Source: a phage | Assembly: GCA_025276375.1 (NCBI GenBank) | Contig: GCA_025276375.1_3645.2 | Reading direction: 5' to 3' (one strand) | Length of the DNA: 27,989 nt | Part shown: piece after piece, positions 1 to 27,989 of the stretch | Numbering within the stretch: the stretch's first letter is position 1 | Layout: the number at the start of each line of letters is the position of its first letter | Program-made: the position numbers and the translations under genes | The notes under the pieces: model-generated | What the model was told of the DNA's origin: nothing | Seen by the model: the letters and a program-made list of their open reading frames with translations, nothing else | Database searches by the model: none

Positions 1-517
1 AAATATCTCTGATATGAAACCTACCCTTTGGGGATTGAGTTATTATCTTCATAGTATCCCCTGCGGCAATAGGTTTTCTAAGTCTTGGAGATATGCTTAT
101 AACAGCAGACCCAACACCATCGCTACGTACTGGAGCTGTTACCACTTTCAACTCATCATTGACAGATATTTTATCCCCAGCTCTAGCTATGTCTCTGTTT
201 GGCTCCCACCCAACCGTCTTCAAAAAATCGTCGTTACCAGTAGGCCCAAGGGCGATTGGCTCATTAGCTGTAACTGAGTGACCGTAAGTTTTAATGAGAA
301 AGATGTTCCCATCTTTATACACCTGATCAACAAAGCTCTTAAGCTCTAGCAACTGTGATTCGCTGATATTGGAAACCGTCAAAGTGCCTTTCCAGTTAGG
401 TGTGGCATAGGTTACTTTTTGCGTTTTACCTGTAAACGGACTTTTAAACGTAACAATATCTGCCAGCAGCTCCAATCTAATATCTGGAAGGTATCTAGGC
501 CTTTCCCATAAAAACAT
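1..517 (-). CDS. hypothetical protein, N-terminal part (gene runs off the window start)
   Basis: ATG at 517-515 preceded by GGAGG (plus 522-526 cctcc). Hand translation is open to position 1 with no stop (MFLWERPRYLPDIRLELLADIVTFKSPFTGKT...). Absent from the ORF track because no stop lies in the window. Sits downstream of the terminator that follows the large fibre gene. Confidence 0.5.
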   Translation of the reverse strand, partial: MFLWERPRYLPDIRLELLADIVTFKSPFTGKTQKVTYATPNWKGTLTVSNISESQLLELKSFVDQVYKDGNIFLIKTYGHSVTANEPIALGPTGNDDFLKTVGWEPNRDIARAGDKISVNDELKVVTAPVRSDGVGSAVISISPRLRKPIAAGDTMKIITQSPKGRFHIRDI

Positions 518-548
518 TGTGCCTCCAGGTTAAACAATCATGATAGTT

Positions 549-577
549 ATTTTACCAGATTTTAAGTTAATACGCAA
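549..577 (-). promoter_or_regulatory. possible sigma70-like promoter (TTGCGT-N17-TAAAAT) for the gene starting at 517
   Basis: Minus-strand TTGCGT (577-572) and TAAAAT (554-549) with 17-nt spacer. The -35 is a weak match and overlaps the U-tract of the upstream terminator. Confidence 0.25.
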
Positions 578-608
578 TACAAACAAAAAGCCCCCGCCGA
601 AGCGAGGG
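575..608 (-). terminator. intrinsic terminator after the large fibre gene
   Basis: Minus-strand RNA GCCCUCGC-UUCG-GCGGGGGC (8-bp stem with one G.U pair, UUCG loop) followed by UUUUUGUUUGUAUU, directly after the stop at 617-619. Confidence 0.6.
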
Positions 609-616
609 CAAAACAG

Positions 617-3600
617 TTACTTCAGTTTCTCTTGCAATCCAGTAACAACCTCTGTCAATTTTTTAACCTGCTCCTCAAGGGCGGTTATTTTATCGTCCTG
701 TTCCCTGCAAACCTGGACAAGCAAGCCTGTTACAGCTGCGTAGTCAACGTTATAGAACCTTTCCTCGGTCATCAGAGGAATACCGTCTTGAGTAGGACCT
801 TCTATTTCCTTCCTTTTCACGAAAGATCCTACTGCCTCTGGCAATGCTTCCATAACCTCTTGAGCAATCACGCCTGCATAAGGCATACCATTCTCTTTCA
901 AGGTGTAGGTATAGCCTTTCATCTTTCTAATTGCTTCCAGAGCGTTAGGTATGACCTCTATATTATCCTTCAGGTCTCTATCGGAACTTTGGCTAACAGT
1001 GGTACATACTACCGTGCCGTTGACAGCAAAATATCTTGATTTAGCCTCATCTGCCTTAGCTCCGCAGTGGAATACCCAGCTGCCGGCTGTTGAGTTATCA
1101 CTTATCTGAAACTCAAGCACATTCTTCCTATCAGCGCCATTACCCCAATAGTACAACCTGCCTGTATTAGAAGGCATGTTCGAAGTGTTGGTAACATCAG
1201 CACCACCACCTGTATGTATTGTGAACTCAGGTTCAAGATTGGACCCTTGAGTTTTTAAAGTGATACCCTTACCGCCAAGCTGCTGCCAATGGCCCCATGT
1301 GAAAACACCACCTATCGTTGTTCCATAACGCAGGAATTTTTCTCCAAGATATGTTGTATATTCCTGTACGCAACTCTCTGGAACGTTGGCATAGTTTCTA
1401 TAGACAAGGAGAGTACCTGCCTGAGAGCATGGGTAGTTTCTATCAAGTGCGGCTTGAGCATTGGCCTCCTGATGATAAAAACCCTCTCTATCTCCTTTGT
1501 AGTCGTTAAGGTCATTAGTTCCCAACCCTTGACCACGGTGCTGAATAACTTTGTTCCACGCTCTGTGGTTTCCCTGCTCTATGGAACGAGTGTACAACTG
1601 GTCTAAACGACCTGCCATCTGGAAAGCGTAGTTTCCAGAAAATGCCACAGACAACCCGCCAACAACCATTGAACCTTCAGGTCCGTTGACGTTGCCAGCC
1701 AGTATTTTGGATGGGTTGTTAGGCCCAAACTGGTTGTTCCAGTCTGCACCAGTGTGGCATACAAAACCACCAGGGGCTGAAAAAGTACCATCCTTATTGA
1801 AGTTGTAGAATCTATGAGCTGTGCCTACAATATCACGAACAATAACTTGACCAGCCTCTGGGGTGGATCTGAACTCTGCCTGTCCTTGCAGTCTTGCCCC
1901 ATTGCCGCATTTAGAGGTAAAGGTATTGTTGATCAGATCCTCTGTTCCTTCCGATGCAGCCTGGAACCCTGCGTTAGAGAACAATGCTTTTCGAGTGGTT
2001 TGGCTACCCGGACAAATGTAGTTAAGACCGTTGTACCACATCTCTACAGGAGGCATCTCTGTCTTACTCATCAGAACCATTCTATCAGGCGTGCCTATAT
2101 AGTGCCAGCCTGCACCACCACCCGTATAGAACCCTGATGTTCCCTTGAACTCAGCAAGAGGCCTGGTGTTTGTTACATCATCACCTTTAATTGCAAGACT
2201 TAAATTATCTGACGCAAGAGGGGCGCAAAACTTGACACCATCTTGGTTGTTAGTTACATTTCCTACCTGCCAGTCATTTTCTCTGGTAAATACCTCAAGA
2301 ACGTTTCTGCTTGCGTAGACACTGACAGGGAAAGCACGCGCCTCAACATAGAATGCAACATACTCCTGCTTCCCTCTAGTTGGAGCTATACACCCAAGAA
2401 TTGCTTTCTCGTTTTGGTAGAAATTAATAACCCCTTGGAAAGAATCCCCTCTGTCTGTCCAACCACCAGTTCTATAGTGACACTGTAAGGTCGCACAGTT
2501 CATAGGGTCACCACCAGATGACGACCTAGTAACTATGGTAATATCGGTGCCAATAGTTGGAGCACAATACGGATCTGTTCTAACGATGATTGGGTAGTAT
2601 TTCCCATCTTCCATCCCTGCAGTTCTTGGCAGTGTTAAGAAATCTTTGACACCAGCAGCTATAGGAACTTTGAACAGATTCTGAGCATCTGCCAGGGTTG
2701 TAGCCCCTGTACCACCTGCGGCTTGCGGTAAAGGTTCCCACTTGGCCTTCCGGTTGTTATAAACACCCCATTCCAAAGTGCCGTTACCGGATTCGTCCAT
2801 TCCACCATCCCAGACAACCATCTTGGCGGCTTTCTTGGATCCCCAGAAGCCTCTTTCTGCTCCTGAACTACGAATCCATTCTCCAAGTCCCCAGTTTGTC
2901 AACTGACCAGTAAGATCCCCAACCTGCATATATTTAGGGCAGTCTAATACGCCGTCTTCGCGGAAACCTAAATATCTATGGGTTTCAGATCCTTTTGCAC
3001 CTTTATGGAGGTGGATTGTCAACCAAGCCTTATTGTCGTTTCTTACCTCAGAATAGATCCTATACCCATGCTCAAGAACACCATCAGTATTATATTTATC
3101 TCCATGGAGAATACCTGAGGCCGACTTAACATCTCCAGAGTATTGAGCTAAGTAAAGGTGCCCGAAGGCTGGCGAGTTGTTTTTACCAAGGCCGATATGA
3201 GATCTGAAGGTATCATCGTTACGAGGTCTGACCATCGGCTGCCATGCAGTCCACTGATTTGTGTTGGCCTGATAGGTTCTCAAATACCAAACATCTACGT
3301 TAGAGAATGGATAGTATTCCTGACGACAACCTGTACCGCCGTTAGCGTTGTTCTGCCAAACAATCAAGTGACCAGCACCAGAACCTGCAGGGTAACCATT
3401 TGCCTCAGTTGCATAAGCAGTCATTGGCTGGTAGTATACACCATCCTGATTACCAGTCAAGTTATTGATATTGAAATTTGGCTCAAGGGCTGCACGTTGC
3501 TTATAGAAAGCACCGATATTGATACGGATTCCAGCGGCATCTCTAGCCCCTGTGCCGCCCTGCTCTATAGCAAGAGGCTGCCAAGAAGCTGTTTGTTGGT

Positions 3601-4423
3601 TCCACATACCCCAACGGCCTGTTGCATCAAGCTGCAAGTACCCTGCTGTGTTTAAATCATCTCCAGCACGAATAACTGTTCTTGTTGGGTTGTTTGCCTC
3701 TAGGCGTTTAAATTCATCACGAAGTGCTATTCTTTTTGTTGTTGCTACACCGTTGGTTACTGCAATGGTATACATTGCTCCGGAGGTAGCACCACGGAAA
3801 ATACCATCAACAGTTGTAGTATCACGACGAGATACCACACCGTTCAGAAATTTTTCACCAGCTGCTACAGAAGGGTAGTTGGTAGTTCTTCCCTCTTCAA
3901 TAACTGCAGGGCCAACAAAGTTATCAAGGTGAATAACATCGCCTACAGTGTGCACTGTACCAAAATCTACACGCTGTGCAAGTGCTTTGGCATCGTTAGC
4001 TGTCTGAACAGTAACATCCATTACATCCTGGACAGACTGCCCTTCGGCTGTCATGATCATGGATGCGCCAATGGTAGATTCCAGCTCCTCCCTTAAGGAC
4101 GGGTCAGTATATACCATCCATGCAGCGTCAGTAATCCCGCCATCGGAGTACGGTGAAGATAGTGCAGGAACAGTGTGCGGAAATTCGCCTTTCCAACGCA
4201 GGTAGAGGTCTTCCTCTTCGAAGTAGGCAAAATCCATTGGGCCGTTTAACTTACCACCTTCCTTAAAGGAGATTACATGAGAAACAGTCCCATCAACATG
4301 GACAACATCGCCAATTTTTACACGACGGGTCAGGTCTGGTTGTTGAACAACCAGGTAATCATCCTCTGTCACTGCGGTAGTGGCAGGAAGAGATTCAATT
4401 CTGACAACTTTAATATCAGCCAT
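617..4423 (-). CDS. tail fibre / tailspike protein (1268 aa) with N-terminal virion-attachment domain and C-terminal S74-type intramolecular chaperone domain
   Basis: N-terminal ~105 aa share motifs with the 222-aa protein at 7058-7726 (LVVQQPDLTRRVKIGDVV vs LVVNQTDGTRKAKIDDVV; FKEGGKL...DFAY vs FTEGGYL...DFAY). C-terminal ~120 aa (SDRDLKDNIEVIPNALEAIRKMKGYTYTLKENG...) match the autoproteolytic chaperone domain of endosialidase and T5 L-shaped fibre type proteins. SD GGAGA upstream of the ATG at 4423. Confidence 0.8.
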   Translation of the reverse strand: MADIKVVRIESLPATTAVTEDDYLVVQQPDLTRRVKIGDVVHVDGTVSHVISFKEGGKLNGPMDFAYFEEEDLYLRWKGEFPHTVPALSSPYSDGGITDAAWMVYTDPSLREELESTIGASMIMTAEGQSVQDVMDVTVQTANDAKALAQRVDFGTVHTVGDVIHLDNFVGPAVIEEGRTTNYPSVAAGEKFLNGVVSRRDTTTVDGIFRGATSGAMYTIAVTNGVATTKRIALRDEFKRLEANNPTRTVIRAGDDLNTAGYLQLDATGRWGMWNQQTASWQPLAIEQGGTGARDAAGIRINIGAFYKQRAALEPNFNINNLTGNQDGVYYQPMTAYATEANGYPAGSGAGHLIVWQNNANGGTGCRQEYYPFSNVDVWYLRTYQANTNQWTAWQPMVRPRNDDTFRSHIGLGKNNSPAFGHLYLAQYSGDVKSASGILHGDKYNTDGVLEHGYRIYSEVRNDNKAWLTIHLHKGAKGSETHRYLGFREDGVLDCPKYMQVGDLTGQLTNWGLGEWIRSSGAERGFWGSKKAAKMVVWDGGMDESGNGTLEWGVYNNRKAKWEPLPQAAGGTGATTLADAQNLFKVPIAAGVKDFLTLPRTAGMEDGKYYPIIVRTDPYCAPTIGTDITIVTRSSSGGDPMNCATLQCHYRTGGWTDRGDSFQGVINFYQNEKAILGCIAPTRGKQEYVAFYVEARAFPVSVYASRNVLEVFTRENDWQVGNVTNNQDGVKFCAPLASDNLSLAIKGDDVTNTRPLAEFKGTSGFYTGGGAGWHYIGTPDRMVLMSKTEMPPVEMWYNGLNYICPGSQTTRKALFSNAGFQAASEGTEDLINNTFTSKCGNGARLQGQAEFRSTPEAGQVIVRDIVGTAHRFYNFNKDGTFSAPGGFVCHTGADWNNQFGPNNPSKILAGNVNGPEGSMVVGGLSVAFSGNYAFQMAGRLDQLYTRSIEQGNHRAWNKVIQHRGQGLGTNDLNDYKGDREGFYHQEANAQAALDRNYPCSQAGTLLVYRNYANVPESCVQEYTTYLGEKFLRYGTTIGGVFTWGHWQQLGGKGITLKTQGSNLEPEFTIHTGGGADVTNTSNMPSNTGRLYYWGNGADRKNVLEFQISDNSTAGSWVFHCGAKADEAKSRYFAVNGTVVCTTVSQSSDRDLKDNIEVIPNALEAIRKMKGYTYTLKENGMPYAGVIAQEVMEALPEAVGSFVKRKEIEGPTQDGIPLMTEERFYNVDYAAVTGLLVQVCREQDDKITALEEQVKKLTEVVTGLQEKLK
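620..985 (-). other. C-terminal intramolecular chaperone (peptidase S74-like) domain of the fibre, predicted to be self-cleaved near the Ser of SDRDLKDNIE
   Basis: Last 122 residues of the 1268-aa protein begin with the conserved S-D-x-x-L-K-x-N-I-E motif, followed by a hydrophobic/coiled-coil tail. Confidence 0.6.
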
Positions 4424-4437
4424 TCTTTCTCCTGAAA

Positions 4438-4454
4438 GGGGGCAAACAGCCCCC
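4438..4454 (-). other. perfect GC hairpin between the two fibre genes (attenuator or RNA-processing site; weak terminator)
   Basis: Minus-strand GGGGGC-UGUUU-GCCCCC followed by only UUUC, then the SD and start of the 1268-aa gene. Confidence 0.3.
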
Positions 4455-4458
4455 TATG

Positions 4459-7056
4459 TTAAAGGTACAATCCACGGTATTGAGCATAAAGGCCCAGACC
4501 GCGAAGGATTTCGCCAGAGTGATAGCCAACCGGATCAGAAACTGCCCAGCAGCCGTTTAAAATATTATCCCCATTAATGAAGTGGTGCTTTTGCAGTAGC
4601 TTCACACAGGCTTCCACAACAATATCTATTTGAGGTATTGTCTCTGAATACCCGCACAGACCTAGCCAGCAGCAACCTGCAAGCCATTCACCTACCACCC
4701 ACATCCTGTCTCCTCTGTCTTGATAAGAATATCCCCCAGAGGTGTTAAAGTCTGTGGGCAGATTTCCTGAATGAGATGACTGGAATCTGTTGAGGAACCA
4801 TGCCCATTTCTGGCAGAACAGGAATAGTCTTTCATCAACAGGTTCTTTATGTTTCTTGAGCTCATATATTGTGCGGCACGCAGCAACAAAAGATCTTGAC
4901 TGGAGTTTAGAGTTATCTACCATCTCCCACCAACCAGTCAGCCCTTCATTACCTCTCTGCCATACATAACGCGAGGCAACTGGACCCTCTGTCTTAAATG
5001 TATTATTATACCAGACTTGAGCGTCATACAGAAAGCCTATTGTATTTGACAATCTATGGCGATCTATGTTTTCTGCACCCATGCAGTAGACTGCTGGATA
5101 TTGCATGCCAGGGTAGGGCCAATTTGGCTTTTCCTCTAAGAGATAGTTTTCCTTATCTATCACCTTTCCGGCAGGGAACACACCAGGAGTGTGCCTGTAT
5201 GCACCTTGCTTGTAGTTTCTGACATAGCAATCACCAACCTTAGCGGTTGATTCTGTCTTGCTTGCCATCCATACGCTAAACCAGATTAGATAAGCATCCC
5301 TATCCGCGATATAAAATTGCGGCAGTGTGTTGACGCAATACAGATCAAACAATCCATTACCTATCTGCCTGTCGCTTAGGCTGAAATCTACAGAGGTGAG
5401 CCCCTTAGGATTAGCAAAGAAAGGTTTAATCTCTTCTTCGGTGTGATGAGGTTGTGTTGGATCTAGTTTGAAATCTCCTAGAGTAAGAGTTTCTGTTATC
5501 CATTGTCCATTAGTGGCATATAGATCAGCATACCATAACCACTTGTCTTTGTCAAGAAATTTGACCCTTACCATCTCATCATCTGATCGATAAGTTACTG
5601 AGTTTAAAGAAATCTCTCTTCCAAAATTGAAAGTTACTTTGCCTCTTGCTATATTACAACGGGTGAAGTTGTCAGAGTGGTTGTAAATGTCGGTATCGTA
5701 CTGCATACTAACACTGGCACCACCGCTCACGGCAATGTTTTCCTCTCTAGGTAAGAGGTACGGATTACCGTCTTTACCAACTACCTCTACGAAATCAGTA
5801 ACCTTGGCAACTATTCCTGTTACCTCTGCACCTCCAAAAGGGACACCTATCCTGTACTGTTTTTTGTTATTGTTGCCATCATTAAGGATGAAATGTGGCT
5901 GGAACAGAACCCCCTCCCCTCCGAAATTCATAACAATTTCAGCATCTCTGCCTATTTTGTATGTAGTCCCTTTTTGAATTATTTCGCAAGGCTGGCGTGC
6001 GTTCATTCTAAAATTGATATACCCGTCACTATCCCTGCTCATGACAGGAACTGTTCCTGCAACAAGACAAGCACCATCTGTAAATGGTGCCTTAATCAAT
6101 GTGGTCTTTCTAAACAGTTTGTCGTAGGCGTTTATATCACTGAAATTAAGCAACTTGTTGTAAGACTGTTTAAACGCGGTGTAGTACTTTTCCTCACCTG
6201 TCAAGGTGTAGAGTTGATAACAAGCGTCACACCACATTTCTTCCCCGTCCAACTCTGGGGCTTGATTGTCTGCAATCACGTTTATAGGATTCACAATTAC
6301 AGGGGATCCAGCAGGGATCACCGAGCCACCCTGCTCTTGAGGTAATCTTACACAATAGGTCACCTTGTGGCTTCCTGTAACACCCTTATCTTGTAATTGG
6401 ATTGTGCCGAACTCTACAGACGTATGACCACTGTCGGCTATGCTACCGTTAGCCCAATAGCGGTTACCATCCCATGCTATATACCACTCAACCCACCAAC
6501 TTAATCCGGATGTTGTCCAATCTGGGTTAGCATCTGTGCCACCGTAAACATCGGAGTCTACCGTGTTTCTTCCTAACACACCGTTATACGCTTGGAATGC
6601 CTTGTCCAGGTATTCTCCCCATGTCGGAGATCCAGCTGGGATTTTTCCTCTACCATTGGTAAAAGACACCACCACATCTTTAAACCCACCATGTGATGGA
6701 ACCCCATCTGTAGATAGAGGGTAGTGGGACAATCTTTGCATTTTACTTTCTACTGCATATGCACCCAGAAGATGACTATTGTAAGCTTCCCAAGCATCTT
6801 TTGCCCTATCCAGATAGAAATCGCTTTTCGATGCCCTGTATGCTTCAATGTATCCCAGAATCAACACAGCTTGGGACTCATGCATTGCCCAATCATTATT
6901 TATCTTATTACCTGCCCACCCTGCAGCTATAAGACCATCAGGGTTTACTAGCTTATTTTGTGTAGGGGTGTTGGTAATACCTGTGTTGTTATCGAGGCAC
7001 TTCCTGTGCCCCTCAATCATCTGAAATACGTTATCAATGTTATGTTGAATACGCAT
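4459..7056 (-). CDS. second receptor-binding protein / putative enzymatic tailspike (865 aa) lacking the shared N-terminal attachment domain
   Basis: Large ORF immediately downstream of the 222-aa attachment-domain protein, with start ATG 7056-7054 one nt after that gene's stop (7060-7058). Trp-rich segments at both termini. No attachment motif. Function inferred from context and size. Confidence 0.55.
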   Translation of the reverse strand: MRIQHNIDNVFQMIEGHRKCLDNNTGITNTPTQNKLVNPDGLIAAGWAGNKINNDWAMHESQAVLILGYIEAYRASKSDFYLDRAKDAWEAYNSHLLGAYAVESKMQRLSHYPLSTDGVPSHGGFKDVVVSFTNGRGKIPAGSPTWGEYLDKAFQAYNGVLGRNTVDSDVYGGTDANPDWTTSGLSWWVEWYIAWDGNRYWANGSIADSGHTSVEFGTIQLQDKGVTGSHKVTYCVRLPQEQGGSVIPAGSPVIVNPINVIADNQAPELDGEEMWCDACYQLYTLTGEEKYYTAFKQSYNKLLNFSDINAYDKLFRKTTLIKAPFTDGACLVAGTVPVMSRDSDGYINFRMNARQPCEIIQKGTTYKIGRDAEIVMNFGGEGVLFQPHFILNDGNNNKKQYRIGVPFGGAEVTGIVAKVTDFVEVVGKDGNPYLLPREENIAVSGGASVSMQYDTDIYNHSDNFTRCNIARGKVTFNFGREISLNSVTYRSDDEMVRVKFLDKDKWLWYADLYATNGQWITETLTLGDFKLDPTQPHHTEEEIKPFFANPKGLTSVDFSLSDRQIGNGLFDLYCVNTLPQFYIADRDAYLIWFSVWMASKTESTAKVGDCYVRNYKQGAYRHTPGVFPAGKVIDKENYLLEEKPNWPYPGMQYPAVYCMGAENIDRHRLSNTIGFLYDAQVWYNNTFKTEGPVASRYVWQRGNEGLTGWWEMVDNSKLQSRSFVAACRTIYELKKHKEPVDERLFLFCQKWAWFLNRFQSSHSGNLPTDFNTSGGYSYQDRGDRMWVVGEWLAGCCWLGLCGYSETIPQIDIVVEACVKLLQKHHFINGDNILNGCWAVSDPVGYHSGEILRGLGLYAQYRGLYL

Positions 7057-7057
7057 C

Positions 7058-7726
7058 TTAGATAGCTCCTGCGATAATCAGTGCCCCGTACCAAGTTAAC
7101 CCGTTGTCGTAGGTTTCCAACTTGAAAATGTCTGTTGCACCAGCTGTAAATGTTAGGATAGGATCTCTTCCGTAGGACCATTTAACATTACCGGGCCAAT
7201 AGACTTTGTTGCCGCCAGAGGTCTGAGTAATGCATACGGTTATAGTTCTCGCCACCCCTTCAAGACCTTCTGTTTGATTTTCAAAAGAGATTGTGGTATT
7301 TGAAGTTAGTCGAACCTTAAAGGTATCCGCAACTTCAAGATCCATATCAAGCTGACCACCGATAGATCCGTAATCAACTATTCTGCCAGAAGAAGTTGCA
7401 GCAAGCTCACCAAAAACAGACCAGGCATTTGCAGACACACCCCCAGCACCCTCTACAGTAGAGTCTGGGAGGATTATTTTAGGATAATCCCCGTTCCACG
7501 TGTAGTAGCGCTTAGTTTCTGGATCATAAGCAAAGTCCTTCTTGCTCTTAAGATAACCACCCTCTGTGAAATAGACTATCTTAGTGATGCTAAGATCGTT
7601 GACAACATCGTCAATCTTAGCCTTTCTTGTCCCATCAGTCTGGTTGACAACCAAGAAGTCATCACTCAGGACTGTTTCTGCATCTTCAAGATCTGGAATT
7701 GGTATTGTAGGATAAGCTACAGCCAT
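7058..7726 (-). CDS. tail fibre attachment/adaptor protein (222 aa) sharing the N-terminal domain of the large fibre
   Basis: About 40% identity by eye over ~105 N-terminal residues with the 1268-aa protein. Short C-terminal region. Translationally coupled to the 865-aa gene. Confidence 0.55.
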   Translation of the reverse strand: MAVAYPTIPIPDLEDAETVLSDDFLVVNQTDGTRKAKIDDVVNDLSITKIVYFTEGGYLKSKKDFAYDPETKRYYTWNGDYPKIILPDSTVEGAGGVSANAWSVFGELAATSSGRIVDYGSIGGQLDMDLEVADTFKVRLTSNTTISFENQTEGLEGVARTITVCITQTSGGNKVYWPGNVKWSYGRDPILTFTAGATDIFKLETYDNGLTWYGALIIAGAI

Positions 7727-7735
7727 GATTTCTCC

Positions 7736-8452
7736 TTAGTTAACATCAATAGCACGACCAGACTGGTTGGCAATAGCCTCATCATTGGAGGTAGCAATAA
7801 CACCAGAGTATTCGCGCTCATCTGGAGCAAGCGTCCAGGTATTGCGGTTAATGGTTTGTTCTGCCTCAGTCATGAGCAGATCTTTATCCTGAGTCAACAG
7901 AGAGCCTACAGGGATCGGGTTTTCCATCTCAGGACCAGCATACTGGTTCCACCATGTGGCATCTCCGGTTCTAGGCAATCTGAAGTTGATCAGATAGTAC
8001 AGTTTATTAGCCCACTTAATCCAACCCTCATCATCACAGAGGGAGGTTGTCCCAGAATCAGGCTGTGGGTATGTGAACTGATCAAGACCTACAAAAGCCA
8101 GCCTTACAATCTCGTTCTCTTTGGTAACAACCTCAAAGAACGCTTGGTATGTTCTCGATCTTCGATCCATGGTAGATTGGAAGTTTATGATGTTTAGCAC
8201 ATCCGGCTCTTGTCTTGCCACTTCCATAATCTTGTTATCAAGAACAGTCTTCATGACCTTCTTGCTGAGAAAGTCCATATAAGGGAAGCCAAACAGCTCG
8301 TCAAAGTACCAGCTCCCCTTCCACGTATTAAACCTCATCCACAAGCGCTGGCGCAGACTCACCTGGTTTGAATCTATCAACTCAAGACCTTTGTCTATCG
8401 CCAAATCGCCTGTCTGCGGGTCCATCAATATATCACTATAAAGCGTAGCCAT
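7736..8452 (-). CDS. baseplate protein, possibly gp25/GpW-like wedge component (238 aa)
   Basis: Position between the spike and the fibre genes. N-terminal pattern LRQRLWMRFNTWKGSWYFDELFGFPYMDFL resembles the conserved baseplate wedge signature. Not verified. Confidence 0.35.
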   Translation of the reverse strand: MATLYSDILMDPQTGDLAIDKGLELIDSNQVSLRQRLWMRFNTWKGSWYFDELFGFPYMDFLSKKVMKTVLDNKIMEVARQEPDVLNIINFQSTMDRRSRTYQAFFEVVTKENEIVRLAFVGLDQFTYPQPDSGTTSLCDDEGWIKWANKLYYLINFRLPRTGDATWWNQYAGPEMENPIPVGSLLTQDKDLLMTEAEQTINRNTWTLAPDEREYSGVIATSNDEAIANQSGRAIDVN

Positions 8453-8464
8453 GAAAGCCCTCTA

Positions 8465-9142
8465 TTAGTGCGGTCCACTTGTCTCGCCATCAGGGCAAGA
8501 GTGGGTATGACCTTTATATTCTGCATAGAATGAATCCAAATCCACACCAGCAGCAGTTATAATTCTACCAGATGGGTCTATTGTGGCACCATTCATTCTG
8601 ATATTTCCATCCACAGCAGCTCGCAAATTGGCAGCCCCGTTAGTGAAAGAAAACTCCCCGCTGCTGTCGCACCGTAATGTCCCACCAGGTGTTTGAAGCT
8701 CAAAATCGCCAGAAGGTGTCAGTTTAAAATAAACCCTATCATTCCATAACTCTACGTTATCAGGATCGATCTGTAAAGCGTTTGAGTCTGAATGGACAGA
8801 GGTGATTGCCCACCCTGGAAACAGGCCGTGAGTTTGTTGATCGTCGTTATTGTTTTCATTTCTCTCTGAAAACTGTAATCCTACAACATCTCCAGCCTTA
8901 ATAGGAAGTGTTAACCTTGCCTTTCCGCTGTTTGCAGACATCACCTGAATTGGAACGTCATAGATAAGAGGGTATCTCTCCACATCTCCGTCATCAAACG
9001 TGGTTTCAGCTATTGGCTGCACAGATGCAGAAGGGATACTGTAGTCTACACTGACAACTCTGGCCCTGATACTGGTGTGGTAGTCCCTCATTATTTTTTC
9101 TATGAAGGATCTTACAGCAGCATCTTTCCTATTTATTGCCAT
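8465..9142 (-). CDS. baseplate central spike protein (gpV/gp5-like, 225 aa) with C-terminal His-rich apex
   Basis: C-terminus ...EYKGHTHSCPDGETSGPH carries an HxH-type metal-binding tip motif as in P2 gpV-type spikes. Size and position next to the hub-sized gene. Start overlaps the upstream stop (TAATG). Confidence 0.55.
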   Translation of the reverse strand: MAINRKDAAVRSFIEKIMRDYHTSIRARVVSVDYSIPSASVQPIAETTFDDGDVERYPLIYDVPIQVMSANSGKARLTLPIKAGDVVGLQFSERNENNNDDQQTHGLFPGWAITSVHSDSNALQIDPDNVELWNDRVYFKLTPSGDFELQTPGGTLRCDSSGEFSFTNGAANLRAAVDGNIRMNGATIDPSGRIITAAGVDLDSFYAEYKGHTHSCPDGETSGPH

Positions 9143-10146
9143 TATACCTCCTCAGTTTTGTCAACAACTCCACCTACTGTTTCCCCAAGGCCAAGCTCTG
9201 TAGTGTAATCACCACCTTCTATGGTGCCCTTATGATGCACCGTGATCACCTTATAGAAGCCTGTATATTGCTTGCTTTTAAGATAAATAGTGGACTCTGG
9301 GAGGATAGCTCCGTTAAGGCATGTGGTTACAGTAAGGCCAACATCCTCTCTCGGGTTTTTCTTTTTCTTTTTAGATGTCGAACCACCTTTGGCAGCAGCT
9401 TTAGCTTTTCGTTTTTTAGCAGGTTCTGGGTTTTTAGGGGTAGGAGATCCGTGCATCCCAGACTCTGCGCTTATTTCAAACACAGAGTCTTTGAACCTTT
9501 TTCCAACCTTGGTCCAATACAAAGCCCCATCCTGAACGCTAAATGTTGAGTTGGTCAGCCTTGCAAACCTGCGGAGGTTCTCTGCAGTGTTTCCAGAGAA
9601 AGCCATAGAGTATTGCAAAGTCTGGTTTCCAAAACCAACAACCCTACCTTTTGGCAAGTTCATATCCTTCAGTAAGTCATTAAGCACAGAGTTCAGAGGT
9701 GTGCCTTTCTGATAAGATCTTGTGCTTTGGCACTTAATGATGTTCTCAGTGCCATCCCCAAAGATGAACTTAGTTTTTCTGGTAGGACCTTCCCATCTGT
9801 CTTCAACAAACTCCACAGTTCCGGAGAATATCAACTGGTTCTCATTATCATAGCCAGCTTCAAACATAACTGCAAGAGCATCAGCCTGATGCATATCCAG
9901 ATAGTTAACTGTATCGTCGGACAGGTTGTAAACTGTCACATAACCTTTGTTTGGCTCTTTGGTATTGTCCTTTTGTATGTCAAACTCTATATTGGCAGCA
10001 CCAGTGTCTGAGCTAACTTCATAAACTCCGGAATCACTCTCCCCTTTCTTTTCAACAGATTTTGGGATATTGGTTTTTGATTTACCGCCATGTTCTACAG
10101 GACGACCAAACAATAATCGCCATGTTCTACGTCTGTACTCTGCCAT
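9142..10146 (-). CDS. baseplate hub / tail structural protein (334 aa) with internal lysine-rich low-complexity segment
   Basis: Position between TMP-proximal genes and the spike. Contains PAKKRKAKAAAKGGSTSKKKKKNPR. SD GAGGAGG (plus 9147-9153 cctcctc). No motif recognised. Confidence 0.35.
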   Translation of the reverse strand: MAEYRRRTWRLLFGRPVEHGGKSKTNIPKSVEKKGESDSGVYEVSSDTGAANIEFDIQKDNTKEPNKGYVTVYNLSDDTVNYLDMHQADALAVMFEAGYDNENQLIFSGTVEFVEDRWEGPTRKTKFIFGDGTENIIKCQSTRSYQKGTPLNSVLNDLLKDMNLPKGRVVGFGNQTLQYSMAFSGNTAENLRRFARLTNSTFSVQDGALYWTKVGKRFKDSVFEISAESGMHGSPTPKNPEPAKKRKAKAAAKGGSTSKKKKKNPREDVGLTVTTCLNGAILPESTIYLKSKQYTGFYKVITVHHKGTIEGGDYTTELGLGETVGGVVDKTEEV

Positions 10147-10526
10147 TATTCTAACCCTTGCTGTTCCTTGTAAAGATCAACTGGGGTGCCGTATACAAGT
10201 TGTAGCTCGGATCTTGCTCCAAGGTTGTATCTTCCAACCCTGCCCCAATATTGATCATCTTTAAACGACAGTGCCATCAATCTACCTTTCGGTAAATCGT
10301 CTCTATAATGCAGTCCGTCTAAGATATCTTGACAAGCTGTTACTTTTCTGGTTACTAAAGGGCTGTCACCTACTGGACCAAGAGATAACCACCAAGACTC
10401 ATCCCTCTCATTCCATTGCATACGCATTTCATACGTTTCGTTGTCTAAAACAACACGCATGGTTTGATCAGGAAAGCCGTCAATGTCCCACACGAAGGTG
10501 ATTATGCACCAATCTTTAAGCTCCAT
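10146..10526 (-). CDS. tail/baseplate structural protein (126 aa)
   Basis: ORF in the tail module overlapping the downstream start by 1 nt. Function from context only. Confidence 0.3.
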   Translation of the reverse strand: MELKDWCIITFVWDIDGFPDQTMRVVLDNETYEMRMQWNERDESWWLSLGPVGDSPLVTRKVTACQDILDGLHYRDDLPKGRLMALSFKDDQYWGRVGRYNLGARSELQLVYGTPVDLYKEQQGLE

Positions 10527-10538
10527 TATACGCTCCCC

Positions 10539-11423
10539 TTATTTCCCGTTAACTTTGTTGTAGTTTCCCTGCTCAGATGGGACTATGGTAGAAGGTCTTC
10601 CATATTCCTGATAATACCAATCCGCAGCCGATTGGGTAACACCGTTTTCATCTGTCCACATCATAGATTTGTATGGCTGCCACTCCTCTGCAGCGTTTGT
10701 GGATGCAGTGTCTGCGAATGCTCCTGTGTCCCTCTTGTTACCTACGTTACTACCATTCTTACAGTCGTTGACAGCACCTTTTTGTTGGGTCTTGCCTACT
10801 TTCTTAGGATTGCTGTATACAGTTGCATTAACAACCTTGTTCAAGTAGAATGTGCGGAACTCTGTAAGCTCTACATCAAAAACCATTGCAGCACCTTCGC
10901 CAACAGACTTGCTGGCAGAAAGGCTGGTTATAATGTAGTTCTCAAGGAGTCTTTCCTCGGTAACCAAAGAAACCAATTGGCGCTTATTAATGATTTCAGT
11001 CAAAGCCTCCAGTGCAGCGCCCGGTCGCATAGATGCTGCAGGGTTTTTAGAGTCAGTATTCCTGTCAATGTAGTTTTGCTCATAGATTATATGTGGTGAT
11101 GTATTTACCCTACCAGTAAAAGAAAATACACCATCTTTAATTACAGCGTGGTCTGACAGGGTAGATTTATCTTCCACTGCAAAATCAGTCTTATCAACAG
11201 AATGTTTGAAAGAATAGTTCTCAACCTGGTCGAAGATAATGGCAAGATCGTTAGTAAAGTTTTTACCCTTCATCTCCGTATTGCGACCACCATAGTTAAG
11301 ACCGCTGACAAACATAGTGTACTTTACATCGCTTTCAGTTTGCTGCTCTGCCTTTTCAGCCTTTGGAGATTTAACCTCTTGAGGCTTGTACAGGTCTTTT
11401 TCATCAACTATATTGCTTGGCAT
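10539..11423 (-). CDS. tail structural protein downstream of TMP (about 294 aa; start likely the ATG at 11423 rather than the track start 11450)
   Basis: The ATG at 11423 (MPSNIVDEK...) has GGAGAGG just upstream. The track start at 11450 lies only 7 nt after a promoter -10 element and lacks an SD. Confidence 0.4.
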   Translation of the reverse strand: MPSNIVDEKDLYKPQEVKSPKAEKAEQQTESDVKYTMFVSGLNYGGRNTEMKGKNFTNDLAIIFDQVENYSFKHSVDKTDFAVEDKSTLSDHAVIKDGVFSFTGRVNTSPHIIYEQNYIDRNTDSKNPAASMRPGAALEALTEIINKRQLVSLVTEERLLENYIITSLSASKSVGEGAAMVFDVELTEFRTFYLNKVVNATVYSNPKKVGKTQQKGAVNDCKNGSNVGNKRDTGAFADTASTNAAEEWQPYKSMMWTDENGVTQSAADWYYQEYGRPSTIVPSEQGNYNKVNGK

Positions 11424-11456
11424 AACCTCTCCAGGACACTCCGATACCATCTAGAT

Positions 11457-11485
11457 ATTGTATCATAAAATAGCTGTTTTTACAA
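11457..11485 (-). promoter_or_regulatory. sigma70-like promoter TTGTAA-N17-TACAAT downstream of the TMP terminator
   Basis: Minus-strand -35 TTGTAA (11485-11480) and -10 TACAAT (11462-11457), 17-nt spacer, followed by the SD and ATG at 11423. Confidence 0.4.
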
Positions 11486-11487
11486 CA

Positions 11488-11517
11488 CCGATAAAATAAA
11501 GGGGGCCCGGAGCCCCC
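11488..11517 (-). terminator. intrinsic terminator after the tape measure gene
   Basis: Minus-strand GGGGGC-UCCGG-GCCCCC followed by UUUAUUUUAU, immediately after the TMP stop (11529). Confidence 0.55.
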
Positions 11518-11528
11518 TGCACAGTTTA

Positions 11529-13865
11529 TTACCAAAGGTCGGTAGACATGAAGTTGATATCTTTATTGTTCTCCCACTCAAGTTTTGCATCAAATATTTT
11601 GTTAAACTCACCCTCATCTATTGAAATCGTGATTTTCCCATCACTGATCTCTAAAGGTAGCATTTCCATAGTTCTTAATTGAGAAGCAAAACCGGGGCCA
11701 CCTGGCAACGGAAGAGTCCCGCCCGGTAAGGTGTCCAAAGGATTAACAAACCCGTTACCTCCTGATATGATATCTTTGCGAATCATATCGCTGATAGTGT
11801 CCAGCTGCTGATTTCTTTCACTTAGTGGGTTGTAACGGTCATTAAATAATTCCCCGGCGCTTAGTATTGTACCGATAATACCCAGCTTACCAAGCAGACC
11901 AACTTTGCCACCAGGTGTCTTGAGGCCACCTCCACCTTTTCCTGCCGGAGCTCCACCACTAGATCCTTCTGCAGTAGCGACACCAGCTGCTCCAGCTGCA
12001 CCTCTTAAAGAGTTAAGGAATTTAAAGGTTTTTACAAGCATGGATGCCATGACAAAACCTTTTGTTAGGGCGTTGACTACCAGCATGATGGCAGCAGCAA
12101 ACCCTGCCCATCTAGCATAGCTAAAGGTGTCATGAAGCTCTTCAGAATATTCCTTCGTCTTAGCTGTTATGAATCCCCATTTAATCCCCCATTCAAGGAA
12201 AAACATGCGGATCTTGACTATAGTGTTGTTTAGTTCACCAACTACCCAGTTAAGGCCTCTCACAAACCCGCTAACAAAATCACCAGAGGCATCCCACACA
12301 AATTGCAGAGTCTCACCAGTGCGGATCAGTGTATAATAGAACTCTGTCAGTTCGTCAGACCAACGGGTGAACAGTTTCTGACGAGTCAGTTCGATGAAGG
12401 TTTTCAGTCTGTTTTCTGCCAGCACGTTAGACTTCTGCATTCTTTCATAACCAGCTGCAGATGCCTCGTTCATGTACTTAGCCACATACTTCATGATCTT
12501 GGCTGTTTTAACCTCACCTTTCTTCATCATGTCCATGAACTGATCCATGGAGAGTTCAGAAAGACCAAAAGCCTCTTTGGTGGCCTTGATAAAAGGTTCG
12601 TATGCACCAGGCAATGCTTCAGCAAGCTGTTGCTTCAGTTCCTCGGACATTACTTGTCCCTTGCCAAGCATCTGCTGGATTGCCATGATACCGCGCTGAT
12701 ATTTTACCTCATCAGCACCATAAGCAGCAGCATACTGGGAGTATGCAGAAAACAGCTCATGCACTTCCTGATTTGTCATCTGGTTTTTGGCGTTTACCGA
12801 CATCTGGGCGTAACCTTGAAGACCAGATTTGAGATCAAAACCAAGACGCATAGCCTCTTGCTGGACAAACGCAACCTCACTGTTGGCTTTGTTTGGATCT
12901 CCAGTAACAGCAGTAAGAGCAGCACTTGCCCCCTCCATCATGTGACCGGATCTATTAACCGCAGCAAATCCAGAAAAAGCTGTATACGCAGCTGTTGCAT
13001 TAATAACAGATCTACGTAAGTCTCTCATGGCATCGCCTAGTGTAAGCGTTTGGCTGGTGGCGCTTTTAAATCCAGACTGCAGAGCTGACAGGTGGGCGTT
13101 AAAGGTTGACTTTTTCATCTCCCCGCGAGCAAACCTAGACTCTAACTCTGAGTATCCTGGCAAGCTTCCACGGAATCCGGCCCCATACTTGGCAGAAAGT
13201 CTTATCGCGGAGTTGTAGAGGTGGGTTCTCCTTGCCTCACGATCCGACATAAGCCTATTATCCATACCAGCTTTACTGTCTCTTCTTAGCTGTCTATGAT
13301 AACGATTCATGGCAGCGGTCTGGGCTTTCACAAGATTAGGATCTGAAGCCACCCCACCCATGTTCGGGTTGCCTGGAATATATCTGAAAGACTTGGCGTT
13401 AGCAAGAACTCTTGCCTTAGGTGCCTTATAACCCCCATAGGATACTGGTGCAGATTTGGCAGCTTTTTTAGCCTCTTTAGCTTGCTGCTGGTAGAACTTA
13501 CGCATCCTAGCCATCTCCGGGTTTTTGGCGGTAAGATTGCCTACAGCTTGCCTACGTCTTGCATTCTCCCTACGCTCTATTGCAGCCTTTACTGCAGCCT
13601 CTTTCTTGGCCTGAGCAACGCTCTCCCTGTGCAGTTTAGCATTTGCTTGAGATTGTTGTCTGGCAACACGTTGCATTGTCTGCTGAGTTTTAACCGCCAC
13701 TGCCTGCCATCTACTCATGGGGTTGGCTGAGTTAAAATCCTCGCCCAGTTTCCTGAACTCCCTCCCAATACTGCGAATTTTCTCTACAGCTTTTTTGTAG
13801 GAGGAGTTCTCTATCTCAAAGCCAATCTTGTTGACTGTTGTGGCAACTATTTTGTTTGTAGCCAT
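11529..13865 (-). CDS. tail tape measure protein (778 aa)
   Basis: Long alpha-helical-type protein directly after the chaperone pair. Gly-rich hydrophobic segment (GAAGAAGVATAEGSSGGAPAGKGGGGLKTPGGKVGLLGKLGIIG). SD GAGG before the ATG at 13865. Confidence 0.8.
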   Translation of the reverse strand: MATNKIVATTVNKIGFEIENSSYKKAVEKIRSIGREFRKLGEDFNSANPMSRWQAVAVKTQQTMQRVARQQSQANAKLHRESVAQAKKEAAVKAAIERRENARRRQAVGNLTAKNPEMARMRKFYQQQAKEAKKAAKSAPVSYGGYKAPKARVLANAKSFRYIPGNPNMGGVASDPNLVKAQTAAMNRYHRQLRRDSKAGMDNRLMSDREARRTHLYNSAIRLSAKYGAGFRGSLPGYSELESRFARGEMKKSTFNAHLSALQSGFKSATSQTLTLGDAMRDLRRSVINATAAYTAFSGFAAVNRSGHMMEGASAALTAVTGDPNKANSEVAFVQQEAMRLGFDLKSGLQGYAQMSVNAKNQMTNQEVHELFSAYSQYAAAYGADEVKYQRGIMAIQQMLGKGQVMSEELKQQLAEALPGAYEPFIKATKEAFGLSELSMDQFMDMMKKGEVKTAKIMKYVAKYMNEASAAGYERMQKSNVLAENRLKTFIELTRQKLFTRWSDELTEFYYTLIRTGETLQFVWDASGDFVSGFVRGLNWVVGELNNTIVKIRMFFLEWGIKWGFITAKTKEYSEELHDTFSYARWAGFAAAIMLVVNALTKGFVMASMLVKTFKFLNSLRGAAGAAGVATAEGSSGGAPAGKGGGGLKTPGGKVGLLGKLGIIGTILSAGELFNDRYNPLSERNQQLDTISDMIRKDIISGGNGFVNPLDTLPGGTLPLPGGPGFASQLRTMEMLPLEISDGKITISIDEGEFNKIFDAKLEWENNKDINFMSTDLW

Positions 13866-13877
13866 GGTTTCCTCATA

Positions 13878-13915
13878 ATAAAAAGGGCCAGATCCCAGAA
13901 AAGGAATCCGGCCCT
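13878..13915 (-). terminator. hairpin + U-tract between chaperone and TMP genes (terminator/attenuator)
   Basis: Minus-strand GGGCCGGAUUCC-UUUUCU-GGGAUCUGGCCC (12-bp stem with one mismatch and one G.U) followed by UUUUUAUUAU, then the SD for TMP. Confidence 0.45.
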
Positions 13916-13919
13916 TAGA

Positions 13920-14653
13920 TTATCCTCTCCTGCGCTTAGCTTTCGCAGCAGCTGCGGCAGCCTTCTGCTCCCGCTCCATTTCCCTGTTTTGGACGGTATC
14001 TAGGAATTCTTCGATATCAAGATACTCACAGAGCTTCAGGAAATACGCCATATCTGCAAGATTTAGCGATTCAAAATTTTCCCCTTTGAAATTCTTGAGC
14101 ACCCTGCACCAAAGAAAGTCGAACCAGTTAAGTGAACTGTTCTTAGCTGCCCACTCACTGGCCCTCACAACAACCTTGCTTATTCCTGCTCTTCCGGAGT
14201 CTGATCCAGATTGTTCACCTGCTGGATCATACCCATCTGCTGTAACATCTCCAGAAGGCTTCCTAAACCGTCTTGTGTGAAAAAACAGCCGTAGTTAACC
14301 TCCAGAACCTTACCTGCCAGCTTAATCATCTCCAGCAGATGCCCTGCAAACACAACATCAGGGTTAAGCTTATCCACACCATCCACGGTAATATCTTCGA
14401 ACAAGATTTTAAATAACTCTTCAATAGAGTTATCATCAAGTTCTTGGAACAGGTAAGCCAGGGCTGTAGGAAGGACCTCTGCCATATTCTGACCGCCTGA
14501 GAGAATAGATCCACCGATAGCACCTAGCGGGACAGCCACAATCTTACCGATTTTAGGCATGTTTTTCATTGCTTTCATCGGTCCCCAGTGGGTGATCACA
14601 AAGTTGTGCCCTGCTAAATCAATCTCTGTTGTAGGTCTAAAGTTTATAGCCAT
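13920..14653 (-). CDS. tail assembly chaperone frameshift fusion product (GT-like, about 244 aa) made by -1 slippage at 14285-14279
   Basis: The -1 frame is open from the slip site (FFHTRRFRKPSGDVTADGYDPAGEQ...VVVRASEWAAKNSS...) to the stop at 13920, continuous with the 82-aa track ORF (13920-14168). (14653-14168) mod 3 = 2 confirms the -1 frame. Confidence 0.55.
14180..14653 (-). CDS. tail assembly chaperone (157 aa, G-like product)
   Basis: Small acidic protein immediately upstream of TMP. Contains slippery heptamer U UUU UUC (14285-14279) in the 0 frame near its 3' end. Confidence 0.65.
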   Translation of the reverse strand: MAINFRPTTEIDLAGHNFVITHWGPMKAMKNMPKIGKIVAVPLGAIGGSILSGGQNMAEVLPTALAYLFQELDDNSIEELFKILFEDITVDGVDKLNPDVVFAGHLLEMIKLAGKVLEVNYGCFFTQDGLGSLLEMLQQMGMIQQVNNLDQTPEEQE

Positions 14654-14696
14654 TTTATAGCATCCTTATTAGTCATGTTGTGCACCATATTTGTGT

Positions 14697-14725
14697 ATTT
14701 TACCATGATTACGGTGCATTGTCAA
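14697..14725 (-). promoter_or_regulatory. near-consensus sigma70 promoter TTGACA-N17-TAAAAT upstream of the chaperone/TMP genes
   Basis: Minus-strand -35 TTGACA (14725-14720) and -10 TAAAAT (14702-14697), exact 17-nt spacer, in the 162-nt gap after the tube-gene terminator. Confidence 0.45.
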
Positions 14726-14765
14726 TTTAACCTTTCAAGCAACTCAAGAACGTGTGTCAAAACCA

Positions 14766-14800
14766 TAAAAGCAAAAAGCCCCACCCGAAGGTGAGGCCTA
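14766..14800 (-). terminator. intrinsic terminator after the tube-sized gene
   Basis: Minus-strand CCUCACC-UUCG-GGUGGGG hairpin followed by CUUUUUGCUUUUAU, just after the stop at 14816. Confidence 0.6.
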
Positions 14801-14815
14801 TGCTAAAGTGTGCCC

Positions 14816-15289
14816 TTAGATAATACCTGCAAGACCTGCGAGGCCAGTGAGAGCACCAGTGATGTTGTCACGGTTGAGCCATGCATCCAGAATACCGATA
14901 TCCCAGTCCAGCTGACCTACTTCGGTTCCGTAAGTTAGGTCAGGCTGTTTCTGGATCCAACCGATTGTAGCAATGCCAGGGCCCTGGCTACCTTCCAGCA
15001 GAACCGGGAAGAATACCAGACCAGTAATAGATGCCTGTTTCTGCCAGTCAGAAAGGTAAGCGTTCCATACAGAAGTGTTCTGCAAGGATACAGTCATAAC
15101 ACCAGATTGGTTACGAGACAGAGCTGCAGACATTTCACCATCCACACCAACGTGAGGGTAGATGTTGTCTTCGTTTCTTGAAACAACGATCTTGGTGTCA
15201 GCAGCGAAGCCAGTGACACGCTGCTGCATCAGATACAGTTTGACCTTTTTAGGGTCATACGCATAAGGAGTTAAAATTTGAGTTTCCAT
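14816..15289 (-). CDS. putative tail tube protein (157 aa)
   Basis: Size and position between the 458-aa protein and the chaperone/TMP genes. No motif recognised. Confidence 0.4.
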   Translation of the reverse strand: METQILTPYAYDPKKVKLYLMQQRVTGFAADTKIVVSRNEDNIYPHVGVDGEMSAALSRNQSGVMTVSLQNTSVWNAYLSDWQKQASITGLVFFPVLLEGSQGPGIATIGWIQKQPDLTYGTEVGQLDWDIGILDAWLNRDNITGALTGLAGLAGII

Positions 15290-15299
15290 CTAGGCTTCC

Positions 15300-16676
15300 T
15301 TATTCAGTCATTGCAACAGCATTGGTGGATTTAGAACCAACTTTGTCCAGAAGGACGTTGATCCGGATACGAACGAAGTGCAGGGCGTTGTTATACACCA
15401 GTTCTACTTTCACACCTTCCAGAACACGAGCAGCCAACTGATTAGTTGGGATTTCTGCACGTTTAGGAACTGTAATGATCGGGTCGTAGAATACATTATT
15501 GTCTTCGTCGAAACCTGTCAGGATCGCACCATTCTTAATGCCAGTGTTGATTGGGTTGTTCATCAAGACAGACTTGATAACCGGAAGATCATCATCAGAC
15601 ATCTTCATGCTTAAACCCATGTTGGAGCGGCGATGCATGTACCCAAACATAGATTCTTCAGATCTGAACTTGATCCAGTGTGCAAAACGAATAGCGTCTG
15701 CATACTGACCTGAAGCACACTTACCTTCCCAGAAAGCACCAACACCGTTAATCATTCTATAGAAGTTAACGTGGTTTTCCCAAATCGCCATGCGCTGAGT
15801 TAAAGTCAGAGATGGTGCAATCACACCCGGCATCTGTTTTAAGTGCAAGCTGTCGCCGTAAGACGGATCGTTGGATGCCATAGCGCCTACGATACCACCC
15901 TCTGGAAAATCTTTATCCGCACGAGGATCGTACATGCCGACACTATCATATTGTGCAGCCATCAGTTTGGTGGCGATGTTATTTTCTTTGCCAGTCACAT
16001 CTTCTGCAGTAGAATAGACATGGAGCTTGTAGTTAGCCTGAGCCCACTTAGCACATGCTTCAATGTCGGTGTGGTCTTCATGGCACAGGAAGTACCAATT
16101 ATCACGCTCAGCATTGATCTTATCAACTACTGTAGAAGGTTTTTCAGAATTGGCGATATTTTTGATTGTATAGTTACCAGTATGATAACCAACAGTGCAG
16201 TCACCAGTGATGGTAATAACACCTTCAGAAGCCTCTACAGTGATATCGTTCAAGTTACCATCTGCTTCGATTTTAGTCTTCATTGATTCTGCAATCTGAG
16301 TTGCACCTGTTCCACCAGAGATAGGTACTATCAGAGAAGTATTGTAGCCACCTTTTGCAATGGTCATTACGACATCGGTATCAGCTGCGGCAGCAATACC
16401 TTTAAAATCTACAGTGGTCTTTTCTTTGGCCTGTCTGCCGATCATAACGTATTGTGGAGGGAATACACCACCAAAAGCTTTTGCTGCAAACTCATACGCT
16501 GCAGAGCCTTGTGCGAAACCATCTTCCACCATCTGATCCAGCTCCGCATATACGCGAGCTCGCTCAGTAAAGTTGTTGTGGATAGCGATGAACAGGGGAG
16601 TTTCGAAACCTACAGTGTCAATAGGCTGGGTTCCGAGGTTAACTGTAACATCTACCACCTTATCTAAATATGGCAT
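15300..16676 (-). CDS. putative tail sheath protein (458 aa); alternative: large major tail protein
   Basis: Order 458 aa -> 157 aa -> chaperone (frameshift) -> TMP fits sheath-tube-chaperone-TMP of contractile tails. SD GAGGAA before the ATG at 16676. Call is positional. Confidence 0.4.
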   Translation of the reverse strand: MPYLDKVVDVTVNLGTQPIDTVGFETPLFIAIHNNFTERARVYAELDQMVEDGFAQGSAAYEFAAKAFGGVFPPQYVMIGRQAKEKTTVDFKGIAAAADTDVVMTIAKGGYNTSLIVPISGGTGATQIAESMKTKIEADGNLNDITVEASEGVITITGDCTVGYHTGNYTIKNIANSEKPSTVVDKINAERDNWYFLCHEDHTDIEACAKWAQANYKLHVYSTAEDVTGKENNIATKLMAAQYDSVGMYDPRADKDFPEGGIVGAMASNDPSYGDSLHLKQMPGVIAPSLTLTQRMAIWENHVNFYRMINGVGAFWEGKCASGQYADAIRFAHWIKFRSEESMFGYMHRRSNMGLSMKMSDDDLPVIKSVLMNNPINTGIKNGAILTGFDEDNNVFYDPIITVPKRAEIPTNQLAARVLEGVKVELVYNNALHFVRIRINVLLDKVGSKSTNAVAMTE

Positions 16677-16748
16677 TTGTTTCCTCTTAATATCTGTGCA
16701 CGGATATCAAACACGCAGTGTAATCATTACACTACACAATTATAACGA

Positions 16749-17300
16749 TTACTGACCACTGTCTGTAACCGCTTTACCAGAATTGGGTGAAGGGAAGTGT
16801 GTGGTTATTTCAGCCTTAATTCCCTGAAGATCCTCAAAAGCCCCAATGTCTGTTTCAACAAACCTTACGTTAAATGTCAGCATCACAGTGGCTCTATTTT
16901 CATACGTCTGCTTATTCAACGGCACTCTTTGAGGTGAGATTGTTGAATTGTTAGAGTAGGCAAAGCACGACCCCAGAGGGAAATACTTGTCATAAAACAT
17001 TGGAAGATTTATTGCTTGCAATACTCTGCTAAGTGCAGCATATGCCCTGCCACGATAAGCTGTTAGCAGATAGGTAACAGTATAGCTGTGGGTGACGTAA
17101 GCATTACCCTCCGCATCTTGAAACTCATTATCTTCCCAAGTGGTAGGATTTATCGCCAAGGTTTGTAAAAGTACAAACTCACCTTCCGGCTTCGGTATGG
17201 TAGAGCTTTCTGCCAGAACTACAGTTCTTCCTGTGGCAACCTTGACAAGCTTAGCAATGGTTGTTTCAAGATCAGAAAAAACTTTTTCGAAAGCTTCCAT
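16749..17300 (-). CDS. neck / tail terminator-type structural protein (183 aa)
   Basis: Position between capsid genes and the sheath-sized gene. Context only. Confidence 0.3.
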   Translation of the reverse strand: MEAFEKVFSDLETTIAKLVKVATGRTVVLAESSTIPKPEGEFVLLQTLAINPTTWEDNEFQDAEGNAYVTHSYTVTYLLTAYRGRAYAALSRVLQAINLPMFYDKYFPLGSCFAYSNNSTISPQRVPLNKQTYENRATVMLTFNVRFVETDIGAFEDLQGIKAEITTHFPSPNSGKAVTDSGQ

Positions 17301-17725
17301 TAGTTTTCTCCTTCAGGCTCTTCTACCACAAAAAATCTATATCTCCCACCACCAGAGGTAACATATGCATCGCATTTTAAAACGGTAAACCATTTCAAGT
17401 CACCACGGATGTCAGGAAGTTGAATTTGATCAGCCATTGCGTATGTTCCTTCATCCGGACTATACAACTTGGTTGAGGAGTAAACTGTAAAAGCCTCGTA
17501 CTGTCTGTCACCTTCAGGGTTTATTTGAGAGGAGTAATCTTTAGCCGCCCTTCCTGTCAACGGCTGCACAACACACTCTAAGACATCAAACTCTTCATAC
17601 TCAAGTTCTAACCCCTCGTTGGCAAAAGGGCCACCAACTGTTTTGTTATACACTCTGTGGCGACCTTTGAATGTTTTACGAGGTATTAGTCTGTTCTTTC
17701 CTATCAGCTTATAACCTGCTGCCAC
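17300..17725 (-). CDS. head-tail joining protein (141 aa)
   Basis: Context only. Overlaps the downstream start by 1 nt. Confidence 0.3.
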   Translation of the reverse strand: MAAGYKLIGKNRLIPRKTFKGRHRVYNKTVGGPFANEGLELEYEEFDVLECVVQPLTGRAAKDYSSQINPEGDRQYEAFTVYSSTKLYSPDEGTYAMADQIQLPDIRGDLKWFTVLKCDAYVTSGGGRYRFFVVEEPEGEN

Positions 17726-17740
17726 TCAACCCCCTTATTT

Positions 17741-18211
17741 TTACTGTCCGATTTTAAAGGTTGCAGATTCAAGCAGCACATCGTAATGCCGCATAGCCTC
17801 GTTGAAGCCTTTCTCTTGTGCCCACTGCTCGCTAACAGTAGGATTACTAAACTGCCCAGCCTCAATAACAAACTGGATAGCTTTGGCCCCTGTGTCCCCC
17901 ATCTGCTTAAGAATAGCCTCTGCACTTGATCCTCTAGCCATAGCTCTCAACAATTTTTCTGTCAAGGTCTGTAGTTGAGTGCTGTGAAATGCAAAGGCTG
18001 TCTCCATGAAATTGCGAACAGGCAGCCCGTTCCAACCGAAGTTGTGAATGGCTGCCAATGTTGCCATATTTAAGCCTGACGGGTGAGGTTCGTCATAAAA
18101 GCCGTAGGTTATTGTTTTACTTTCAAGTCTCACAAGTTCTTTGTAGAAGCGATCTAAACGCTTTAGGTTGAACCTTGTTTGACATTTAACCTTTAGCATT
18201 ATATCCCTCAC
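17741..18211 (-). CDS. head-tail joining / virion morphogenesis protein (156 aa)
   Basis: Context only. Confidence 0.3.
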   Translation of the reverse strand: MRDIMLKVKCQTRFNLKRLDRFYKELVRLESKTITYGFYDEPHPSGLNMATLAAIHNFGWNGLPVRNFMETAFAFHSTQLQTLTEKLLRAMARGSSAEAILKQMGDTGAKAIQFVIEAGQFSNPTVSEQWAQEKGFNEAMRHYDVLLESATFKIGQ

Positions 18212-18252
18212 TAATGTATTTTACCACAAAGATACATCAAAAGCAACAATTT

Positions 18253-18873
18253 TTAAAAACTGCGTTTGCGTCTTGGGTGGCGAGGAGGTTGGTTATTTAG
18301 ACCACTGATAGGTGTAATCCCCTGGACATCGAACGGTCCGTTGCTGTTTTCATTAAATTTAACCCGAATTCCTTCGTCTACACGAACACCACCAATGATA
18401 ATCATTCTGCTGTAAGCATCTAACTCAGAATCTACATAGTCTGGGTGTGCCAGCAGCCAATCAAGGAAATCTTTCCATTGGGCGTAGGAAGATCCACCAC
18501 GAATCTCTATGGTCTCATCACCTATTTTTTCCAGACGGGAAGTTATACTTGCATTACCGCTGGACACTTCCTGCATCATCAGCCACCGCACAAGCTGCAC
18601 AAGCACATTGTACTTAAGCAGAGGCAGCTTATCAGGATCTGCCGGATAATTTAGTTTCAACTTCTCCATGTCAAGGAATGTTTTAATTACCTCGTCAGGG
18701 AGGGTTTCCTCATCAACATTGCCAAGCAACAACCTCATAATATTAATAAGAGGTTGGTCTGGATCAGGTTCCGGAGGTACAGGATCTTCTTTTGGTGGTT
18801 CTTCTGGGGTATCTACTGCACCATCATGGTTAGGCGGGGACGGGATAATCTCTTCATCTTCATACCATGCCAT
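18253..18873 (-). CDS. head completion / connector protein (206 aa) with acidic Pro-rich N-terminus
   Basis: Context only. SD GAGG before the ATG at 18873. Confidence 0.3.
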   Translation of the reverse strand: MAWYEDEEIIPSPPNHDGAVDTPEEPPKEDPVPPEPDPDQPLINIMRLLLGNVDEETLPDEVIKTFLDMEKLKLNYPADPDKLPLLKYNVLVQLVRWLMMQEVSSGNASITSRLEKIGDETIEIRGGSSYAQWKDFLDWLLAHPDYVDSELDAYSRMIIIGGVRVDEGIRVKFNENSNGPFDVQGITPISGLNNQPPRHPRRKRSF

Positions 18874-18883
18874 TTGAAAATAC

Positions 18884-18922
18884 CTCGTAAAAATAAAGCC
18901 CCATTCCTAATTTGGAAGGGGC
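18884..18922 (-). terminator. hairpin + U-tract after the 279-aa gene
   Basis: Minus-strand GCCCCUUCC-AAAUUA-GGAAUGGGGC (one bulge) followed by UUUAUUUUUAC. Confidence 0.45.
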
Positions 18923-18932
18923 CTTAACAAAA

Positions 18933-19772
18933 TTATGCCAGTGCAGCCTCAAAATCTTTCATCATATTTTGGAAAGTTTTTGCCTTACTTAAGGTAACAC
19001 CGTGCTCTTTGGCGAAGGTTTGGAGTGCATCTTTTGAACCACTTTTGTCATCTTCGTTGTTAAGAGCTGCGGCCTGCTGTAGTAGGGCATCAACATCACT
19101 GCGAGAAGATCTTGATTCTTGTGCCTGTTCAGGATCCTGCTCAGTGCCTCCCTCCGGTACAGTCGGACCTTGGGATTCTTCACCACCACCAGGTTCAGTA
19201 GGACCTACAGGCGGCTCTGGTTGAGGCGGTGGAGCTATCGTAGAGACCAGCCCAAGATTTACAACCTGAGAACGTTTCTTAGGCCACTCAATGGTGAAAG
19301 TTTGGGTATCTTCTTCATAAACAACGTTGCATTGCTCATCGTTTATGGTCACCTTTTTAGGCATCCCTACAGGGTCCCATAGATGGCCCTCTGCCACGGA
19401 AACTTGGAAAGCCGCATCTACCTCTTTAAACACTGACGGGGTGAGTGTGATATTGACATCCCCACTTTGCAGTGTTAAAGTGCTTTCATCAAGGTTCTCT
19501 GTGAAGAACAGAAGAATAACACCCATACGGATAGTTGAAATACCAGTATCAATTGGCAGGCCTGTGTGTTTTGCAATCTTCTGGAAGAAGTCTACAATCG
19601 TTCTGCATGGATAGTGCACACTGCCAATAACGAATTCTGTTGGCGGCAGCAGGGCTGATAAACCAACATTGATTTCTGGGTTATATTGTGCTAAAAATTG
19701 ATAAAAACTTAACTGATTGTTGAAAACTCTTAATAGAGGATCATACTCGACTGGGTAGACGGTTCGCTTCAC
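18933..19772 (-). CDS. capsid-associated hypothetical protein (279 aa), GTG start
   Basis: GTG at 19772 with AGGAG 7 nt upstream. Pro/Glu-rich central linker. Follows the MCP terminator. Confidence 0.35.
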   Translation of the reverse strand: MKRTVYPVEYDPLLRVFNNQLSFYQFLAQYNPEINVGLSALLPPTEFVIGSVHYPCRTIVDFFQKIAKHTGLPIDTGISTIRMGVILLFFTENLDESTLTLQSGDVNITLTPSVFKEVDAAFQVSVAEGHLWDPVGMPKKVTINDEQCNVVYEEDTQTFTIEWPKKRSQVVNLGLVSTIAPPPQPEPPVGPTEPGGGEESQGPTVPEGGTEQDPEQAQESRSSRSDVDALLQQAAALNNEDDKSGSKDALQTFAKEHGVTLSKAKTFQNMMKDFEAALA

Positions 19773-19795
19773 GGGACACTCCTGTTAAACCCTAA

Positions 19796-19829
19796 TAAGT
19801 AAAAAGGGGAGGGGGAGAACCCCCTCCCC
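19796..19829 (-). terminator. strong intrinsic terminator immediately after the major capsid gene
   Basis: Minus-strand GGGGAGGGGG-UUCU-CCCCCUCCCC (perfect 10-bp GC stem) followed by UUUUUACUUAUU. Confidence 0.7.
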
Positions 19830-19853
19830 ATATGGGATGAATCACATCAGTGA

Positions 19854-20879
19854 TTAGCCATCGTTTTTCAGAGTTACTTTAACAACCAGCTCTGGACGGG
19901 TGTTAACTGCCAGCATGGAAGTTTCAGATTCGATTTTCTGTTCTCTCAGGTAGGCAGAGTGTTTATACCACATATACAGCTCTTGAGCTGGGGTATTTGC
20001 ATCTTCCAGAGTGTCAGCCGGAGCAAAGTGCAGCTGGAACATCTGATCGATACCCATAGGCATCAGACGAGCCTCACCGTCCGGAATGTTGCCAGAGATG
20101 TCTTCGATGAAGGTCATACCCTTGTGTTCAAACACACGGTAAATGCTCTGTTCACCACCTGCACCCAGACGACGACGCAGCGGTTCCTGAGAAGAGCTGT
20201 AGTAGGTGTAAGCCAGCTCTACCAGCGGGTGATGAACCAGTGCTGAGAAGAATTTCGGAGAGCACAGCGCGATGATGTTATAAGCACCAGCGTTGTCACC
20301 AGCCTGCAGAGCAATGTGCAGACGTGCATCTTCGATTACTTCCATCGGGTCCTGTGCTGCATTTTTAGGATCGATTTCGATAGATTTCTGGGAAACGCCC
20401 CACAGTTTGTAATAGTCATACTGACAGGTGGTGTCGCCAGGGGCATATGATTTACCCAGAACTGCAGCAAACAGCGCTTTTTCACGCAGAGTTTCGTGGG
20501 TCAGACGGATACGACGAACCACACGGGTAACTACGTCCTGAACAGTTTTCGGTGCATCAGGGGTGAAGTAGCGACGGAAGTTCTGAACATCCGCAGCGGT
20601 GATACCTTTATCCAGCGGGAAGAACGGGATGTTCAGGTTTTTGATCTGAGCACGTTCGCTACCAACGTAGTTACGTTCACCACCACGGCGACGTGCAGCA
20701 ATATCACCAACCACTTCATCTACACGTTCAATCTGTGCGATTGTTGAGGTGCCTAGATGAGTTTCAAACAGATCCATACCAGTGATCAGTCGGAATTGGC
20801 GCGGAACCAGTTCAAGAGTAGCACCTAAATCAACAATACCAAAATCATCTTTACGGGTGTTAGCCATTATTTTCTCCAA
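19854..20879 (-). CDS. major capsid protein (341 aa)
   Basis: Position after the scaffold and small capsid-associated genes, followed by the strongest terminator in the window. SD GGAG before the ATG. Size typical of coat proteins that use a separate scaffold. Confidence 0.7.
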   Translation of the reverse strand: MEKIMANTRKDDFGIVDLGATLELVPRQFRLITGMDLFETHLGTSTIAQIERVDEVVGDIAARRRGGERNYVGSERAQIKNLNIPFFPLDKGITAADVQNFRRYFTPDAPKTVQDVVTRVVRRIRLTHETLREKALFAAVLGKSYAPGDTTCQYDYYKLWGVSQKSIEIDPKNAAQDPMEVIEDARLHIALQAGDNAGAYNIIALCSPKFFSALVHHPLVELAYTYYSSSQEPLRRRLGAGGEQSIYRVFEHKGMTFIEDISGNIPDGEARLMPMGIDQMFQLHFAPADTLEDANTPAQELYMWYKHSAYLREQKIESETSMLAVNTRPELVVKVTLKNDG

Positions 20880-20913
20880 ATAACTTTAAAATTTATTTCC
20901 CAAAGATCTAGGA

Positions 20914-21288
20914 TTATTCCTGAACTTTGTTGCCTTTGGCTTCAAGCGCTGCCAGAACTGCTTCAGCTGCCGCTGTGCCGCCAGCAACTTTCAAATGAGC
21001 TTTAGCGAAGGTTACACCGCGAACAGCAACAACCAGCTTGTACCTCTCGCCAACTTTCAGCGGTTCTGCAAGATTTACACGACCAGCAGAGTCGGGCAGA
21101 AGCGCACGGTCAACCAGCACACCAAAGGTGTCTGAACCATCTTGATTAGCCAGAGTACCGGTTTTGGTAACTACTGCGCCAGCAACGTGATCAGCAGTGA
21201 GAGTGATTTCAATTTCTTTAAAGTTGAAACCTGCATCGCTAGAATCAACTTTGCCGAGCACGATATCAGAATATTGAGTGGTGATCAT
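20914..21288 (-). CDS. putative head decoration / capsid accessory protein (124 aa)
   Basis: Small Gly/Ala/Val-rich protein between the scaffold and MCP genes. Context only. Confidence 0.35.
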   Translation of the reverse strand: MITTQYSDIVLGKVDSSDAGFNFKEIEITLTADHVAGAVVTKTGTLANQDGSDTFGVLVDRALLPDSAGRVNLAEPLKVGERYKLVVAVRGVTFAKAHLKVAGGTAAAEAVLAALEAKGNKVQE

Positions 21289-21309
21289 TATTTTCCCCTA
21301 TTAAACAAA

Positions 21310-22290
21310 TTATTTATTGGATTCTTTACGTGCGCGAGCCAGAGCTTTAGCGACGTTTTCAGCAATAATGTCTTCAGCAGATTTAGCAATGTCGTCCACC
21401 ACGACATCACCATCTTTACCTTGCTCTGTGGTTGCGAACTCTTCTTTAGCTTTTTCAACTTTAGCTTCCAGTTCAGCAATACGAGCTTGAGCTTTTTCCA
21501 GCAATTCAACAACAGGGGCGTTAGCTTTATCCAGCATGAATTCGACCAGAGGTGCGTGGTCTTCTTCAGTGGTGAAGCTTAACGCCTGAGCTTTTTCCAG
21601 CATTTTAGCTTTTTCAACTTCTACCTGAGCCTTGATGATTTCTTCAGCTTTTTCATTGGTAGCTTTCAGTTCTTCGAACTGTTTCAGCAGGTCCAGGTAC
21701 TCTTGAGACTTGGTTACGTCTTCCACCGGATTCTCCTCGGTATTTGCGGATTTATCAACATTGTCCACAGCGTCTGTAACAACTTCTTCTGTGGTTTCCT
21801 GTGCCGCTTTAATAAGTTTCCCTTCTTCATCGAAGAGATCAGCGGTCATCTGCTCAAAAACTTGTTGGGTTTTCAACAGAGTGTATTGGTCAACAATACT
21901 TAAATCTTTACCTTCTTTAGCAGCTTTGTGAATGGTTACGTTATCACAACGTTCTTCTAACCACTGCACACAAGCCTCTGCATCAGCCTGTGCCCACTCC
22001 CAATCTGGGTGTTCTTTTGCCCAAGCTTCTTCCTCAATCTCGAACCCAAGCAGGTGAGCCAGTGCCTTAGCATCGTCATACCACATATCGAAAAAACGAC
22101 GCAGGTATTCTTCAAAGCTAAGTTCAACAGTAACTTGGCGAAGAGCCTTAACGATATCCTCTGTTAACTGCTCGGGCTTAAGATCGCTCTTCATTAAAAG
22201 AGATACAGGCCTATTGTTAGCGCTATAGCCTTGCGCCTTATGGCACAGGGCAATCCCCTTCTCTTTAATAGTAATCGTTTTTTCAGACAT
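21310..22290 (-). CDS. putative scaffolding protein (326 aa)
   Basis: Highly acidic, Lys/Glu-rich helical sequence (LEEKAQARIAELEAKVEKAKEE...) between the portal/protease and MCP genes. Start overlaps the upstream stop (TAATG). Confidence 0.55.
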   Translation of the reverse strand: MSEKTITIKEKGIALCHKAQGYSANNRPVSLLMKSDLKPEQLTEDIVKALRQVTVELSFEEYLRRFFDMWYDDAKALAHLLGFEIEEEAWAKEHPDWEWAQADAEACVQWLEERCDNVTIHKAAKEGKDLSIVDQYTLLKTQQVFEQMTADLFDEEGKLIKAAQETTEEVVTDAVDNVDKSANTEENPVEDVTKSQEYLDLLKQFEELKATNEKAEEIIKAQVEVEKAKMLEKAQALSFTTEEDHAPLVEFMLDKANAPVVELLEKAQARIAELEAKVEKAKEEFATTEQGKDGDVVVDDIAKSAEDIIAENVAKALARARKESNK

Positions 22291-22721
22291 TATTCATTGC
22301 CCTCTTCTACAACACTGATCCCGAAGTTTACGTTGGTAATTTCACCAGTTTCTTCATCAACATTGCCTGTTGCCTGAATGCTTAGGCCACCAACAATGCC
22401 AGCCTTCTTAGCTTCCCATAATTCAGGATTATTGTATTTAACTTTAGCAACCCAAGAGCCAGCCTTGATGACCTGCTCAGTGCCAATTACTACAACATCA
22501 AACTCTTCTTGAATCCACGTCTTTTCAATAGTGAAAGCATCTGTAGAGGTCAAGTGGAAAAGGTTTTCAGAAACTAGGCCTGCAGCGTATGCTGCGTCCC
22601 AGTTATCTTTAGCCTTTTTGATGGTGTCTTTACTCATCCACTCACCGTGAGCATCTTTAGTGTCAGGCTCGTAGATGATTTCGTAGGAAATCATTTCTTC
22701 CTGTGGCATCTTATTCCCCAT
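22290..22721 (-). CDS. putative prohead protease / head maturation protein (about 143 aa; track ORF 22290-22865 is over-extended into the portal gene)
   Basis: Lies between portal and scaffold. The track ORF overlaps the portal 3' end by ~90 nt. Internal ATGs at 22721 and 22709 are more plausible starts. Protease assignment is tentative. Confidence 0.35.
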   Translation of the reverse strand: MGNKMPQEEMISYEIIYEPDTKDAHGEWMSKDTIKKAKDNWDAAYAAGLVSENLFHLTSTDAFTIEKTWIQEEFDVVVIGTEQVIKAGSWVAKVKYNNPELWEAKKAGIVGGLSIQATGNVDEETGEITNVNFGISVVEEGNE

Positions 22722-22776
22722 GTGGATTATTTTATCACGCCAAAGGAGGTTTTGCAACCCCCTGTGTTGATAATTT

Positions 22777-24333
22777 TTAATTTTCCATGTTGGATATGGA
22801 ATTATCTCTGGTTGATGACATCTTAGAAGTGCCGTTGCCAGTGGATCCTGCAGCCATACCATCACCAGCCCTGCTGATATCTTGGCCCAAGAGCTTCATC
22901 AGCTCTTCTTGATCCATGTCTTCGTCAAATCTTTCATCAAACCCGCCTACTTCAAGAATCTTATTAATTACTGCAGGAGTTTTTGGCAAGTAACCTACAG
23001 CACCGATCCTCTGGACAAACTTGGAGAAGCTCTCCATGTCCACTTCTTCAATCAGACCAGGTTTCAGTTTAGGCATATCATCATCTTCAAGGATGATACC
23101 ATTCAATGCCAGAAGCTGTGGAATAAGATCTTTATTGAAGGCCTCAGTGATAATATCTATATCACGCTGAACAAAATGACCATGAATAGATTGTTTTGAC
23201 TCAGACAGAGAGAAGGACCCAACGTTATCGTTACCAAGGTTAATAAAGCCAGCACCGAAACGGTCAAGAATCGCCTTCTTACGGGCATCAATCAAATCTT
23301 TAGTGGAATACTGCTTACCCATACCGTCAACCCCCTTCAGGGTCATGGAGTAAAGCTCTTTACCAGACTTATCTCTATCAGACGGAAGTATAAAGAAACT
23401 TTGCTCACCACTATGGGCGTTTGCTGCGTCAAGCATAAGGTCTGCAACCATTCTCCCTTCCATTGAATTCGGGTCAATGCTGGCCTTGTTCAAAATATTG
23501 GAAGGAATTTTCAGCTCAAGCACACCACCAAGGTCTTTGGAACAGCCAACAACCTCAAGGTTTTCAATCAGAACTTTCTCACGGAAAGATCTGTAGCAAC
23601 CTATCATCGGTGACACACCTGCAGGGTTAGATTCTGTTCCTGACAGGGTCATGAGCATAAGCTTTTTAGCAGGGATGAAAATTTCAGGCTCATTAAAGCC
23701 TTTTGAAGGCATTGCAGCAAGAGGTCCAGCCCAGCGTGCATTCTGAGTGTTTAGAAATGCATTAGGTGACTGATAAATACCTGTCAGTGTTCTGCTATTC
23801 TTGTCAAAGACAAACGGCTCTGATCTGGACAGACTGGCCTGAGGTCGGAATGCAATTTTATCAATAAGAAGCATCCCGGCATATTTACCTTCTTTCTCTC
23901 TGCGGTATACTTTCTCAAACAGTGAAAAACCATACTCGTTAAAGGTAGCTGCGCTTCTTGCAATATCTCGAAGAGTTTGTTGGTTTGCCAAATTACGCAA
24001 AGAATACTCTATAAGCTCGGCAGCTTTCTTAGAGTCTTCACTTTTAACATTATAAAGGATCTTAAAATCATTAAATGCTTTCGTGATGAAAACATATTTT
24101 GTATCTAAGGCAGTAGCAACTGTGGAATCACATTTCATAGTTTCCACTGTAGCAATCAGCTGAGGCCAACGCAATTCCTCAACCATCATAGATTGTGATT
24201 CTGCCATAATTTGGGAAAGTGCGCCAGAACCGATCTCACTCATACGAACATTATGAGTTGGTGCGCCTGCGTTCCCAGATTTATTCACAGTTTTGGCTGT
24301 GGCGTTGTGTTTCCTGCGGTTCTTTTTGGACAC
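22777..24333 (-). CDS. portal protein (518 aa), GTG start
   Basis: Large protein directly downstream of the terminase with an acidic C-terminal tail. GTG at 24333 with GAGGGG 8 nt upstream. Confidence 0.8.
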   Translation of the reverse strand: MSKKNRRKHNATAKTVNKSGNAGAPTHNVRMSEIGSGALSQIMAESQSMMVEELRWPQLIATVETMKCDSTVATALDTKYVFITKAFNDFKILYNVKSEDSKKAAELIEYSLRNLANQQTLRDIARSAATFNEYGFSLFEKVYRREKEGKYAGMLLIDKIAFRPQASLSRSEPFVFDKNSRTLTGIYQSPNAFLNTQNARWAGPLAAMPSKGFNEPEIFIPAKKLMLMTLSGTESNPAGVSPMIGCYRSFREKVLIENLEVVGCSKDLGGVLELKIPSNILNKASIDPNSMEGRMVADLMLDAANAHSGEQSFFILPSDRDKSGKELYSMTLKGVDGMGKQYSTKDLIDARKKAILDRFGAGFINLGNDNVGSFSLSESKQSIHGHFVQRDIDIITEAFNKDLIPQLLALNGIILEDDDMPKLKPGLIEEVDMESFSKFVQRIGAVGYLPKTPAVINKILEVGGFDERFDEDMDQEELMKLLGQDISRAGDGMAAGSTGNGTSKMSSTRDNSISNMEN

Positions 24334-24349
24334 AAGCTTTACCCCTCAA

Positions 24350-24386
24350 AACAGTATAACAAAATAGCCCTCGTGTTAGAGGGCTA
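24350..24386 (-). terminator. hairpin + U-tract after the terminase gene
   Basis: Minus-strand UAGCCCUC-UAACAC-GAGGGCUA followed by UUUUGUUAUACUGUUUUG. Confidence 0.45.
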
Positions 24387-24435
24387 GTATCTCCGATTAC
24401 TCTATTCTACCACATCTAATTAAGATTGGCAACAC

Positions 24436-25240
24436 TTAGATAAAACGCTTGAACATAGAAGGTGATGAGATTGATGGAATCACACAAGGAAGTGCTACCT
24501 CCTCTTTCTCCAGGAAATTAATCGCAGAAGCTACACAGTCGGCCCAGTCGTCTTTTCTGTTAAATGTTGATCTTTCCCCGTTGAATTTTTCAAGTTCAGT
24601 CAGAAATGCTTCCAGAGTATCAGGATGGAAACTGGATTTTACAATCCTCACCATTCCTTGTTGGGCAAGATTGGCAAAAGGTGAGAACCTTGTCAGTTTA
24701 GATTTGTTGGAAGGCATTGGGTCTTCTTCAACCCTAAACCCTTCGGCAAGCAAGGATCTGGAGGAGGTTAAGAACTCACTCTTACCTGCCTGACCGGGGT
24801 CCACAGAGAATACGATTATACAATCATCACCATCAAACTGCGCCTGTTTCCTGATGATCACATCTCGTTCACCAGCCTTTTTACAGAACTTGCCTTCTAG
24901 ACCTGTGGAATACCTCCCGTCATCCACGTTCTCAGGACAATAATCACCGGACAGGTAATAAAAGCCGTCGCTATCTTTACTTACCTTAACACTGGCGGTA
25001 AAGTCAGGAAATTTATTACCGGAAGTTCTCTCGGTTCCTGCCTTATCCCATGCCCTGCAAGATACTGACCCAAGAGGTACTCTATCGGCATCACGAAGGA
25101 AAGATCTTTGAAAATAGTTTGCACCCTCAGGCTTTGCAAACCAGTTACCATGAAGAAGCTGAGCTTTTTCCAGTTCCGGCAGACCTTCAAGGAAAGCAAG
25201 GTATTCTGGGTTGTCTCTTAAGCAAACAGGATTATCGAAT
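24436..25240 (-). CDS. terL: terminase large subunit, exon 2 (nuclease domain); 5' boundary is the inferred 3' splice site
   Basis: The frame is open upstream of the track ORF start (24927) as far as the TAA at 25245-25243. Hand translation gives ...DNPVCLRDNPEYLAFLEGLPELEKAQLLHGNWFAKPEGANYFQRSFLRDADRVPLGSVSCRAWDKAGTE..., with terminase nuclease acidic motifs (RAWDKA, DDWADC). Confidence 0.75.
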
Positions 25241-26219
25241 CCTTATATTCAAAGGTGGTCGCAACACCACCTTCCGCACCTTTACGTGCTGCTGCATGTT
25301 ACCATGCAGAGTAGACTATATCACCACCCATTTCAGGGTGCTTCGCTTTTCGAGCGCCATAAGCTTGCGCCCTACTCCCTCTCGGGATAGTCGTTGAACT
25401 ACATTACCAATCGTAATTGTTTGAAATATAGGTGTAAGTCTTACGGTCTTTTATTCCTTTAACAACACTAAAACTTACTCCCCACTTCTTAGCTATTTTA
25501 TTTACACACAAGACCTTATCACTAAGATCCTCGCAGATACCTATTATCTTGTGCTCACTTATCCGATTAGAGGTTGGCACTTTTCTAAAGTTAAACTCTT
25601 TAGAAATATCTGGGTATACTGAGCCATTCTTTATACCACTTACAAGTGATTGATTGACACCAAACATTTCACAAATGTCTTTTACCCTTGCGCCTTGCTC
25701 TAACAGCCTACATATTTCAAGAGCAGTGGCATCATCCAGGGACCTGTATTTATTGACATAGTCCTTTTTAAGTCCCATTTCATGAGCGTGATGTGTGTTT
25801 TCCTCAGGCGTTGTCCACTCAAGGTTCCATGCGGCGTTATTCAACTTATTACCATCTAGGTGGTTTACTTGAGTTTTCACGCTGGGATTGTCATTATCAA
25901 CAAAAGTCATAGCAATCACTCTGTGAACGAGCACTTGGAACTTTTTACCGTCCTCGCACAAAGTTACCATAGCATAGCCAGTCTTTTTCTGCACATTAGG
26001 ATGGAGGAATTTATTAGAATACAGACTGTAAATTCTGCCATCGTATGTAGCACAATAATGATTGTAGCCTAAAAAGCCTAAATTTTTCATTTCAAACATC
26101 TCCCTACTACAGGTTCGGAAGGGTAATTATAGCTGCTGATTGTCCGTTTAGCAATCGGATTTCCCAGCAATTAACGAAGTTATTCGACGTGCATTTCTGC
26201 ACGAAGCCACTATCATTTA
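25241..26219 (-). mobile_element. group I self-splicing intron (about 979 nt) inside terL, carrying an HNH homing endonuclease ORF
   Basis: Minus-strand RNA contains the conserved core elements P AAUUGCUGGGAA (about 26172-26161), Q AAUCAGCAGC (about 26141-26132), R GUUCAACGACUA (25399-25388) and S GAUAUAGUCUAC (25322-25311), with P/Q (GCUG/CAGC) and R/S (GACUA/UAGUC) complementary. GNRA-capped hairpins CGUGCA-GAAA-UGCACG (5' part) and CUGCAUG-GUAA-CAUGCAG (25310-25293). Exon 1 ends in U (26220) and the intron ends in G (25241), which restores the terL frame. Confidence 0.75.
25404..26090 (-). CDS. HNH homing endonuclease (intron-encoded), about 228 aa
   Basis: HNH motif (VHRVIAMTFVDNDNP...QVNHLDGNKLNNAAWNLEWTTPEENTHH) plus two C-terminal helix-turn-helix-like repeats (ICEMFGVNQSLVSGIKNG; IAKKWGVSFSVVKGIKDRK). 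Likely start is the ATG at 26090, 9 nt after AGGGAG. Located between intron elements Q and R. Confidence 0.8.
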   Translation of the reverse strand: MKNLGFLGYNHYCATYDGRIYSLYSNKFLHPNVQKKTGYAMVTLCEDGKKFQVLVHRVIAMTFVDNDNPSVKTQVNHLDGNKLNNAAWNLEWTTPEENTHHAHEMGLKKDYVNKYRSLDDATALEICRLLEQGARVKDICEMFGVNQSLVSGIKNGSVYPDISKEFNFRKVPTSNRISEHKIIGICEDLSDKVLCVNKIAKKWGVSFSVVKGIKDRKTYTYISNNYDW

Positions 26220-26962
26220 ATGGTTGCGCCTATGAACGAGAATGACAACGGTCTTGGCTTGATCTCTACGCCAAGTCCGTTAACCGTGGTGTATTTCTCT
26301 ATCAACTCTTCTTTAGAATCTCCCCAGATAAATTCCCCGTCGCGTCGGATAAAATATCTTTTCTTACCGCATTTCTCCGGATCTGGATACCCTTCATCGT
26401 CCAACCACCATCTAACCAGTTTGGCAAGCATGTGTTCTGAATCGGGGTTACAGCTGATAACCATTCTTGATGGATACTTTGACTGAGATCGCAGACGAGA
26501 CATCAGGTAGTCTATCTGCTCCCATTCGAACTGCGTGCCCTCATCGAAGCAAACCATGGTGTACTCAAGCCCCTGATGGTTAAGCTTATCTTGTACATAC
26601 TCCATATGGCAGTATTTTACAACAGCTCCCTTTTTGCTTCTATCCCACTTACCAGTGTTCGGATCAAACCGTGGAAAAATGAACTTATGATCCTTCTCTC
26701 TGAACTTTGGCTTAATGTTTTCAGGCAGATCACTATAAATAGCTACTGCTTTAGGCCATAGTCCACCCTCACCTTCTAACTGTGGGGTTGTTCTTCGGAA
26801 CATAACCACAGAGCTGTGGGGGTCATCAATAATTTTAAGTGGCATCAACTGCAAGAGGAACGACTTGCCAGACCCTGCGGCACCGCCGATTACCAAGATA
26901 TCTGCATCGTTTTCGAGGATCATCTTCTGCTTTTCAGAACACGGTCCGTAAATCTTAGACAT
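26220..26962 (-). CDS. terL: terminase large subunit, exon 1 (ATPase domain); 3' boundary is the inferred 5' splice site
   Basis: Walker A VIGGAAGSGKS and Walker B YTMVCFDEGTQ. The unspliced frame stops at 26215-26213 after ...SFIGATIK. Start ATG 26962-26960 overlaps the Rz1 stop. Confidence 0.8.
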
Positions 26963-27249
26963 TAACCTCTCTCCTTTGGAAACAGTGTTCTAATATAGTC
27001 TTGCAAAATGATCAATTTAGCTCTATCATTGCTACAAGACAGATTATTATCCCTCATAATGCCAGAATTCACTGCATCTGGCGCACCTTTCTTCAAAGGC
27101 ATAGCTTTAGCAGGTGGTTTCATGGCACCTTCTGGGGGTTTAACAATCAACCTTCCTACATCCGGAGGGTCAATCTTGTATTCTCTCTCAACGCTGGTTG
27201 CACACCCACATAATAACAAGCACGCAATAAACAGTGTGGCAACTCTCAT
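26962..27249 (-). CDS. Rz1: outer-membrane spanin lipoprotein (Rz1-like, 95 aa)
   Basis: Signal peptide with lipobox (FIACLLLCGC), Pro-rich mature region (DPPDVGRLIVKPPEGAMKPPAKAMPLKKGAPD). Start overlaps the Rz stop (ATGA) and its stop overlaps the terL start. Confidence 0.65.
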   Translation of the reverse strand: MRVATLFIACLLLCGCATSVEREYKIDPPDVGRLIVKPPEGAMKPPAKAMPLKKGAPDAVNSGIMRDNNLSCSNDRAKLIILQDYIRTLFPKERG

Positions 27250-27644
27250 CGATCCTCCTGATTGATACTCTCATTATAAATATCTATAAGCTGATCAGGA
27301 AGTGTTGACTTCTTACCTTCAGGTGATTGGAGGTAGATAATCTGCTTTTCTCTACCTGCCCTCTCAGCTATATTTAATTTATCCTGTAGATCAGAAAGGG
27401 ATTTTTCAAGGTTTTTAACCTCCTCTGCGTGGCCCATTTTAATTTTGTCGGCCTGCTTTTGTTGTTGGTCAAGGATCCGTTCCCACTTTAACTCTGTTGC
27501 TGACACACCTTCCTGATAAGCATCATTGAGCTTAGAGTTAAACCAATACACGGCCCCAAGATAAGCTGTACCTATAGCCGCTGCAAAAACTAAACCTTTT
27601 ATGATCCCTCTATACCTACTAAGCCATGTTAAACCTGAAATCAT
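27246..27644 (-). CDS. Rz: inner-membrane spanin (Rz-like, 132 aa)
   Basis: N-terminal transmembrane segment (GLVFAAAIGTAYLGAVYWF) followed by a charged coiled-coil-type periplasmic region. SD GGAG before the ATG. Confidence 0.65.
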   Translation of the reverse strand: MISGLTWLSRYRGIIKGLVFAAAIGTAYLGAVYWFNSKLNDAYQEGVSATELKWERILDQQQKQADKIKMGHAEEVKNLEKSLSDLQDKLNIAERAGREKQIIYLQSPEGKKSTLPDQLIDIYNESINQEDR

Positions 27645-27662
27645 TTTAAGGCTCCAGAAACG

Positions 27663-27693
27663 AAAAAACCCCGCAGCTATACAGCTAACGGGG
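27663..27693 (-). terminator. hairpin + U6 upstream of the spanin genes (terminates the gene entering from the window end)
   Basis: Minus-strand CCCCG-[UUAGCUGUAUAGCUG]-CGGGG followed by UUUUUUCG. The loop contains a self-complementary AGCU pair. Confidence 0.5.
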
Positions 27694-27749
27694 CGGGTTA
27701 AAATTGAGTAACCTAAATAGATCGAAACTAACTAAAAGGAGACTAATAC

Positions 27750-27989
27750 TTATCGAGGCACTCGGTGGATGATTCTAACAGTAACTGCATTTTCATTCAT
27801 CAAGTATGCATCTACATCTCTGTAAATATAAAACTTCTGCTCACTATCAACAACACAAGCTACCGCCCCTTCAGAGTTGTCTTCAAAAAAGACCACCACT
27901 GCATCGCAGCTGAGTTCATGATATGACTCTCGAAGATTTACAGCCAGAGGATTGAAATCGTCACGAAAATCTACGGTATGGGTTGGATT
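27750..27989 (-). CDS. hypothetical protein, C-terminal 79 codons (gene enters from beyond the window end)
   Basis: Open frame from 27989 to the TAA at 27752-27750 (...VVVFFEDNSEGAVACVVDSEQKFYIYRDVDAYLMNENAVTVRIIHRVPR). Could be a lysis or small terminase gene by position, but there is no motif support. Confidence 0.4.
   Translation of the reverse strand, partial: NPTHTVDFRDDFNPLAVNLRESYHELSCDAVVVFFEDNSEGAVACVVDSEQKFYIYRDVDAYLMNENAVTVRIIHRVPR

Follow-up and report, generated by a model that had tools for sequence, protein, structure and literature searches.

The last 122 residues of the large lateral tail fibre encoded in the window (the whole 27,989-nucleotide stretch of phage DNA analysed here) form, with a probability that we put at close to nine in ten, a functional self-cleaving chaperone domain of the Peptidase S74 type (residues 1147-1268). 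The presence of a C-terminal intramolecular chaperone domain of this type is supported by the Pfam match, the conservation of the catalytic dyad, the profile searches and the predicted fold. Its trimer-dependent self-cleavage, the exact scissile bond and its absence from the virion we infer by analogy with related systems. The family and the mechanism of the domain, as well as its occurrence in this very gene lineage, have already been published, and the finding is, therefore, correct but ordinary: in the 2013 description of the rV5 genome and proteome, gp41 appears as “L-shaped tail fiber protein; PF13884.1 Peptidase_S74” (PMC3606486), and the RBPseg paper of 2025 mentions the S74 domain for fibres of Vequintavirinae and notes its known self-cleavage (PMC12143355).

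The fibre gene and its surroundings

The domain belongs to a complete gene on the minus strand, which is delimited as follows:

617..4423, minus strand: large lateral (L-shaped-type) tail fibre precursor, complete gene (from the list of open reading frames; 1268 aa, 138.9 kDa)
4115..4288, minus strand: N-terminal anchoring domain, residues 46-103 (Tail_spike_N, TSP1/Gp66 type; PF18668)
590..609, minus strand: terminator-like GC-rich hairpin with a T-run, 8 nt past the fibre stop (from the sequence)

The stop codon of the fibre gene lies at 617-619 (minus strand), and the hairpin behind it marks where the fibre transcription unit ends; in phage Murica a terminator is annotated at the equivalent position. 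An open reading frame of 135 aa on the plus strand (632..1039), antisense to the fibre gene, was taken to be spurious. The gene is flanked by one for an 865-aa glycosidase-like tail protein and one for a distal tail protein, the latter (PHROG 1302, E=1.5e-45) being the next gene after the fibre. The window is from a Vequintavirus, i.e., an rV5-like myophage of E. coli. The fibre gene shows 87-93% nucleotide identity to its counterparts in about 80 Vequintavirus genomes; for the rest of the window (23.6 kb) the identity to PDX and rV5 is ~96%. By synteny the gene is the orthologue of rV5 gp41, Bas58_0027 and Bas54_0027, and the latter two, from BASEL phages, are annotated as “lateral tail fiber protein.” The whole 1268-aa protein matches PHROG 6578, ‘tail fiber protein’, with E=0.

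Pfam recognises two domains only in the 1268-aa fibre, Tail_spike_N and Peptidase_S74. The former covers residues 46-103 (E=2.2e-10, 40.9 bits against a cut-off of 25), and a sequence search of the PDB likewise matched the N-terminus to those of tailspikes and fibres. The S74 domain is the final 122 of the 1268 residues of a tail-fibre protein with a tailspike N-terminal anchor. Since Pfam shows only these two domains, an identity as endosialidase was rejected: no sialidase or other catalytic domain was found by Pfam in the 1268 residues, and no endosialidase chains occurred among the PDB sequence matches of the whole fibre. The label ‘endo-N-acetylneuraminidase’ on the PDX orthologue appears to have been carried over from the name of the chaperone domain.

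Presence of the S74 domain

It had been proposed from the sequence that the last ~122 residues of the fibre are an S74 chaperone domain, and the translation of the open reading frame, Pfam, the profile searches and the fold all agree with this. The interval given for it, 617-985, proved exact: its reverse complement encodes 122 residues and a stop (the strand, minus, had been left unstated). The domain and the part of it covered by the Pfam model are located as follows:

620..985, minus strand: C-terminal intramolecular chaperone domain (Peptidase S74), residues 1147-1268, 122 aa, 13.7 kDa (Pfam, conservation, profile, fold)
830..985, minus strand: stretch under the Pfam S74 model, residues 1147-1198 (model positions 1-57 of 58)

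The 122-residue domain begins with SDRDLKDNIEVI. Translated on the reverse complement, 617-985 reads SDRDLKDNIEVIPNALEAIRKMKGYTYTLKENGMPYAGVIAQEVMEALPEAVGSFVKRKEIEGPTQDGIPLMTEERFYNVDYAAVTGLLVQVCREQDDKITALEEQVKKLTEVVTGLQEKLK, i.e., 122 residues, with the stop at 617-619; taken codon by codon on the minus strand, from 985 down to 620, it runs SDRDLKDNIEVIPNALEAIRKMKGYTYTLKENG...LQEKLK.

The original prediction had named a profile search for the S74 family as a check, and this returned PF13884 (Peptidase_S74, “chaperone of endosialidase”) well above threshold, with E=7.1e-15 and 55.5 bits for the whole fibre and E=2.5e-16 for the 122 residues alone; overall the scores, 55-60 bits, compare with a gathering threshold of 22 bits. 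The alignment starts at model position 1 with S1147, the proposed Ser. With the 122 residues alone 30 PHROG families were matched (tail-fibre, tail-spike and others). Within the collection searched, 777 phage records contain the PF13884 domain.

Searches of the PDB with the C-terminus as a single sequence reached only S16 gp37 and MYRF; it took searches by profile and by fold to reach 3GW6 and 4UW8. With the last 160 residues 120 homologues were collected from the database, and the profile built on 56 of them matched S16 gp37 (6F45, E=1.6e-18), the ICA domain of MYRF (7DC3, 1e-10), the tail fibre 8JOV (2e-5) and, weakly, the chaperone of the GA-1 appendage (3GUD), the chain of which starts with SDERHK.

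The C-terminus could also be merely a helical tail that resembles the family by chance or through low complexity (coiled coil), and indeed its last 40 residues are coiled-coil-like and draw many weak matches to helices only. However, the Pfam match sits in the non-helical first 52 residues (E=7e-15) and the profile and fold matches span the whole domain. Together the Pfam, profile and fold searches rule out such a chance resemblance, to which we assign practically no weight.

Predicted fold

AlphaFold2 modelled the last 160 residues with a mean pLDDT of 88.8. The model combines a small alpha/beta core with a beta-hairpin and a C-terminal helix of 40 residues, the architecture by which the fold of this family is recognised. 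Two of these elements map to the DNA as follows:

746..832, minus strand: predicted beta-hairpin, residues 1198-1226 (model strands E90-98 and E110-118)
623..742, minus strand: C-terminal long helix, residues 1228-1267 (model helix H120-159, pLDDT 93-98)

We take the hairpin of the model to correspond to the ‘tentacle’ hairpin described for the T5 chaperone (PMC4690869). In the last 22 residues the helix follows a regular 3-4 heptad pattern (I1246, L1249, V1253, L1256, V1260, L1263, and L1267) and is predicted to form a trimeric coiled coil or leucine zipper. When the model was compared with the PDB using Foldseek, the ten best matches were all to 7DC3, 3GW6, and 4UW8, after which the E value jumps from 1e-3 to 0.3. 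Above this background only four solved chaperone-domain structures were recovered, i.e., those of the MYRF ICA, T5 pb1, the GA-1 appendage and the K1F endosialidase. The fold of the entire 122 residues, thus, matches only known chaperone-domain structures.

Catalytic dyad and predicted site of cleavage

The domain opens with the motif S1147-D-R-D-L-K1152, which fits the S-D-x-x-x-K (i/i+5) spacing of the family. S1147, its first Ser, is encoded by the codon at 983-985 (minus strand). Conservation among the 120 database homologues is nearly complete for S1147 (106/108) and D1148 (109/110) and complete for K1152 (113/113); G1170 and G1184 are invariant among these same homologues of the fibre C-terminus. 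The dyads of T5 pb1 (S1264/K1269; PMC4690869) and MYRF (S578/K583; PMC3742443) have the same spacing as S1147/K1152.

The position of the cut can be predicted from related proteins. T5 pb1 is cleaved at Thr1263-Ser1264, with the Ser departing with the chaperone (PMC4690869); S16 gp37 is cut between two serines, ...DLNVS^SDRRIKK (PMC7917993); and the C-terminal product of MYRF starts at S578 (PMC3742443). By analogy, cleavage of the present fibre should fall between S1146 and S1147, which coincides with the N-terminal edge of the stretch named in the original prediction. This would leave residue 1146 as the C-terminal end of the mature fibre, ...AVNGTVVCTTVSQS (...CTTVSQS). The corresponding features are:

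983..988, minus strand: predicted scissile bond S1146-S1147, ...TVSQS then SDRDLK, with S1147 as the nucleophile (from the S16 and T5 cleavage sites and the conservation of S1147)
968..970, minus strand: K1152, general base of the Ser/Lys dyad (Ser +5; invariant in 113/113 homologues)
986..4423, minus strand: predicted mature virion fibre, residues 1-1146, 125.3 kDa (mass computed, boundary from the S16 and T5 sites)

Processing at this bond is predicted to yield a mature fibre of 1146 aa (~125 kDa) and a released fragment of 13.7 kDa, in line with the ~120-residue shortening of the virion fibre put forward in the original prediction.

The arginine that forms the oxyanion hole and acts as a folding sensor in this family, Arg1250 in T5, comes from the preceding domain of a neighbouring subunit. 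R1130 is at most a candidate for its counterpart in the fibre studied here. It is kept in each of the eight S74-bearing Vequintavirus fibres of the comparison, even where the tip is only ~50% identical; in the wider homologues the same alignment column holds Q, Y or A, and the structure model is monomeric, so its position in a trimer is not readable from it.

The S74-like domain could be real and yet remain uncleaved, staying on the virion as a distal knob, either because the protease is degenerate or because the domain serves as a permanent cap. In line with this, conservation has not pinned down a counterpart of the oxyanion-stabilising Arg, and the mass spectrometry of the rV5 virion (see below) is uninformative. 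However, the Ser/Asp/Lys motif is complete and hardly varies among the homologues, T5 pb1 with its chaperone still attached fails to inhibit adsorption (PMC4690869), and the map of the MaxBurger virion lacks S74 density (PMC12143355). Permanent retention is, consequently, in our estimation very unlikely, and we favour a domain that is cleaved off.

Virion data on orthologous fibres

In the RBPseg study of BASEL phages (2025, cryo-EM) the MaxBurger fibre RBP_11 was reported to have a C-terminal S74 domain (PMC12143355). We infer that RBP_11 is Bas54_0027, i.e., the orthologue of the fibre studied here, because the description in that paper fits the C-terminal swap between EmilHeitz and MaxBurger. 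The S74 density was absent on RBP_11 in the virion map, “as expected,” although the maps reach only 7-9.5 A (PMC12143355) and other causes, e.g., flexibility, are possible. The missing density is, therefore, supporting evidence for cleavage and not proof.

For the rV5 virion, mass spectrometry recovered eight peptides of gp41, all upstream of the C-terminal domain, at a coverage of 8% (PMC3606486). Only 6 of the 62 detectable tryptic peptides lie in the domain, and the chance that none of these would be among the eight is P=0.44. The rV5 data, thus, neither support nor contradict cleavage, and the distribution of the peptides was rejected as evidence for it.

Variation among Vequintavirus fibres

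The chaperone domain is 90-100% identical across Vequintavirus, and the N-terminal 400 residues are 97-100% identical to those of rV5 gp41 and its Vequintavirus orthologues. The tip just upstream of the domain (residues 971-1146) is the most variable part among the orthologues. Its identity is about 50% to rV5, MaxBurger, and Murica, whereas it is 97-99% to HeinrichReichert, magaca, and rV5_ev147, which indicates that the window carries one of several tip alleles. The fibre of MaxBurger (Bas54_0027) is a full-length orthologue with a chaperone domain that is 91% identical. That of EmilHeitz (Bas49_0026) shares residues 1-1048 with the present fibre, then diverges and is without the SD...K motif.

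Within the domain, the codon differences from FV3 are 40 synonymous and 7 non-synonymous, and those from Murica 23 synonymous and 6 non-synonymous. The S74 domain is, hence, under purifying selection though it is predicted to be discarded. Judged from these codon comparisons, such selection on a discarded segment would be consistent with a role in folding and trimerising the part of the fibre upstream of it.

Proposed maturation of the fibre

By analogy with the systems in which the family has been studied, three precursor chains would associate via the C-terminal helix, as a trimeric coiled coil, and via the alpha/beta core. This association would set the register in which the interdigitated distal tip of the fibre folds. 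Only in a correctly folded trimer would Ser1147 be placed next to Lys1152; K1152 would then activate S1147, which would attack the S1146-S1147 peptide bond. The 13.7-kDa fragment would leave as a trimer and the virion would keep the 1146-residue fibre of ~125 kDa, with its distal tip uncovered. In the case of T5 pb1, a fibre fragment with uncleaved chaperone no longer competes for the receptor or inhibits adsorption (PMC4690869), which its authors took to mean that the receptor site is masked (PMC4690869). Since the uncleaved chaperone blocks receptor competition in T5, exposure of the tip probably activates binding in the Vequintavirus fibre too.

The removal of the domain might, however, mainly expose a surface at which an adhesin from a separate gene docks, in the style of S16 gp37-gp38, in which case specificity would reside in another gene. 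This would be in keeping with the fact that, of the solved structures, S16 gp37 is nearest to the C-terminus in sequence, with the release of the S16 chaperone exposing the docking site of gp38 (PMC7917993), and with the suggestion by the RBPseg authors of a gp38-like adhesin for the MaxBurger fibre (PMC12143355). Yet a gp38-like gene, looked for at the locus only, is absent directly after the fibre gene, where the terminator-like hairpin 8 nt past the stop is followed by the gene for the distal tail protein. Moreover, the MaxBurger map is without adhesin density (PMC12143355), and the tip (971-1146) is the most variable part of the fibre, which would be expected of a part in direct contact with the host. 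Docking of an adhesin is, consequently, an unlikely explanation of what cleavage exposes. We consider just as unlikely its extended form, in which chaperone release unmasks such a surface, the specificity gene lies elsewhere, and residues ~1049-1268 are an ending that can be exchanged for at least one other, the chaperone-free head of EmilHeitz. S16-like docking of an adhesin is less likely than binding by the exposed tip itself.

Significance

The finding matters little beyond a correct annotation of the virion protein, which is predicted to be 1146 aa (~125 kDa) and not 1268 aa (139 kDa). This predicted size bears on virion proteomics, on the fitting of Vequintavirus fibres in cryo-EM maps and on the design of recombinant fibres. 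If the analogy with the studied systems holds, the domain would have to stay in recombinant constructs for folding, and S1147A would be expected to give the uncleaved form. The identification of the S74 domain also guards against calling the fibre gene an endosialidase.

Comparison with known systems

The nearest relatives are rV5 gp41 (YP_002003543, 1272 aa), Bas58_0027 (HeinrichReichert) and Bas54_0027 (MaxBurger), which are the same gene at the same position as here. For the C-terminus of rV5 gp41 an HHpred match to 3GW6 and a high coiled-coil probability (PCOILS) have been reported (PMC3606486). The 2026 paper on the structure of phi92 makes no mention of chaperone domains or cleavage.

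Among the solved structures S16 gp37 (PDB 6F45) is the best sequence match and shares the motif of ...S followed by SDR..K... Its chaperone is of much the same length, 113 aa compared with 122 aa here. In S16, gp37 forms the distal half-fibre in a long tail fibre of the T4-like kind and, once cleaved, docks the adhesin gp38, whereas in the window a gp38-like gene is not adjacent to the fibre gene. T5 pb1 was not detected by a simple sequence search with the present fibre; its hairpin has 40 residues while the one predicted here is shorter, about 29. Compared with the K1F endosialidase (3GW6) and the GA-1 neck appendage (3GUD), the present fibre is without a sialidase or other catalytic domain detectable by Pfam. 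The K1F domain also has a long extra loop (T977-H1026), which is missing from most members of the family (PMC3742443). The ICA of MYRF (7DC3) is part of a eukaryotic membrane-bound transcription factor; there the domain lies inside the chain, and what it releases is an N-terminal trimer that binds DNA.

Mosaicism of the large fibre gene

Judged from its sequence, the gene of the large fibre (a 1268-aa tail fibre precursor; window 617-4423, minus strand) is a mosaic. Residues 1-400 of its protein are 97-100% identical in every Vequintavirus compared, and residues 701-970 are 81-92% identical among the Vequintavirus orthologues compared. The tip that follows (residues 971-1146; window 986-1510) occurs as at least two alleles among these orthologues: that of the window shares 97-99% identity with HeinrichReichert, magaca and rV5_ev147, and only ~50% with rV5, MaxBurger and Murica. 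The C-terminal S74 chaperone domain is 90-100% identical throughout the orthologues compared, whichever tip allele is present.

A different C-terminus is found in EmilHeitz, whose fibre orthologue was compared with the product of window 617-4423:

EmilHeitz locus (L008) 1501-5937: Bas49_0026, fibre orthologue, 1478 aa

The two proteins match over the first ~1048 residues, with 84-99% identity to residue 970 and 56% over residues 971-1048, but beyond this point the C-terminus of Bas49_0026 is unrelated to that of the window's fibre, and the comparison revealed neither the SD...K motif (the Ser/Lys dyad at the start of the chaperone domain) nor an S74 domain in it. This looks like a natural swap, in which the tip plus its intramolecular chaperone would have been exchanged for another head; the head swap of the EmilHeitz fibre has been described in the RBPseg cryo-EM study of BASEL phage fibres (PMC12143355). 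At its stop codon, Bas49_0026 is overlapped by a small ORF, Bas49_0027, for a hypothetical protein of 110 aa, and the other head is perhaps accompanied by a separate chaperone.

Annotation of related records

In PDX (MG963916.1) the orthologue of window 617-4423 is labelled "endo-N-acetylneuraminidase". A Pfam search detected no sialidase domain in the protein family of the large fibre, and the label is probably an over-annotation derived from the domain name "chaperone of endosialidase".

Searches of the phage collection with window 617-4423 and 4424-27989 recovered rV5-like sequence under the name "Campylobacter phage" in ~18-25 GenBank records (MG0656xx), for which C. jejuni is the stated host. 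Lengths are 128-143 kb for the records listed in full and 25 kb for one listed record, a fragment. The E. coli-type fibre and structural module of the window are present in these records. Their host label looks doubtful.

Organization of the fibre locus

Window 590-609, minus strand: terminator-like hairpin, GCCCTCGCTTCGGCGGGGGC then TTTTTGTTTG, starting 8 nt past the fibre stop codon
Window 1-517, minus strand: distal-tail-protein gene, next after the fibre gene
Window 7058-7726, minus strand: gp43-like protein, 222 aa, with Tail_spike_N (PF18668, E=2e-10)

Because of this hairpin, and because a terminator is annotated at the equivalent position in the Murica record, the transcription unit seems to end with the fibre gene, before the distal-tail-protein gene. 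The gp43-like protein and the large fibre have the Tail_spike_N anchor domain in common, which suggests that several fibre proteins of the locus may attach via one kind of N-terminal module, comparable to branched tailspike complexes.

Follow-up and report, generated by a model that had tools for sequence, protein, structure and literature searches.

How is a large tail protein held on the virion when it has no attachment domain of its own? Three consecutive genes raise this question in the window, a 27,989-nucleotide stretch of phage DNA (contig GCA_025276375.1_3645.2, assembly GCA_025276375.1) which is the tail module of a Vequintavirus (rV5-like) E. coli phage. The first-pass annotation proposed that a 222-aa protein and a 1268-aa fibre share a virion-attachment domain, and that an 865-aa receptor-binding protein without this domain docks onto the 222-aa protein. 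We consider it probable that the 222-aa protein is an adaptor which carries the 865-aa glycosidase-like protein, as a portable two-gene cassette.

Three genes and a shared N-terminal region

The three open reading frames, read from the sequence on the minus strand, have the positions and lengths given in the first-pass annotation, including the 1-nt gap after the 222-aa stop codon. The features of the locus are as follows:

7058..7726, minus strand, gene of the 222-aa putative adaptor (rV5 gp43 orthologue; Bas58 bas58_0025), from the open reading frame and its translation
4459..7056, minus strand, gene of the 865-aa anchor-less, (alpha/alpha)6 glycoside-hydrolase-like tail protein (rV5 gp42; phi92 gp141 orthologue)
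617..4423, minus strand, gene of the 1268-aa lateral tail fibre (rV5 gp41 orthologue), which bears an N-terminal anchor region of its own and, at the C-terminus, an intramolecular chaperone
7054..7070, minus strand, junction of the 222-aa and 865-aa genes: AGGAG at 7066-7070, TAA at 7058-7060, 1 nt, ATG at 7054-7056
4438..4454, minus strand, GC-rich hairpin in the 35 nt that separate the 865-aa gene from the fibre gene
590..609, minus strand, intrinsic-terminator-like hairpin and T-run directly past the fibre gene (8 pairs, 7 of them GC, then TTTTTGTTTG)

The region of the 222-aa gene is 95.6% identical in DNA to Bas58, and the orthology of the two smaller proteins to rV5 gp43 and gp42 was assigned because of gene order and lengths. 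rV5 gp41, gp42 and gp43 were all found in purified virions by mass spectrometry (PMC3606486), which bears out the virion association that the first-pass annotation had assumed for the 865-aa protein and places the rV5 counterparts of both members of the pair in the particle.

The junction reads ...ATC TAA G ATG..., and AGGAG precedes the ATG of the 865-aa gene by 9 nt. It is an arrangement of the translational-coupling type, with the putative Shine-Dalgarno sequence inside the upstream gene; from the 1-nt spacer and this internal site, the two adjacent genes are predicted to be co-expressed. The terminator-like hairpin at 590..609 suggests that the 222-aa, 865-aa and 1268-aa genes together close one transcription unit. 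The hairpin in the 35-nt spacer has a 7-bp stem of about -15 kcal/mol but is followed by UUU only, with a z of -1.7, and is not convincing as a terminator.

The following parts of the 222-aa protein and the fibre were delineated:

7592..7726, minus strand, N-terminal anchor motif of about 45 residues (I-x-x-L-...-D-x-L-V-x-x-Q-...-T-x-K) of the 222-aa protein
7412..7576, minus strand, PF18668 Tail_spike_N (TSP1/Gp66-type) beta domain, residues 51-105 of the 222-aa protein
7061..7399, minus strand, conserved C-terminal beta-sandwich (residues about 110-222; C-domain), where the 865-aa protein is proposed to dock
4109..4405, minus strand, fibre residues 7-105, homologous to the N-terminus of the 222-aa protein (BLASTP E=3e-18; PF18668 at 46-103)
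830..985, minus strand, Peptidase_S74 intramolecular chaperone, fibre residues 1147-1198 (PF13884, 55.5 bits, cut-off 22)

Residues 8-105 of the 222-aa protein aligned with residues 7-105 of the fibre over 99 positions, 38% of them identical. Each N-terminus by itself exceeds the Pfam gathering cut-off of 25 bits for PF18668 (41 bits in the 222-aa protein and 40.9 bits in the fibre). The similarity noted at first pass is thus real and far beyond chance. It is composite, with an N-terminal motif of about 40 residues followed by a PF18668 beta domain of about 55 residues. The motif, which recurs in phi92 gp140, in phi92 gp143 (EndoN92) and in a Kolesnikvirus adaptor, presumably serves attachment. 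When the N-terminal region was searched by tblastn against the 32-kb tail-fibre locus of Bas58, only the orthologues of the 222-aa protein and the fibre were matched. The 865-aa protein, as had been claimed, lacks the shared region: nothing significant was found against the 222-aa protein or the fibre (best E 1.5 and 0.24).

The fibre has the C-terminal chaperone (Peptidase_S74) of endosialidase-type self-cleaving fibres. Within Vequintavirus it is 84-95% identical, and its C-terminal 220 residues or so are replaced in some genomes. The "dual" apparatus of the first-pass annotation is an understatement, since rV5-like phages encode several further fibres outside the window (PMC8594841).

Gene pairing and exchange of the anchor

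We then compared the pair across 18 loci, drawn from the window and loci L001-L016, L018, L021, L023 and L025. Wherever a protein ended in one terminal copy of the C-domain, a gene for an 865-like protein came directly after it (18/18 loci), and the gap between the two genes was -8 to +14 nt in all 14 loci measured. The loci span Vequintavirus, phi92 (gp140 and gp141), Kolesnikvirus, Loughboroughvirus, Seoulvirus, a 157-kb Vibrio phage, the podoviruses GAP52 and Kaonashi, siphovirus-type tail modules (KLB24 and L025) and prophages (Burkholderia and L023). Among 50,697 phage records searched by tblastn, the 222-aa protein was found in 536 and the 865-aa protein in 525, and the counts for the two ran closely by genus (Escherichia 244/243, Salmonella 99/101, Vibrio 58/62, Cronobacter 12/12, Aeromonas 7/7). 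A Mantel (mirror-tree) test of C-domain against enzyme distances was weakly positive (r=0.31) and was not relied on.

The C-domain is conserved whichever N-terminal anchor the adaptor carries. Where the window has PF18668 as the recognised attachment domain of the first protein, Kaonashi has PF03906 (the T7 tail-fibre N-domain) and KLB24 has PF08400 (the prophage/lambda side-fibre N-domain); the adaptor of the Burkholderia prophage has SPRY, and those elsewhere have coiled coils or the short anchor motif. In the T7-like Kaonashi, the cassette occupies the position of the gp17 tail fibre, and no other fibre gene is annotated in the late region. The part that is exchanged, as judged from these sequences, is the N-terminal anchor of the adaptor, with the C-domain and the enzyme travelling together. 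This is the reverse of what the first-pass annotation had proposed to look for in related phages, namely a swapped distal gene on a conserved adaptor: in Vequintavirus the 222-aa and 865-aa proteins are both at least 96% identical over about 120 genomes, and the gene that varies is that of the 1268-aa fibre.

The C-domain stands at the C-terminus of all adaptors aligned. In the AF2 model of the 222-aa protein (mean pLDDT 82.5), the C-domain has a pLDDT above 90. With the whole 222-aa protein as query, 3413 cluster representatives were matched at E<=0.001; the best 150 of these were mostly C-domain matches, usually at the extreme C-terminus, and a minority matched in the N-terminal region only. 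The C-domain had no sequence match in Pfam, NCBIfam or the PDB (the PDB being searched with a C-domain profile). In other tail proteins it occurs in two to three tandem copies with no 865-like partner. For one such three-copy protein, PF26209 (Phage_phiTE_241_C) is listed among precomputed matches, and our Pfam scan reports no PF26209; phiTE itself lacks the cassette, and only phiTE_215 shows a weak C-domain match.

The 865-aa protein and how it may be carried

The first-pass annotation had taken the 865-aa protein for a large receptor-binding protein. The structure model, built from 7 sequences (pLDDT 70.5), is not that of a fibre or spike; it is globular and glycosidase-like, with the six-hairpin barrel of the (alpha/alpha)6 fold, and has no right-handed parallel beta-helix catalytic domain of the trimeric tailspike depolymerase type. 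Two parts of the protein are of particular interest:

6922..7056, minus strand, conserved N-terminal helix and G-H-x-x-F-L-x-R-N-T-G-L-T motif, residues 1-45 of the 865-aa protein
5218..6072, minus strand, central beta-sandwich inserts, residues about 329-613, where the family is least conserved

In the model, a helix occupies residues 2-23, and the barrel appears to be interrupted by beta-sandwich inserts of roughly 500 residues. Conservation, taken segment by segment along the alignment, was 0.32-0.52 in the inserts of the 865-like family vs 0.6-0.74 in the barrel parts, and residues 440-579 also match a neighbouring Kolesnikvirus tail protein and phrog_23426. The N-terminal motif begins all 14 homologues compared, and none of them has an N-terminal anchor in its place; together with the helix, it is a candidate adaptor-binding element. 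No sequence match to the 865-aa protein was found in Pfam, NCBIfam or the PDB. The family has invariant acidic residues, while sequence alone assigns the protein to no glycoside hydrolase family with identified catalytic residues; its identity to the (alpha/alpha)6 proteins GH8, GH48, GH76, GH88/GH105 and AGE-type epimerases is only 8-14%. An enzymatic activity is a prediction from the fold.

Indirect evidence from these comparisons strongly supports the adaptor reading of the 222-aa protein. Its N-terminal 105 residues or so (the 40-residue motif and the TSP1/Gp66-type domain) would fix it to the baseplate or the fibre network, probably at a site of the type that the 1268-aa fibre, with its homologous N-terminus, would use. 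The C-terminal beta-sandwich of about 110 residues would be a dedicated docking domain for the product of the next gene, and the 865-aa protein would be held most likely through its conserved N-terminal helix and motif. We infer this docking together with its interface and stoichiometry, and the substrate of the enzyme likewise. The unit of C-domain and enzyme gene could fit contractile, long non-contractile and short tails by exchange of the adaptor anchor only. Since the cassette is nearly invariant in rV5-like phages, its target is probably a surface glycan that is itself conserved, and the neighbouring fibre would supply strain-variable recognition.

It is possible, on the other hand, that the 222-aa protein is a very short receptor-binding fibre, complete in itself, with a lectin-like C-domain, and that the 865-aa enzyme is held otherwise, the two genes being adjacent because their products cooperate (bind, then cleave). 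The tandem copies of the C-domain in proteins without an 865-like partner point to a partner-independent role, beta-sandwich folds are common as carbohydrate-binding modules, the BASEL annotation calls the 222-aa protein a "sialidase domain protein", and the phi92 study took gp140 as a fibre candidate. We nevertheless regard this as unlikely, as 865-like proteins are anchor-less in every tail type, the only recognisable tail-attachment domain of the Kaonashi and KLB24 pairs is on the small protein, and adjacency with coupled starts in 18/18 loci is tighter than cooperation usually needs.

The first-pass annotation had also allowed that the pair descends from a single fibre gene which broke up into an adaptor and an exchangeable distal part. 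The two genes are indeed 1 nt apart in the same direction, modular fibres do split and fuse, and the PHROG profile of the enzyme family extends at the N-terminus by 113 positions that the 865-aa protein does not match, which might reflect longer members. However, no fused adaptor-enzyme form was found in the 18 loci or in six database clusters (when an alignment of 10 sequences of the enzyme family was used as a profile, the same clusters came back, at least six), and the distal gene and the adaptor C-domain are conserved together (at 96% or more inside the genus), while it is the adaptor N-terminus that is exchanged. The split-gene origin is accordingly very improbable. Slimmer still is the chance that the 865-aa protein has no part in adsorption but serves in assembly or, as an enzyme, at a different stage (e.g. 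as a release-stage glycanase), and is present on particles only loosely or incidentally. Such a role would suit its predicted non-fibrous shape and the published maps, which assign no density to it, and the Loughboroughvirus homologue was not classifiable as a spike or a fibre (PMC7432712); but the orthologue is in rV5 virions, 865-like genes are always part of tail modules, right behind the gene of a protein that has tail-attachment domains, and in Kaonashi the 865-like gene takes the place of the sole fibre gene. What stands of the original anchor-branch proposal is that the short adaptor bears the anchor and its partner is anchor-less, as gene pairing and anchor exchange indicate; the split-gene alternative is not supported, and the word "dual" says too little.

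Related systems

The cassette is a new form of the known adaptor-branch principle. In the podoviruses K1E, K1-5 and SP6, a small gp37-type adaptor binds the tail with its N-domain and carries anchor-less enzymes whose genes lie downstream. The Kaonashi cassette is like these systems and even has a T7 gp17-type N-domain. The cassette differs from them in its docking domain, which is another beta-sandwich, in its cargo, a single globular (alpha/alpha)6 protein where those systems have trimeric beta-helix or beta-propeller spikes, and in serving myo- and siphoviruses as well. In CBA120 (TSP1-4) and G7C (gp66/gp63.1), all partners are large trimeric enzymes that dock via T4 gp10-like XD domains, whereas the anchor-bearing partner here is a minimal 222-aa protein. 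The Klebsiella phages that Latka et al. are said to have described in 2019 (KP32-type) reportedly have adjacent receptor-binding protein genes, the first product being anchored and the second anchor-less with a short conserved N-terminal element. The pair in the window resembles them in all these respects. However, the first protein of the KP32-type pairs is reportedly a full depolymerase, with the branch swapped between phages, while in the window the first protein has no enzymatic part, the branch is conserved and the anchor is swapped. The architecture of the K1E, K1-5 and SP6 adaptor and tailspike systems is summarised in PMC13450770.

We suggest more tentatively, as something close to an even possibility, that the C-domain and the (alpha/alpha)6 enzyme form an undescribed plug-in host-glycan module across myo-, sipho- and podoviruses, which would fill part of the unassigned fibre density of rV5- and phi92-like baseplates (e.g. 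phi92 fibre II or an arm of fibre I), and that the C-domain represents a new enzyme-docking class without a solved structure. The literature searched, which did not cover the Schwarzer 2012 phi92 paper, describes no earlier adaptor complex of gp140/gp141 or gp43/gp42. phi92 gp141 was previously listed as a glycosidase-type tail protein, and in the 2026 cryo-EM study of phi92, fibre II was left without an assigned protein and gp141 was not among the proteins considered.

Both rV5-like and phi92-like phages are common, have a broad host range and are candidates for therapy, and gp43/gp42 (gp140/gp141 in phi92) as one adaptor-enzyme unit is a concrete, testable model of one of their appendages. 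The natural re-plugging of the cassette onto T7-type, lambda-type and contractile tails by one small N-terminal domain offers a template for engineering phages that bear a surface-glycan-processing enzyme. In addition, the cassette draws attention to a putative docking domain, so far uncharacterised, that occurs in thousands of protein clusters.

The direct orthologues of the pair are gp140 and gp141 of phi92 (Justusliebigvirus), where, as in the window, the order is sheath initiator, small C-domain protein and large anchor-less protein. gp140 is 42% identical to the 222-aa protein over residues 109-222, and gp141 is 35% identical to the 865-aa protein over the full length, with its start overlapping the gp140 stop. 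Unlike the 222-aa protein, gp140 (157 aa) has the 40-residue anchor motif only, without PF18668, and the protein that shares this motif with it in phi92 is the endosialidase gp143, whereas in the window it is the long fibre.

Genes for a proposed adaptor, a putative enzyme and a fibre

All long ORFs of the window were called on the minus strand. They follow the gene order of a myovirus structural module: capsid genes come first, then sheath, tube, tape measure and hub, with the fibres last. The ORFs and their translations bore out the coordinates and lengths assigned to three genes by the first-pass annotation, listed here with the two hairpins that flank the fibre gene.

7058-7726, minus strand: proposed adaptor, 222 aa
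4459-7056, minus strand: putative enzyme, 865 aa
4438-4454, minus strand: GC-rich hairpin between the enzyme and fibre genes, tail only UUU
617-4423, minus strand: fibre, 1268 aa
590-609, minus strand: strong terminator-like hairpin and T-run after the fibre gene

Compared with shuffled sequences, the hairpin at 4438-4454 was not significant (z = -1.7).

In region 400-8500, DNA identity to Vequintavirus genomes (among them Bas58 HeinrichReichert, the rV5 variants, Murica and FV3) is 95-96%. In Bas58, counterparts of the three genes come after the central-spike gene and the gene for a baseplate protein of 238 aa; they are labelled "sialidase domain protein" (adaptor, 222 aa), "lateral tail fiber protein with glycosidase domains" (enzyme, 865 aa) and "lateral tail fiber protein" (fibre, 1266 aa). 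By gene order and length, the 222-, 865- and 1268-aa proteins correspond to rV5 gp43, gp42 and gp41. Mass spectrometry of purified rV5 virions detected all three (PMC3606486); the literature thus places both adaptor and enzyme in the virion. About 23-25 GenBank "Campylobacter phage" records (MG0656xx, host C. jejuni) match these E. coli rV5-like genes at 94-100% identity; mislabelling, or contamination with coliphage sequence, is the probable cause.

The annotation had also proposed that the adaptor and fibre share an N-terminal domain which the enzyme lacks, and that the enzyme starts 1 nt past the adaptor stop. Pairwise alignment matched adaptor residues 8-105 to fibre residues 7-105 (38% identity, E=3e-18), while the enzyme resembled neither protein. 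A single G indeed separates the adaptor stop TAA from the enzyme ATG, and AGGAG lies 9 nt before that ATG. The common region has two parts, a motif of about 40 residues and a beta domain, PF18668 (TSP1/Gp66 tailspike N-terminal domain), for which both proteins passed the Pfam threshold. CBA120 TSP1/3/4 and G7C gp63.1 have N-terminal domains to which the beta domain is related in both sequence and fold, and the likeness of the rV5 gp43 N-terminus to that of the P22 tailspike has been remarked (PMC3606486). The 40-residue motif also opens the Kolesnikvirus adaptor. In phi92 (compared locus L007), gp140 (4239-4712) and the endosialidase gp143 (9765-12521) both begin with it, a parallel to the window's adaptor and fibre that may be relevant to how phi92 fibres I and II are assigned.

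Pairing of the adaptor C-domain with 865-like genes

For each of three distant database homologues of the enzyme (26-28% identity), from unrelated contigs, the gene just upstream is small and lies within -1 to +12 nt. The products of these small genes differ in their N-terminal parts and share the C-terminal ~110 residues of the adaptor (the C-domain; ...Q-G-x-G-x-N-K-V-x-W-P-x-x-V-K-W-x-x-G-x-x-P-x-L-...-D-x-G-x-T-W-x-G...). The same pairing was seen in every annotated phage fetched for comparison, with adjacency confirmed in all by local tblastn: phi92 (gp140/gp141), Bas60, Kolesnikvirus SeKF_13, podovirus GAP52, Loughboroughvirus ZCSE2, T7-like Serratia phage Kaonashi, Klebsiella phage KLB24 (lambda-type tail-tip gene context, unclassified in its record), a 157-kb Vibrio phage, Seoulvirus SPFM21 and phage PJNS034. 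Four further proteins were drawn from an exhaustive HMMER search solely for having a single terminal C-domain, and all four were followed by an 865-like gene, or by its N-terminal fragment where the contig ends.

The pairing thus held at 18 of 18 loci, with the enzyme start at -8 to +14 nt from the adaptor stop in the 14 measured. Among 50,697 phage records, the adaptor occurs in 536 and the enzyme in 525, with almost identical genus counts. None of the 865-like proteins has an anchor; all start with a conserved helix and a GHxxFLxRNTGLT-type motif.

Exchange of anchors and variation of the fibre

The adaptor N-termini represent a range of known tail-attachment modules.

Adaptor N-termini
Window: PF18668
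Kaonashi: PF03906, T7 tail-fibre N-domain
KLB24: PF08400, prophage/lambda side-fibre N-domain
Burkholderia prophage: SPRY and low-complexity sequence
GAP52, ZCSE2, PJNS034: coiled coils
phi92, SPFM21 and compared locus L003: 40-residue motif alone

In Kaonashi, the cassette occupies the gp17 position, and the annotation shows no other late-region fibre gene.

Within Vequintavirus (about 120 records), the adaptor is at least 96.4% and the enzyme at least 96.6% identical, whereas the fibre shows allelic variation (84-95% identity in most records). In a subset of genomes, only fibre residues 1-1048 are conserved and the S74-containing C-terminus is swapped for another module (residues ~1049-1268; window ~617-1279, minus strand). 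This agrees with the BASEL remark on a largely conserved locus in which a small number of large fibre genes vary allelically (PMC8594841). It also fits the Vequintavirinae fibre class of RBPseg, with an S74 or lectin-like C-terminus and fitted at the baseplate wedge, which we infer to be the 1268-aa fibre.

Since the enzyme and adaptor are nearly invariant, the fibre is variable and the adaptor N-termini are diverse, the earlier suggestion of a conserved adaptor with an exchangeable distal module has the roles reversed. The constant unit is the enzyme with its proposed docking domain, what is exchanged between phage families is the anchor of the adaptor, and strain-level variability is carried by the neighbouring fibre.

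Proposed function and other occurrences of the C-domain

An anchor-bearing protein that carries an anchor-less receptor-binding protein is established in K1E/K1-5/SP6, G7C, CBA120 and KP32-type Klebsiella phages, so the principle is already known. The present case differs from these systems in its minimal adaptor, an uncharacterised docking domain, a cargo predicted to be a globular (alpha/alpha)6 enzyme, and conservation of cargo and docking domain alongside anchors that change across all three tail morphotypes. No description of gp43/gp42 or gp140/gp141 as an adaptor-enzyme complex was found in the literature searched. For one part of this much-studied adsorption apparatus, the pair provides an assignment that can be tested.

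We propose that the adaptor, presumably trimeric like its T7-type and coiled-coil versions, would use its N-terminal region to attach to the baseplate or fibre network and display the C-domain, which may capture the conserved N-terminus of the enzyme. Such close coupling of stop and start would help the two proteins to be made in matched amounts. During adsorption, the enzyme could then bind or cleave a conserved surface glycan; recognition of variable receptors would fall to the fibre, held through its homologous N-terminus. The gene pairing, the modular build, the fold class and the pattern of conservation are results of this analysis, and the docking itself, its stoichiometry and the activity and substrate of the enzyme are inferred from them.

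The chief reservation comes from tail proteins in which the C-domain is repeated two or three times in tandem (L017 5001-6353, L022 8-991 and L024 1730-4048 among the compared loci). They have no 865-like neighbour, so the C-domain can have other roles, and the 222-aa protein may, less probably, have a lectin-like function. One tandem protein has the precomputed label PF26209 (Phage_phiTE_241_C), a label not recovered with the local copy of Pfam. In phiTE itself (Certrevirus, classed in Vequintavirinae; L020 32600-34707), the cassette is absent, the wedge gene directly follows a sheath-initiator-like gene, and the sole C-domain-like match is a weak one near the C-terminus of phiTE_215.

The central beta-sandwich segment of the enzyme (residues ~440-579, window 5320-5737) recurs in a separate 502-aa tail protein (E about 2e-11) of Kolesnikvirus-type phages, whose gene lies immediately upstream of their cassette (L004 6700-7140; L009 3001-3441), and also matches phrog_23426.

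Follow-up and report, generated by a model that had tools for sequence, protein, structure and literature searches.

To our knowledge, almost all characterised phage depolymerases are trimeric β-helices or propellers. In the DepoScope survey, α/α toroids account for only about 1% of the predicted polysaccharide-degrading folds in phage proteins (PMC11326577). The toroid family considered here has been recorded under several gene names. The rV5 member, gp42, was named in PMC3606486 and found in virions by mass spectrometry, and the names LL12 gp42 and phi92 gp141 are those of PMC7229145. The 'glycosidase' label of the family goes back to 2012 and 2021. In a review table, phi92 gp141 appears as 'Glycosidase' with Schwarzer 2012 as the source (PMC5380687), and BASEL bas48_0025 is labelled 'lateral tail fiber protein with glycosidase domains'. 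No report of enzymatic activity or glycan binding by a family member was found in the literature searched. The label predates the present analysis, and the established picture is unchanged; what the analysis adds is the explicit split-toroid architecture, the predicted CBM-like insertions, the obligatory pairing with an adaptor and the divergence of the rV5 clade.

The window, the whole stretch of 27,989 nucleotides that was analysed, contains an uninterrupted ORF of 865 codons at 4459..7056, which an earlier note on this DNA had already listed and which lies on the minus strand. The plus-strand frame across the same interval is full of stops. The product is the ortholog of rV5 gp42, LL12 gp42 and phi92 gp141 and matches PHROG 2871 ('tail protein') with E=0 over residues 1–863. 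It is 97–99% identical to the annotated proteins of about 120 Vequintavirus genomes and about 35% identical to phi92-like proteins, aligning with phi92 gp141 over (nearly) the full length. By these sequence comparisons, the source is an rV5-like E. coli phage and the 865-residue product is its tail protein gp42. The ORF is a genuine gene: it is well conserved, its rV5 counterpart is a virion protein, and its dN/dS against phage CarlMeissner is 0.045, which reflects purifying selection. A hairpin beyond the stop codon does not satisfy the T-tract rule of the terminator scan. Single-sequence Pfam and PDB searches with gp42 gave no match, and signal was obtained from profiles only. A word-indexed homology search retrieved just 6 proteins, from the single sequence and from the alignment alike, and an exhaustive search was needed.

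gp42 was modelled by AlphaFold2 using a 38-sequence alignment, with a pLDDT of 89.1 and a pTM of 0.84 as a monomer. The model is a compact globular α/α barrel with β sandwiches and is not fibrous. Eleven modelled helices from three separate segments are predicted with high confidence to form one six-hairpin (α/α)6 barrel. Toroid segment 1 (residues 1–96; 6769..7056, minus strand) contributes the helices at 2–23, 59–76 and 79–96 (DSSP). Toroid segment 2 (residues 263–312; 6121..6270, minus strand) consists of a hairpin of helices 269–286 and 289–305 with a conserved D270-x-E272 sequence. Toroid segment 3 (residues 663–865 plus the stop codon; 4459..5070, minus strand) supplies six helices (663–687, 716–735, 742–761, 782–800, 809–824 and 844–862). 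The barrel is closed by pairing of the first helix with the last, and the model agrees with the twelve-helix α/α barrel by which the six-hairpin (α/α)6 glycosidase superfamily is recognised.

The fold is also recovered by remote-homology profiles. All PDB matches are six-hairpin proteins, both from the full profile (11 of 11) and from the toroid-only profile (17 of 17). The best toroid-only match is GH76, with an E value of 5.6e-5, a weak match that is due to the generic hairpin motif. This six-hairpin motif, ILGYIEAYRASKSDFYLDRAKDAWEAY, is located in segment 1, where E60 and Q62 are conserved at the N-terminus of helix 2, and drives the PDB profile matches to GH76 and cellobiose 2-epimerase. 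Because the toroid-only alignments cover the repeated hairpin motif in several different registers, they do not reveal a catalytic register, and a specific GH family assignment by this profile was dropped for the same reason. The earlier proposal of an α/α toroid of the glycoside hydrolase or lyase type is thus upheld for the fold and for its glycosidase-like, six-hairpin character, but not for lyase toroids, which are absent from the top toroid matches. A different chemistry on the (α/α)6 scaffold, namely that of a polysaccharide lyase or a sugar epimerase/isomerase, is improbable for gp42. No PL5, PL8, PL15, PL17 or PL21 toroid occurs among the best 60 toroid matches, and the sequence matches derive from the generic hairpin motif rather than from catalytic motifs. 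AGE-type epimerases use catalytic histidines, and the family consensus has a His at position 786, but this residue is Trp in gp42, and free-sugar epimerisation makes little sense in a virion protein.

The barrel is interrupted by β structure at residues 101–254 and 329–613. β insertion 1 (residues 97–262; 6271..6768, minus strand), with strands within 101–254, is placed between barrel helices 3 and 4 and includes the Trp-rich stretch W180–W201. In the family, this insertion opens with a conserved CNWxxNGK loop, which is missing from the rV5 clade. β insertion 2 (residues 313–613; 5218..6120, minus strand) is β-rich, has CBM-type jelly-roll matches and an invariant D502, and probably comprises two sandwiches. 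In the model, at least one of these sandwiches is, with high confidence, CBM-like, and both insertions lie in long loops between hairpins. A conserved Pro/Gly-rich linker defined by alignment blocks (residues 614–662; 5071..5217, minus strand) then re-enters the barrel; it is disordered if modelled without the barrel, and part of its family motif, YTPGVIPFSN...WRGLPYPGYQYP, has been replaced in the rV5-like source phage. The helical hairpin at 269–305 is an additional element that splits the β-rich middle into two insertions.

Trp-rich helical ends around a β-rich middle had been the earlier description of gp42. The four peptides quoted for it map to residues 44–95, 699–713, 747–759 and 784–803. 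gp42 contains 27 Trp residues (3.1%), ten of them in the C-terminal 210 residues and three in the 52-residue N-terminal string. The predicted secondary structure agrees with the overall description, but the densest Trp cluster of the protein (six Trp in residues 180–201) belongs to the predicted β insertion and is not helical, and the quoted C-terminal piece 699–713 forms a β-hairpin or loop instead of a helix.

Conserved acidic, aromatic and basic residues are located at helix N-termini (E60, Q62, D270, E272, D678, Q680, W699, R701, R721 and E849). The candidate carboxylates E60, D270, E272, D678 and E849, all near helix N-termini, are retained in gp42; D270 is present in 36 of 38 sequences and E272 in 33 of 38. 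Judged from helix topology, the conserved residues would lie at the N-termini of alternate helices and in the long, insertion-bearing loops. In six-hairpin enzymes, the active site is formed on the barrel face that carries those helix N-termini and long loops. In a HMMER alignment with GH76, D270 matches the first Asp of the 'DD' pair. Weak Pfam matches to GH76, GH127 and GH47 are observed in relatives, and gp42 itself has no CAZy or Pfam family match at threshold.

The rV5 clade departs from this conserved pattern. In gp42 and a 56%-identical relative, 32–33 of 113 conserved columns, including 20–22 of the 50 polar or aromatic ones, are off the family consensus, compared with a median of about 8 for other members. 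Phi92-type proteins, at about 35% identity to gp42, keep the consensus residues and show 6 deviations versus 32 in gp42. In segment 3, D678, Q680, W699, R701, R721 and E849 are kept, and N, N, L and W stand in place of the family residues D703, W715, Y718 and H786, respectively. Several motif loops are deleted in the rV5 clade. On the basis of helix topology, the deviations appear to fall mostly in loops on the catalytic face. A clade comprising P0042 and P0048 shows comparable losses, among them at the positions of E60, D270 and H786.

Because many conserved residues of the putative active-site face are replaced while the putative carboxylates are kept, the activity of the rV5 clade may have been either retargeted or reduced to binding. 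The latter case, in which the rV5-type module is non-catalytic and acts as a lectin-like binder or as a scaffold node in the branched tail-fibre network, joining gp43 to further fibre components, is a possibility to be taken seriously, if a minority one. The rV5 clade has lost N103, R249, N250, N267, E360, Y622, W643, Y651, D703, W715, Y718 and H786 in addition to the motif loops, and the like loss in a second clade points in the same direction. However, the likeliest catalytic carboxylates (E60, D270, E272, D678 and E849) and W699, R701 and R721 are kept, some of the losses may be one-residue alignment shifts (W274 versus W275, for example), and altered subsites are equally compatible with an altered substrate. 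A hub role would also explain the near-invariance and strong purifying selection of gp42, and the C-terminal additions found in relatives differ strongly (an NCTSP TIM barrel, a Gly-rich domain or Big_2), which would suit a toroid that serves as a proximal platform.

The gp42 gene belongs to the tail-fibre locus, where baseplate genes flank it on one side and gp41 on the other; it follows baseplate hub, spike and sheath-initiator-like genes. Directly upstream, gp43 (7058..7726, minus strand) encodes a 222-residue putative adaptor, the ortholog of phi92 gp140. Its stop codon is located 1 nt before the gp42 ATG, which is preceded by an SD-like AGGAG. The N-terminal region of gp43 (residues 8–105; 7412..7705, minus strand) is the anchor region; it includes a Tail_spike_N domain (PF18668; Pfam E 2.1e-10) and shares 38% identity with the N-terminal part of gp41, the fibre encoded downstream (BLASTP E 3e-18). 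The C-terminal domain (residues 125–222; 7061..7354, minus strand) has the pattern NKVxWPxNVxW...P.L...D...D.G..W.G and is the proposed toroid docking domain. gp41 itself (1268 residues; 617..4423, minus strand) is a long tail fibre that has a Tail_spike_N anchor of its own and a Peptidase_S74 chaperone at the C-terminus; it is not part of the module.

A small adaptor gene immediately precedes the toroid gene in 8 of 8 lineages examined. The upstream genes of all eight share the roughly 100-residue C-terminal domain, for which there is no Pfam family, and their N-termini are unrelated; the domain is annotated as Phi92_gp140 in one relative's record, and the upstream adaptor of the Aeromonas phage Atoyac10 is annotated with a phage T7 tail fiber domain. 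Searched alone, the adaptor C-terminal domain occurs in 525 phage records and the toroid likewise in 525, with a nearly equal host breakdown. The two genes are adjacent in rV5_ev146 and EspYZU15, for which both coordinates are listed in one record. Among 96 family proteins, no adaptor–toroid fusion was found apart from P0064, an odd 293-residue fragment that carries both; P0025 and P0036 have long N-terminal extensions without an adaptor domain.

These features bear on the suggestion that gp42 is a polysaccharide-degrading spike or RBP of a non-β-helix type. The model indeed lacks a β-helix, but a polysaccharide-degrading spike or RBP role is not established: gp42 has neither an anchor domain nor fibre- or spike-like features. 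That gp42 is a classical trimeric tailspike depolymerase, the receptor-binding spike itself, is very improbable. Annotations of relatives read 'tail fiber' or 'tail protein' and the gene belongs to a tail-fibre locus, but gp42 is one compact multi-domain globule with a high monomer pTM, has no coiled coil, fibre shaft or C-terminal chaperone, and leaves the anchor domain to a separate protein.

We favour a reading, at a probability of roughly 0.6, in which gp42 is a globular, virion-borne toroid of carbohydrate-active type with insertions, is mounted via gp43 and binds, or perhaps cleaves, a host surface glycan. Gene arrangement and co-occurrence suggest that the translationally coupled gp43 would attach gp42, which has no anchor of its own, to the baseplate or fibre network. 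The variable N-terminus of gp43, here Tail_spike_N, would fit the given virion, and its conserved C-terminal domain would hold the toroid. In adsorption, gp42 would bind, and might cleave, a conserved host surface glycan; since gp42 is near-invariant among rV5-like phages, it is unlikely to follow the variable O-antigen or capsule.

At 50% identity, the family forms only about 90 clusters in a set of 1.84 billion protein representatives, and it has neither a Pfam family nor a solved structure. The toroid is present in hundreds of isolated phages of the rV5-like, phi92-like, Felix-O1-like (Ounavirinae) and SPN3US types, and the pair occurs in Vequintavirus, Justusliebigvirus, Kolesnikvirus, Rosemountvirus, the 240-kb Seoulvirus SPN3US, Crifsvirus and Autographiviridae. 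In P0020 and P0025, the toroid is fused C-terminally to an N4-gp65-type TIM-barrel module, and in the phi92-like phage muut the next gene after the toroid encodes an NCTSP module (E 7.6e-82). A broader reading of this distribution, tentative and rather unlikely, takes the adaptor and toroid as a self-contained, horizontally moving host-glycan module. It would have spread over 130–150-kb myoviruses, 52-kb and 85-kb phages, T7-like Autographiviridae, a 75-kb Crifsvirus and 240–370-kb jumbo phages, with only the adaptor N-terminus swapped to suit each virion. The remodelled rV5-like toroid would be non-canonical, possibly a non-catalytic glycan binder or fibre hub. In phi92-like phages, gp140–gp141–gp142 (adaptor, toroid and NGR-binding TIM barrel) would be 'fiber II', and the consensus-type toroid would then act as a glycanase on the ManNAc-containing NGR glycan, for which the GH8 enzyme PssZ of Listeria offers a parallel. 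Fiber II was left unassigned in a phi92 study that screened only fibre-shaped candidates (PMC13450770).

With the predicted fold and the putative partner of gp42 at hand, the enzymatic question becomes testable through E60, D270, E272 and D678. The rV5 clade and the consensus members form a natural pair for deciding between enzyme and binder, and the fixed adaptor partner provides a handle for engineering and for reading baseplate cryo-EM maps. Some rV5-, phi92-, Felix-O1-like and SPN3US-type phages are studied for therapy and biocontrol.

Among described proteins, phi92 gp141, rV5 gp42 and LL12 gp42 belong to the same family as the gp42 studied here, and in rV5-like phages it is essentially the same protein at the same locus position. 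The six-hairpin hydrolases, namely GH8 (3ren, CelA and PssZ), GH105/GH88 (YteR and UGL), the GH76 α-1,6-mannanases and GH48, are only 9–13% identical to gp42. They are secreted or periplasmic, whereas gp42 is virion-borne, and its barrel is broken by β insertions of about 165 and about 350 residues. Membership in CAZy GH76 was rejected: gp42 has no PF03663 match, only 3 of 38 relatives have one (E values of at least 0.0034), and the toroid family has D-A/G-E in place of the catalytic Asp-Asp pair. The family-level sequence signatures of GH8, GH105, GH88 and GH48 are likewise absent. The toroid-plus-sandwich lyases of PL8, PL15, PL17 and PL21 differ in that their sandwich is C-terminal and not inserted, and none of their toroids is among the best 60 toroid matches of gp42.

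gp42 also stands apart from P22 gp9, the K1F endosialidase and CBA120 TSP1–4, as it has no trimeric β-helix or β-propeller and its anchor and enzyme-like body are split. It was excluded from the trimeric β-helix tailspike class on two grounds: the model is an α/α barrel with β sandwiches rather than a right-handed parallel β-helix, and Tail_spike_N resides on gp43 and gp41. The N4 gp65-type non-contractile tail sheath and NGR-binding module (NCTSP; Pfam NCTSP_N and TIM-barrel_NCTSP; phi92 gp142) adjoins the toroid as a neighbouring gene or as a fusion but is not its homolog. A 2026 preprint assigns the sugar deacetylase-type domain to the phi92 gp142 type, and this was confirmed for phage muut, where NCTSP domains reside in the gene beside the toroid. 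gp42 has no such domains, and in the rV5-like window gp42 is followed by the gp41 fibre, not by an NCTSP-type gene. The idea that gp42 is the BASEL 'sugar deacetylase' fibre, a homolog of N4 gp64, was rejected: a tblastn search with N4 gp64, gp65 and gp66 gave no match in the whole window and none in 20 kb from phage CarlMeissner. The K1E/K1-5 fibres (PMC13450770) likewise combine a small virion-specific adaptor with a separately encoded enzyme-type protein; the proposed docking domain of gp43, in contrast, is a distinct, conserved C-terminal domain of roughly 100 residues.

The 865-aa protein gp42 (4459..7056) is encoded on the minus strand, which carries all long ORFs in an ORF scan of the window; the earlier note had placed the gene correctly, however without its strand. 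A megablast search with the 4000–12000 stretch matched 122 phage records, 114 of them with a coverage of 80% or more. All of the matched records are rV5-like (Vequintavirus) E. coli myophages, and nearly all are 95–99% identical. On the minus strand, the tape measure gene (11529..13865) is followed by genes for the tube initiator, plug, hub, spike and sheath-initiator-like protein and then by those of a 222-aa protein (7058..7726), the 865-aa protein and a 1268-aa tail fibre (617..4423). Judging from their sizes, their order and the descriptions in the literature, these final three correspond to rV5 gp43, gp42 and gp41. Mass spectrometry has shown both gp42 and gp43 to be present in rV5 virions (PMC3606486), and LL12 gp42 aligns over almost its full length with phi92 gp141 (PMC7229145). 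Compared with phage CarlMeissner, the gp42 gene contains 57 synonymous and 10 non-synonymous codon differences (dN/dS 0.045), indicative of strong purifying selection.

Two further observations concern the locus and its database records. A perfect GC hairpin (GGGGGC-TGTTT-GCCCCC, then TTT; 4435–4454, minus strand) lies 4 nt past the gp42 stop codon and just ahead of the gp41 ribosome-binding site (AGGAG). It is not called by a consensus terminator scan, its T-tract being too short, and could be a weak attenuator or RNA-stability element. In addition, 23 unannotated records named 'Campylobacter phage' with C. jejuni as the host (including MG065646, MG065647, MG065656, MG065662 and MG065666) contain rV5-like or phi92-like sequence that is 97–99% identical to E. 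coli phages, and their organism and host labels look doubtful.

As a single sequence, gp42 had no match in Pfam or among PDB chains, and its sole hit was PHROG 2871 ('tail protein'). Full-length relatives were identified by tblastn at 26–35% identity in many phage groups, including phi92-like and phAPEC8-like phages, Cronobacter GAP31, Rosemountvirus (SE13), Kolesnikvirus (Erwinia, Ounavirinae), the jumbo phages SPN3US and Asesino, one Crifsvirus and the T7-like Autographiviridae Atoyac10 and Kaonashi. An exhaustive phmmer search against 1.84 billion representatives retrieved only 91 clusters, and the family appears to be small and essentially phage-borne.

The fold of gp42 was addressed by remote homology and structure prediction. 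A 38-sequence family alignment, run as a profile against PDB sequences, yielded 11 weak matches (E 0.003–0.1), all of them (α/α)6 proteins, including GH76 mannanases, cellobiose 2-epimerases and one 'six-hairpin glycosidase'. When the β insertions were left out of the profile, 17 PDB matches were obtained, every one a six-hairpin protein, with a best E value of 5.6e-5. Because the alignments rest on a generic hairpin motif (ILGY..Y.ATkd..YLd.A...w.ay), they establish superfamily but not family membership. The AlphaFold2 model built with the same alignment has a mean pLDDT of 89.1 and a pTM of 0.84. It contains helices at residues 2–23, 59–76, 79–96, 269–286, 289–305, 663–687, 716–735, 742–761, 782–800, 809–824 and 844–862, separated by β regions at residues 101–254 and 329–613. 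In the model, the N- and C-terminal helices form one barrel, in which the last helix is paired with the first. No solved full-length homologue was found, and BFVD returned only family members or fragments. A six-hairpin fold is thus strongly supported by prediction for gp42.

These results bear out the helix/β/helix layout and the α/α-toroid fold that the earlier note had proposed from peptides, which are indeed present in the protein at residues 44, 699, 747 and 784. Its alternative of a lyase is not favored because the top matches include no PL toroid. Its description of both ends as Trp-rich holds for the C-terminal fifth, but the densest Trp cluster (residues 180–201) resides in predicted β structure; Trp makes up 3.1% of all residues.

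Positions at which 80% or more of the family members share a residue include E60, Q62, N103, K105, R249, N250, D270, E272, W274, R341, E360, D502, Y622, W643, Y651, Q652, N671, D678, Q680, W699, R701, D703, W715, Y718, R721, H786 and E849 (window protein numbering, family consensus residues). Most are located at the N-terminal ends of the 59–76, 269–286, 716–735, 782–800 and 844–862 helices or in the long inter-hairpin loops, which also bear the β insertions. Given the predicted helix topology, the short turns at residues 76–79, 286–289, 735–742 and 800–809 must all be on the face opposite the long loops, from which we infer that the conserved residues lie on the long-loop face, where the active site is formed in known six-hairpin enzymes.

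The window protein departs from this conserved set. Together with its closest non-rV5 relative, P0003 from an uncultured phage (56% identity), it differs from the consensus at 32–33 of the 113 conserved columns and at 20–22 of the 50 polar or aromatic ones, against a median of ~8 conserved columns for the other members and 6 for the phi92-type member P0007. In the window protein, the CNWxxNGK loop is deleted, RNEPWHNRP is replaced by AGSPVIVNP, the WDN...HWG...W.GYQPRAF segment is shortened (D703N, W715N and Y718L) and GHM becomes RMW (H786W), although some single losses are possibly one-residue alignment shifts (e.g. W274 versus W275). E60, Q62, D270, E272, D678, Q680, W699, R701, R721 and E849 are retained. 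We read this pattern as a probable remodeling, in rV5-like phages, of loop residues that are conserved elsewhere in the family, which could reflect a changed target specificity or a change to a purely binding role. A second clade (P0042 and P0048; uncultured sequences only) has independently lost even more conserved residues, including those at the positions of E60, D270 and H786, a hint that the canonical site has been lost more than once in this family. The reading of gp42 as an enzymatic, receptor-binding spike is unproven and, for the rV5 clade in particular, somewhat doubtful.

The stop codon of gp43 lies 1 nt ahead of the gp42 start codon (ATG), which is preceded by an AGGAG. A gene of ~156–270 codons abuts the toroid gene in all eight lineages examined (rV5-like, phi92-like phage muut, SE13, SPN3US, Erwinia vEam_W_28, Kaonashi, Atoyac10 and ECO319P1). 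The products, hereafter adaptors, have mutually unrelated N-termini and a common C-terminal domain of ~100 aa with 14 invariant residues, named Phi92_gp140 in one phage record. The N-terminus of gp43 (residues 8–105; 7412–7705) is a Tail_spike_N domain with 38% identity to that of gp41 (residues 7–105; 4109–4405; E 3e-18), suggesting that both may attach at equivalent positions of the baseplate or fibre network, and the N-terminus of the Atoyac10 adaptor is annotated as a T7 tail-fibre domain. Searched alone by tblastn, the adaptor domain and the toroid each retrieved 525 phage records, with closely matching numbers by host or organism word (Escherichia, 240 and 243; Salmonella, 101 each; Erwinia, 33 each; Cronobacter, 12 each). 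The two genes are adjacent in both records with both coordinates listed (rV5_ev146 and EspYZU15). The simplest reading of these sequence patterns is a two-component appendage, in which the adaptor N-terminus would fit the virion and its C-terminal domain would hold the toroid protein, itself devoid of an anchor.

The BASEL label 'sialidase domain protein' for the gp43 ortholog of CarlMeissner (bas48_0024; L001 9059–9727) was not borne out, as gp43 carries only Tail_spike_N and the conserved adaptor C-terminal domain and had no sialidase match in Pfam and PHROG searches. Separately, the 293-aa family member P0064 joins the N-terminal ~180 aa of the toroid family to an adaptor domain (residues 202–287; E 8.9e-20), in an order opposite to that of the separate genes, and may be either a genuine recombinant or an artefact of assembly or gene calling.

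The toroid family is also recurrently linked, by fusion or direct succession, to the N4 gp65-type non-contractile tail sheath module (NCTSP_N and TIM-barrel_NCTSP). The module is fused to the toroid in the long members P0020 (residues 969–1521) and P0025 (residues 1214–1762). In phage muut, the gene next after the toroid (gp025; L009 5880–7955) encodes Calx-beta, NCTSP_N and TIM-barrel_NCTSP domains (E 7.6e-82) and is of the same type as phi92 gp142. A 2026 preprint describes this type as a binder of the NGR glycan, a proposed ManNAc-containing polymer (PMC8669472). The phi92 cryo-EM study left 'fiber II' without assignment, considered only fibre-shaped candidates and does not mention gp141 or gp142 (PMC13450770). 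These data allow, but do not establish, that gp140, gp141 and gp142 compose the fiber II appendage and act on NGR.

Overall, the observation on gp42 is confirmed and its fold interpretation is supported: gp42 is an uncharacterised virion-associated protein, predicted to be a module of carbohydrate-active type from the six-hairpin superfamily. The core of this finding is not new, since phi92 gp141 was listed as 'Glycosidase' in a review table citing the 2012 phi92 paper (PMC5380687), the BASEL genomes label the gp42 ortholog 'lateral tail fiber protein with glycosidase domains' and DepoScope had recorded α/α toroids as a rare class (∼1% of phage proteins matching polysaccharide-degrading folds; PMC11326577). 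What is added to these earlier records is the high-confidence predicted split-barrel architecture with carbohydrate-binding-module-like insertions, the lack of fit to any one GH family, the obligatory pairing with an adaptor gene and the departure of the rV5 clade from the consensus of the family.

What the first reader, a model, noticed from the sequence alone, without database searches (positions are those of the whole stretch)
13920..14653. Programmed -1 ribosomal frameshift site in the tail assembly chaperone gene
The 157-aa chaperone ORF contains the canonical slippery heptamer U UUU UUC (14285-14279) in the correct 0-frame phase (codons UGU UUU UUC). The -1 frame from that point is open for ~119 codons to 13920 and matches the separately listed 82-aa ORF. 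This is the conserved G/GT-type arrangement found upstream of tape measure genes in tailed phages, and predicts a ~244-aa fusion product at low stoichiometry.
Basis: partly seen in the sequence, partly recalled or inferred. Interest (0 to 1): 0.5.

Follow-up and report, generated by a model that had tools for sequence, protein, structure and literature searches.

The report
Tail chaperone frameshift site, rV5-like phage
This is the usual programmed -1 ribosomal frameshift that lets a tailed phage make a short and a long tail-assembly chaperone from one gene; it is real and strongly conserved, but ordinary, and matters mainly because database records of rV5-like phages do not annotate it.

Summary
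The window is an rV5-like (Vequintavirus) myophage. On the minus strand the order is sheath, tube, a 157-aa tail assembly chaperone (14653-14180, Pfam PF21822), an 82-aa ORF, then the tape measure gene.

U UUU UUC (14285-14279) lies in phase (UGU UUU UUC). The -1 frame opens 9 nt upstream and runs 119 codons to the stop at 13922-13920, which predicts a 244-aa, 27-kDa fusion.

Of 46 related loci, down to 24-28% chaperone identity, 43 carry the same in-phase heptamer. Two carry other canonical heptamers at the same place (C CCU UUU, G GGA AAG). The residue before Phe-Phe varies (Cys, Ser, Pro), but its third base is always U.

The -1 frame has no conserved start codon. In several lineages the first candidate start lies inside the conserved C-terminal domain.

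Felix O1-like records already annotate the homologous pair as a joined CDS at the same heptamer. No Vequintavirus record inspected does.

There is no conserved downstream RNA structure. A GGAGG 13 nt upstream may stimulate the shift.

Verdict: a genuine G/GT-type -1 frameshift, a new (unannotated) member of a well-known kind, of low interest.

The parts
14180..14653 (-). Tail assembly chaperone, short form (G-like, TAC-N). 157 aa, 17.3 kDa, pI 4.5. This is the product of ordinary 0-frame translation.
   Evidence: ORF. PF21822 Phage_TAC_15, E 1.1e-23, 84.5 bits against a cut-off of 22. phrog_3840 'tail assembly chaperone', E 6e-69. Mass and pI.
14663..14667 (-). Ribosome-binding site AAGGA, 9 nt before the ATG of the chaperone gene.
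   Evidence: Read directly from the sequence.
14299..14303 (-). Internal Shine-Dalgarno-like GGAGG, 13 nt upstream of the heptamer. A possible 5' stimulator of the shift; this role is inferred.
   Evidence: Predicted duplex with the anti-SD is -10.0 kcal/mol. An element of -6.4 kcal/mol or stronger sits at the same place in 12 of 18 lineages and is absent in 6. The SD-to-site distance known to stimulate -1 shifts is 9-14 nt (PMC5009743).
14295..14297 (-). Last stop codon (TAA) of the -1 frame. The -1 frame opens at 14294, 9 nt before the heptamer.
14279..14285 (-). Slippery heptamer U UUU UUC, in phase (UGU UUU UUC). tRNA-Phe in both the P and A sites can re-pair to UUU UUU one base back.
   Evidence: It is the only in-phase XXXYYYZ in the 112-nt overlap. 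It is invariant in 43 of 46 related loci. U_UU.U_UU.C belongs to the efficient H_HH.U_UU.Y class in E. coli (PMC4066793).
14184..14279 (-). Part of the -1 frame that overlaps the chaperone 3' end. It encodes the conserved RFRxP motif and then a Gly/Ser/Asp/Pro-rich linker (fusion residues 126-157).
   Evidence: The linker varies in length and sequence between lineages but is never interrupted by a stop.
13920..14279 (-). Full -1-frame extension: 119 codons plus the TAA stop. Joined to 14653-14279 it gives the 244-aa long form (GT-like, TAC-NC).
   Evidence: The exact fusion sequence is absent from a 15-billion-protein collection, whereas the 157-aa and 82-aa ORFs are present and named 'hypothetical protein' or 'tail assembly chaperone'.
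13923..14183 (-). Conserved C-terminal 'T' domain (ISKVV..A..YA.KNSSL.WFDYL.CR....F.GE...SLE..DM.YLLKLNEYLDIE.). By analogy with lambda it is presumed to bind the tail tube protein.
   Evidence: Alignment A3. phrog_10409, E 8.5e-51, function unknown. No Pfam, NCBIfam or PDB sequence match.
13920..14168 (-). The 82-aa ORF as gene callers list it (GTG start, weak AAGG 5 nt upstream). It is a fragment of the extension, not a conserved independent gene.
   Evidence: The annotated starts of its counterparts differ from record to record, giving 43-122 aa.
14697..14725 (-). Sigma-70-type promoter (TTGACA, 17 nt, TG-TAAAAT) that drives the chaperone mini-operon.
   Evidence: Matches 11 of 12 positions. 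Annotated as P51 in the rV5 record.
13883..13916 (-). Intrinsic terminator directly after the -1 ORF stop and before the tape measure gene. A second terminator at 14776-14799 follows the tube gene.
   Evidence: Annotated in the rV5 and Gotham records.
11529..13865 (-). Tape measure protein gene (778 aa). Downstream context that defines the locus.
   Evidence: PF20155 TMP_3, E 2.6e-18; phrog_5255.
14816..16676 (-). Tail tube gene (15289-14816) and tail sheath gene (16676-15300). Upstream context.
   Evidence: PF11681, phrog_280 and phrog_205. rV5 gp52 and gp53 were identified in virions by mass spectrometry (PMC3606486).

Best explanation
The chaperone gene of this rV5-like myophage is decoded in two ways.

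Most ribosomes read the 0 frame to the stop at 14182-14180 and make the 157-aa short chaperone.

A minority slip back one base. This happens when UUU sits in the P site and UUC in the A site (14284-14279), and both tRNA-Phe re-pair to U-UU and U-UU. These ribosomes then read HTRRFRKPSGD..., a flexible linker and a conserved domain of about 87 aa, and stop at 13922-13920. The result is a 244-aa fusion that shares its first 125 residues with the short form.

The shift seems to depend on the heptamer itself, since no downstream RNA structure is present. In this lineage it is perhaps helped by a GGAGG 13 nt upstream pairing with 16S rRNA.

By analogy with lambda gpG/gpGT, the shared N-terminal part coats the tape measure protein and the extension recruits the tail tube protein. 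Neither form ends up in the virion.

Shown here: the site, its phase, the open frame, its conservation, and the lack of an independent start codon.
Inferred: that slippage occurs, its efficiency, and the binding partners.
For: 1. Anatomy: in-phase U UUU UUC; the -1 frame opens 9 nt upstream and runs 119 codons.

2. Uniqueness: none of the other 27 in-phase heptamers in the window is followed by more than 21 open -1 codons.

3. Family and position: PF21822 and phrog_3840, located between the tube and tape measure genes.

4. Conservation of nucleotides rather than amino acids:
- 43 of 46 related loci carry T TTT TTC in phase.
- The codon before it is TGT (Cys), TCT or AGT (Ser), or CCT (Pro), so its third base is always T.
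- Neighbouring synonymous sites do vary.
- From the window's codon usage, the expected frequency of TGT TTT TTC given Cys-Phe-Phe is about 0.11 per lineage.

5. Replacement by other canonical heptamers at the same place: C CCU UUU in KLEP7 and G GGA AAG in Barba16S. All three heptamers fall in the efficient E. coli classes (PMC4066793).

6. No conserved start codon. The first ATG, GTG or TTG in the -1 frame is at extension codon 83 in a Klebsiella phage, 63 in CB7 and PBES02, 62 in KLEP7 and 40 in Barba. All of these lie inside the conserved domain.

7. The -1 frame stays open through the dual-coded overlap in every lineage: 0.8-41% expected per lineage, about 1e-18.5 jointly.

8. The frame split is universal. 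In the spread sample of 60 rows, all 44 that cover 88% or more of the fusion need two tblastn pieces. All 73 protein hits are 149-159-aa short forms. T-domain hits are 43-102-aa fragments whose N-termini do not agree.

9. Homologous Felix O1-like pairs (LEANFGSFF|RSKHFQKP, same heptamer) are deposited as joined CDS. A conserved -1 frameshift has been proposed for the related Vandenendeviridae and Andersonviridae (PMC12846349).

10. rV5 genes 50 and 51 carry no 'MS evidence' tag, and none of the six gp50/gp51 peptide strings searched occurs in the virion MS table. The tube and sheath proteins are there.
Against: - There is no direct evidence that the 244-aa protein exists.
- No downstream stimulatory structure is present. 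The 60-nt fold scores z +0.76 and the 100-nt fold z -1.71. The alignment fold finds 0 pairs. Across 18 lineages z ranges from -1.45 to +1.37. Efficiency may therefore be low: in reporters U_UU.U_UU.C gave more than 0.1% without a stimulator.
- In the rV5 lineage a GTG with a weak AAGG lies 11 nt after the 0-frame stop, so some independent or re-initiated 82-aa product cannot be excluded.
- A run of six T could in principle also support polymerase slippage.
- The related loci are not phylogenetically independent, and several IMG/VR loci duplicate GenBank phages, so the joint probabilities are upper bounds on significance.
Confidence: 0.88

Rival explanations
1. The downstream ORF is a separate small gene. 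It would be translated from its own start (GTG 14168 in this lineage), possibly by termination-reinitiation after the chaperone stop 11 nt upstream. No frameshift would be needed and the heptamer would be incidental.
For: A GTG at 14168 is preceded by AAGG at a 5-nt spacing and lies 11 nt after the TAA of the chaperone. Gene callers and most GenBank records list it as an independent 82-aa CDS.
Against: - The start is not conserved. A Klebsiella phage, CB7/PBES02, KLEP7 and Barba have no ATG, GTG or TTG before the conserved KNSSL.WFDYL segment.
- Annotated counterparts range from 43 to 122 aa.
- The 32-46 codons between the heptamer and the domain stay open in all lineages, although random synonymous codon choice would usually close them.
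- The RFRxP motif right after the heptamer is conserved in the -1 frame.
- The heptamer is conserved at synonymous positions.
Confidence: 0.05
2. The long form arises by transcriptional slippage. RNA polymerase would add one U on the T6 run, and ordinary translation of the edited mRNA would give a 245-aa fusion (...GCFFFHTRR...).
For: The site is a homopolymer of six T. [quoted passage not shown] One Felix O1-like record (CL1) has T7 and therefore an in-frame fusion, which shows that the run length can change.
Against: - Bacterial transcriptional slippage is documented on runs of about 9 A or T (PMC5009743). Six is short.
- Two lineages have replaced the run by G GGA AAG and C CCU UUU. These are canonical tandem-slippage heptamers but poor slippage templates for a polymerase.
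- The Z base is always C. The run is never lengthened to T7, although UUU would be synonymous in the 0 frame.
- The base that is conserved across amino-acid changes is exactly the X position needed for P-site re-pairing.
Confidence: 0.05
3. Coincidence: a chance in-phase heptamer and a chance open frame with no biological role.
For: In-phase XXXYYYZ heptamers occur about once per 300 codons in this window. One falling inside a 37-codon overlap has roughly a 12% chance.
Against: An open -1 run of 119 codons against a maximum of 21 elsewhere. Conservation of the heptamer, the frame and the encoded domain down to 24-28% chaperone identity. The recoding test.
Confidence: 0.02

Closest known systems
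Phage lambda gpG/gpGT programmed -1 frameshift (Levin et al. 1993; Xu, Hendrix and Duda 2004, 2013, 2014, as summarised in PMC5009743)
   Same: Two overlapping ORFs lie just upstream of the tape measure gene. [quoted passage not shown] The long form shares the N-terminal domain and adds a -1-encoded C-terminal domain. Neither product is expected in virions.
   Different: - The heptamer is U UUU UUC here, not G GGA AAG, although the Rheinheimera relatives do use G GGA AAG.
- The host phage has a contractile tail.
- No detectable sequence similarity to gpG or gpT was found or tested for here.
- The shift site lies 32 codons before the 0-frame stop, so the short form has its own 32-residue acidic tail.
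- The gene pair has its own promoter and is flanked by terminators.
Felix O1-like (Ounavirinae: Felixounavirus, Mooglevirus) 'tape measure chaperone' pair, deposited as a joined CDS
   Same: It is homologous: the tblastn search with the Felixounavirus CL1 chaperone reaches Vequintavirinae phages (CR8, Av-05) at E about 3e-4, and alignment A2 gives 24-28% identity. It has the same heptamer T TTT TTC in the same motif (LE[AV]N[FY]G.FF), the same GGAGG upstream, and the same -1 motif (R..HFQKP against HTRRFRKP).
   Different: The overlap is shorter (11 codons) and so is the T part (92-93 aa). There the frameshift is annotated in GenBank and RefSeq. In the Vequintavirus records inspected it is not.
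Predicted -1 frameshift in the chaperone genes of Vandenendeviridae (Pakpunavirus) and Andersonviridae, with a conserved GTTTTT motif (PMC12846349, 2025)
   Same: The argument is the same (uninterrupted -1 frame plus an invariant poly-T motif near the 3' end of TAC-N). That paper states these clades are related to Vequintavirinae.
   Different: That paper does not treat Vequintavirinae chaperone genes. The Vandenendeviridae sequences were not examined here.
Phage P2 E/E+E' tail chaperone frameshift (cited in PMC5009743; the details are from my own memory)
   Same: A contractile-tailed phage with a poly-T slippery run and a -1 shift upstream of the tape measure gene.
   Different: No homology was tested. 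The review reports P2-type efficiency as 2-3 times that of lambda. Efficiency here is unknown.
E. coli dnaX and IS-element -1 frameshifting stimulated by an internal Shine-Dalgarno sequence
   Same: A GGAGG lies 13 nt 5' of the heptamer, within the 9-14 nt range known to stimulate -1 shifts.
   Different: There is no 3' stem-loop here. The SD-like element is missing in 6 of 18 lineages and coincides with conserved Leu-Glu-Val codons, so it may be incidental.

Membership tests
G/GT-type tail assembly chaperone with programmed -1 frameshift (Xu et al. 2004 class) | The gene pair lies between the major tail (tube) gene and the tape measure gene. | tested here: met
   Order on the minus strand: sheath, tube, chaperone, -1 ORF, tape measure. 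Related records show the same order.
G/GT-type tail assembly chaperone with programmed -1 frameshift (Xu et al. 2004 class) | The second ORF overlaps the 3' end of the first in the -1 frame and extends well past its stop. | tested here: met
   112-nt overlap. The -1 frame is open for 124 codons, 86 of them beyond the 0-frame stop.
G/GT-type tail assembly chaperone with programmed -1 frameshift (Xu et al. 2004 class) | A canonical slippery heptamer X XXY YYZ lies in phase within the overlap. | tested here: met
   U UUU UUC at 14285-14279. It is the only one in the overlap.
G/GT-type tail assembly chaperone with programmed -1 frameshift (Xu et al. 2004 class) | The downstream ORF lacks a conserved translation start of its own. 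| tested here: met
   In several lineages the first candidate start lies inside the conserved domain. Called N-termini vary.
G/GT-type tail assembly chaperone with programmed -1 frameshift (Xu et al. 2004 class) | The arrangement is conserved among divergent relatives. | tested here: met
   46 loci from at least 10 genera, plus uncultured contigs. Recoding test.
G/GT-type tail assembly chaperone with programmed -1 frameshift (Xu et al. 2004 class) | The fusion protein is actually produced, at a low fixed ratio to the short form, and both are needed for tail assembly. | not testable with these tools
   Needs proteomics of infected cells, a reporter assay and phage genetics.
G/GT-type tail assembly chaperone with programmed -1 frameshift (Xu et al. 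2004 class) | Both products are absent from mature virions. | tested here: inconclusive
   The rV5 gene table gives no MS evidence for genes 50 and 51. None of the six gp50/gp51 peptide strings searched occurs in the virion MS file, whereas gp49, gp52 and gp53 were detected. This is negative evidence from one published data set on a 97%-identical phage.
Pfam PF21822 Phage_TAC_15 | Whole-protein score above the curated gathering threshold. | tested here: met
   84.5 bits against a cut-off of 22; residues 15-129 match profile positions 2-125 of 127. All 73 homologues also carry PF21822.
-1 frameshift stimulated by a 3' RNA structure (IS911, IS3 or coronavirus type) | A stable stem-loop or pseudoknot 5-9 nt downstream of the heptamer, conserved or covarying. 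| tested here: not met
   No consensus pairs. Downstream z-scores range from -1.45 to +1.37 in 18 lineages. No Rfam family reaches threshold.
dnaX-like -1 frameshift stimulated by an internal SD | An SD-like sequence 9-14 nt 5' of the shift site. | tested here: inconclusive
   GGAGG lies 13 nt upstream in the window. It is present in 12 of 18 lineages and absent in 6, and it is confounded with conserved codons. Its function was not tested.
Transcriptional slippage site | A long homopolymer (about 9 A or T in bacteria), with no dependence on codon phase. | tested here: not met
   The run is 6 T. It is replaced by GGGAAAG and CCCTTTT in two lineages. The length requirement is from PMC5009743.

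The most novel reading that the evidence does not exclude
The most novel reading not excluded is this. In this family the chaperone ratio is set without any RNA structure. It would be set by the bare heptamer plus a lineage-variable internal Shine-Dalgarno element at a fixed 11-13 nt distance: strong GGAGG in rV5-, phAPEC8- and Felix O1-like phages, weaker or absent elsewhere. Different lineages would then tune the short-to-long ratio through rRNA pairing. A subsidiary possibility is that polymerase slippage on the T6 run contributes to the long form alongside ribosomal slippage.
Probability: 0.25. Interest if true: 0.3.

Novelty: new member of a known kind. Interest (0 to 1): 0.2.

Why it matters
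The practical value is better annotation.
- More than a hundred Vequintavirus genomes, and the related Seunavirus, Certrevirus, Phapecoctavirus and Justusliebigvirus genomes, list a 'hypothetical protein' of arbitrary length after the chaperone gene. The correct feature would be a joined CDS.
- rV5-like phages are used in therapy and biocontrol cocktails, so a correct gene model for tail assembly is useful.

Scientifically the case is a clean illustration of selection acting on a slippery heptamer as such. The X base is kept across Cys, Ser and Pro codons, and the site was replaced twice by other canonical heptamers. It adds no new principle.

Tried and rejected
- **Downstream stimulatory structure.** Folds of 60 and 100 nt, an alignment fold of 10 lineages (0 pairs) and per-lineage folds with shuffles found nothing significant or conserved. 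The long-range stem in the 100-nt fold starts about 20 nt after the site and scores only z -1.71.
- **Rfam.** Only a sub-threshold GcvB match (18.6 bits against 42, E 0.16), taken as chance.
- **PDB sequence search with the fusion.** No hit at E up to 1.
- **NCBIfam.** No hit for either part. Pfam has no hit for the extension.
- **Natural in-frame fusions ('Rosetta stone').** None appeared in the spread phage tblastn sample, among 73 homologues from 5.8 billion proteins, or in a full HMMER scan of 1.84 billion representatives with the extension. The only exception is Felixounavirus CL1, which has T7. It is the only single-piece full-length match in the 60-row sample drawn from 295 records with at least 80% coverage, so it is probably a homopolymer error.
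- **Long proteins hit by the extension.** The 737-1311-aa hits are DUF285/LRR repeat proteins. These are weak periodic-leucine matches and not relevant.
- **The search for related loci with the 14-sequence alignment.** It failed for lack of a conserved stretch. A 6-sequence alignment worked. One of its two search patterns contained NYGCFF, so that sample can test codon choice but cannot find lineages with other motifs.
- **Literature.** No held paper links rV5-like or Vequintavirus phages with a chaperone frameshift. The rV5 genome paper mentions neither a frameshift nor a chaperone. The 2022 paper on T4-like chaperones is not held.
- **Structure prediction.** Not attempted. The fusion is not a contiguous window translation, T-domain homologues could not be supplied as an alignment, and the result would not bear on the frameshift question.
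Full report
**What the window is**

The 5.2-kb stretch around the finding is 97-98% identical to rV5-like Escherichia myophages (BP9, APECc02, Gotham, rV5; genus Vequintavirus). All the genes concerned are on the minus strand:
- tail sheath, 16676-15300 (phrog_205, PF11863)
- tail tube, 15289-14816 (PF11681, phrog_280)
- a 157-aa ORF, 14653-14180
- an 82-aa ORF, 14168-13920
- the tape measure gene, 13865-11529 (PF20155, phrog_5255)

The 157-aa protein matches Pfam PF21822 (Phage_TAC_15) at E 1.1e-23, 84.5 bits against a cut-off of 22. It also matches phrog_3840 'tail assembly chaperone' at E 6e-69.

**Checking the observation**

- Six T followed by C occupy 14285-14279.
- With the ATG at 14653, the 0-frame codons are TGT (14287-14285), TTT and TTC. 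The heptamer is therefore X XXY YYZ in the required phase.
- The -1 frame carries 15 stops upstream of the heptamer within the gene. The last is TAA at 14297-14295.
- The -1 frame then stays open for 124 codons, to TAA at 13922-13920.
- From the Z base it encodes HTRRFRKPSGD... (119 residues). This frame includes the 82-aa ORF.
- The fusion is 244 aa and 27.1 kDa. The short form is 17.3 kDa.

**Is it more than chance?**

The 26 long ORFs of the window (8321 codons) hold 28 in-phase XXXYYYZ heptamers. After the other 27, the -1 frame closes within 0-21 codons. Only this one is followed by 119 open codons and passes the 0-frame stop.

I also held the 0-frame protein fixed and redrew synonymous codons from the window's own usage. 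The -1 frame then stays open across the 32-codon overlap in 8.4% of trials. A heptamer in the overlap is not very improbable on its own, at about 12%. The combination with the open frame is.

**Comparative evidence**

I fetched the locus from 22 GenBank phages and 24 IMG/VR contigs. Some of the contigs duplicate GenBank phages. The set covers:
- Vequintavirus, Seunavirus, Avunavirus, Henunavirus, Certrevirus and a Klebsiella group
- Phapecoctavirus and Justusliebigvirus
- Aeromonas, Pseudaeromonas and Rheinheimera phages
- Felixounavirus and Mooglevirus

Chaperone identity to the window falls to 24-28%. Every locus has a -1 frame that opens shortly before an in-phase slippery heptamer. It runs 92-128 codons beyond the heptamer, except where a contig end cuts it short.

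T TTT TTC is present in 43 of the 46 loci. The exceptions are informative:
- KLEP7 has C CCT TTT at the homologous place.
- Rheinheimera phage Barba16S has G GGA AAG, the lambda heptamer, two to three codons nearer the conserved -1 motif FRxPSG.
- Felixounavirus CL1 has seven T, so its record shows one in-frame 213-aa ORF. It was the only single-piece full-length match in the sampled rows from 295 records, and is probably a homopolymer error.

The amino acid before Phe-Phe differs between lineages: Cys TGT, Ser TCT or AGT, Pro CCT. Its third base is always T, which is exactly the X position needed for P-site re-pairing. Meanwhile the synonymous positions of the neighbouring Asn, Tyr and Gly codons vary. 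In this genome Phe is TTT 51% of the time and Cys is TGT 43% of the time. TGT TTT TTC is therefore expected in about 11% of Cys-Phe-Phe occurrences.

All three heptamers seen in the family belong to the classes measured as most efficient in E. coli, H_HH.U_UU.Y and V_VV.A_AA.R. U_UU.U_UU.C gave more than 0.1% frameshifting without any stimulator (PMC4066793).

**The downstream ORF is not an independent gene**

The -1-frame peptides align throughout:
- a conserved RFRxP motif directly after the shift site
- a Gly/Ser/Thr/Pro/Asp-rich linker of variable length
- a well conserved C-terminal domain (KNSSL.WFDYL.CR...F.GE...SLE..DM.YLLKLNEYLDIE)

No start codon is conserved. The GTG used in rV5-type records has no counterpart elsewhere. 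In a Klebsiella phage the first ATG, GTG or TTG is at extension codon 83. In CB7 and PBES02 it is at 63, in KLEP7 at 62 and in Barba at 40. All of these lie inside the conserved domain.

Database gene calls reflect this. Annotated counterparts are 43, 51, 60, 71, 82, 88 or 122 aa. Hits to the extension among 1.84 billion representative proteins are 43-102-aa fragments beginning anywhere between query residues 23 and 79.

The -1 frame through the dual-coded overlap is open in all 16 lineages tested. The expectation from synonymous recoding is 0.8-41% each, or about 1e-18.5 jointly if independent. Shared ancestry makes that an overestimate of significance, but most of these lineages are saturated at synonymous sites.

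No in-frame natural fusion was found:
- all 44 sampled phage records covering 88% or more of the fusion need two tblastn pieces
- all 73 homologues found with the fusion are 149-159-aa short forms
- the exact 244-aa sequence is absent from a 15-billion-protein collection, while both separate ORFs are present as 'hypothetical protein' or 'tail assembly chaperone'

**Stimulators**

Nothing supports a 3' structure.
- The 60 nt after the site fold no better than shuffles (z +0.76). The 100-nt fold gives z -1.71, with a stem that starts about 20 nt downstream.
- The alignment fold over ten lineages predicts no pair.
- Eighteen lineages folded one by one give z from -1.45 to +1.37.
- No Rfam family reaches threshold.

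Upstream, GGAGG (14303-14299) lies 13 nt before the heptamer, with a predicted anti-SD duplex of -10 kcal/mol. An SD-like element of -6.4 kcal/mol or stronger sits at the same distance in 12 of 18 lineages, including phAPEC8 and the Felix O1-like phages. It is absent in six. The distance fits the 9-14 nt known to stimulate -1 shifts (PMC5009743). However, the element coincides with the conserved Leu-Glu-Val codons, so its role is only a possibility.

**Mechanism**

The best-supported reading is tandem -1 slippage of two tRNA-Phe on U UUU UUC. This gives a minor 244-aa product next to the major 157-aa one.

Function is inferred from lambda. There gpG and the G part of gpGT bind the tape measure protein, the T part binds the major tail protein, the ratio is about 30:1, and neither is in virions (PMC5009743). 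Consistent with this, the published rV5 gene table marks genes 52 and 53 as 'MS evidence' but not genes 50 and 51. None of the six gp50/gp51 peptide strings I searched for occurs in the virion MS file.

Two rivals remain at low probability:
- Independent initiation or re-initiation at GTG 14168 could add some T-only protein in this lineage. It cannot explain the conserved, start-less architecture elsewhere.
- Transcriptional slippage would need a longer run, about 9 in bacteria. It is also hard to reconcile with the GGGAAAG and CCCTTTT replacements and with a run that is never lengthened.

**Comparison with what is known**

This is the conserved G/GT frameshift of long-tailed phages (Xu et al. 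2004, cited). The closest case is the homologous gene pair of Felix O1-like phages. Salmonella phage Mushroom (NC_041923) and Citrobacter phage Mordin (KT363872) carry the same heptamer in the same motif (LEANFGSFF|R.KHFQKP), and their records give a joined CDS. Many other Felixounavirus records list two chaperone features.

A 2025 paper proposes a conserved -1 frameshift with a GTTTTT motif in Vandenendeviridae and Andersonviridae, and notes their relatedness to Vequintavirinae (PMC12846349).

For Vequintavirus itself I found no joined CDS in any record inspected. No held paper mentions it. The original rV5 record lists an overlapping 122-aa 'ORF 50' without comment.

**Verdict**

It is a new, unannotated member of a very well known kind. 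Interest is low, about 0.2. The value lies in correcting annotation and in a tidy example of selection on the slippery heptamer itself.

Noticed in passing
window 13883-13916, 14697-14725 and 14776-14799 (minus strand): The chaperone pair forms its own small transcription unit. A strong intrinsic terminator follows the tube gene, then comes a near-consensus extended -10 promoter (TTGACA, 17 nt, TG-TAAAAT; P51 in the rV5 record). A 14-bp-stem terminator lies directly after the -1 ORF and only 17 nt before the tape measure start. This suggests chaperone and tape measure levels are uncoupled from the abundant sheath and tube transcripts.
   Followed up: partly
L020 (Escherichia phage CL1, OK040806) 1530-1536: This Felixounavirus record has seven T where its relatives have six. 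The chaperone therefore appears as a single in-frame 213-aa 'tape measure chaperone'. It was the only single-piece full-length match among the sampled rows from 295 records with at least 80% coverage. It is either a homopolymer sequencing error or a natural 'long form only' mutant.
   Followed up: partly
GenBank records MG0656xx ('Campylobacter phage' C15, A13b, A112b, A12a, A141, A150, A110a): About 23 records labelled Campylobacter phage are 97-99% identical to E. coli rV5-like or phi92-like phages at this locus, and they carry no annotation. The host label looks doubtful.
   Followed up: no
window 22090-22096 (minus strand), in ORF 22290-21310: A second in-phase T TTT TTC. Here the -1 frame closes after 4 codons, so any slippage would only truncate that protein.
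   Followed up: no
window 14262-14267 and the homologous positions in L005-L017: A conserved GGTTTC, which is an in-phase U_UUC tetramer (the second most shift-prone tetramer in E. coli when a stimulator is present), lies 6-12 nt after the heptamer in most lineages. The window and rV5 have GGTTTA. It encodes Gly-Phe in the 0 frame and the conserved RFR in the -1 frame, so dual-coding constraint is the likelier reason for its conservation.
   Followed up: partly
window 14215-14228 compared with L004 (rV5): The two differences from rV5 in the overlap (ATC/ATT and AAT/AAC) are synonymous in the 0 frame but change linker residues in the -1 frame (Pro/Ser swaps). This fits a tolerant linker and a constrained short-form C-terminus.
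   Followed up: no
L015 (Rheinheimera phage Barba16S) 1820-2458: An opposite-strand gene for a putative DNA-binding protein is inserted between the -1 ORF and the tape measure gene, interrupting the otherwise universal adjacency.
   Followed up: no
L012 (Pseudaeromonas phage KLEP7) 1033-1653: The chaperone is annotated as 206 aa with an N-terminal extension of about 50 residues that has no counterpart in relatives. The start codon is probably called too early. No downstream ORF is annotated, although the -1 frame is open for 112 codons.
   Followed up: no
proteins P0109, P0111, P0115: The T-domain query gives weak repeated matches (E 1e-5 to 1e-3) to long DUF285/LRR repeat proteins. This is probably only a shared periodic-leucine pattern.
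   Followed up: partly

Follow-up and report, generated by a model that had tools for sequence, protein, structure and literature searches.

A predicted mobile group IA intron with an HNH reading frame in the terminase large-subunit gene of an rV5-like coliphage

A terminase gene in two pieces

The window, by which we mean the entire 27,989-nucleotide stretch of phage DNA that we analyzed, comes from the structural and packaging gene region of a Vequintavirus (an rV5-like coliphage). The whole of it is collinear with positions 33583-61899 of rV5. Its genes for tail, head and portal proteins, terL and the spanin genes all lie on the minus strand; no tRNAs were found in the window. Over the 2.8 kb surrounding the insert described here, identity to Vequintavirus phages is 98-99% (98.7% for ECML-10 and 98.6% for rV5). 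The terminase large-subunit gene, terL, contains both of the T4-like Terminase_6 domains, one in each of two separate pieces. Exon 1 (26220..26962, minus strand) encodes amino acids 1-247 and the first two nucleotides of codon 248 and matches the N-terminal ATPase domain Terminase_6N (6.8e-17); its limits are set by the open reading frame, the domain match and the intron-less Murica allele. Exon 2 (24436..25240, minus strand) opens with the third base of codon 248 and encodes the nuclease domain up to the stop codon (24438..24436), and its frame, 25239..24439, matches the RNaseH-like nuclease domain Terminase_6C (4.8e-7). Between them lie 979 nucleotides, from U26219 to a terminal G at 25241 (25241..26219, minus strand). 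The original prediction, made from the sequence without database searches, had placed the two halves at exactly these positions about 1 kb apart, and the domain matches bear it out.

The reading frame of exon 1 does not run through the insert. It closes shortly after the boundary (26962..26213, minus strand), giving a 249-amino-acid product with the C-terminal end ...SFIGATIK, which is the ATPase fragment foreseen for an unspliced message. At the 5′ end of exon 2 we found no start codon and no ribosome-binding site; the first in-frame start on the minus strand is at 24927 (GVG...), 104 codons into the exon.

We located the insertion point by comparison with six alleles (Murica, JohannBauhin, YN3, BP9, PMBT16 and A6-1) in which terL lacks the intron and reads without interruption for 515 amino acids. 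The BLAST alignment of the window with Murica breaks at 26223 and picks up again at 25240. Across the site Murica reads GGCGCAACAATATTCGAT, and window exon 1 up to 26220 joined to exon 2 from 25240 reads GGCGCAACCATATTCGAT; a longer reading of Murica across the same point is GGCGCAACAATATTCGATAAT. With a slash marking each boundary, the 5′ boundary in the window is GGCGCAACCAT/TAAATG... and the 3′ boundary is ...ATAAGG/ATTCGATAAT, and all six intron-less alleles share ...GCAACAAT/ATTCGATAAT... at the insertion point. A single solution fits, with U26220 as the last base of exon 1 and A25240 as the first base of exon 2, so that the junction ACCAU/AUUCG is exact to the base. The final base of the insert, G25241 on the minus strand, is placed as the terminal (omega) G by the same alleles and is kept in 10/10 intron-bearing alleles. 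By inspection, pairing of the 3′ exon start with the guide sequence (P10) was weak, at about 3 bp, and uninformative.

Removal of 26219..25241 in silico restored a reading frame continuous with the uninterrupted homologues and yielded a TerL of 515 amino acids, 513 of which are identical to Murica TerL (513/515). The junction of the spliced cDNA is thus predicted to read ...GGCGCAACCAU/AUUCGAUAAU..., and the corresponding target stretch of the uninterrupted Murica gene is ...ACAATATTCG.... The original prediction had called for an alignment with intron-less homologues, and this comparison fixed the insertion site in codon 248. It also showed that the proposed junctions, a 3′ splice site after a G and an in-frame terminase of about 515 residues among them, had been offered as approximate but are correct to the nucleotide.

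Architecture of the ribozyme core

A covariance-model search had been suggested as a check on the intron assignment. No match was obtained with Rfam at gathering thresholds over the whole window. A permissive scan of 25150..26300 returned two partial matches to the group I family RF00028, one to its 3′ half at 25530..25292 on the minus strand (35.3 bits, E 4.5e-7; covering R, the P3 3′ strand, P8, S and P9) and one to its 5′ half at 26229..25868 on the minus strand (21.5 bits, E 6.2e-3; covering P1-P5), both below the RF00028 gathering score of 50 bits, which is an operational threshold and not a property that defines the family. We attribute the shortfall to the 713-nt ORF-bearing loop of P6, which the model cannot bridge, and not to the absence of a ribozyme. 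Alleles at the same site that lack the ORF are 266-268 nt long and scored far above the threshold: 92.7 bits for VB-EcoM-WM, 95.6 for RudolfGeigy, 92.7 for JEP1 and 87.5 for A147, with E values from 2e-21 to 8e-24, far beyond what chance would produce. The cores of these alleles are 94-97% identical to that of the window, with few substitutions outside P6. For the window as such the suggested search gave two sub-threshold halves, and for the ORF-less alleles it gave matches above the threshold. By BLAST, the core also resembled the td and nrdB introns of T4, RB3 nrdB, AR9, introns of Twort-like phages and many others. The segment around S and P7 is 91.7% identical to T4 td over 36 nt, and over P3-P5 the identity to the nrdB introns of T4 and RB3 is 81-83%.

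For folding we swapped the 713-nt P6 loop for GAAA and computed the minimum-free-energy structure. The ORF-deleted fold recovered P1, P2, P3, P4, P5, P6, P7.1, P7.2, P8, P9, P9.1 and P9.2, and the conserved elements P, Q, R and S occur in order, together with a P3/P7 pseudoknot. All four strings named in the original prediction were found, at 26172..26161, 26141..26132, 25399..25388 and 25322..25311, and the GNRA-capped hairpins that it mentioned are P2 (GAAA), P7.1 (GAGA) and P9 (GUAA). All coordinates in the next two paragraphs are on the minus strand.

P1 (26207..26223) forms between exon CCAU plus intron UA (26223..26218) and UAGUGG (26212..26207), with 6/6 pairs in 8/8 alleles. Within this helix exon CCAU (26223..26220) faces intron GUGG (26210..26207), the pairing foreseen by the original prediction along with cleavage after a U, and the U26220·G26210 wobble at the 5′ splice site is present in 8/8 alleles. 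Downstream is the P2 hairpin GUGCA-GAAA-UGCAC (26189..26202), seen in the fold and in the eight-allele alignment; in TH18 its closing G-C is replaced by A-U, a compensatory change, and its loop GAAA by GUAA. The 5′ strand of P3, CUUCGUU (26173..26179), pairs with 25347..25341 at 7/7 positions in all alleles. Element P, AAUUGCUGGGAA (26161..26172), comprises J3/4 and the 5′ strand of P4, and element Q, AAUCAGCAGC (26132..26141), is the 3′ strand of P4; both are supported by RF00028, the fold and the alignment. The hairpin between them, P5 (UCCG...CGGA, 26143..26159), appears in the fold and the alignment, with a U-A pair changed to C-G in TH18 and a G-C pair changed to U-A in WM, JEP1 and TH18. 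P6 is drawn from the fold: its 5′ strand CUAUAAUUACC (26122..26132) and 3′ strand GGUAAUGUAG (25399..25408) form 10 bp with one bulged A, and the 713 nt lie between the two arms.

Element R, GUUCAACGACUA (25388..25399), was identified by RF00028 and the fold. It contains the 5′ strand of P7, GACUA (25392..25388), which pairs as a pseudoknot with UAGUC (25318..25314), the 3′ strand, in element S, GAUAUAGUCUAC (25311..25322; RF00028, fold and alignment); 5/5 pairs are present in all alleles. Fold and alignment together place the helices that lie between R and S. P7.1 is the hairpin UCCC-GAGA-GGGA (25376..25387), in which rV5 and JEP1 have U·G in place of a C-G pair and TH18 has the loop GCAA. 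P7.2 is the hairpin GGGCGC...GCGCUC (25352..25372), where 97.9% of cells are paired and the single mismatch, U/U, is in TH18. Next come the 3′ strand of P3, AGCGAAG (25341..25347), and the P8 hairpin ACCC...GGGU (25326..25339), with an invariant stem and a variable loop. P3 (7 bp), P4 (6 bp), P7 (5 bp) and P8 (4 bp) are 100% paired in eight alleles. Beyond S follow the P9 hairpin CUGCAUG-GUAA-CAUGCAG (25292..25309; RF00028, fold and alignment), P9.1 (GCAC...GUGC, 25276..25289; fold and alignment) and P9.2 (GAAGGUGGU-GUUGCG-ACCACCUUU, 25251..25274; fold and alignment), the last with compensatory double changes in two pairs.

In an alignment of eight alleles, standard pairs occupied 99.4% of the cells of the 67 pairs, compared with 34-46% when the partners were slid by 1-3 columns; these values come from few, closely related alleles and from a structure derived from one of them. 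Changes on both sides were present in four pairs (P2, P5 and two in P9.2), a number matched by 0/500 shuffles, and one more replacement in P5, of G-C by U-A in WM, JEP1 and TH18, is masked by alignment gaps. The most divergent comparison is with TH18, which carries a diverged copy of the whole element at the same site (78.5% identical). The window and TH18 agree at about 87-90% of positions in the ribozyme parts, while within the embedded ORF the synonymous sites approach saturation (pS 0.84), indicating that the RNA core itself is constrained.

The exact excision, the scores of the ORF-less alleles, the P1-P9.2 helix set with its compensatory changes and the ORF matches described below support the assignment of the insert as a group I intron whose P6 loop carries an HNH ORF of the I-HmuI type. 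The extra helices P7.1/P7.2 and P9.1/P9.2 point to an IA architecture, T4-td-like (IA2), and the IA helix set is also like that of the T4 nrdB and nrdD introns. An intein or a group II intron is excluded, since the terL frame is closed by stop codons within the insert and a group I core is present.

The HNH reading frame in P6

The P6 loop, between Q and R, holds an ORF of 231 amino acids from AUG 26099 (25404..26099, minus strand), with its UAA stop within the 3′ strand of P6. The original prediction had thus correctly assigned it the placement of the td intron ORF. A second start, AUG 26090, is better spaced than AUG 26099 from the ribosome-binding site GGGAG at 26104..26100 and would give a 228-amino-acid protein, which is the annotated version in HdK5 and TH18. 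The protein matches HNH_3 (PF13392) at 28.0 bits, above the Pfam cut-off of 24.8, and also contains HTH_23; it is homologous to I-HmuI (PDB 1U3E, E 2.4e-11) and to phrog_59 (1.2e-51). I-HmuI, an HNH homing endonuclease that nicks DNA, is encoded in the DNA polymerase intron of Bacillus phage SPO1, so that both proteins are phage-intron-encoded, and the homology covers residues 8-155 with the conserved HNH core ...H.DGNK.NN...NL.W.T...N. I-HmuI is 174 amino acids long, compared with 228 for the window protein, which has extra C-terminal modules of HTH type. Relative to TH18 the ORF has pN 0.11 and pS 0.84 (pN/pS 0.13), indicative of purifying selection. A metal-binding Asp of I-HmuI (VDHKDG) is Asn in the window protein (VNHLDG), and this replacement just before the catalytic His makes endonuclease activity less than certain.

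Comparison with T4 td brings out both likeness and difference. The td intron, which encodes I-TevI (IA2), shares the IA core, P7.1/P7.2, P9.1/P9.2, the placement of an endonuclease ORF in the loop of P6 and residence in an essential phage gene. The interrupted genes differ (thymidylate synthase in T4, terL here), as do the endonucleases (GIY-YIG in T4, HNH of the I-HmuI kind here). T4 introns have a hairpin at the ribosome-binding site, and for the window intron we found no support for one: a CCCU/AGGG hairpin that would sequester GGGAG 26104..26100 was predicted, but it was no more stable than shuffled sequences (z 0.24 for the window and 1.10 for TH18), and we rejected it. A candidate sigma-70-like promoter, TTGCTA-17-TATAAT at 26154..26126, scored 10/12; promoter-like matches in the region numbered 6, against 6.0 expected from shuffles. 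TTGCTA lies in the P5 loop, and the perfect TATAAT is supplied by the P6 5′ strand of the ORF-bearing form.

The ORF-bearing and ORF-less forms do not differ by a simple deletion of the ORF. The P6 arm has been exchanged as a whole, and the limits of homology between the two forms coincide with the last base of Q (26132) and the first base of R (25399). At exon position -3, C against A shows a perfect association (10/10 against 6/6). One possible reading, less likely than not, is that the HNH gene moved into or out of the ribozyme as a cassette with its own P6 stem and possibly a promoter, and that this movement was perhaps coupled to exon changes conferring "immunity". If true, the locus would have caught in the act the independent invasion of a pre-existing intron by an endonuclease gene.

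Splicing, homing and distribution among vequintaviruses

This intron is already known from rV5. The rV5 paper (Kropinski et al. 2013, Virol J 10:76) has a section entitled "Introns in terminase", thanks David Shub for intron location, and describes rV5 terL in three segments with a homing endonuclease in one of the intervening segments. In the RefSeq record of rV5 (NC_011041), terL (gp065, "ORF64ABC") is joined from three pieces and encloses the HNH gene rv5_gp066, and the BASEL phages RudolfGeigy and JohannBauhin also have terL annotated as a join. The rV5 intron at this site is 979 nt long, 99.7% identical to that of the window and carries the same HNH ORF. A second, ORF-less group I intron of about 320 nt is present in the Walker B codons of rV5 but not in the window, where its empty site lies between 26537 and 26536. 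Among Vequintavirus records, 125 matched the terL region in the 95-99% identity band. Near-identical ORF-bearing introns (at least 97%) are present in 15, ORF-bearing introns at 78.5% identity in 4 and ORF-less introns in 9; the others are empty at the site.

Other phages have group I introns in terL as well, with an HNH ORF or lacking one. Those of Lactobacillus phage LL-H and Pectobacterium phage CB7 are at different insertion sites. The HNH-bearing terL intron of the related Certrevirus CB7 is spliced in vivo by RT-PCR; we considered whether it occupies the same site and rejected this, because the first annotated CB7 terL CDS is only 384 nt and the site is nearer the N terminus. We likewise rejected the introns of Acinetobacter phage YMC13/03/R2096, which lie upstream of Walker B and not in codon 248. 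For the terL intron described here we found no splicing experiment or RNA data in the literature from any Vequintavirus.

We consider it very probable that a mobile IA group I intron occupies codon 248 of terL, between the ATPase and nuclease domains, that it splices to give a 515-amino-acid terminase and that its HNH protein presumably acts in homing. By this reading the late terL transcript would fold into the ribozyme, and an external guanosine bound at P7 would attack after U26220, the U of the U·G pair in P1. The freed 3′-OH of exon 1 would then attack after the terminal G25241, joining ...ACCAU to AUUCG... in an mRNA that would encode the full terminase of 515 residues. RNA left unspliced would meet a stop two codons into the intron and yield only the 249-residue ATPase fragment. 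The HNH enzyme, of 228 or 231 residues, would presumably nick or cut intron-less terL during co-infection, and recombinational repair would copy the intron in. Homing of this kind would account for why, among phages more than 95% identical, some have the intron and others lack it; this polymorphism and the purifying selection on the ORF lend it indirect support. Since the first in-frame start of exon 2 comes only at 24927, it is a sound inference that the phage should need splicing to make a whole terminase and so to package its DNA.

Splicing in vivo might not be autonomous and might require a host RNA chaperone, the transit of ribosomes or an intron-encoded maturase. T4 td splicing in vivo is aided by translation and by StpA, and the 713-nt P6 ORF must not disturb folding, a point that is not specific to this intron. 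Self-splicing in vitro is, however, the general rule for phage IA introns of this kind, the core of the ORF-less alleles is complete and canonical, and HNH enzymes are not known to serve as maturases. We therefore regard dependence on such help as improbable.

It is less probable still that splicing has been lost and that the terminase is made as two polypeptides that assemble after translation, as for nrdA of Aeromonas phage Aeh1, which is split by mobE. Many GenBank records do give two separate "terminase-like" CDSs, and the CB7 paper, which points to the case of Aeh1, reports one HNH insertion that fails to splice. Against this possibility, the 5′ end of exon 2 provides neither a start nor a ribosome-binding site ahead of the internal start at 24927, the ribozyme core is intact and far better conserved than the synonymous sites of its ORF, the helices are maintained by compensatory changes, and excision exactly restores the intron-less sequence. 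The least probable alternative, that the HNH protein is a working packaging component like the HNH partners of HK97-type terminases and not a selfish homing enzyme, draws on its location inside terL and on the assistance that some terminases receive from HNH proteins (Kala et al. 2014, as cited in the CB7 paper), but the near-identical HNH-bearing intron is present in only 15 of the matched Vequintavirus records and diverged ones in 4, so the protein is dispensable, and its I-HmuI-like sequence with HTH modules is of the intron-homing type.

The intron that we favor, spliced and mobile, would be a textbook case of a selfish element lodged in an essential phage gene, and it leaves the understanding of such elements unchanged. 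The value of the present analysis lies in annotation: many Vequintavirus records, including that of ECML-10, the closest relative of the window, have terL unannotated or broken up into two or three genes labeled "terminase-like" or "hypothetical", and the base-exact junction permits the correct terL join. Moreover, the series of alleles at two sites, from empty to ORF-less intron to intron with endonuclease, is a natural system for homing and for the turnover of introns and their ORFs.

Structure of the P6 arm and the flanking exon of the codon-248 intron

The window carries a group I intron at codon 248 of terL (26219-25241, minus strand) whose HNH ORF lies in the P6 loop, and four phages (WM, RudolfGeigy, A147 and JEP1) have an ORF-less form at the same site. 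Homology between the window and these ORF-less alleles stops precisely where Q ends (26132) and where R starts (25399), the boundaries of P6. Furthermore, the whole P6 arm of the ORF-less alleles (GCCAAGCCUGAAUAUUCAGGAAGG) is unrelated to that of the window (CUAUAAUUACC...GGUAAUGUAG). The ORF-less alleles do not look like plain deletions of the ORF.

We also found a perfect association, among the alleles examined, between the intron and exon position -3, the third base of the Thr246 codon (26222, minus strand). All 10 alleles with the intron have C here, forming a P1 pair with G26208, and all 6 without the intron have A. The association is consistent with co-conversion during homing, with selection for P1 stability, or with a role for this base in target recognition by the endonuclease.

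Matches to the terL region and intron included approximately 16-18 records (MG0656xx) that bear the name "Campylobacter phage" and the status UNVERIFIED, with C. jejuni given as host. They share 97-99% identity with E. coli Vequintaviruses over terL and the intron. Their host labels look doubtful.

Candidate promoter and catalytic motif of the HNH ORF

Directly upstream of the HNH ORF lies a sigma-70-like sequence, TTGCTA-17 nt-TATAAT (10/12; 26126-26154, minus strand), the -10 hexamer of which falls within the 5' strand of P6. The endonuclease gene could have its own promoter here, inside the intron; the number of sigma-70-like matches in the region was not above that in shuffled sequences. 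Within the ORF, the HNH motif VNHLDG (25857-25874) has an asparagine before the catalytic histidine, at the position where I-HmuI, the HNH endonuclease of phage SPO1, has a metal-binding aspartate (VDHKDG).

A second intron site in terL

The Walker B segment of terL (...CFDEG|TQ...; 26534-26539, minus strand) contains a second intron site that is empty in the window. In the related Vequintaviruses rV5, HdK5, RudolfGeigy and JohannBauhin it is occupied by a group I intron of ~320 nt (84-85 bits with the Rfam model RF00028), the HdK5 copy being larger, with an additional "recombination endonuclease" ORF. The sequence across the site is GGT|ACA CAA in occupied alleles and GGC ACG CAG in empty ones, the window among them. 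The two versions differ at three synonymous positions around the insertion point, and the empty alleles lack the U required at the 5' splice site.

Acinetobacter phage YMC13/03/R2096 has two tandem group I introns (NC_027332 21016-21983; RF00028 67.5 and 96.6 bits) upstream of its annotated terL fragment, ahead of the Walker B motif; this record apparently leaves the 5' portion of the gene without annotation.

Divergence from rV5

Three patches of the window (1044-1610, 19076-19184 and 20916-21104) did not align to rV5, in surroundings that are collinear and 88-99% identical. The latter two are close to the boundaries between gp58 and gp59 and between the major capsid and decoration genes. The first falls within the homologue of the tail fibre gene gp41 and likely reflects host-range variation.

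Follow-up and report, generated by a model that had tools for sequence, protein, structure and literature searches.

A putative I-HmuI-type HNH homing endonuclease encoded in the P6 loop of a group I intron within terL of an rV5-like Vequintavirus

The DNA analysed here, referred to as the window, is a stretch of 27,989 nucleotides from a Vequintavirus, an rV5-like E. coli myophage. The terminase large-subunit gene, terL, lies on its minus strand in two parts. Exon 1 (26220..26962, minus) encodes the ATPase domain (Pfam Terminase_6N, E 6.8e-17) and ends ...GGC GCA ACC AU at 26220, an end that was set by alignment with the intron-less terL genes of phages Murica, YN3 and AlexBoehm; exon 2 (24436..25240, minus) starts A UUC GAU AAU and encodes the nuclease domain (Pfam Terminase_6C, E 1.5e-6). 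The 979 nt between them (25241..26219, minus) form a group I intron, delimited with Rfam family RF00028, intron-less alleles and RNAalifold, which splits terL between the ATPase and nuclease domains at the conserved GATI/FDNP (the slash marks the insertion point here and below). The junction, ACCAU/UAAAUGAUAGUGG ... UAUAAGG/AUUCGAU, is fixed by seven intron-less alleles, and removal of the intron yields an intact TerL of 515 aa that reads FIGATIFDNP and is colinear with the TerL of Murica. A terminator scan placed a predicted intrinsic terminator after terL (24365..24386, minus); the records of rV5, Murica and HdK5 annotate a terminator at the corresponding position.

The element is already known, and is an ordinary selfish element. 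In phage rV5 (NC_011041), the product of rv5_gp066 is 99.6% identical to the protein encoded in the window intron and is carried by the same 979-nt intron at the same position of terL; the record annotates it as an HNH (homing) endonuclease and terL (rv5_gp065) as a three-part join, and both the endonuclease and the split terL were reported by Kropinski et al. 2013 (PMC3606486). Where the intron is missed in annotation, terL appears as two separate fragments and the endonuclease is labelled hypothetical, and calls of this kind are found in the deposited relatives ECML-10, YP-6 and HdK5.

An Rfam scan of the window at the gathering threshold did not detect the intron: RF00028 gave split matches of 35.3 and 21.4 bits, below the gathering score of 50, because the ORF splits the covariance model. 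The same intron without the ORF, in phage RudolfGeigy, is ~98% identical outside P6 and scores 95.6 bits on RF00028. Since the window's own matches are sub-gathering, the group I assignment rests on this ORF-less allele and on covariation, by which the element is classed as a group I intron, presumably self-splicing. It probably belongs to subgroup IA because it has P7.1 and P7.2 hairpins. In the P1 helix (26207..26225, minus), read from the sequence and the Rfam alignment, the exon bases CCAU (26220-26223) and the intron bases UA pair with the internal guide UAGUGG (26207-26212); a U.G pair is present at the 5' splice site, and the terminal G of the intron is at 25241. The exon-1 reading frame stops just within the intron at a UGA (26213-26215), and the list of open reading frames accordingly ends this frame at 26213.

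A homologous intron occurs in terL of Escherichia phage vB_vPM_PD114 (PD114), a phi92-like Justusliebigvirus, at the same insertion point (GGTI/FDNP) and likewise with an endonuclease ORF in the P6 loop. The 3' catalytic core of the window intron (25241..25397, minus) comprises J6/7, P7, P7.1, P7.2, P3', P8, P7', P9, two 3' hairpins (P9.x) and the terminal G. RNAalifold of this core found compensatory double changes relative to PD114 in 13 of 45 pairs, in a test that used two divergent lineages only and is limited in statistical power; P5 covaries too. P6 is a long-range helix, identified by RNAduplex and covariation, that closes the loop in which the endonuclease ORF is located. Its 5' strand is GCUAUAAUUACC (26122..26133, minus) and its 3' strand, GGUAAUGUAGU (25398..25408, minus), includes the endonuclease gene's final sense codon together with its UAA stop. 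The two strands pair at -12.4 kcal/mol in the window and at -11.0 kcal/mol in PD114, in the same register, with AUUAC paired to GUAAU in one replaced by AUCAC paired to GUGAU in the other. The stop codon within P6 of PD114 is UGA, a change offset by the U-to-C change on the 5' strand. That the ORF is intron-encoded, as had been proposed in a sequence-only reading of this DNA, is thus borne out by the alignment with intron-less terL alleles and by the Rfam group I matches.

The endonuclease gene (25404..26090, minus; 228 aa plus stop) was characterised from the list of open reading frames and by Pfam, PHROG, phmmer, AlphaFold2 (AF2) and Foldseek. The ORF ends at 25404 and has two candidate ATG starts, at 26099 and at 26090; the sequence-only reading, in which the strand was not stated, placed the gene at 25404-26090, which corresponds to the 228-aa version starting MKNL. 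A Shine-Dalgarno sequence, AGGGAG (26100..26105, minus), is separated by 9 nt from the downstream ATG at 26090 and directly abuts the one at 26099 (0 nt). It is common to all seven HNH-carrying alleles, and its counterpart in PD114 is AGGAG. The PD114 homologue has no upstream ATG and starts MKNL, as do nearly all family members. The start at 26090 is preferred because of the 9-nt spacing and the MKNL start of PD114 and nearly all homologues, and the same evidence favours 228 aa over the 231-aa start annotated in rV5. The earlier statement that the gene has its own Shine-Dalgarno sequence inside the intron therefore holds. The local minimum free energy fold around the Shine-Dalgarno sequence and start codon is -11.7 kcal/mol (a single fold with no shuffle control), and part of the Shine-Dalgarno sequence is paired in it, within a hairpin that takes in the start codon and reaches the first codons of the ORF. 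Pairing of CCCU with AGGG, which would sequester the Shine-Dalgarno sequence, was looked for in this fold and was not seen.

The sequence-only reading had recognised an HNH catalytic motif in the protein and proposed a profile search for HNH families. This search matched Pfam HNH_3 (PF13392) at residues 54-99 with 28.0 bits against a cut-off of 24.8 bits (E 1.7e-6), and the protein also matched PHROG_59, 'HNH endonuclease' (E 4e-52), so that the motif is confirmed; HNH_3 is matched by all 35 aligned homologues. By sequence, the only significant match in the PDB is I-HmuI (1U3E, E 2.4e-11), the nicking HNH endonuclease from the DNA polymerase intron of Bacillus phage SPO1. The AF2 model of the window protein has a mean pLDDT of 87.8, and 1U3E is its only Foldseek match with E <= 0.001 (E 2.1e-8, probability 1.00, 170 aligned columns of 174). 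The two proteins, both encoded in phage group I introns, share fold and architecture: an N-terminal beta-sheet DNA binder, a beta-beta-alpha-metal HNH site, a helical linker and a C-terminal helix-turn-helix (HTH). They differ in that they are only ~27% identical, that the window protein has 228 aa with a second, duplicated HTH whereas I-HmuI has 174 aa, and that the host gene is terL rather than DNA polymerase; nicking chemistry is assumed for the window protein.

The catalytic residues of I-HmuI are H75, the metal-binding N96 and the metal ligand D74 (PMC12724721). In the beta-beta-alpha-metal core of the window protein (residues 54-99; 25794..25931, minus), delimited with Pfam HNH_3 and the phmmer alignment to 1U3E, N76-H77 and N98 align with I-HmuI D74-H75 and N96. 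The catalytic histidine and the metal-binding asparagine are therefore both present, as H77 and N98, and the position of the second metal ligand, Asp in I-HmuI, is occupied by Asn. Among the 35 homologues H77 is invariant, and N76 and N98 are each at least 90% conserved. Its conservation across the family makes N76 a probable functional variant.

Upstream of the core, residues 1-54 (25929..26090, minus) form a predicted N-terminal beta-sheet DNA-binding region that is I-HmuI-like and weakly NUMOD4-like. It aligns to I-HmuI from residue 8 onward, and its strands are modelled by AF2 with pLDDT above 90. NUMOD4 (PF07463) scored sub-threshold on this region (13.1 bits against a cut-off of 23.4 bits, E 0.12) and is matched by twelve more distant homologues. 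Because of these twelve matches and the alignment with the N-terminus of I-HmuI, the region is probably a divergent relative of NUMOD4. The sole NCBIfam match of the protein, an ArsR-type HTH, was sub-threshold.

At the C-terminus, ICEMFGVNQSLVSGIK and IAKKWGVSFSVVKGIK fit exactly the pattern from which tandem HTH-like repeats had been proposed. The two repeat halves have 12 of 33 residues in common (blastp E 5e-6), and alignment of the family profiles of repeat 1 and repeat 2 with hhalign covered 53 columns at 98.5% probability (E 3.7e-15). AF2 models two helical HTH bundles, spanning residues 120-163 and 179-223. Repeat 1 (residues ~116-168; 25587..25745, minus), defined by HTH_23 and the AF2 helices at 120-131, 136-143, 147-155 and 160-163, sits where I-HmuI has its single HTH; it matches Pfam HTH_23 with 25.5 bits against a cut-off of 24.6 bits (E 1.2e-5) and, more weakly, HTH_7, HTH_5 and CENP-B_N. 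Repeat 2 (residues ~175-228; 25407..25568, minus) was delimited by its hhalign match to repeat 1 and by AF2 helices at 179-191, 196-203, 207-214 and 220-223. Tandem HTH-like repeats are thus well founded. The NUMOD-type label that the sequence-only reading had given them did not stand: NUMOD1 (PF07453) and NUMOD3 gave no match to the whole protein or to either repeat alone at E up to 10, and NUMOD1 is matched by only two of the 35 family members, both distant and with a different C-terminus. Close relatives match HTH_23, HTH_7, CENP-B_N and PAX in a family-wide Pfam scan, which points to resolvase, homeodomain-like and paired-type HTH families, and the NUMOD assignment was rejected.

Comparison of the endonuclease gene with the copies in YP-6, PDX, HdK5 and L014 gave dN/dS values of 0.02-0.07 (12-22 synonymous and 2-5 non-synonymous differences), a pattern of purifying selection by which function appears to be maintained. 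These values bear on the possibility that the gene is a decaying or domesticated remnant, an inactive endonuclease (for example through the D-to-N change at the metal site) that persists as an intron passenger or maturase. Such a reading could appeal to N76 itself, to the existence of ORF-less versions of the intron, which means that gene loss or gain occurs, and to the 3' end of the ORF, which forms part of P6. The low dN/dS extends over the full length of the gene and does not indicate decay, however, N76 is the family norm, and the full-length architecture is kept among homologues down to 36% identity. Viable phages evidently tolerate introns without the ORF, and to our knowledge maturase activity is known for LAGLIDADG proteins and not for HNH proteins. 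We consider a remnant improbable.

A copy of the gene at least 95% identical to that of the window is present in 15 phage records, of ~128 closely related Vequintavirus terL records, and ~88% of the Vequintavirus records are without it. Three allelic states occur at the site, namely the HNH intron, an ORF-less intron and no intron, and the intron-less terL alleles are intact. Outside the genus, Avunavirus Av-05 has an ORF-less intron at the same site, and the PD114 intron carries a two-HTH endonuclease 62% identical to that of the window. The intron core of PD114 is 79-85% identical to that of the window, although the two TerL proteins share only 40% identity and blastn finds no match between the exons. 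An intein is present in the Walker A loop of the PD114 TerL. IMG/VR scans found two endonuclease loci and 15 TerL loci, and added little beyond L006 and L014. Compared across alleles, this is the distribution of a mobile element and supports mobility.

The same distribution weighs against the proposal that the HNH protein assists the terminase in packaging DNA, as a cofactor of the HK97 gp74 or GVE2 type, and is not a homing enzyme. The gene is physically within terL, and the idea has been raised for terminase-associated HNH genes in the description of Pectobacterium phage CB7 (PMC7344957). Most close relatives nevertheless package their DNA without the gene. In phages that rely on an HNH protein for packaging, its gene is always there and always at one locus (PMC12724721). 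The gene studied here is absent from most Vequintavirus genomes, and it occupies the loop of an intron rather than the space that separates terL from the portal gene. The protein also falls in the HNH_3/I-HmuI group, and none of the matches reported for it was to an HNH family of the packaging type. On distribution and family, a packaging role was rejected as extremely improbable.

All 11 intron-bearing alleles read ACC-AU/A at the insertion point and all seven intron-less alleles read ACA-AU/A; the C completes P1. Instead of homing, a constraint on splicing through P1 could account for the difference. A long co-conversion tract was sought in the flanking exons and none was clear: the sole position tracking intron status was this one, 3 nt upstream of the junction; other nearby exon SNPs are shuffled relative to intron status.

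From the anatomy, family membership, purifying selection and mobile-element distribution described above, the ORF very probably encodes an HNH homing endonuclease of the I-HmuI type, housed by the P6 loop of a group I intron in terL that is presumably self-splicing; catalytic activity, the position and chemistry of cleavage, and actual homing are what we infer for the enzyme. In a mixed infection, by analogy with I-HmuI, the protein would bind terL that lacks the intron, at a long and asymmetric site, and would nick or cut the DNA close to the insertion point. Recombinational repair templated by the intron-bearing genome would then give the recipient the intron together with its endonuclease gene and a few bases of the adjoining exons. 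RNA splicing would restore the intact TerL, making the element cheap for the phage. The role of mobility engine of the terL intron, which the sequence-only reading had assigned to the protein, is likely in view of the HNH_3 and I-HmuI matches, the intron position and the comparative signs of mobility.

A second role, possible but distinctly less probable, is that the endonuclease is mainly a weapon in competition between phages (marker exclusion or interference) and not simply a spreader of its intron. Expressed early from its own promoter, it would cut the essential terL of co-infecting intron-less relatives and so skew which parent's packaging and structural region, taken as a whole, is passed on, or reduce the yield of the rival. 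Such competition has reportedly been described for I-HmuI and I-HmuII and for an intron HNH protein of a jumbo phage. I-HmuI-like HNH enzymes of Skunavirus cause marker exclusion in vivo (PMC12724721). The target, terL, is an essential late gene, and the strong purifying selection on the protein would fit this role. A consensus scan also found a candidate sigma-70-type promoter, TTGCTA-17-TATAAT (26126..26154, minus; 10 of 12 matches), on the 5' margin of the endonuclease-specific insert. At this position PD114 matches the consensus perfectly (TTGACA-17-TATAAT, 12 of 12), and ORF-less alleles have no TATAAT there. Promoter-like matches in the region are, however, as numerous as expected by chance (5 found, 4.9 expected), and no conserved promoter was found upstream of the 35%-identical relative in L006. 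The promoter is offered as a hypothesis, to which the scan alone lends no statistical backing. Exclusion and ordinary homing are not mutually exclusive, and the data fit both.

These elements can be joined in a more speculative reading, which we regard as unlikely. A host-type promoter would arise where the insert meets the intron, from a -35 in the L5 loop and a -10 (TATAAT) at the insert's 5' edge, and it would allow early synthesis of the enzyme without reliance on the late terL transcript. The enzyme would be a weapon cutting terL of co-infecting intron-less Vequintaviruses, and the ACA of intron-less alleles would be a cleavage-resistance polymorphism, beyond the mere lack of a P1-compatible C. 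The duplicated, paired-domain-like HTHs would lengthen the recognition site and so let a single enzyme family be redirected among three targets, site A and site B of terL and the portal gene.

Under the preferred reading, as a homing element, the intron is a further example of such elements targeting conserved motifs in essential phage genes. Within the same subfamily, Vequintavirinae, the Certrevirus CB7 also has a terL intron, the splicing of which was demonstrated by RT-PCR (PMC7344957). Its endonuclease, CB7_2, is 37% identical to the window protein over residues 75-228 (E 2e-29), including both HTH repeats, and as annotated has 166 aa and no N-terminal domain. The CB7 intron interrupts terL elsewhere, close to the Walker B motif, at a position that is empty in the window, and it was therefore rejected as the same element. 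Lactobacillus phage LL-H, an unrelated siphovirus, likewise has a group I intron in its terminase large-subunit gene (Mikkonen and Alatossava 1995, as cited in PMC3606486).

The Vequintaviruses provide a natural series at the site, from no intron through the ORF-less intron to the endonuclease intron, which lends itself to measurements of homing, co-conversion and competition in E. coli phages that serve in therapy and typing. Phage rV5 also has a second, ORF-less intron of 320 nt upstream in terL (CDS nt 425/426), which the window lacks; the same gene has a second, independently polymorphic intron site.

Structural regions of Vequintavirus (rV5-like E. coli myophages) matched the window at ~95% identity over 24 kb, and its terL region was 98-99% identical to those of phages ECML-10 and rV5. 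The genes lie on the minus strand in the order i-spanin, o-spanin, terL exon 1 (26220-26962), intervening sequence, terL exon 2 (24436-25240), terminator (24365-24386) and portal gene. Alignment with the intron-less terL alleles of Murica, YN3, AlexBoehm, JohannBauhin and three related loci (L008-L010) placed a 979-nt intron at 25241-26219 on the minus strand. Exon 1 ends in ...ACC AU and exon 2 starts with A UUC GAU, giving the ligated product FIGATI-FDNP and a predicted spliced TerL of 515 aa that is colinear with Murica TerL; the exon 1 reading frame meets a stop two codons inside the intron. The U that ends exon 1 forms a P1 pair with a G in the internal guide UAGUGG; the final intron base is G. 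The o-spanin stop codon overlaps the terL start codon (ATGA, 26959-26962), and there is a further overlap between o-spanin and i-spanin (27246-27249), which suggests that the lysis and packaging genes are translationally coupled. The related contig L005 has a tRNA cluster immediately past the point matching the high-coordinate end of the window.

The same intron is present without an ORF, at 266-268 nt, in RudolfGeigy, C7, A135 and WM. Relative to this form, the ORF-bearing intron has ~730 nt (window ~25400-26131), containing a Shine-Dalgarno sequence and the endonuclease ORF, in place of a 21-nt P6a hairpin. A long-range P6 helix on the minus strand, formed by GCUAUAAUUACC (26122-26133) and GGUAAUGUAGU (25398-25408), encloses the insert; the final sense codon of the endonuclease gene and its stop fall within the 3' strand of this helix. 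In the diverged intron of Escherichia phage vB_vPM_PD114, P6 covaries from AUUAC/GUAAU to AUCAC/GUGAU, so that the endonuclease stop changes from UAA to UGA. Compensatory double changes were found in 13 of 45 predicted pairs of the intron 3' core, and the P7.1 and P7.2 hairpins between P7 and P3' in the Rfam alignment suggest subgroup IA. The ORF-less RudolfGeigy copy scored 95.6 bits on the Rfam group I model; the window gave two pieces of 35.3 and 21.4 bits, both below the gathering score, and at the gathering threshold nothing was reported across the whole 28-kb window. Routine RNA annotation is blind to the ORF-bearing intron.

The longest mechanical ORF (minus strand, 26099-25404) encodes 231 aa, and a start at 26090 gives 228 aa beginning MKNL. 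The later start is better supported: the Shine-Dalgarno AGGGAG (26100-26105, minus strand) is spaced 9 nt from the 26090 ATG and directly abuts the 26099 ATG, only one ATG follows the AGGAG of the PD114 homologue and it leads into MKNL, and MKNL is the N-terminus of nearly all family members. The sequence-only reading, which placed the gene at 25404-26090 with its own Shine-Dalgarno inside the intron, was thus borne out. Purifying selection on the ORF is strong, with dN/dS of 0.02-0.07 against PDX, HdK5, YP-6 and the related locus L014 (12-22 synonymous and 2-5 non-synonymous differences).

The HNH motif proposed from sequence was recovered by profile search, with Pfam HNH_3 matching residues 54-99 at 28.0 bits (curated cut-off 24.8) and PHROG_59 'HNH endonuclease' at E 4e-52. 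Among solved structures, significant similarity was limited to I-HmuI (1U3E), both in sequence (E 2.4e-11, residues 8-155) and in fold (Foldseek E 2.1e-8, 170 of 174 columns), the latter with an AlphaFold2 model of mean pLDDT 87.8. The I-HmuI catalytic residues D74, H75 and N96 (PMC12724721) correspond to N76, H77 and N98. Across 35 homologues H77 never varies, and conservation of N76 and N98 is at least 90%; judged by this conservation, the Asn that replaces D74 is the clade norm and probably not a lesion. The N-terminus gave a sub-threshold hint of NUMOD4, which is matched by 12 more distant relatives.

Both C-terminal repeats fit the predicted pattern. They have 12 of 33 residues in common (E 5e-6), their family profiles align with 98.5% probability (E 3.7e-15, 53 columns), and each is predicted by AlphaFold2 as a small helical HTH bundle. 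Their proposed resemblance to NUMOD-type modules did not hold, as Pfam gave no NUMOD1 assignment and grouped them with resolvase, homeodomain-like and paired-box HTH families; HTH_23 matched residues 123-152 above the cut-off. Foldseek matches to the bipartite HTH domains of Pax6 and Tc3 were not significant (E ~0.2-0.3). Repeat 1 corresponds in position to the one HTH present in I-HmuI, repeat 2 is an additional module, and full-length relatives retain this two-HTH architecture at identities as low as 36%.

Together with the purifying selection, comparison among phages points to a live and mobile element. Its distribution is patchy: an endonuclease copy at least 95% identical is present in 15 phage records, against ~128 closely related terL records; an estimated 15 or so others carry the ORF-less intron, and in most the site has no intron. 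At the same codon position Avunavirus Av-05 carries an ORF-less intron, and PD114 (Justusliebigvirus) one that encodes a two-HTH endonuclease of 62% identity. PD114 and window TerL are only 40% identical and blastn of the flanking exons, 400 nt per side, gave no match, whereas the intron cores are 79-85% identical, the pattern predicted by horizontal transfer into a conserved target. Before AU/A, the exon reads ACC in 11/11 intron-bearing and ACA in 7/7 intron-less alleles; the base that differs is the third of the Thr codon (given as window 26221, and as 2 nt ahead of the final exon base, 26220). No other SNP near the junction tracked intron status in these 18 alleles. The C completes the P1 pairing, and so was either co-converted with the intron or is needed for splicing; the difference could also be a target-site resistance variant.

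I-HmuI-type enzymes bind an extended site and nick or cut the intron-less allele, and repair copies the element. This is most likely how the ORF product acts, by analogy. It would bind an extended asymmetric site across the insertion point of an intron-less terL allele and nick or cut it, and repair templated by the intron-plus genome would transfer the element, with TerL function preserved through RNA splicing. Alongside the observed anatomy, family membership and population pattern of the element, we infer activity, cleavage position and homing. A role in competition or marker exclusion is compatible with homing and inseparable from it by present data. A sigma-70-like match (TTGCTA-17-TATAAT, 26126-26154, minus strand, 10/12 consensus) has its -10 precisely on the 5' boundary of the endonuclease-specific insert, a hint that the gene may be expressed separately from late terL transcription. 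The corresponding position in PD114 holds a perfect TTGACA-17-TATAAT (12/12), and TATAAT is missing from ORF-less alleles. However, promoter-like matches in the region are no commoner than chance, and the feature was not seen in the uncultured phage contig L006. A packaging-cofactor HNH role was rejected, as most close relatives lack the gene and the HNH family is different.

An HNH endonuclease in a split terL is correct but already known: in the rV5 record terL is a three-part join and a 99.6%-identical gene is labelled an HNH (homing) endonuclease, and BASEL phage records also join terL. The papers searched gave no description of the P6-loop location of the ORF with its stop codon within P6, the duplication of the HTH module, the existence of three allelic states at this site or the occupation of the same terL site across genera, which are incremental details. 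The ECML-10, YP-6 and HdK5 deposits annotate terL in fragments or not at all, and the value of the finding lies mainly in annotation quality.

A second terL intron site (~26536-26538, CDS nt 425/426, Walker B region VCFDEG/TQF) is empty in the window. It holds a 320-nt ORF-less group I intron (Rfam 84-85 bits) in rV5, RudolfGeigy, JohannBauhin and A135, and an 884-nt version in HdK5, L009 and L010, with an endonuclease-VII-like ORF in HdK5; relatives show independent variation at the two sites. Pectobacterium phage CB7 (Certrevirus; L033 1-2457) has a related two-HTH endonuclease in a terL intron, but near the Walker B motif, and splicing of that intron was demonstrated by RT-PCR (PMC7344957). 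As annotated, CB7_2 (166 aa, 37% identity to residues 75-228, both HTH repeats) lacks the N-terminal domain, and so may be truncated or mis-started. The portal gene of L006 (2093-4566) is split by a group I intron encoding a two-HTH HNH endonuclease of 35% identity, which indicates that the same endonuclease family has been retargeted to more than one structural gene. Besides any introns, TerL of the more distant phages PD114 (L007 1147-2385) and L006 (2-2083) carries an intein-like insertion in the Walker A loop (GGAAG/C...N/SGKS).
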